DNA of 63,664 nucleotides, the filler included, from Dugesia japonica (taxonomy: Eukaryota), in the NCBI GenBank assembly GCA_001938525.1. It is 6 parts of 6 records of this genome, joined end to end, with 100 filler letters (N's around TTAATTAATTAA, not from the genome) between each part and the next. Parts side by side here need not be neighbours in the genome. Positions count along the whole stretch, not along the records: positions 32,270 to 41,690 come from MQRL01624195.1; 5 more parts are not named here. One strand, given 5' to 3'. The translations under genes and the position numbers were made by a program. Shown here piece by piece: positions 1 through 63,664 of the stretch. Below the pieces are notes generated by a model. The model saw only the letters and a list, made by a program, of their open reading frames with translations. It was not told the DNA's origin and ran no database searches. Position 1 is the first letter of the stretch; every line of letters starts with the position of its first letter.

Positions 1-69
1 AAATTTTACTGAATACTAATGTTTATAAAAATATTATTACTTTAGAAAATGATTTGTTTTGTTTTACAG

Positions 70-161
70 ACTTACTCAAAAAGAAATGTGAGAATTTTCC
101 GGGCTGGCCGATGGATCATTCGTCATTGGGAGGAGAATGGGTATCTCCGGAGGTAATATAA
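70..161 (+). other. Acceptor-led short coding segment (LLKKKCENFPGWPMDHSSLGGEWVSPE), either an internal exon or a terminal mini-ORF
   Basis: Pyrimidine tract ttttacag|, then a GC-richer open frame. It ends either at a GT donor at 153 or at stop TAA 159-161, which is followed by AATAAA. Confidence 0.4.
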
Positions 162-419
162 ATAAAAATGTGATTAACCAATTGCAGTATATGAATTAAA
201 TGAATTATGAATTATTATTGGAATCCAAGAGCCCAATCTCATCGAAAATGACGAGTGATCGCCGATCGTTCGGAGCTCGGGGTAACATTCATTTTTCCTT
301 TAAAATTAAAATAAATTGAATAAATATATTTTGATGTATTAGAATNNNNNNNNNNNNNNNNNNNNNNNNNNNNNNNNNNNNNNNNNNNNNNNNNNNNNNN
401 NNNNNNNNNNNNNNNNNNN

Positions 420-1088
420 CTAAGACGGGATACAGCATAGTCCCGCTGAATCCGGGAAAAGTGAGATCGTGTTGCTAGAGAGAGTAACACAAAAATCTGT
501 GGTTGTTAGGTGTCATCCCCCAGACTGAAAAGATAATCAGAAAGAAAGTGATAATGCATGATAAAGAAANNNNNNNNNNNNNNNNNNNNNNNNNNNNNNN
601 NNNNNNNNNNNNNNNNNNNATACGCCTCAAATTTGATGAAGAAAAACGACGGCTATTTGATTTTGATGATAAGACACTTTTGACTGCCGTAGAAGATTAG
701 GAGTGTTTGACAGTCAATATGCTAGAATAATGATTCCAATGTTCATCATTCTACGATCTTTTATTACTTCAAAACTTGAAAAGGTGTAAAAATAATTTGG
801 ATTGGTCTTTCAGTAACTCTCTGGTAAGAGCAAGGCTGATTGTGTTCGAATTTTTACCGAATTGCTGCAGAGATGTGAAAAAGAACGATTTCTGAAAACC
901 CCAATACTGGAGATGAGTCTTATTATTCAAGAACGTCAAAAGAAGGTTTGTGCATCTGCAAGTCAAACACTGAAGAGAATATTAATAGACATCACTCCAA
1001 GAAGGTAATGTGGTGTATATGGTGCGATAAGAGCGCAATTATCTACTAGAAGAATATCTCAAACGGCATGTGCTTTTAGTGGAAATTA
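420..1088 (+). pseudogene. Decayed ORF of unknown function, probably element-borne
   Basis: Protein-like frame recoverable across several stops and one frameshift (KTGYSIVPLNPGK...IRLKFDEEKRRLFDFDD...YARIMIPMFIILRSF...LSGKSKADCVRIFTELLQRCEKERFLKTPILEMS...). GC is higher than in the flanks. Confidence 0.4.
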
Positions 1089-2411
1089 AAATGATTTATT
1101 AGAAAATCAGAATTATTTTTATGAGAAAATTAAAACAAAAGAAAAGAAGGCTTTTGGTTGTCGAAAAATTTGCAAACAAGAAAATTATGATTGCGAAAAT
1201 TTATTCATGCAGATAATAAAGCAGTAACGCCAATTTAGAATAGTGTAGCTATAATGCTAGCACGTTTAGGATTTATGAGAGTAACCTTCACATGGTTAAG
1301 TTAAAGAATCAGCTGTTGAGTTTCTCGCCCGAAAATCTATGTAAGATGGTAAGCTGATTACGCCGCTCCTGTAAATAAATAGTAGCACACCAAAAAACCT
1401 TCTCCCAGGGGGGAGAAATTTTTTTCAAACCGCCATTTTTATACTTGAAATTTATAAACTACGAAACTAAGTGGAAAATTTTTAAAAACTTTTTTTTTGG
1501 AATTTTCCCTAATGCACATACTTCTTGGCTTTTATCATATTTCACATCATTCAGCAAAATTTTAAAAATATAATAATTTAAAGAAAAGATACATACACAA
1601 TAGCAAATTATATGAACAATATTATTAGAATTCTCCACTATGATTATTAACACTAAAATCAAGTTGTTCCCTGAGTAGTTATTAAAATAAAAATAATAAT
1701 AAACAAATAAACCTAAATAATAATTAAAGAAAGTTATTTTTTATACAAACATTTGTTTTATGTACAGCTGATGAAATCTAAAGAACAGCTATCTTGATTG
1801 AAATTACTAAACAATAAAATTAATTAATTTCAAATAACAAAAAACAATCCGAAAGTCCTTTTGTGAGTGTGTGCATTGATCAAATTTCAAAAAATAAGTT
1901 TTTAAAAATTTAAAATATAAAGTCGGCCTGAAAAGAATTCTTTTCCGGGATGGAGTGAGTTAGTTATCCATTTTTATTCATTTTATTTGAATTATATACT
2001 AATATTATAAAATTATTTGGATATGATATTAATTAATTTCCTTTTATTTTAATCATGGAATAAAATTAATATATTTTCCTTATTTAATACCAAATTAAAA
2101 TATTTTTGTCAATTTTTTTATAAGAGCAATTTCATTTAAAAATTTTTAATCTTTAAATTATTCTTTATTCACTTTGACAAATAAATTACAAAATTTTAAA
2201 GAAATTTTAAATTTAAGTCAAGTATTGAGTAAATTAAATTCAAACGTAATTTATTTCAATTTGAAACTGGTTTGTTTTGTAAATAATTTAGTTTATTTAT
2301 TCCGTTAAATTTAATGAATATGTTTTTATAAAACAGAGATAAAGCAATTTGTAATCGAATTTGTTTAAATATTCGTGTTAGACAAATTGAATAATTGAAT
2401 TTTTATATCAA

Positions 2412-2930
2412 ATGGAAGATTTGTCTTATTATGAAAATTTGCTGGATGAAATTGTAAAAGCTTTGTCAATAGACCCAGATAATGACGAACTAATTGAACA
2501 GAAACAAAATATTGAGGAATTATTAACTTTATCCAAAGAAATTGAAGAACCAATCTGGAAAATAGGTGATGGTTGTCAAGCTCTTTGGCAAGATAATAAT
2601 TATTACAATGGTGTTGTTATTGATACTTTTATTGATGGTACTTGTAAAGTTCAATTTGATAGGCACAATGACAAAATTATTTGCGATTTAAAGTCACTCA
2701 GACCAAAAATGGATGAAGAAAAACTTGGTAATAAAATTCGACAGAGAAAAAGGCAGAAAAATAAAGAAGCCTATATGGAAGGTAGATCGAAAATCAAACA
2801 AGCTAGAACGGAAATGATCAGAGAAGTTGATGAAATGTGTGAGGCTGAGCGAAAAAATTGGAAAAATTTCAAGACTAAAATACATAAGAAAGAAAGGAGG
2901 TTAGCGCAAATGAAAAAAGAAACCAAATAA
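2412..2930 (+). CDS. SMNDC1: Survival motor neuron domain-containing protein 1 / splicing factor SPF30-like Tudor protein, intronless, 172 aa
   Basis: N-terminal LSYYENLLDEIVKALSIDPDNDELIEQKQNIEELLTL matches the SPF30 N-terminal coil. Tudor domain WKIGDGCQALWQDNNYY..GTCKVQF is present, followed by a basic coil and ERKNWKNF. AATAAA lies downstream. Confidence 0.85.
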   Translation: MEDLSYYENLLDEIVKALSIDPDNDELIEQKQNIEELLTLSKEIEEPIWKIGDGCQALWQDNNYYNGVVIDTFIDGTCKVQFDRHNDKIICDLKSLRPKMDEEKLGNKIRQRKRQKNKEAYMEGRSKIKQARTEMIREVDEMCEAERKNWKNFKTKIHKKERRLAQMKKETK

Positions 2931-3291
2931 AATTTTTTATCAATATTTTTACATAATATATTTTGTAATTTTATAAATGAAATTGTGAATAAATATAAGT
3001 ATGTTTATTGGGGTGGGGGGTAAAACTGCATATGACCTCATCGATTAAGTAAATCTTAGGGTTTATCATTTCAGACTTTATTTTATTTCCATTGTCAACT
3101 GTAAAAATTTGCTTACCACAGTTATATGCAGTAATTTCATTATTAATCGCTCCTTATTTTAATATTTTTTAAAACCCATCAGAATAGTTTAAAACTTGAA
3201 CTTTTTGGAAACAAATTTTAATTGGAAAAATTAAATTTTCCTAAATGATTAAATTTTTGTCCATACATTTTTTATAAATGACCAATTAGGC

Positions 3292-3816
3292 CACTTTTTC
3301 TCAACCGGTCGTCCTCTAAAACTATTATACTTTTGTTAACAAACAAAAAAGTATAACTAAACAAGCTGTTGCATTTAATTATTTTTAACATTATTGTGTG
3401 TTTTGTAGTTGGTTTTTATGTAAGTAATTTACAAATAAAATTAATGTTTTTAGTAGCAGAATCAGAACCTCCTGTTCCTGTTGTGTCCTAAAAAAATGTA
3501 TTAACCAAAAAAATGATTCCTAAATTGTAAATTCTAATGCTAAATGCTTCGTCAAATTCTAAAGTATATCTTCTCCCAGGCAAAGAGGTTCCCTTCCAGC
3601 ATGCCTCTATCAAGTAATTAACGTAAAATTCGTTTTCGCAAGTAACATATTTGTCGGTAAAATTTAGAATAATGCCACACTATGTATAACCATCATTTTG
3701 CGTTATAAAGTTTTAGAGTTTACTAATCAGCGGTTCGTTATCGGTTGATAAACATTGCTATAGAGGACTGTTTCTGAACCGGTGGTCCGCGGTGCGTTTT
3801 TTGTTGAGAAACACTG
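3292..3816. mobile_element. hAT-type MITE
   Basis: TIRs cactttttctcaac / gttgagaaacactg; near-identical 8-bp flanks aattaggc / caataggc. Confidence 0.65.
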
Positions 3817-3889
3817 CAATAGGCCATTTTATAAATTTTATTCTATATTATCTAGTTTTATATAAGGATCATGAATTATGGTCCTAGTT

Positions 3890-4620
3890 TTTTCAAAATT
3901 TTTTATTGGTGTACTGATAAAAATCAATGTCAGTAACAACCACTACTATAAGTGGAGATTGATAGGGCAATTTACTATCACTGATGATTTTATACTTTAC
4001 CATTAATTTTATCTGTTTTTCCACACTAGTTTCTAACTTTTCTGTTATTTGATACTGGCTTAGTTTAATTGGTTTGTCTGTCACGAGAACTATCTCATGC
4101 TCTAAGATACTTGTAATTCCAATATCATATTTATGTTTGGTGAAAATATGATCAAGCTTGGTGTAAAAGCATATACATCAAAATATTCCTAGATAATATC
4201 TTACTATTCAAACATGGTGCATCATAGTACTCAATATCTGTATCTCGCTGTTATTACAGTTAATGTTGAGTTTAAATGTTTAGGTATTTTATTATTTAGT
4301 GGATATATGATTCCAATATTTATTACTGGAAAAACTTTCAATAGCTTGATATCCAGATTTCTGTATTTTATAGAAAATCTACCATTCCAAACATTGCTGA
4401 CACCTCAAGTTTGAAGAATACAATATGTCTCCAATAATATTGGGTTGGAGTCCAAAAGAATTTTCCTTAATATTTATGAGTGCTATTTATAATACACTGT
4501 TTCCAATAGATGTGATATCGTGATTTACCGATCGAAGTATGCTAAATTCTCACTATACTCTCCTTTTTGCTTTCTGAGCATTTTCACTTATTTCCCGGTT
4601 GCACAATCAAACACCAGGTC
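3890..4620 (-). mobile_element. Ty3/Gypsy gag-pol remnant (pre-RT region)
   Basis: DIGITSILEHEIVLVTDKPIKLSQYQI...KQIKLMVKYKIISDSKLPYQSPLIVV is the typical Gypsy RT N-terminus. Confidence 0.7.
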
Positions 4621-4879
4621 TTTAGACTTTTTTCGTACGTTCATACCGAATATATAATCTATTGGGCATTTTCGTATAACTTTTATATCGATTAACGATA
4701 TAATGCATATGATGACCAGACAAATCGACACATATTTTTTATAATTTTTTATTATTTTAAATAACTTAATACTTAAATTTTTTGGTTTAATTCTTAATAC
4801 TGAATTTTTTTAGTATAATTTTTAATAATGAATTTCTTTGGTATAATTTTCATTTGTGTCAGAGCTTGATTAGGAAGAT

Positions 4880-5948
4880 AAATAGTGTTGCCAACACTAA
4901 AAAATAATATTTGATTGGATGCCAGCTTAGTAACAAGNGATCAACTGCTTTAAATAAAGATAGCCATCTAGTAGGACTATATCGAACCACTTCACAAAAT
5001 TCTGATTCGTAAAAATCGTAACATTATTTCAAATTTGCTAGTTTTTTGGCTTAATTAGAAAACTCAGCAAACACTTTCAATATAACGTTTTCAATATCAA
5101 AGGATAATAATTTCAAAGCATTTATAGCATAATTATGAATTATATGATCATTGCAATGAGCTACAATAATGGATTTATTTTCTTCATTCACTAGTCTGAA
5201 AAACCGAATTGTTTACTTCGTAATTTACGCTAACGTTATCAGCTCCATATGCATTTACATTGTTCCAAATTAATCCGTTCTCATTTAATACTCGACAGAG
5301 CTGATTTTTAATCGATCTTGAATCTTAGAAAACATCTTCATAGAAATTTAATATTTTAAAACTCAAACCATTCTGTAGCGAATAAAATTGTATGACTACA
5401 TGAAATAACTTAGGATTACTTTTATTCGACGTGTCAGGAGAAATAGAAAATGTTACGTTATTTTTGAAATCTTCTATCACAAGTTCAATTGAAAAGGGGT
5501 ACACAATATTTTGTACAACTGCCGAAGCTTTAGTACGTCCATGTGTAACATTTTTAGCGATTTCAGAATCAAAAAATGCCTGTTTTATAATTTTAATTCT
5601 GCATTTTTTAGCCAAGTATGATAGATGGTGCTTTACACTATGATAGATATGCAATAATTCAGCAATAGCAAATGCATCGTTTTGGGAACTATCTTGCGAT
5701 GAAAATAATGATTTTAATCTTTGAGAAGAAGCTGCAGCAGTTTCAGCTTCAATGTGTTTTTTTAAGTTTGCGTGTTGAGTTAGGGCTTTAATGTCATCAT
5801 ACATAACAGTAAAAGTTATATTACAAAGTTTGCACCTTGCTTTACTGTTTGAGTTTTCATTTCCAACATTTCCTTCGCTGACCCAATTATATATTTTCTT
5901 GCCAATCTGCATTGTAATTGCGCTTCCTTCTTTTTGGTATGGAACCAC
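4880..5948 (-). mobile_element. hAT transposase remnant with BED zinc finger
   Basis: ARCKLC...HANLKKH BED finger; FSISPDTSN; downstream frames YGADN, AHCNDHIIHN, PTRWLSL. Confidence 0.8.
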
Positions 5949-6009
5949 TTTCTATCTCTCTCATCTCTTTACTAGAATTACTTTAAATTAATGCATATTA
6001 GCCGAACCC

Positions 6010-6680
6010 AATCAGAGCACGTAATGTTTTTTTGGTTATTAGCAATATGAGGACGTCCATTGATTGGGAAAGCGTTGTTCTTAGCTTTATGATTAAATTA
6101 ATTTCTAGACAGACACTAAGGGGAACCTTTGACGACATTTTATTAGTAGCTAAATCGGAATCAATATCCCCAGTTCTTATTGTTCAGATCATTTGACTAA
6201 ATAGGAAAATCTGTATAATCGAGGATTTTAAAACAGACATTTGATTTTGAATTTTTATGAAGAAGAATGCTTTCAAGCTTCGCGTTAACTTGTAGATTGA
6301 AACCAAGTCTTTTGTACTTAAAATGATGGTGAGATCGCAGTATTTAACAGGATGCTTAATATGGTTTTTGGATTTTCTCCACCAAAATTTAAGACCACTC
6401 TCAGTGTCCTCTATATTGAGCCAATCCATCATAGTAACTTTGTCAGGATTAAAGATAATATTGAGATCTTTTTGAAAAGCTTTAGACAACCTATAAAGAG
6501 TTCTACTAACCCCATTGGGATGATTACAAGTGAAAGTGTGGAAGGTATGAACTATGGCCTAAATGCCATATTCATATCTAACTGATGTGAGTCCAAGGTC
6601 ATCCATATCTAATGGAGAGTATAGATGAGCAATAGAGGCATTAAAAGGAAGACTGCAAATCCTTTTTATCCTTTTTTCTC
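6010..6680 (-). mobile_element. Non-LTR retrotransposon remnant, RLE clade (R2/NeSL-like), post-RT region
   Basis: ICSLPFNASIAHLYSPLDMDDLGLTS (LP..LY.P..GGLGL motif) and HKAKNNAFPIN (KARLN.LP.N motif); includes ORF 6184-6489. Confidence 0.6.
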
Positions 6681-7893
6681 TTCAAAATCAAGACCTTTGT
6701 TAAAACCTTTGTTTAGGACTTTTTTAGGAATTTTTTTCAAATTTTAGGCTTTTTAGTTGAGAAAAAAGTTTTAAGCTTTTTAAGCAGCAATATTTTTTCA
6801 AGCTTTTTAGTTGAGAAAATATTTTTGTGGGAATTTTTTATAAAATGTGCTGTTGAACAACCTATGTTGTTTAAATAATATGAAATTTTTTTTATGGAAA
6901 TCCATTAAAAATTTTAAAAAAATAATTTTTTCAATTTTTACAACGTATAGATATTTTCATATCAGTCGACTCAGAATTTTACGGCGATCACTTTTGGTTT
7001 TTCCAGTATTTTATACAGAATTTTTTAAAACACTTTCTTAAAATAGATCAAGAAAATGTTTATTAGATGGAGAAATTTTTGCTGATTCCGAATATGTTAA
7101 CGCAAAATTGCCAAAATTAATAATCGATGAAATAAATGAGGTTTTGTGATGAAAAATTCTCTAAATTCAGAGTTTTGCGCTTAGATATCTGTGTACAGAG
7201 AACTGCTATGGACTCAAATTTGGTACTATTTTAACAGGGAGGAAAAAGTAATTGTGGAAAGTTAATATATTGCTTCTTTACGAGTCTGCCATCCCAGATT
7301 TGGTAATATTTTTCGAAAATATAAAAAGTAACTCAAAATTTACTGAAATTAATACTATTCGATAGGAAGTTTTACGATGAGTACGAATAAATCGGTTAAA
7401 AATCAATTAACCTTAATAAATAAATTGAAAAAACAAGAAAATTTAGCTATTGTTATTTAATTTAATTTAATTTAATTTAAATAATTTCAATTAGAATATT
7501 TGAGAACCAATTGTTGAAACTTATCAAAGTATTTAATTAATACACACTGGTTTTAAAACCTATATAAACTGAATCTTTAATTCATTTTTTTCCATATTTC
7601 AAAATGAATATAATATAAACTTTTACCAAAGAAAATTTATCTACAATAGTATTTAAGTGTTGAAAACCAAGAAATTACTTCAAGCATGAGATGTTTTTCT
7701 TTCAGATAACAATCAGTTATACTTTTCAAGTAATATTTTAGCTGCTAATTACTTTATTTATAATTTTTATTTAGAACCTTGTAAAAGTGAAACCTTTTGT
7801 TTACGATTTCTACATATTTTAAATCAGTGGCAATGATCAAAAGACTTTTAATAAACTATTCGCAAGAGTCAAGAAACGCATGAAAATTTAAGA

Positions 7894-9960
7894 TGTAACA
7901 TTTATTAAATTTAAAGAAGATAATGTTCAAGAAAGTAAAACAATGATAACCTTGATTTTAATATTTAAACCCATTATTATTAATAATATTTTCTCACATC
8001 GCCCTTTTTAGAGCCTTTTTAAGTTTTTCCACGTTTCGTATTATTTTCTCTCCATCTTGGCCCTTTAACACATACTGTCTATCATGGATCAGTTCCACCA
8101 CCTAATACGGTCTATCATATCGGTCTTGTCCTTTGTTTCGTGTCTCTTTTCTTACTAACACTTCGTCCCCTATCTGATATTGCCTCTTTGTCTTTATTTC
8201 TTTTCTTTGTTTCCTGACTCTTGCCCGTTCCTCATGTACTCTTCCACCCCTCTCAGCTAATTTGTCGACCGAACAACATTTCCGCTGGACTCTTCTTCGT
8301 CATCTTTTGTTTAGTTGCATTCATTGCCATTTCGATTTCTGGGACTAATGTTGCCTAATCCACTGTTCCCCTCTATCGCATTGCAGCATTCATAGAATAT
8401 CTTACTGTAAGGAACTGCCTTTCAATTTGTATATCATTTTTGTGAGGATATGGGCTTGTCATTCGCCACACGATGGTTATTTTTTCTACAAAGTCTTTCA
8501 TTTCTTGCGCCTCAAATACTCTAGCACAATCTGATCGAATCTCTCTAGGACATCCAAACTTTAAGATTCACTGTTTCCAAATGTTTTCTTGAATTGTGTT
8601 TTCATCCTCTCTTCTCAATGCTTTTAATTTGATATATTTAGTGTCTTGGTATGTACCGTTTATTTCCTTTTGTTATTTTTATCGCTCCACAGATGTTTAC
8701 GAAATTAACCTCGAACGGTTTGTACTTTGCTGACCAGGATGTGACCTCTGTCGTGTCCGTTGTGTTAACTTTTACTTTTTGGCACCACATAATTGTCCGT
8801 ACCAACTTTCTCGTTTTTTTTCTCAATTGGTCTCCCGTGTATCTAGTACATATGTAGTCCTTTGTTTTCTATGCCCCCGTGTGACATAGAAATTTGTGGA
8901 TCTCCCATATTATTTTTTATCCATCTCATTTAGTGTTAGCCAAGTTTTGGTTTTCTCTCCAGTGTCTTTTTCTCTCTAAATATCTCCCATTTTGATCTGT
9001 GCTACATGATTTTTTAACAATTTAGTCTCGGGTTTCTCTGATTTTGCATCTGTGTGCTCCATCTGGCAATGAGTACATCTATCACACTGTAATCTGCTTA
9101 ATGTGTCTGCGTTCCCATATCGTATATCTTTCCTGTATTATAAACTAAATGTTTAGGCTGCTTAAGAAGTTAATTCATGTTTGAAATTGTCCTGTAATTG
9201 TTTTATGTCTTCAGCATAAATGTGATAGCCTTGTGGTCTGTTTTTAGCGTAAATTGTCTCCCATTTAATAATGCTTGAAATGTAAGCGGAAATAATAAAC
9301 CACTAGTAACTCCTTACTCGTTGTACAATATTTCTGTTCGTGTCTGGACATCGCATCTGATCCGTAAACAATTACCTGTTCCACCCCGCGCTCATCTTCC
9401 TTTGATAATACTGCACCGATTGTGTTGAAACTTGCATTCGTATTCAGGATAAATTCTCTCCGCATATCTAAAAGTACCAACACTGGTGCTGTTGTTAGTG
9501 CTGCCTTCAATCCTATGAATATTTGAGATAGTTCTGTGAACCACACCAGCTTTGAATTTCCCAGACCACTGCACAGCTCTTCTAGTTTCCTCGCTTTTAT
9601 TGCATAATCTTTTATGAATAATCTTTTATCTCTCTTTTCATAAAATTACACTTTTCCGGATTAATTTTCAAATTCGCTTCTAAGATCCTGTGCAGGATGT
9701 TTCCTATCGTCTATTAATGATCCTCTTTAGTTTTCGAAAAGATTAATATATCGTCTAGATAAATCATCGTTCTTTTTACCCCTTTCGTCACTTTGCCATG
9801 ATTTCATGGAATTTCTCTGGTGCTGCTGCTATACCAAATGGCATTCTCGTAAAACAGTATTGCTGTTGCTTTGAAGAGAATGCGATTTTTTCCTGTGAAT
9901 CTTCTCCTAGTTCCACTTGATAATATGCATTCCCTAGATCGATTGCGCTAAAATATGTTG
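7894..9960 (-). mobile_element. Ty3/Gypsy element 3' portion: RT, RNase H, integrase, PPT and a short 3' LTR (7894-7998)
   Basis: YFSAIDLGNAYYQV, RMPFGIAAAP, FILNTNASFNTIGAVL, KELL..VYY, FGCPREIRSD. Purine tract aaaaagggcga precedes a TG...CA 105-bp LTR containing AATAAA. Confidence 0.85.
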
Positions 9961-10099
9961 TAACTCTATGATCAAATCAGAAATCTTTTTCTTAATTTAA
10001 AATTAAAATTTTCAACTAAAACATTTCTAACACTTGCGATTTATATTAATTAGTTATTTTCACATTTTTTTTACAATTAACATTTTTACAATTTAACAC

Positions 10100-10680
10100 T
10101 TATGTGGTCATCTAAACAGCAATTTCTCCAACAATTTCTGTAATTGGAGCTTCCACTATTACTCAAAAATGTTCCACTTATAATAAGAAAAATGTAGTTC
10201 ATGCAAAATGAATGCTCATCCCACCAAGCTAAGGTGGTGACAAAATTTTATGGATGTACACTTTCAAAGAAGTTAGATGGGAATAAATGGACCTGTGGAG
10301 TGGCCTCCAAAATCACCAGATCTTAATCTATTAGAGTTTTTTATATAAGGCCACATAAAATCAAAAGCTTATGAAATTGGAAAACCAGAAAATAAAGAGG
10401 AATTGATCGAGAGGATGTTTGCAGCGTTTGAAACATTGAAAACAACAATTGGCAGAAGGAACTATTGAATCGTGTGAAACTTTGTAAGAAAATTGAAGGT
10501 ACCATTGAACAGTTATAAATTCTTTTATGTTGTAAATACAATGTTTGTATTAGTCTTCCTTTGATCCTCAATATCTTGTAAATGGTTGATAATCGAATCC
10601 ATGTTTATAAGACATCTTTTTGCTTATAATGACTCAAGGAAGCTAAAGACAAAGTCATATGCATTCCTCCCCGAATAAAA
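10100..10680 (+). mobile_element. Tc1/mariner transposase C-terminal remnant
   Basis: GPVEWPPKSPDLNLLEFFI*GHIKSKAY, matching the WPPRSPDL.P.DF.LWG.LK motif. Confidence 0.75.
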
Positions 10681-11356
10681 AAGATCTACAATAAATTATG
10701 TTTATTAATTCTTAAACTATTTTTTAACTTTTGCATAAAAATTTAATATTCCTTATTCACACTTTTCATAATTTTTTTCTTTTAATTTTTAAGATTTCCA
10801 ACCAAAGCACAAAAATTTAAAACCGATTTTCGAAACATACTCACAACACTAAATAATTAAAAAAATTAAATCTTATTCTATATTTAAGAAAGTGTTCCTC
10901 CAGAATTATTATTCTTCTGAAGTGCTCCTTGATTTGAAAGGTTTAGGAACCACTGGACTAAACCATGATATATTTAGTGAGTAAAGAATTTTCTGTTAAC
11001 TAGTTTTGTTATTTATTTGGTACAGCTTTAACTAGAATTGAATAAATATCATTTATATATAACACCTACTATTCAGCAATTTCTCGGTTTAGTAAAACAA
11101 CACCACACCTAAGAATTTTACAAATGATTAAGTGCCACAAAACTCAAATGAAAGCTCCCTTAAAAGATAAATTGAATTGAAGTAAATCTCGAATAGGTTA
11201 AGTTAATGGAAAGCTCCATATTCCCATGTTGAATTCCTATTGTATTAAATAGAAATAATATTAAATAGAAATAAATTAAAGTTTAATGAGAAAATGAATA
11301 AGAAAATAATAAGAAATAAAAGAAATATTAATCTATGAAATGATCAGGAAATTATT

Positions 11357-11456
11357 NNNNNNNNNNNNNNNNNNNNNNNNNNNNNNNNNNNNNNNNNNNN
11401 TTAATTAATTAANNNNNNNNNNNNNNNNNNNNNNNNNNNNNNNNNNNNNNNNNNNN
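11357..11456. other. Artificial contig spacer (N44-TTAATTAATTAA-N44)
   Basis: Identical 100-bp construct occurs five times; the 12-mer puts stops in all six frames. Confidence 0.97.
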
Positions 11457-12526
11457 TATGTAATAAACTATGTATATAATAAACCGTTAATTATATGCAG
11501 TTAAAGTAATAGTTTTTTTTCACTTACTGTGTATTATGTGTTGCTAGTCGAACATTATTCCTGCAACAGTGAAAATGATTTAGACTGAAATAGAACTATT
11601 TTAAATTTTAATTTTCAAACCATCTTTTGGTGAAAAAGATGAATAGTANCTCCAATATATATTCTATATGTGAAAATTTTATAGGTAAATTTTTGTTGAT
11701 ATTTTAAATATTTGACATATTAATTATTTTCAGTTGCATTTTTACCCTCAGCCATTTGAAATAAACAAATGAAGCCGAACGAAATGTAATAAATTTAATA
11801 AGATTTTTTAAAACTGGAGTTGATACTTTGTGTTTTCTCTGAGCTTATTTTAAAACCATTAAAAATATATAGAACTAAAACGCTTATTTAATTTGTAGTA
11901 CTATATTGTTTTTGTAATTATTATTATATATTAATTGCTAATGAATTATTATAAAAAATGAAATAAATTTGTTGTATTGAAATAAAATATGAAATAAAGT
12001 TCAATAATTTAATCCTCTGAATTATTCTTTGAAGTATCAAATTTTCGGTATTGAAAACCGAGATACCGCTTTTGGTTCCGTAGAAACCGAAATATCAGTT
12101 TTCAAAATTCCTTTTGGTTCTCTATTAGAGAATATTTGCATTATTCTATTTATTATTTGCATTCTCTATTAGAGAAATACCAGGATACTACAAAACTAAA
12201 AATTTGGAATTACAAAAAAAACGCACTATACGAAAGTTTTCCGCAAATTGTAGTTCATGTTATATCGAAACCACGTTATAAGAGTATCGCGTATAATTAA
12301 TAAAAGAATACGGATGCATATTTGTGAGAATTTTTTGATCTTCGTTTTGTTATTATTAATCATATCTTTTAGTATTTAATAAATCCATACTATTTCCGGT
12401 AAAGTAACATATAAATATATTTATATTAATACCAATTATATTATAAAATCTCAAACTCTAATGTTATTTAAGTTTAACTGTAACTTGAAGTCATAAAACA
12501 AACCCTACTTAATTACACTATTTTAA

Positions 12527-12757
12527 CCCTTAAATGCCCCAAGTTACAAATTTGATACCGGACTTTAAAATCGAATTGTCTACTTGCAATGGGACTGCTT
12601 TTAATATTTGACTGTATGTATGTTACCATTACATATTGCTCTTTTTTTCGAAATAAATATAAAAAAAATTATTCAATTATTTTTCCCTTTATCTGGCTGC
12701 TGCAATAAATACATTGATATTTTTTTAATTTAATTTGGAAAATCAGATTTCTAAGGG
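12527..12757. mobile_element. piggyBac-type MITE
   Basis: TTAA|CCCTTA ... TAAGGG|TTAA termini. Confidence 0.55.
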
Positions 12758-13862
12758 TTAAATGAATTTTTATATCGATCAAAATTCCACTTATCTAATA
12801 AAATTGAAGAATAAAATATCAGATTAATAATGTAAGATAATTTAACAAACTAAATTTAACAAACTAAAAACCAATAATCAAAAATCTAATTAAAATTAAC
12901 AGGTTCTGAGAAATTCAATAAAAATAATTTATTAGTTTTGGAAAGATACAAAGTGACAATGAAAGTGAAAGTAGAAAATAGAAGAATAATACCGTGGATT
13001 ACCAAGATTGCCAAAAACAAATTTGAAAGATCAGAAGTGGTTGCAAAATTTAAAAAAAAATAAAACAACAATTTCGAAAAATATTATATATTATTTGAAT
13101 TATTTATTAATCAAAAGTAATACTAGGCCAATGGTTCCCAACGTTTTCGCGGAACCCTAATTATCAGCCTTTTTCCATCATTAACCGCACAAGCTAAAAA
13201 TTTATGATTATCATAAAATTTTAGCTTGCCACGGGTCAATCTGTCTGGATTTGTAACAAAGTTGTTTATGTGTTAATTATGAAAAATAAGAGAGTTTCGT
13301 AGGTCAAGTTTTTATTTTTTTGTATAGAAAATGAAAAATGTGAAAAGAAAAAAATTCCACCAATAAAAATAAGATTTTACTTCACAAAAGATTTTAATAC
13401 AAAACATTTCGTTCAAAAAACTGAAAAATGTTCACGGAACCCGATAAATGTTTAAAATGTTCTTCACTACAATATAGTTTTTAAAAGATTTAATTTGAAT
13501 TAATTGAATTAATAATTAGCCTAAATTTTATGTTTTATAGTATTTTTAATCGTAATTTTAGAATTATAATTCTTTAAAAGTGATTGCTGTTATTTGAATA
13601 AATTTATAAAAATCAGAATTCAAATTTTTTTAATGATTTTGTTAAAATATTTTTAAAACATTACTTACCAAACATAAAAATTTAAAAATATATTTTTTGA
13701 GATTTTTAAATTTAAAATTTAAATTAAATTAATCAGTTTAAAATTAATCAATTTTTAATTTTAAATTAAAATTCATAATTAAAATAAATCAATAAAATTT
13801 CAATAAAATCTAAAGAATTGTGTAACAAAGATCTATTGTGGTGAATCTATCAAGAAGTCACC

Positions 13863-27394: not shown

Positions 27395-28320
27395 TTACAA
27401 CCCACTGCAGTTGATTCCAATTAAATCATGGAGAGATGGCAATCAAATAATTTCCAAAAATAACAGTAATCCGCTCTGATCTATTAAAATCTCCTTGATT
27501 ATAGTGGCAGCCAAATTTGTGTGACTAGACTGTATAAGAGTGGAAAATCTTTCTTTTCGTTGAGTCTGTACGTTATACAGAAGTTTTTCTCTTATTTAAC
27601 CTGTAAAAATCGCCAAACATCACTAAGCTTGAACAGTTGAGATTCCTATCATTAGTAGTGGTGTGACTAATTGATATTATCTACTTTAGTCAGATTACCT
27701 GCCTATACACACATATATGAAATTAAACCAGTAAGCACACACTCCAATAAGTGAGACCAAGATACTCCGTTTAAACAATATCACTAAGCAACCATAACAG
27801 GCAGAAATTCATAATTAGAAAGAAATTAAAAATAATATTAATTCTCACTTTTGTGCTTTTGTTATAAGTTTTGTTGATTTTACTGATGAACATTAATGCT
27901 ATAACGGGTATAATAACCAGAGTGGCAGGAATTTGGCCACTAATAGTAATAATAGCGTTTTGGGGAAATAGGTGTCCACTTGTTAGAGTAATTCGGTGAG
28001 TTGAATAAAAAATTGGGCTGATTACCATTCCGAAATAAGATTGGTAATACTATCAGATGCGACACCCACGATATGGTCATGCGTTCATGGGCCATAACCG
28101 GTATCTTTATCACGAATATTATTATGTAAAGAAAATTATTTTGATACATACTTTAGTGGTGATAGCCACTATCATTTTATACTAGAATTAACATTATCCT
28201 CACAACCAGGTTGCGATAATCCTAGGTCATGATTCCCCTTTGATAACTACCTTCCTATGATATGACACCCATCAAATAACAAGCTGTTATAATAATTTGC
28301 TCCGGGGAATTAAGTCAGCC
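27395..28320 (-). pseudogene. Antisense multi-pass membrane protein pseudogene inside element copy 1
   Basis: About 7-8 hydrophobic segments across frameshifts (e.g. ISWVSHLIVLPILF.MVISPIFY, IITISGQIPATLVIIPVIALMFI, INIIFNFFLIMNFCLLWLL, SILVSLIGVCAYWFNFIYVCIG). Minus-strand AATAAA follows the stop. Confidence 0.5.
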
Positions 28321-28357
28321 GGAAGAAAACGTAACTAACCATTTTCTCCTTTAGCTC

Positions 28358-28537
28358 ATGCCAACCGAATTAGATCATGCATTGCGTTGGATAAAAAAGC
28401 ACCGCCAGACTAGCCGGCTCAAACAGTTGCTAGGCCACTTTCTCACCAAGGGAAAAATTGAACACCCGGACGAGACGGACCTGTGCTGTCTCGCCGAGAT
28501 GTTCCACTTGGAAAGGAAAATAGATCGGGATGAGTGA
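28358..28537 (+). CDS. Cassette ORF2, 59 aa (MPTELDHALRWIKKHRQTSRLKQLL...GKIEHPDETDLCCLAE), unknown function
   Basis: ACTAAC branch point and ttttctcctttag acceptor upstream; homologous to 38104-38307 (GKIEHPDETDLSCLAE). Confidence 0.7.
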   Translation: MPTELDHALRWIKKHRQTSRLKQLLGHFLTKGKIEHPDETDLCCLAEMFHLERKIDRDE

Positions 28538-28672
28538 TGACAATTATTTAATGATAATTATCTGATAAAATGATTTTTTTAAAATAAAATTCTGTATAGT
28601 GTGGCATTTAAGTGTTTCCTGNATTTATATAATGTGCTAATTGAGTTTACTATTATTTCGTCATTCTTAGAA

Positions 28673-29020
28673 ATGGAATCAATATGGGAGCGAGTCTTGG
28701 ATAGGCGAACCCGTCGAATAATTTTCCAACGGCACCACAATGCCTACACTCGAGATGCCGGGATCCTGGTAGATCGATCGAATCTACATCCCGTCGAAGC
28801 AGATGTGACTCGTATTCAGGACTATGGAAAGCAACTAAACTATCGCCAGTGGAGTGGTCCGGAGCGTCGCCACGCCACTCCATTCCGGTAACTACCTCCA
28901 GCTCCAACACCGGTAGTTCAAGCCTTTATAGCTAATATGCTTTGTGGCGTTAGAGAACCGTCCCTGGTGGCGGATGTGGAAAATACAGTTCTCCCTGATA
29001 CTACCACTCCCGATTCGTGA
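28673..29020 (+). pseudogene. Cassette ORF3, ~115 aa with one internal stop (28889), unknown function
   Basis: Acceptor ttcttag|; MESIWERVLDRRTRRIIF...PVEADVTRIQ...W.GP.R.H.TPF...VQAFIANML..VREP conserved with copy 2; AATAAA at 29055. Confidence 0.7.
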
Positions 29021-29211
29021 TTTTACTCATAATCATAAAATTTGTGTTTCTTTGAATAAATAAGTGTCTTAAACAGTGTTAATATGCTCTTTAGCCCTTG
29101 GGAGGATTACTTTTAATATTGGTATTTGGTGTTTTTATGTTTTGAGTAGAGTTGAACAGATATTAGAGGATTAATCAGAGAGTCGATAACTCTTATGATA
29201 TTTTCTTTTAG

Positions 29212-29570
29212 TGCATTCATCATTAAATCGTCCCCCAGCTCCAACCAAGAAAATCNGAGANACTAGCGAGGACCGCNAAATGACGTGGGACCTCTACCGA
29301 CTCGCCAAACGACGTTGGGAGGCAGAAGTGGCCACTGCGAATAGTAAAGTCCTCCGTTATAAGAAGAAATGTGTTCTTTTTAGGAATGAAGCGGAGGCCT
29401 CCCATTTACAGGAGCGCACTTGGAAAAAACAAGTAGAATCTTTTTCAGAGATCATCCGGTCCAGCCATGACCAAGAAAATAAACTGGTTAATGACAATTT
29501 GATTTTCCGAGAGAAAATCCCCCTCGAACCGCTAATGATCGACAAAGGTACTCAGACGAGTCGCTCATAG
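29212..29570 (+). CDS. Cassette ORF4 exon (begins ag|TG): coiled-coil protein with a C-terminal DKGTQT motif
   Basis: Open frame HSSLNR.PAPTKK...TWDLYRLAKRRWE...ENKLVND...PLEPLMIDKGTQTSRS; homologous to 38989-39339. Confidence 0.75.
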
Positions 29571-29694
29571 CTTAATATTGCATAATGGATTGAATTAGTA
29601 AATTATTTAATTGTATGAAAATATTTTCTTTGTTATTTGTTTTTCCCGCGTTGTAGCTTAGGTGTTCATTAAATTGATTATACTTTTTCTTTAG

Positions 29695-30077
29695 TGCCTC
29701 GAATCACGTTTCCTACCAGTCTAAGAAAGTGCCACCGCATCTTACGCCGTCTGTTATTAGAGCGCCACGTAAAACGCAAAGCATACCAAGCTCTTCTTAA
29801 GCATCTTGACCAAAGGAACCAACTCATAAAAAAATTGGATTTGGTATTCCGTAAGCAAAACGACTTGGCAATCCAAACCAAAGCCCTAGAGGCTGATACC
29901 AGGAAGTTACTATTACGAAAGATAGATTTTTTAAAGCAGTACATAGCGGATCTCTCCAGACAGATTGGGAATCCGGCCTGGATTCATTGGAACGATGACG
30001 ACGATGTCTCCGCCTTCAATTTTACAATTGACGACCCCGAGCAATGGCTAGACCCTAGCGTATTAAATGAGCTGTAA
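29695..30077 (+). CDS. Cassette ORF5 exon (begins ag|TG): basic region, coiled coil and acidic/aromatic tail
   Basis: Intact 127-codon frame; homologous to 39466-39849 with many third-position changes; AATAAA at 30088. Confidence 0.78.
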
Positions 30078-30134
30078 ATGTTATATTAATAAATGTTCCA
30101 AGAAGTATTTGATTTAAAATTTTGTGTAAGTCAA

Positions 30135-30322
30135 GGGAAAACCTTTGAACCCGAATACAAAGGTTTGTGGGCGTGCACCTCCCATTAAGGGAGAGGTCAA
30201 CCGCCCTAACTGAATGCCTACCCTAAGGGCGGTAGGTTAAATTCTTGGACGGGTTCCCCTGAGGGCTGTTTTTTTCCCTAGCCACTTTTTTATTATTCTC
30301 CGACTCAGGTGGAATCCCAACA
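30135..30322 (+). other. Conserved structured 3' terminal (U5-like) region of element copy 1
   Basis: Stacked hairpins conserved with 39909-40093, including compensatory substitutions. Confidence 0.7.
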
Positions 30323-31194
30323 AATGTATGAACGAGATAAACAATATTTGCTCTATGTTGTGAGTATACTGTAGAAAAGAAGTCAGGTTCAATTAATTGA
30401 CCAACTAAATACAAACATTTATACTGTTTATTCTGATATTGTTGCAATATCCAAGAAAAAATAACTTCCTTGACGAACTAGACACAGACTTTGTTTTTTC
30501 AAGATCGTTTGAAATGGTTTTCTTGGAAGACATAAATCTGCAAATTTTGAATATCTAATCAACGATATGATTAAGAATTATGATAACCTATGTAATACTT
30601 CACTGAAAATTTACTTTATAGATTCGCCTTATAATTTTCTTTCTGACAACATGTGCATTTTATTTGATTAATAGGTTTACAATTCCATCAATTAATCAGT
30701 GAAATGACAAGTCGTTTTAAAGGAAAACCTTCAACTCCATTACTTTCTAATTAATGCTGAACTTTAATTCGTAATTCAAAGTTTTTTCATAAGACATCCA
30801 GTATAATAAAACATTTTAAAGGTTTTTACATATAATACGATATCATATGCGTTAATTATTTTGTTCAATATCGCACTTTATCATGCGCATCCATATTCTA
30901 ATTAAATAGAAGTTGGGTTATTAAAAGACTAATTCGACTCACATGTATCTTTTGATATTTTATCTCTTGAATAAATATGAGGCAATGATGATTTTGTATA
31001 TCTTTTATTTATTTATTTTATTTTAATAAAATTCATGTTTTATTTACTTTAATAAATTACAAAATAATAACGTTTATTTCAAATTTTAATTTAATCAGAA
31101 ATTTACAATAATTTAATTTTTAAAAAAATTNTTNNAAAAAAGTTAAATATTAATGTATAAAATATAAAAATAAATAAATAATAATAATAATAAT

Positions 31195-31385
31195 TGTAAG
31201 AGTGATTCATAGATTATACATATCTGGGAAATTTTGTAATTTTATATATATTATATTATATTATATTAAAAGTTATTCTTGAAACATTTTAAAAATATTT
31301 TAAATATTATAATATAAAAAAGTGCATTAAATATTTTAAAAATAGAAAATATTTTTTAAAATGCAAATTGATTTAAATAATTGCT
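31195..31385 (+). mobile_element. Partial copy of the short TGTAAG-type solo-LTR family
   Basis: tgtaagagtgattcatagatt... shared with the copies at 46734, 48942 and 60508 (reverse). Confidence 0.6.
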
Positions 31386-31395
31386 ATATATTACA

Positions 31396-32169
31396 CAGGT
31401 GAACCTCGATATAACGTGCATATCGGTGCAGCAAAAAAATGTACGCAATATCGAGGGTACGTTTTATCGAGGTTTTGGAAAATTTTTTTATAAAGTGATT
31501 ATATAATACTTAGTCAATATAATCTAATAATTTTTATAATTTACGTGTTAAAAGTACATTACCATTGAATAAAAACACTCTGAGATAACAAATTTTATTT
31601 TTAAAAAAAGTCTATTATCGAAATTTGTTTTCTTGTTGGTTTCAAGGTTGCTTTGAAAAGATAAAAACAAATTTGTTGATATTTCTAGGTGCTGCTTTGG
31701 TGAAAACATTAAGAATCTATGAATACTATCCATTGGATCATTTAACTGACAAACTGTTGGACAAATAGTTTTTTGAGCAATCAATATATCTTCGTTTTCT
31801 TTTGTAGATTCAGATGACAAATCATTGTTTTCTGTAATCATTGAAATTATCTCTTTAACTGTTAATTTTCTCTATACTAGAGTCAAAATCAATAAATTCT
31901 TTTACAGATACTTGATATTCGATAGGAAGATATTGCATATTCTCAATTATTTCAGAAGCATCACTTTTCTAAAGCGATGGTAAAAGATGAGTCTCATTAC
32001 GATCAACATACTGTATAATTTTGGAATGCTTCTAATGCATTCTGAAGTTACTTCATTCTCTGAAGCTCGTATCATTACAATTGCTTCAGAGAGATTGATA
32101 CTTTTAACTGCAGTGGTACAATCAATATTATTTTCTTCTTTTTGAATAAATTTTCGTAAAAGCATTTTT
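31396..32169 (-). mobile_element. pogo/Tigger transposon 3' end
   Basis: TIR caggtgaacctcgatataacg; C-terminal INLSEAIVMIRASENEVTSECI motif; truncated by the contig end. Confidence 0.75.
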
Positions 32170-32269
32170 NNNNNNNNNNNNNNNNNNNNNNNNNNNNNNN
32201 NNNNNNNNNNNNNTTAATTAATTAANNNNNNNNNNNNNNNNNNNNNNNNNNNNNNNNNNNNNNNNNNNN
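32170..32269. other. Artificial contig spacer
   Basis: N44-TTAATTAATTAA-N44. Confidence 0.97.
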
Positions 32270-34120
32270 TTTTATGAAACATAGGTGGGACGTTGGTAAA
32301 ACGAATTTATTGAGACATGAAATCATTACTTCGGGTAAACCAAGTGCATTGAATCCTAGAAGACAACCTGCACATTTGATTGAAAAAAATGATGAGCAGA
32401 TCAAAGAAATGGAATTATGTGAGAAAGAAATGGAAAGAATGTGAATCACCGTGGAATACACCATTAGTCTGTTTCAAAAAAAAGAATAAGGAAGAAATAA
32501 GAATATGTTTAGACTTTAGAACTCTTAATACTGTGGCAGAAAGACCAATATTTCCGATGCCTAACATGAATGAATTACTAGATGTTTTAAATGGCGCTAA
32601 ATATTTCTCGACTATTTATTTAGGTAACGCGTATTATCAAGTGGAGCTTGAAGAAGATTAAAAATTGAAAACAGCCTTCTCCACGAAAAATAAACAATAT
32701 GTTTTCAACAGGATGCCATTTGGTATTGCAGAAGCACCTGGAACATTCCAGAAACTTATGAATACAGTTNNNNNNNNNNNNNNNNNNNNNNNNNNNNNNN
32801 NNNNNNNNNNNNNNNNNNNTCCGATGCCTAACATGAATTAATTACTAGATGTTTTAAATGGCGCTAAATATTTCTCGACTATTGATTTAGGTAGTGCGTA
32901 TAATCAAGTGGAGCTTGAAGAAAATTCAAAATTGAAAACAGCCTTCTCCACGAAAAATAAACAATGTTGTTTCAACGGAATGCCATTTGGTATTGCAGCA
33001 GCACCTGGAACATTCCAGAAACTTATGAATAAAGTTCTTGGAGAATTGAATTGGAAAGAGGCAGTTGTCTACCTAGATGACATACTCCTATTTTCGAAAA
33101 CATTAGATAAATATTATCAATTCATAGAAAAAGTATTCCAGAAGATACAACAATCAGGTTTAAAAATTAGTCAATCTAAATGTCATTTTAAGGAAAATTA
33201 TATCAAATTTGTCGGCCATATCATAAGTAAAAATGGGATAGAAACTGATCCAAAGAAAAGAAAAGCTATTAAAGAATTTGAAAGACCAAATGATTAAAGA
33301 AATTACGCAGTTTTTTGGGTTTAGCAAACTATTACAGAAAGTCTATTTATGAATAAACAAAATACGCAAAACCTTTGAAAAGTTTATGTGGAAGTAATCA
33401 AAAGAAATTAATCTGGACTGAAGAATGTGAAAAAAGCTTCCAAAGTTTAAAATATATATTAAACTCTATTCCAGTGTTGGCATATCCAGATTTCAAGAAA
33501 ACCTTCATACTAAATACAGATGCTAGCTTTGGCAGAATTGGAGCTGTATTATCACAGTTACAAGATGATGGTATAGAAAGAGTTATCGCATACCGATCAC
33601 ATGCAATGAGCAAGCATGAATTGGGTTACTACATAACCAGAAAAGGGTTATTAGCTATATATTTCTTTACAAATCAATTCAAACATTACCTGTGTGGAAA
33701 ACGATTTATGTTACGGACAGATCATAAAACTATTACATTTATGATTAAAACAAAAAAACCACTTACACCTCAACTCCAAACGTGGATGAATTGTTTAAGT
33801 GGCTTAGATATTGATATACAATACCGAAAAGGAGAACTACATAGAAATGCAGAAGCGATGTCAAGAAGTGCATGTCCGTCATGTTTGCAATGCCAAATGA
33901 TACAACCAGACCCAAAATGTGGTAACTTAAAGACAAAGATATCAGCTATGATGACTGATGAGAAAGTAAATATTTAGCTAAATGATTCAATGGAAATTAA
34001 TGATATTATAAATGATAAAATCAAAACAATCAATAAGACAAAATTTAAAATTGATAATGATGTTGTAAAGACTATTCTTAATAAAATATGGATACCTGAG
34101 GGTAAAAGAGAAAAATTTAA
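32270..34120 (+). mobile_element. Ty3/Gypsy pol remnant (RT and RNase H)
   Basis: IRICLDFRTLN, MPFGIAAAPGTFQ, YLDD, ILNTDASFGRIGAVL, LRTDHK; similar to the 7894-9960 family. Confidence 0.92.
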
Positions 34121-35319
34121 TTTAACATAATTTAATTTATTATATTCAATTTGATTGTATCAGAAAAATTGAATTCTAAGTTTTGTTTCTTATTTGTAAT
34201 AATAATAGTAGTAATAATAATAGTAATAACCTATTATAAAGTTCAAATCTAAAATGTAACATTGAATTTATAAATATTCAACTTTGGAACTATAAATATT
34301 TTATCATAATTATTAAGTCATAATTACATTTATTATTATATAAAGTACATTATTGATAAAATTCAATTTGTTAACGTTGTTAATATTAAATTAAAAGGTT
34401 TCATTCATAAAATTCATCTATATTTGTTTAAAGTTCAAATTATTTGTTATAAGTTCAAAGCTAATATGTAACATTTGAATTATAAAGATTCAACTTAGAA
34501 AAATAAATATTATATCATAAATTTTATTATGTTACCATAGTATTATTATGATGGAGAAGTATACTATTAATATTTAAACTACGGCAGTCATAATTTAATT
34601 TCATTATTTAATATTTATTTCAATAAAAATGAACATCAAAATTGATGAATTGGAAAAAAGGTATGTTTTTTTTATTTATTTAATTTGTTATTTAAGTTTA
34701 AATTTAATTAGTATTGCAAGCATCAAAAGGAATAATTTTAGAATCGGAAAGATGTAATGAAGAAAAAGTAGAAAAGAAGTATTTTTAAAAATTATAATTT
34801 ATCATTTAAAAGTATTATGCAAAGGTTTTCTATATCAGACAAACTTTTGAAAATGGAAACAATGATCGAAGATGAAGTTAGCGGAAAAAAGTATTTGTTT
34901 TGTTTTTTTTGAAATATATAATTCTTATTTTATTATTAATATAGAAAAAGGATTCAATAAACATAAATGATGAAAATAAAGAATAGTATTTTTATTATTT
35001 TTAATTTTCATATTATTTTGTTAATATTTTGGTTATTATGAATTACTGTAAATCTTAAATTAATTATCATTTTTAATATTATTAAATATTAATGATGTTT
35101 TATTTGTATAATTATTAAAGTAAGCAAGAATAATAGCAATAAGGATTAAACTGATAATGATAGCAATTATATTTATAGTATAACAATAATTAAATTATTA
35201 TTTTCATAGGTGATATAAGTTTAAAAGTTGTTTTTTTAATATGATTATTTAAATCATAGCATATGAAGAAATAATAGTGATGGTATTATTAATAATAATG
35301 ATAAATGTTTCGATAATCA

Positions 35320-36746
35320 GTGTTTTCCGTCAAGGAAACAGAAACAGCATCTAGATTTTGAAATGTTGAACTCGAGTTTTTTAACTACCATTATATTGTT
35401 CACCACTTTGGAATGTAACCAAATTCAAGTTAGGTAATCGACGATCACCAAAGATTTGTTCCATATAAAATGATGAACTATCTTTACTAATTGCAAATGC
35501 AACGAATTTTTTGGTTCTTATTGGATAAACAGAATTGTTTGCTTTAGTACTATTTGATGAGCAGTTAGTACTGAGGGTTCAACGCGAACACATCTAACCA
35601 TTAATTTTGCATCTAGTAATACATATTTAGGTTCATTAACTGCAGATTCCAAACAAATATTAGCATCTGTTCGTTTCAATCGCATAGGAACATTGACCCC
35701 TGGAATAAGGTATTTTGGTTGATCTATGAAATCGAGTTGCAATGAACCGCATAGGGATAATTGTTTTGATTTTGCAATAGACTCTTTTCTATCTGATTCT
35801 GATCCATATCACATTGCTGTAAGACATATATTTTTACTATCATGATTATAATTTATTATAGTTTAAATCAATGGTTTGTGAAGATAAGATCCATTCCACC
35901 TTTAGTTTTGAAATTATTAAACGAAAGAATTACATCCTTAAAAAGCGTATGCAACATACAGTTTAATAAGAATTGAATCATCCGTATCAGTAAAATCTTT
36001 ACCATCCTTATCAACTACCTTTACTGTAGTATACAATAAAGTATCATTCAAATCCAAATATTCTATTTGAGATCCATTTATAAAAAACTCTACATCGCTG
36101 TGTGATGCAGAAATTGAATTCATAGGAAAAAAATAGGCAACAGTATCATTTTCAATTACAGTTTGTGAAGATGGTCAATTAAAAATACATAATTCAGTTT
36201 TACCGCAAATCATTTTTCAAATATTGTTTCATGTCCTCTCATTCGTTTGTATATACGTGATGCATGTGATTTTTTATGTTTTTATTAGTTGGTTCTGTTT
36301 TGGGTTGATTTTTTAGCATATTAGTTATTTCAGATGGTATTTTATTAGTTTCAACTTTGTTGTAATATACCAGCTACTTTTGGATTCATAGACTAAGCAA
36401 ATCTCCCTAGTGTTTGTAACCACCCAGATTCAAACTGTTTTCCAAGAAAGTAAGGTGATTCTTCATCTGCTTGACTAGTACTATACAATAATACAATATC
36501 AGGGTTCATTATTAATTTTATTGAAATGTAACGTTAAATATGTTACTGAATCTTCAGCAAAGTTGACTAGTTTTCCACTATCATCACGTAAATTTATTTC
36601 TATATTGTTTATATATGACGAAGAAATACGTAAATACGTAAATGATCAACAATTATTTGAACTACTTCATCATTCATATGCTCCTCTATCTATACTGCTT
36701 CCATATAAAGGAACATTAACATCCCAACAATTATATATCTACAACA
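35320..36746 (-). mobile_element. Polinton/Maverick (adintovirus-like) virion module remnant: minor capsid C-terminus, small adjacent gene, major capsid (hexon-like) N-terminal part
   Basis: Penton-type IVG.VNVPL...IEINLRDDSGKLVNFAEDSVTYLTLHF; MNP...PYFLGKQFESGWLQTLGRFA; capsid CGKTELCIF..P..QT.IE...VEFFINGSQIEYLDLNDTLLY...LQLDFIDQPKYLIPGVNV. Confidence 0.82.
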
Positions 36747-37193
36747 ATATTATTGGGGTGAAATACCCGGTCATCAAAACGACAAAACCAAGAGATACAA
36801 TTTACAAAGTATTGCAAATGGGCAAGGATTAATAGCGGTGGTTGAAGGAATACAACGATCAAGGTCGCAGAAAAATAGTAAGAAAAGTGGGTACGGAAAA
36901 TCATGAAAGACTAAATTATGTCGAAATAATTGCTAAAGGAGGAAAATATCAAGGGCCAAGCCTAAACGTTTGGACAATCAAAAGAATTAATTATCAAAAC
37001 GTTAATTAATTTTGAACAAAAAATAAATTAAAATAAAGCCAAAATCAGTTTTTCGCTAATAATTCTTCTCAGAAGAGCCATAAAACCTTGTGGCAAGAAA
37101 AATTAGTAAGAGAAATACTATGGCTAACGGGATCTCACAGCAAGAAAATAACATCTCCATTGGGAAGTTCTCTGCAAGGGTTCAAAGATTGGG

Positions 37194-37394
37194 CCAATTA
37201 CAGTCAAGAAAAGAAAATAGAACAAAGATAGAAAGATCACATAAGCATCTAAAAATAAGCACCAATAAGGAACTAAAATTTGCAGAAAATTCTAAGAAAA
37301 TTGGCATTAGAACCAATAAGAAACAGAAAATTCAAATCTAAATTAGTAGCCAATAGTAATGATGCCGGGATGCATATAGAAAATGCTATATAAA
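37194..37394 (+). promoter_or_regulatory. Promoter of element copy 2
   Basis: CCAAT at 37194, 37262, 37313 and 37350; tgatgccgggatgcatatagaaaatgcTATATAAA. Confidence 0.75.
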
Positions 37395-38103
37395 CTTTAT
37401 GAAAATTAGAAGAAAAAACAACACTTTTTCAAATTTTATAAACGTCTGAGAATTTCTGCAAAATTTCTCCAGTTACTATTGGCAGTATTACTAAAACCAA
37501 AATCTACTCACTTCATAATATCCAACAGAGAATTCAGCATTGTCTAGTGGTGAATTATTGTATAAATAACTAAAATTATCAAGTGACTTTAGGAGAATAA
37601 AATTTTCAGTTATCAACCAAGAAGAAAACGGAATCCAACCCAGTTTCTTTCACATTATTATTCTCGTTGCTGATAAGCGAAACTATTAGTAAGTGAAATG
37701 TTTCTCATTATTTGGTATGAATGATTTACATGATTATAATAATAAATATTCTAAACTTAAACGTTATTTTAATGTCTCTCTACAGTTATGTGTGATCATT
37801 AAGATAGGAGTATAAAATTTATTCACTAAATTGGAATGAATAAATCAAATATGGTTGATCTGTTTATAGTATGAATGACAAACGTTGGAATCCGCTCTCA
37901 CCAGGACACTCATTGAAATTGGTATCATAAATTCTGATGTAATGCGACAAACCAATTGTGTGTAAGAATAAATTGCTAAAGTTCAAATATCGTGTGATCT
38001 TACTCTTTACATGCAATTATCCAAGGTTATCAGGTCAAGCGTCATTAAACTTTAATCGCTGATTGTATGACTAAGTAGAACTCATGATAATTTATAATTT
38101 AAG

Positions 38104-38307
38104 ATGATTCAGAACATGTCAACGGAATTAAGTCATATATTAAGGAAGATTCGAAAACAAAGGAAAGCCACCCAATTAAAACAATTAATCGCGGACATCT
38201 TACCTCGTGGTAAGATAGAGCATCCGGATGAAACAGACCTGAGCTGTCTTGCCGAGTTGCTCACACTAAAACCCCAGGTGGATATAGACTCAAAGATCGA
38301 AAGTTGA
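38104..38307 (+). CDS. Cassette ORF2, copy 2
   Basis: MSTELSHILRKIRKQRKATQLKQLI...GKIEHPDETDLSCLAE; AG immediately upstream. Confidence 0.7.
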   Translation: MIQNMSTELSHILRKIRKQRKATQLKQLIADILPRGKIEHPDETDLSCLAELLTLKPQVDIDSKIES

Positions 38308-38407
38308 TGTTCATCATTATTATTTTAATATATCGTCAATTTGAATTATAGTTGTTCGTATTTTTGATTATGGTTAATTATTTCCCCTTTTTTATCATTT
38401 TAGCACC

Positions 38408-38716
38408 ATGAATATCATATGGTAAAGAATTTACGATCCACGAACACGACGTATGATTTTCCGACGACATATTAACCCATACAATAGTAATGCGAGCATT
38501 CTTTCGGACCAATCAAAATTACCTCCTGTGGAGGCTATGGTGACCCGTATTCAAAATTTCAGGGAAAGACAAAACCACCCAAATTGGACTGGTCCGGTTC
38601 GTAACCATGTAACCCCCTTCAGTTATTAGCATTTGGCTCCATCCCAAGCAGTACAAGCTTTTATTTCAAACTTGCTCTTTAGTGTTAGGGAACCCAAGGG
38701 TGTAGAAAACTCGTAA
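38408..38716 (+). pseudogene. Cassette ORF3, copy 2 (two nonsense changes)
   Basis: ttttag|caccATG; MNIIW*RIYDPRTRRMIF...PVEAMVTRIQ...WTGPVRNHVTPF...VQAFISNLLFSVREP. Confidence 0.7.
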
Positions 38717-38988
38717 AATCAAGACCCAGCATCCAACATAGAGCTCGACCAGTAATGGTCGAAACCAACTAAGATTACTCTTTTTGTTGAATAGAACTTT
38801 TATATACTCTAATAATATGTAGTTATAGTTCTGTTTTAGTCTTCCGTCAATTATTATTATTTTGTTTCTCTTTGAGAAAAATATAGTTGATAAATTTCGT
38901 GGTGTTATTCCAGTATGGAAATATTGAGATTTTCTTTTTGTGTCCGTTTATTTTCTTTATGAATTTGGTTTATCGTTTCACATTCTAG

Positions 38989-39339
38989 TGCACTCATCAT
39001 TGAATCGCGCTATAGCACCGACCAAGAAAATGCGAGAGTCCAGTGATAAGTCCGAAATTACGTGGGACCTCTATAAATTGGCTAAACAACGCTGGGAGCC
39101 AGTACAGCATCCGCTGAAGCCAAGGTTTGCCGCTAAAAAAAGAAGTGTTTGGCTTTTAAAGCCGAGGCTGAAGCGTCGTATAAGCAGGAAAGAGTATGGA
39201 AAGCCCAAATAGAGTCTTTCACAGAAACTATCCGGTCCTACGTGAGAATAAACTGGTCAATGACATTTTGAACTTAAAAACAGCAATGCCCCTCGAGCCT
39301 TTGATGGTTGACAAGTGCAGTCAAACCTCTCGGTCATGA
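38989..39339 (+). pseudogene. Cassette ORF4 exon, copy 2 (frameshifted)
   Basis: ctag|TG CAC TCA TCA; TWDLYKLAKQRWE; ends PLEPLMVDKCSQTSRS. Confidence 0.72.
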
Positions 39340-39465
39340 TATCAATCGACTTCTTAAATAAATTTTTTATTTATGTAATTAAATTCTTCTTCCAGATTTA
39401 TTTGATTAGTTGATATTTCAGCTCTTTTTAAATTAATGAAATAGTTAATAATTTGCCTTATTTAG

Positions 39466-39849
39466 TGCCCTACATCACTTTTCCAAACAGTTTGAAAAGA
39501 TGCCATCGAATAATGCGCTGCCTCTTAATCGAGAGACACTTGAAACGTAAAGCCGATCAAGCTATCCTTAAACATCTTGCCTAACAAGATAAATTGATAA
39601 AGAAAGCTTGATCTCATCATTAAGAAACAAAGCGAGCTGGCTGTTCAAACAAAGGCCCTTGAAGAAGAAACTAAGCAATTGTTACAAAGAAAGATCGACT
39701 TCCTGAAACAGTATATCTCGGATCTTTCTCACCTGCTAGGCAACCCTGCTTGAGTACAGTGGGATGATAGCGCCGATATGGCCACCTTTGATTTTTTGGT
39801 GACTAACCCAGCCCAGTGGTTAGATCCTGGAGTTTTGGAGGAGTTATAG
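39466..39849 (+). pseudogene. Cassette ORF5 exon, copy 2 (stops and a frameshift)
   Basis: ttag|TG CCC TAC; ITFPNSLKRCHRI...RKIDFLKQYISDLS..GNPA...QWLDPGVLEEL. Confidence 0.75.
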
Positions 39850-41690
39850 TTGTCATTATAATAGATGTTTCTTCTTAACTTCTGTTTAATTTATTGTCTA
39901 TGCTTATAAGGGAAACCGATGAACCCACATTAAAGGTGTACGAGTGTGCACCTCCCATGAAGTAGGAGGTCAACCACTTTACGCTGAATACCTAAACTAG
40001 GGACTTTAGGTTAAATTCTTAAAAGGGTCCCTTGAGGGCTGTTTTTTCCCCAGCCATCCATTTTCGATACCAAACTCAGGCAGGACCCCAACAATATTAT
40101 TTTATTATAATTTGGTTCAAAAAATTTTAATCAATATTTTATTTTGTTAATTTGTGATATGATTTAACTTATTGTAAATTATTTAATTAATTAATTAACA
40201 CAGATAAGCAAACGGAAAATTTGGTAAATTTTTAAATTTTCATTTTAGATTTTATAAATATGAAAATTAAAATTGTAATAATAAAAATTTTAAATATTTT
40301 GATTTCAGTGGAAGATTTTAATTAAAAAATGAATATCGAACAACAATAATTATTTTTGTAAAGTTTATTTGTTTGGCCATATTAATTCATATGCATTTAT
40401 GTACCTGGTAGCAATATAGAATAAATACTATTGAATTTTATTGTATTTTCACCCTTAAAAAAATTTGCTTTAAAAGTTTTAACCTACTTGGGTTAAACCT
40501 GAAGTGAATAAATAAAAAAATGTCTATTACTCTTTTAGTTAATTTGTTCAAATAAAATTTAGAAAAGTAATAATTATTTGATTTTAATAGCTGACTATAT
40601 AACTTATTTATAATAATATTAATTATTTATAGTAATGATATTGAGATATAAGGTCTTTATAAAACGATAATATATAAGTAAAACCGTTGAATTGTATTAT
40701 AATTTAAAATCATTTCAATTGCTGATTTGCTTTGGCAACAATCCCCAAAGCATCTCAACATATATTTCACAAAATAAAACTCTTATTTTCCCTTTTGAAA
40801 CCATATTAAACCCCAAATTGTAACCGACTTAATCCTTTATCTAATGAAATAAATCATAACTTATTATTATTATCATAACATATTAAAATATTACGTAATC
40901 ATCCAATAAATTAAACCAAGTCTCATTATTGATATTCAAAACCTATTACATAAATAATAAAAAGAAATAAAATAAGGAAAAAATGGGTAAAATAGGACAA
41001 AACAGCTTTAACGTATAAAGTAGTGAAAATGACTTGAAAATAGGAAATTGACACAAAAAATTGGTCCAATAAAATAAGCTATGAGTAATTATTATTATCA
41101 TTTGAAAATTAATACATGAATATAAAGAAAATATGATTAAATACGTTAAAATATAAGAAAATCAGCAAAATAGACCAACATCGTGTAAATGGAGCTGTGA
41201 GATATGACTAAGAATAATATAATATTTTCATATTGGCCTTTATATAAGTAAATTGACATATGTATGTGATAATATGTTTCTAAAGGTTTTTTTTCTGAGT
41301 TCCTCTATATTGCTATCAATTTATATAATAGAATAATTGTACCTTGGTATCACCATTCTAAATGATTGTTTTTACTTCCCCTTTGAGGAAAGAATTGAGG
41401 AATTATCTAATATTTTGTATGTTGTGTTTTCTTGTCTGTGTAATTGACATTTGAAACTGTAAATGAAAGCTTAGATTATTGCAATAATGGAAGAATCAGA
41501 AGCTACTGAATTTGCAGGAATATAGCTTGGTCATATATTTAATAATTCAATTTTTCTGTCAGTAAATGTATATTCTGTTAAGTTTTAGTAAGGAAAAACA
41601 TTTGTAATGTTTATAACATCTGAATGTATATTTATTTTCATTTTGATTTTCTCTTCTGTTTTAGTTTTCTCAAAAAGTAGATTTTTCAAT

Positions 41691-41790
41691 NNNNNNNNNN
41701 NNNNNNNNNNNNNNNNNNNNNNNNNNNNNNNNNNTTAATTAATTAANNNNNNNNNNNNNNNNNNNNNNNNNNNNNNNNNNNNNNNNNNNN
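41691..41790. other. Artificial contig spacer
   Basis: N44-TTAATTAATTAA-N44. Confidence 0.97.
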
Positions 41791-41807
41791 AATTTTATTG
41801 TATACAG

Positions 41808-42157
41808 ACATATGTCGTAATGATGGTACTGAGTTTACTTATATGGGAAAATTAAATACAACAATTAGTGGATATATTTGCCAAAAATGGAGTTCACAAC
41901 AACCCCATAAACATCAATATACGTTAAATTGGCAATTTCTTGATGGAAATATTTTAAAAGCCGAAAACTTTTGCAGAAACCCATTTAAAAAAAAAGAAGG
42001 CTTTAGATTTCCTGAAAGTAAATCATGGTGTTACACTACTAATCCAAATGTTAGGTATGATTATTGTGATCCCCCTTTATGCACAAATCAAGTAAATCAT
42101 TTAATTTTATTTATTTTGGTGAATACTTTTATTATTTAGGTTACGTACTATGATTAA
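41808..42157 (+). CDS. 3' end of a kringle-domain gene; exons 41808-42091 and 42140-42157 (5' part lies off the contig)
   Basis: Six-Cys kringle C...Y.G..NTT.SG..CQKW..Q.PH.H...NFCRNP...WCYT.NP.VRYDYCD.P.C; 48-nt intron, then VTYYD*, then AATAAA. Confidence 0.88.
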
Positions 42158-43439
42158 CGGTGATAATTGTGAATAAATATGATTGAAAATAAATAAAACG
42201 TACTATATAAACGTTTATCGATTTGATTGCAGCTTTTGTTTATTGTTTTGAGAAATTTCCTGAGCTTAACATTTTTTAAAAATATTTATTTTAAACGATT
42301 ATAAGTTGAATCATAAAAATTAATTTTAACTGAAATTTAAAATTAATATAAAAGCAAGCAATATAACTAGTTAACTAAATCAAGGGTTACCAATTTTTTT
42401 TGCTCACCTACCACCTAATAACCAAAATAAATTAGCGAACCACCTACTTTTTCTTTGCCTAAAAATACCTTTGTAAAAGATGTGAATTGTTGTTCTGTAT
42501 ACTTAAATGTTATACAAGACAACCTTTGCAATAAAAGCTTAATTTTTTAAACTAAAAGCAGGTGAAAACATTTTTTTAAATAGAGCTTTATGTAACTTTT
42601 TCAAATTTGAAAATGACACAAACAATGATTCGAATATCAAATTNNNNNNNNNNNNNNNNNNNNNNNNNNNNNNNNNNNNNNNNNNNNNNNNACATTGCAG
42701 AGAATTCAGTCTCACACAAGTATAATGTACTGAAAGGCAAAATTTCAAAGCCTTTCCAGATATTAAGGCATATTCATTTCTTCTTTTCAGCCAAAAATTG
42801 CTTAACTTTTCTTTCTTGAATTCATTTTGGAGTCTCCCATCATATGACATCTCTAAATATTCTTCTCTTTCTTCAATTGACAAATCGTCAATTTCTTCAG
42901 TTAAAAATGGGTTCCTGGTGCCGTTTTTACTTGAGAACTTTTCGGGAAAGTATTATATTTATTAAAATTCTGAATCAATTGATAGATCTGTTCTTTTATA
43001 TCAGAAATCAATTGAGGCTGTAATAAAATAAATTTCTCTGGCAAAAACTCTTCTAGAGATGGAAATGTATCAGTTCTGTTTTGTTCCAAATCTTTCAAAA
43101 TTGNNNNNNNNNNNNNNNNNNNNNNNNNNNNNNNNNNNNNNNNNNNNNNNNNNNNNNNNNNNNNNNNNNNNNNNNNNNNNNNNNNNNNNNNNNNNNNNNN
43201 NNNNNNNNNNNNNNNNNNNNNNNNNNNNNNNNNNNNNNNNNNNNNNNNNNNNNNNNNNNNNNNNNNNNNNNNNNNNNNNNNNNNNNNNNNNNNNNNNNNN
43301 NNNNNNNNNNNNNNNNNNNNNNNNNNNNNNNNNNNNNNNNNNNNNNNNNNNNNNNNNNNNNNNNNNNNNNNNNNNNNNNNNNNNNNNTTTACTTGGTGAA
43401 GATTTCGACGAATTACTTTCATTCTATCATCTAATTCTA

Positions 43440-46085
43440 AATTATAATTACTGAGAAACTTGCTTATCCTGTGTATCTTTTTTAAGTAACCATCTTTCTT
43501 CTGTTTTTACTATTACCCAATCTTCAATATTTAATGTAGTGTTCTGATTTTCTGCTTTATTTTCTTTTGGAATCTGTTTTCTCTTTTCTGTAATTCTCTC
43601 CCTTTGTTTTTTAAAGTTATTCTGAAAATCCATCTTGTCGATTTCTACATTTGCAGTCAAAATATCTGGTTTCAAATCCATCTTTTTACCAAATAGAATT
43701 TCAAAAGATGAGACCTCCAATTTTTTGTTATTTGATGATCTCATACTTAGTTGAACAAAATAAATTGCTTTAACCCATGCTTGGTTATGTGACTTACAAG
43801 ATACATATAATTTGTCTTTGACTGTTCTAAATACGCGTTCTACAAGCCCATTACCCTGATGATAATATGTTGCTTTATTTGTAATTTATTACACAATTCC
43901 TTCATTGTTTCCGATTTAAATTGTGTTCTGTTATCAGAATGAACTATCCTCGGAATCCCAAAGTACGCTATCTATCTTTCAAATATCATTTCAGTAACTG
44001 TCTTTGCAGAAATATTCTTCAATGGTATTAACACTATATATCTAGAAAAAACATCGATGATTCCTAAAATATATGAATATCCCTTGCAATTTGGTAGTGG
44101 TCCCGTTATATCGCAACATATCCTTTCAAATGGTTCTGTCGCTGTAAAAGAATTTTTCATATTGTAACCCATTTTATTTCCCTGCTTTCTCTCAGCACAT
44201 GACATACAATTTGCCACAAACTTCTCTGTATCTTTTTCCATGTTTATCCATTCATGATATCTCTTGATATTAGTCAAAGTTTGTTTAGCGTTTGGATAAC
44301 CTAATCGACAGTGAAAATATTTTAAAATGTTATTGATTTTCTTTTCATTATACTCTTTATGGGTATCTATTAATTCATTGATTTGTCGATAACCTTCATC
44401 ATCTNNNNNNNNNNNNNNNNNNNNNNNNNNNNNNNNNNNNNNNNNNNNNNNNNNGTCGATATGTTTTATTTCACATTGTTCACATTGGAAATCTCTGGAA
44501 AGTGCATCTGCGTTTGAATGTAATTGTCCTTTTCGATGCTGATTTCAAAATCATACATTAGTTCATCAATCCAGGAGCAGTACTGTGATGTATTTGATCT
44601 TTTCCAATTAAAGATCCATGTTAAACTCTTATGGTCTGGGCGAATAAAAAATTTCTTCCCCAATAAATAATGCTTGTATTTCTTCACAAAGAAATAAACC
44701 GCCATGAGTTCTTTCTTGGTGATCCAAAATATTTTTCTGCTTTCGAAAACTTCTGAAATNCATAGCATATTACTTTTTCTTCGTTATCTTGAACTTGATT
44801 TAAAACTGCTCCCATAGCAAAGTGACTAGCATCTGTATCCAATACGAAAATATCATTCCTATTTAGAAACGATAATACTGGTGCGCTTGTGAGAGCATGT
44901 TTTAGACTTTCGAAAGATTCCTTATGAAATTCTTCCCATTTTTCCATTTTTTCCATTTTTCTTGATGTTCGCATCTCTTAACAAATCTTCTAGAGCTTTA
45001 AAAATTTTGGCATATCCCCAAATAAATCTTCTATAATAATTGCAAAACCCAAGCAAACTTGATAATTCTTCATTTGTATTAGGAATACTCCAATTTTGTA
45101 CTGTACTAATTTTATCTGGATCAGTTGTCTCCCCTTCGCTTGATATTATGTGACCTAAATATTATTTGGAAAATATTTAAAAAAACGCATTTCTTGGAAT
45201 ATAACTTAACTGATGACTGTCGTATCTTATCTAACACTGTGTTTATTCTTTCATTGCGTTCCTCTATGCTTTTCCCGAAAATCAAAATATCATTGAGATA
45301 TTTTATGCATTTATGGAAATTTCTTCTCTGAGAACTAAGTGCATTAATCTTTGAAAAGTTGCTGGCGCTCCACACAGTCCAAAAGCCATGCAATTTAATT
45401 CGTACTGACCATTTCATGTAGCAAAAGCTTTTTTTCTCTGTCTTTGTCACTTATTTCTACCTTGTAATAACCACTAGATAAATCAAGTGCACTAAAGAAT
45501 CTTGATCCCACAAGTGAATCAAATAACTGTTGGTTATCTGGAATAGAATTTATATATCTGTTATTAACTGAGTTTAATTTTCTATAGTCTATATATAACC
45601 TAATGTCTTCAGATTTCTTTTGAACCACCAAAATAGTTAAAGACCACGGACTCTCGCGTATGATTCCCTTTTGTTCAAGTTCTTTGATAATCTCATCGAT
45701 TTTACTTTCTAGATGAAGGGAGCTCTTCGTAATGGTTGAGCAAAAGGTTTAGGATCAATGACATCTATTTCGTGTTTTAAAATTGACAATGTCCGATATC
45801 ATAATTATCTTTACTAAATAAATCTTTAAATTCATTTATTATCTTTATTACAGTATTTTTCGCATTTTTAGCGATATCAGCTGAATGTCTGTTCATAATC
45901 GTTTCCATTATTCATTGGATATACCCCATCTCGGTATCTTGATATATTCTATTAATATTTCAAATATTATCTTCTGTATCATCTCCAATCTCAATACAAC
46001 CTATTCTTGTATTTCTAAACATTTTAATTTCTTTATTTTTTAAGTTAATTATTTTTACTGGGATTTTACCAGTTCTTCTAACATA
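43440..46085 (-). mobile_element. Ty3/Gypsy pol (RT, RNase H, integrase) nested in the hAT
   Basis: RLYIDYRKLN, FSALDLSSGY, VLDTDASHFAMGAVL, H..C..C zinc finger, DITGPLP, IDVFSRY. Confidence 0.9.
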
Positions 46086-46733
46086 ATACACACTAATTTT
46101 TTTAAATATTTCATTTGCTGTGGTATGGCTTAAGAGTGGCTTACAAAACAGGAACTCTTCCTCAATTGATTCTCTAACTTCATACTTAATATAAGTCATA
46201 AGCTGAGCAAAATTGGTAACATCTATTCTCTCATCTAATTGAAGTGAAAAGAATTTGCTCTTTTTAACATAGTTCGCTAGTTTCTCTTTAATCTGTTCTG
46301 TCATTTCTTGAATTCGTCGACGACTATGTTGTTAGATAAAGAAATAACATTGAGTTTTTGGCTGCTTCTTTTCCAAAAATACATGAAACCATGTTTTTAG
46401 CAGCTGGGACTATCAATGTTTCGCCAATTGTGTGAGGTTTTCCATTTTGAGCTATTCTTAAACTTACAAGATATGAAGCTTATAATTCTCTTGCATTAAT
46501 TCCTGTAACATAGATCATTGATTTAACTTCAGTTTTCATATCACATTTCCTTCTTTGAAAAGATCCAATTGGTTTATCTTTTAAATGACCATTTCGATGT
46601 TCCAAATGCCGTCTAAGAAGAGAAGATTTTAATTAGCTGTTTGCTAACTTTTCATAACAAATAACACATTGTGGTTGAGGTTTGGTTTGGTCTTTACAAA
46701 TAAATCCTAGTGACAAATAGTTTTCATTGTACC

Positions 46734-47145
46734 TGTAAGGACGATTCATGGATTTTAAATGTCTGAGATTTTTTAATTTTTATATATATTACATGTATAT
46801 TATTTTAAAATTTTTATCTGAAACTTTCAAATATTATTGAAAAAAGTGAAGATAAATTTTCAAAATTATAAAAAATTATTTTATGAAATTAAAGTATTTT
46901 AAAATCAAAATAGATATTTTATATTATTTAAAATTATAAATTTATAATAATTGTTTTATGAAATTATGATAAAAAATATTTTAAAAAAGAAAATCGATAT
47001 TTTTAAAAAATATATTTTATTAAAATTTCTCAGATTATTTGTTTGAATACTGTGAATTGTTCTTCATCATTTTCATTTTAATAAAAAACTTGTATTAATC
47101 AATAAAAGTTTATTGAGAGTTGTGAGATTTTGAGTTTATTAATAT
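46734..47145 (+). mobile_element. Short solo LTR (TGTAAG family) inserted in the hAT transposase
   Basis: TACC TSD; removing the insert restores ATTTRRYNENYLSLGF. Confidence 0.75.
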
Positions 47146-48189
47146 TACCTTCTTGTAGTAGTAGCTTTTTTTTCTTTTTTCATTGCAATTGACATCGTCA
47201 TGATTTTTAAGTCTTAAATCACCTTCAAATTCTTCAGAATCACATTTCTTCGTTTTAAAAGAGCTATAAATTATCAATTTCTCCATTTTTTAGTTTTGTT
47301 TCTATTAAATGGCTGAGGATTTTTTAATTGATGAACTTCACAGCAGAGTAGATACAACAATACTAACGCAAAACAAATGTTTGCTTGAAATTTTGAAAAT
47401 ATCTGATTATGTGAATTAAATTAGCTATTTAAAAATTAAATTTTATTACAAGACTTCCTCTTTTTCAATCGATAAAAAATCAATTAAATGTTTATTTGGT
47501 AAATGAAAATAATTTAAATTAAAGAATGTGAAAATGTTTTGGCGAACCACCTATCACTTGTTCGCACACCACAGTTTGAGAACCAATAAACTAAATGAAA
47601 AATGAATGTTTGAGACGTACATCCTTCTGATTCAACTATATCTATTTTAAACATATTTTCGATTATTGAAAAGTCTTTATATTCCACTATTTATATTCAA
47701 TTTGCAACAATTTTTCAAAAGACTTAAATCCAATGAAGTTCTAAATAATCTAAAAGCTATCCAAAACCTTCATCAATTTTAACAATAACAATATATAATA
47801 CAAATTCAACACAAACATTTTTTCAGTTAATAAAAGAAATATACTATAAACAAATATTCAAATGTTGTATTAGTAAACTTCAAAGTATATTTCAATTATT
47901 TTTTTAAAATTATGCCCATCTTAAAATTATTACGGTTTTATTTTGATTTGATGTATAAAGATTTCATCTTAATCCAAAAATTCTAATTTTGATTGATCAA
48001 TTTCGTCACCTTTGCATTCTAAAACGTCATTTATATATAAATTAAATTTTATTTCAATCAATATCATCAAGGATCAATATTTAAAGTTGCAATCATAATT
48101 GCAATCAAATTAGTCATTTTGTATTCAATATTGTTATTATTGCAATCAAAATCATTGCACTTTGTTTATAAATTTAATTAGTCATATCC

Positions 48190-48390
48190 GATTGAAAGAA
48201 TCATTTATAAACTTTAGCATATGTCTCCAATAACCACCACAATCTTAGGAAGTACTCAAATTGGACGAATTAACAATTACATCAGCATCATTAGTGCATT
48301 TCGCTCGTATAACTTTATTTTCACATTTAGTAAACATCTCTTAAATCGGATTGAGGAATGGAGAATACGGTGGAAGGTAGTGAATTACAA
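48190..48390 (-). mobile_element. IS630/Tc1 transposase C-terminal remnant
   Basis: VIHYLPPYSPFLNPI*EMF. Confidence 0.7.
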
Positions 48391-48941
48391 AACAGTACAT
48401 AGATCCGTCCGCACTAAACCACCTCCCCCAACAAAATGGTTTGATTTTTTGGTTTAGCATGAAGAATTTTGATTGGACAAAAATTTTTTCGACTTTTCTT
48501 GGTCGAAGTTTTGCTTAGAAATGTAGAATTTTTAAATTTTGGTTTGTAATTTTTCGGTCAAATTTTATTGTATGGTTTAAATTTGATGTGACTTGAACTC
48601 AGAATTAAATTCTATATATGGAGGTTACATTACGTTTCTCGAAACATTTTTGTTTCTAGAAACAAAGGTAGGTCACTCACTAAACCACTTTGACTTTGGT
48701 TGAAAAACTTTTCCTGTCAATAATGATCGTATGGTGATTGAATTGCTACCATTCAATTCAGAATAAAAGGTTACCTATGGATTGTTTAAGTGACTTATAG
48801 TGAAAAATGCTTTATTGAAGAGATAATATACAATTATATATAATTCAAATAATAAAACGCAATGTTTTATTATTTTTATTTGTAAAATAAGAAGGAAATT
48901 GTTTATATACTTGCCAATAAAACATGTTACATAATCAATAC

Positions 48942-49347
48942 TGTAAGAATGATTCATAGATTTTAAATATGTTGGAAATTTTTTAATTTTTATATATATT
49001 ATATTAAAATTTACATTCAAATATTATTGTAAAAAATATTACGTAAGAGATTTTTAAAAATATAAAACTTTTTTAAATCCAAATTAATTTAAATAATTTG
49101 AATATTAGGCAAAATTATAAAAGTATAAATTATTGTAAAGAAATTATGTAGAAAAATGATTAAAAATATAAATATTTGGTAGAATTAAAATCGATATTTT
49201 TTAAAATATTTTATTAAAAATTTCTCAGATTATTTGTTTGAATACTATAGATTGTTCTTCATCATTTTTACTTTAATCCTAAAACTTGTAATAATAAATA
49301 AAAACTTAAGGAGAGTTGTAAAGTTTTGAATTTAACTAATAAATACA
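48942..49347 (+). mobile_element. Short solo LTR (TGTAAG family)
   Basis: TGTAAG...AATACA with internal AATAAA; homologous to 46734-47145. Confidence 0.65.
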
Positions 49348-49379
49348 ATAAAATAAGATTAAAATAAATTTAAAAGTGA

Positions 49380-62890: not shown

Positions 62891-63664
62891 AATTTGAAAA
62901 ATCTAGTACTTTGTAAATTTACTCTAAAGCTCCTTCGACTTTTATACATTGTGAGCATATGTTCCAATTGTTAACAACTTTAACCATCAACTTGAACGAA
63001 TTTTTTCAAATTGTCATTCAAAAATTTATTTCCTACAATGATTGATCATATTCATTGCTTCAGCAAAATCTTATTTTATTCTTTATTAAAATATTAGCAT
63101 TTTGGTACGCAATGGATTTATAATTGAGATTTATTGGATATTTCTAATAAAAATTTAGAAAAATTAAATCATTATGTATATTNNNNNNNNNNNNNNNNNN
63201 NNNNNNNNGTAAAATTTTTTCCTTATTTTATAATGATCTAACTAGATTTTCAATAATCAGAAATTTTGTTGAACTGAAATATAAACTTGTTTAACAAGTT
63301 AATAGAAAACGATTTTCAGTTTTTGACAAACATTATTACGAAGAAATTTATTATTATGGACAACTCACTAATGATGTTTACTTATTTTTTATTGTGGAAT
63401 TAATTATATAAAATTCAAATTTTAATAATCAGATTCCCTATTTTAATAATCCATAAATTCAGTAAAATTGTGTACTCGAAAGATTATTTTATACTAAATA
63501 TCCGCTATGATAGTGTTTCTCAAAAGGTTGTCCCCAAGAAAATTTGAGAGGTCTGCGAAATATACTAAATAATTATTATGCTTAACAAATTTATTAACTA
63601 AGCATTTAATAACTTTTTTATTTAATTCAAATTAATGTTATTTTTGATTTTATTACATTATATT

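What the first reader, a model, noticed from the sequence alone, without database searches (positions are those of the whole stretch)
36751..40093. Second, diverged family member shows the cassette ORFs were under purifying selection
Seen: the spacers between ORFs are hard to align, while the ORFs align at the protein level with many third-position changes. For example, ORF5 reads CCT CGA ATC ACG TTT CCT ACC AGT CTA in copy 1 and CCC TAC ATC ACT TTT CCA AAC AGT TTG in copy 2. Nonsense changes in ORF3 fall at different codons in the two copies (TPFR*LP vs TPFSY*H), so they are independent post-insertion decay of a ~115-aa ORF. Copy 2 has its own TSD (ATAT) and lies at the edge of a Polinton penton remnant. 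Inference: these are two subfamilies that kept the cassette functional while active.
Basis: partly seen in the sequence, partly recalled or inferred. Interest (0 to 1): 0.72.

Follow-up and report, generated by a model that had tools for sequence, protein, structure and literature searches.

The report
Selected micro-genes inside retrotransposon terminal repeat
Two diverged copies of a mobile DNA unit, likely the lone end-repeat of a large retrotransposon, each carry four small protein genes that selection clearly preserved, and two of these genes have no shared start codon in the DNA, which is predicted to be built by splicing a common leader onto them.

Summary
Confirmed. Copy 2 (36751-40093, TSD ATAT) and copy 1 (26009-30322, TSD AATG) share four small ORFs under strong purifying selection: over 400 codons pN/pS is 0.30, synonymous sites are near saturation, and the shifted sense frames give 1.0 and 1.8. 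Copy 2 has since decayed (6 stops, 3 indels); copy 1 has one stop. That the two adjacent ORF3 stops are independent is likely but not shown.

The unit looks like a 3.3-4.3 kb solo LTR: TG..CA-type ends, 7-9 bp inverted ends, a 4-bp TSD, a CCAAT/TATA promoter at +640, a structured 3' tail, and no Pfam family matched by its ORFs. No linked gag-pol could be tested.

New here: ORF4 and ORF5 begin AG|TG in both copies, copy-1 ORF5 has no Met, and each copy has an ATG-free leader ending in A before a splice donor. Splicing would make the start codon A|TG. No spliced read was seen, and the two donors are not shown to be homologous. No named relative or fold was found.

The scan noted this family and common-leader splicing before on other DNA (e1-9268182, e1-9210748, e1-8578977).

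The parts
36751..40093 (+). Copy 2 of the element (3343 bp), likely solo LTR; ends TATTGGGG..CCCCAACA; TSD ATAT
26009..30322 (+). Copy 1 (4314 bp), another subfamily; ends TGTTGGGG..TCCCAACA; TSD AATG; 9 contigs of run X8 break off at exactly 26009 with mixed flanks (agreement 0.55)
36751..37394 (+). Copy 2 U3-like promoter region: CCAAT boxes at 37194, 37262, 37313, 37350; TATA at 37387. Copy 1 equivalent 26009-26663 (CCAAT at 26464, 26533, 26621; TATA at 26657)
   Evidence: z 16.8
37414..37688 (+). Predicted leader exon of copy 2: no ATG in 275 nt, ends in A before donor GTAAGT at 37689
   Evidence: splicing not observed
26682..27000 (+). Predicted leader exon of copy 1: no ATG in 319 nt (6 N inside), ends in A before donor GTAAAT at 27001
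   Evidence: splicing not observed
37871..37930 (+). Short decayed ORF1 candidate (copy 1: 27132-27242); weak similarity only
   Evidence: (z 1.9)
38116..38307 (+). ORF2, 63 aa, intact (copy 1: 28358-28537, 59 aa); acceptor AG 3 nt before the ATG; predicted three helices
   Evidence: a further intact 60-aa relative P0099
38408..38755 (+). ORF3, 115 codons, stops at 38423, 38627, 38714 (copy 1: 28673-29020, stop at 28889); acceptor AG 4 nt (copy 2) or 2 nt (copy 1) before the ATG
38989..39339 (+). ORF4, about 118 codons, begins AG|TG, no ATG shared by both copies; stop at 39134 and two deletions (copy 1: 29212-29570, open)
39466..39849 (+). ORF5, about 126 codons, begins AG|TG; stops at 39582 and 39751 and one frameshift near 39602 (copy 1: 29695-30077, open, no Met); predicted 84-residue helix and an acidic tail
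39909..40093 (+). Conserved non-coding 3' tail (copy 1: 30135-30322), 75% identical, with hairpins kept by compensatory changes; U5-like
   Evidence: no Rfam match at gathering level
27886..28185 (+). Two extra hydrophobic micro-ORFs (37 and 42 aa) in the roughly 1 kb present only in copy 1; the second starts directly after an AG
   Evidence: selection untested, no Pfam hit
35560..36750 (-). Neighbour, not part of the element: decayed Polinton-like major capsid gene and, next to copy 2, the end of a probable penton gene
   Evidence: penton label recalled

Best explanation
The unit is likely the solo long terminal repeat of a large Ty3/Gypsy (Burro-like) retrotransposon, and it carries four small protein genes that purifying selection kept in two long-separated subfamilies and that are predicted to be expressed by splicing one ATG-free leader onto each gene in turn. 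Shown: fixed ends, 4-bp TSDs, a conserved CCAAT/TATA region, selection on all four ORFs, an AG acceptor-like site at the head of each ORF in both copies, and decay of copy 2. Inferred: transcription starts about 670 nt inside the unit; a leader of about 300 nt ends in A at a GT donor; ORF2 and ORF3 use their own ATG just after the acceptor, while ORF4 and ORF5, which begin TG, would get their AUG across the junction (A|UG). Inferred: recombination between two LTRs removed the internal region and left these copies. The proteins are most likely accessory regulators of the element (small, basic, helical or coiled-coil), by analogy with CERV of Cer1 and the MDG1 sORFs; their function is untested.
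For: Selection: 400 codons, pS 0.82, pN 0.25, identity at codon positions 1/2/3 = 0.66/0.79/0.41, 30 of 86 four-fold sites identical against 0.26 expected at saturation. LTR-like: inverted ends of only 7-9 bp; TSDs; promoter at the same offset in both copies; 9 contigs end at the exact 5' boundary with mixed flanks; no Pfam family at cut-off in 9 of 9 ORF readings; size fits Burro, whose internal region is up to 25 kb and total above 30 kb (PMC6431247, passages). Splicing: acceptor-like YAG at 8 of 8 ORF heads; TG follows the AG in ORF4 and ORF5 of both copies, where the window-wide rate is 0.054; copy-1 ORF5 has no Met in 126 codons yet is the most constrained ORF; the 19 scored ORF4 codons upstream of copy 1's first ATG also look constrained (pN/pS 0.38, p 0.015; p 0.052 with kappa 2); both leaders lack ATG (shuffle P 0.002 and 0.023; 61 of 4283 and 93 of 4374 window stretches do so); the best donor in each copy follows an A. 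Precedent: the gypsy env start codon is made by splicing AT to G (PMC2585583, passages); the foamy-virus major donor lies inside the LTR (PMC3694450, abstract).
Against: No copy joined to a primer-binding site, polypurine tract or gag-pol was seen; no genome is held. No spliced joint between leader and any acceptor appeared in 7 RNA or possible-RNA lays over two calls. Raw-read coverage was thin (3-80 reads a run, none 95% alike or better, none shown across a donor), only 6-26% of each raw run was read, and the second lay left out copy 1 beyond 29250. The two donors are not clearly homologous: they lie 344 and about 300 nt from the TATA box, and a weak local alignment (16 of 300 shuffles as good) puts copy 1's donor opposite a non-GT site about 65 nt further on in copy 2. 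The leader bounds were chosen after seeing the donors, so the ATG P-values are generous, and copy 1's leader holds 6 N. The poly(A) site is not fixed, so the genes may lie in R or in U5.
Confidence: 0.58

Rival explanations
1. It is a solo LTR with selected genes, but ORF4 and ORF5 are 3' exons joined in phase 1 to an upstream coding exon (of ORF2, ORF3, or a gene outside the LTR), or they start at the GTG that overlaps the acceptor.
For: AG|TG also fits a G|TG valine codon. The donors are not shown to be homologous.
Against: ORF2, ORF3 and ORF4 each run to a stop at or near the same position in both copies, and the last codons of ORF4 differ partly by synonymous changes, so they look like complete genes. 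Two ORFs that show no evident similarity to each other both beginning TG is unexplained by a coding upstream exon (rate 0.054 each).
Confidence: 0.17
2. It is not an LTR but a non-autonomous cargo element moved whole by an integrase-type transposase (Ginger-like) or another element in trans, carrying a selected gene cassette.
For: Both copies stand alone with their own 4-bp TSDs; no internal region is linked in this window.
Against: The inverted ends are only 7-9 bp, whereas Ginger TIRs are tens to hundreds of bp (recalled). The order promoter - genes - structured tail between TG..CA ends is the LTR layout.
Confidence: 0.13
3. The array is an operon resolved by the host's spliced-leader trans-splicing, with the leader's terminal AUG as the start.
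For: The 100-230 nt AT-rich spacers end in acceptors. Flatworm leaders end in AUG (PMC12582326, passages).
Against: A terminal AUG joined at AG|TG is out of frame with ORF4 and ORF5 and stops after a few codons. It is also out of frame with ORF3 (2 and 4 nt offsets); only ORF2 fits (contexts).
Confidence: 0.05
4. On ORF3 only: the stop near codon 73-74 is a programmed feature (a 72-aa protein plus read-through), not two separate lesions.
For: Copy 1's single stop in about 400 codons lies next to one of copy 2's six (P about 0.04), and both stops are followed by C.
Against: The best gap-free alignment puts them at different codons. The 40 codons after them are under similar constraint (pN/pS 0.44, p 1e-5), which fits one ORF without extra assumptions.
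Confidence: 0.2

Closest known systems
Burro / GYPSM1 giant Ty3/Gypsy elements of planarians (PMC6431247, passages read)
   Same: Multi-kb LTRs implied by the sizes given; accessory ORFs; AT-rich animal genome with Gypsy and Polinton remnants.
   Different: The passages describe accessory domains and ORFs of the internal region, not genes inside the LTR. Identity with Burro could not be tested; the primary paper is not held.
MDG1-group sORF1 and sORF2 of Drosophila (PMC11952523, passages read)
   Same: Small accessory ORFs 5' of gag, driven by the LTR promoter; a helical sORF1; early polyadenylation gives a short message.
   Different: Two ORFs, described as upstream of gag, with no evidence of splicing. 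Here four or more ORFs sit within the TSD-bounded unit, each behind an acceptor. No sequence similarity was tested directly.
gypsy env of Drosophila (PMC2585583, passages read)
   Same: Start codon made by splicing.
   Different: There the split is AT|G and serves one internal gene; here it is predicted as A|TG, for two genes inside the LTR.
MMTV sag (PMC11998498, passages read) and the foamy-virus LTR donor (PMC3694450, abstract)
   Same: A protein gene encoded in an LTR; a major splice donor inside an LTR.
   Different: Vertebrate retroviruses. Sag is one gene, in U3 upstream of the start site (recalled); these genes lie downstream of the promoter and form an array.
CERV of C. elegans Cer1 (PMC10309623, abstract and section 6 read)
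   Same: Spliced accessory protein of an invertebrate Ty3/Gypsy element; a model for what such proteins may do.
   Different: A single protein; no similarity to these ORFs was tested or found.

Membership tests
Solo LTR of a Ty3/Gypsy retrotransposon | TG...CA ends with a short inverted repeat | tested here: met
   Copy 1 TG..CA with 7 bp; copy 2 TA..CA with 8 of 9 bp
Solo LTR of a Ty3/Gypsy retrotransposon | 4-6 bp target-site duplication | tested here: met
   AATG and ATAT
Solo LTR of a Ty3/Gypsy retrotransposon | Internal polymerase II promoter in a U3-like part | tested here: met
   CCAAT boxes and TATA at the same offset in both copies; by sequence only, start site not mapped
Solo LTR of a Ty3/Gypsy retrotransposon | Poly(A) signal that defines R/U5 | tested here: inconclusive
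   Several AATAAA in each copy, none exactly shared at an aligned place after an ORF
Solo LTR of a Ty3/Gypsy retrotransposon | The same sequence flanks gag-pol elsewhere, with PBS and PPT | not testable with these tools
   No genome held; pattern scans of metagenome and viral contigs found 0; loose-end tables were cut
Burro / GYPSM1 | Giant single polyprotein, internal region up to 25 kb | not testable with these tools
   No internal region linked
Burro / GYPSM1 | Sequence identity to Burro LTRs; planarian host | not testable with these tools
   No Burro sequence held; host coded as organism A; 'planarian' comes only from earlier scan notes
Ginger-type or other TIR DNA transposon | Terminal inverted repeats of tens of bp or more (recalled) | tested here: not met
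   7-9 bp
Ginger-type or other TIR DNA transposon | Integrase or transposase gene | tested here: not met
   No Pfam family at cut-off in the ORFs or in the extra kb of copy 1
SL trans-spliced operon of flatworms | Leader's 3' AUG in frame with ORFs that lack a start | tested here: not met
   Out of frame for ORF4 and ORF5
Common-leader alternative splicing (complex retroelements) | Spliced RNA joining one leader to each acceptor | tested here: inconclusive
   No joint seen, coverage too thin
Known ribozyme or RNA family (3' tail) | Rfam match at gathering score | tested here: not met
   Best E 0.28, below threshold, in copy 2; none in copy 1

The most novel reading that the evidence does not exclude
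An invertebrate retrotransposon lineage has moved a whole accessory operon into its LTR, downstream of the promoter: one ATG-free leader is spliced to four to seven micro-genes of unknown families, and for two of them the splice itself writes the start codon, so unspliced genomic RNA cannot make them. Every solo LTR would then be a self-contained multi-gene expression unit spread through the host genome.
Probability: 0.4. Interest if true: 0.75.

Novelty: new variant of a known kind. Interest (0 to 1): 0.56.

Why it matters
Solo LTRs are usually treated as non-coding leftovers. Here the unit carries at least four selected small genes with no named relative. If the leader model holds, invertebrate LTR elements reach the accessory-gene complexity of complex retroviruses by a different layout, and gene finders would miss ORF4 and ORF5 because their start codon is not in the DNA. 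The prediction names exact junctions and can be tested with one long-read or RT-PCR experiment.

Tried and rejected
Homologue searches. ORF5 and the ORF3 alignment found nothing at E <= 0.01 among 21 and 49 candidates, near lengths only. The ORF2 profile against 1.84 billion representatives gave 1 hit, P0099, unnamed, from Logan. Pfam gave only sub-threshold matches. The Atlas had no usable hit for ORF5; ORF4 was never searched beyond Pfam and an exact look-up.

Folds. ORF2 (pLDDT 78.5) and ORF5 (81.7) gave no match at E <= 0.001 in PDB, nor ORF2 in BFVD.

Related loci. The metagenome scan with ORF2 gave 1 locus of 50 candidates, L001, an 8-residue chance match in a 54% GC gene; rejected. No RNA holder was listed for copy 2, which is no evidence on expression.

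Reads. The one GT..AG joint (39314 to 39603, one contig) has a poor acceptor and lies at copy 2's frameshift; rejected. RNA reads on 26172-26282 match an A-rich stretch and were not counted.

Ideas dropped. A pistol-like ribozyme in the tail (recalled resemblance): no Rfam support. A captured receptor fragment antisense in copy 1's extra kb: no Pfam hit. The two copies as the paired LTRs of the Gypsy pol remnant between them (32389-33977): they are 65% alike and have different TSDs. Corrected dN/dS values are unstable because dS is saturated, so pN/pS is reported.

Literature. Searches listed no paper on gene arrays inside planarian LTRs. The primary Burro paper, its supplements and Repbase entries could not be seen and may describe them.
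Full report
Observation. The stretch 36751-40093 has one relative in the window, 26009-30322, about 65% alike over the best-aligned kilobase. Both have fixed ends and a 4-bp duplication: AATG around copy 1 and ATAT around copy 2 (chance 0.008 and 0.014). Nine contigs of run X8 break off at exactly 26009 with mixed flanks, so the unit is a dispersed family with a fixed 5' end.

Selection. I scored gap-free codon blocks of ORF2-5 separately, dropping codons with a stop, an N or a gap; 400 codons were scored. Pooled pS is 0.82 and pN 0.25, ratio 0.30 (bootstrap 0.26-0.36; 0.36 with kappa 2). Per ORF the ratios are 0.31, 0.38, 0.31 and 0.23, each with Fisher p at or below 3e-12. Identity at codon positions 1, 2 and 3 is 0.66, 0.79 and 0.41. 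The two shifted sense frames give 1.01 and 1.78 with 23-31 stops each; the antisense frame that shares third positions gives 0.45, as expected. Synonymous sites are near saturation (30 of 86 four-fold sites identical, 0.26 expected at saturation), so a corrected dN/dS is unstable; where finite it is 0.11-0.19 for whole ORFs. ORFs align at z 11-26 against shuffles, spacers at z 2-3.5, although raw gapped identity is similar in both. A further intact ORF2 of 60 aa, 51% identical to copy 1, was the only hit among 1.84 billion representatives.

Decay. Copy 2 has six stops and three indels; copy 1 has one stop. That implies roughly 8% (3-17%) and 1% (0-7%) neutral change since selection ended, so the true constraint was stronger than measured. 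In run X8, all depth at 39582 (7 contigs) lacks copy 2's ORF5 stop, and single contigs lack each of its indels. The ORF3 stops are at adjacent codons. The 40 codons after them are constrained (ratio 0.44, p 1e-5), which favours one 115-aa gene hit twice. But adjacency has about 4% chance, and the difference tables were cut before those codons could be seen (263 and 182 rows not shown). I put simple decay at about 0.8.

What the unit is. The inverted ends are 7-9 bp. The first 650 bp are colinear, with CCAAT boxes (4 in copy 2, 3 of the 4 in copy 1) and a TATA box at +637 to +649. The last 190 bp are 75% identical and fold alike (z -2.0 and -1.6). Of 23 pairs in the central helices, all are kept and 4 changed on both sides (26 of 500 shuffles as high); with two sequences and a structure derived from them, this is suggestive only. 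No Rfam family matches, and no ORF reading reaches a Pfam cut-off. This is the layout of an LTR standing alone. The size fits the Burro elements of planarians (PMC6431247, passages). The deciding link to a primer-binding site and gag-pol could not be tested, as no genome is held and collection scans found nothing. The left neighbour is a Polinton-like capsid remnant; the penton label is recalled.

How the genes are likely expressed. All eight ORF heads have a YAG just upstream, seven of them after a pyrimidine-rich run. ORF2 and ORF3 have an ATG 2-4 nt after it. ORF4 and ORF5 begin AG|TG in both copies, with the frame starting after TG; TG follows YAG at a rate of 0.054 in this window. Copy-1 ORF5 has no Met in 126 codons, and no ATG is shared by the two ORF4 copies. 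Between the TATA box and ORF1, the best donor in each copy follows an A (27001, 37689), and the stretch from TATA+25 to that donor has no ATG (shuffle P 0.002 and 0.023). A leader ending in A, spliced to TG, would make the start codon. Drosophila gypsy env makes its start codon by splicing (PMC2585583, passages), and foamy viruses keep their major donor inside the LTR (PMC3694450, abstract). The flatworm spliced leader, which ends in AUG (PMC12582326, passages), would be out of frame for ORF3, ORF4 and ORF5.

Against this model. No leader joint was seen. Runs X9, X10, X13 and X8 were laid on copy 2 and X10, X11, X14 and X8 on copy 1 up to 29250. The raw runs gave 3-80 reads each, none 95% alike or better, nearly all fitting only in part, so they come from other family members or from chance matches. 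In X10 they fall mainly with the first mate on the minus strand over ORF2, ORF4, the TATA region and the tail, which in most stranded libraries means sense RNA; this is weak evidence that relatives are transcribed. X8 may be DNA. The two donors may not be homologous. The leader bounds were chosen with the donors in view.

The proteins. ORF2 is predicted as three helices and ORF5 as one 84-residue helix with an acidic tail; neither has a fold match. Searches with ORF3 and ORF5 found no relative. A role as accessory regulators rests on analogy with CERV (PMC10309623, abstract) and the MDG1 sORFs (PMC11952523, passages). Copy 1 has about 1 kb more, with two hydrophobic micro-ORFs, so the array seems to vary between subfamilies.

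Novelty. Genes in an LTR (MMTV sag), small accessory ORFs and splice-made start codons each have precedent. An array of four or more selected micro-genes downstream of the LTR promoter was not listed by my searches, but the primary Burro paper and its supplements were not available. Earlier notes of this scan describe what appears to be the same family elsewhere in this genome, and common-leader splicing in Burro-like elements of other genomes; I had the solo-LTR and acceptor reading before opening them, and they are not independent support. The split start codon for ORF4 and ORF5 did not appear in the notes shown for this family; splice-made start codons were noted for fungal elements.

Verdict. 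The observation and the claim of selection hold. The unit is likely a gene-bearing solo LTR (about 0.75), and the common-leader model with a splice-made start is my best mechanism (0.58 overall). New variant of a known kind; interest 0.56.

Noticed in passing
window 35560-36750 (-): Decayed Polinton-like major capsid gene (61% identical to an unnamed 406-aa protein) preceded by a probable penton end. The DNA right of copy 2 does not obviously continue it, so the remnant may have been truncated before the insertion.
   Followed up: partly
window 32280-33977 (+): Decayed Gypsy RT/RNase H remnant between the two copies, with a 217-nt duplication across an N gap (32553/32820) that may be an assembly artefact.
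   Followed up: partly
window 43448-45417 (-) and about 8000-10000 (-): Two more decayed Gypsy pol remnants (RNase H and integrase motifs; an RT motif at 9761).
   Followed up: no
window 22649-23450 (+) and 41843-42139 (+): Trypsin-like protease exons (TAAHC at 22838, GDSGGP at 23353) and, 18 kb downstream, a kringle-like exon. If they are one gene, both copies, the pol remnant and the Polinton remnant lie in one intron, with protease before kringle. Labels are from recalled motifs.
   Followed up: partly
window 2412-2930 (+): Intronless 172-aa ORF that resembles a Tudor-domain splicing factor of the SPF30/SMNDC1 kind (recalled resemblance); not in the protein collection by exact look-up.
   Followed up: no
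window 27350-28340: About 1 kb found only in copy 1, with two hydrophobic sense micro-ORFs and a 92-codon hydrophobic antisense frame (28049-27771); an X8 contig shares it up to 27821.
   Followed up: partly
window 39982-40100: In run X8 the summed contig depth on the 3' tail (about 1100) is about ten times that on the ORFs, so the tail may be shared by many more subfamilies or by shorter elements.
   Followed up: no
window 11352, 21250, 32165, 41690, 55308: Masked N runs with a central TTAATTAATTA recur at several places; probably masking or scaffolding marks, not biology.
   Followed up: no
window 5325-5912 (-), 42539-43422 (-), 45960-46304 (-): ORF fragments that resemble hAT-type (ZBED/SCAND-like) transposases (recalled resemblance).
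   Followed up: no
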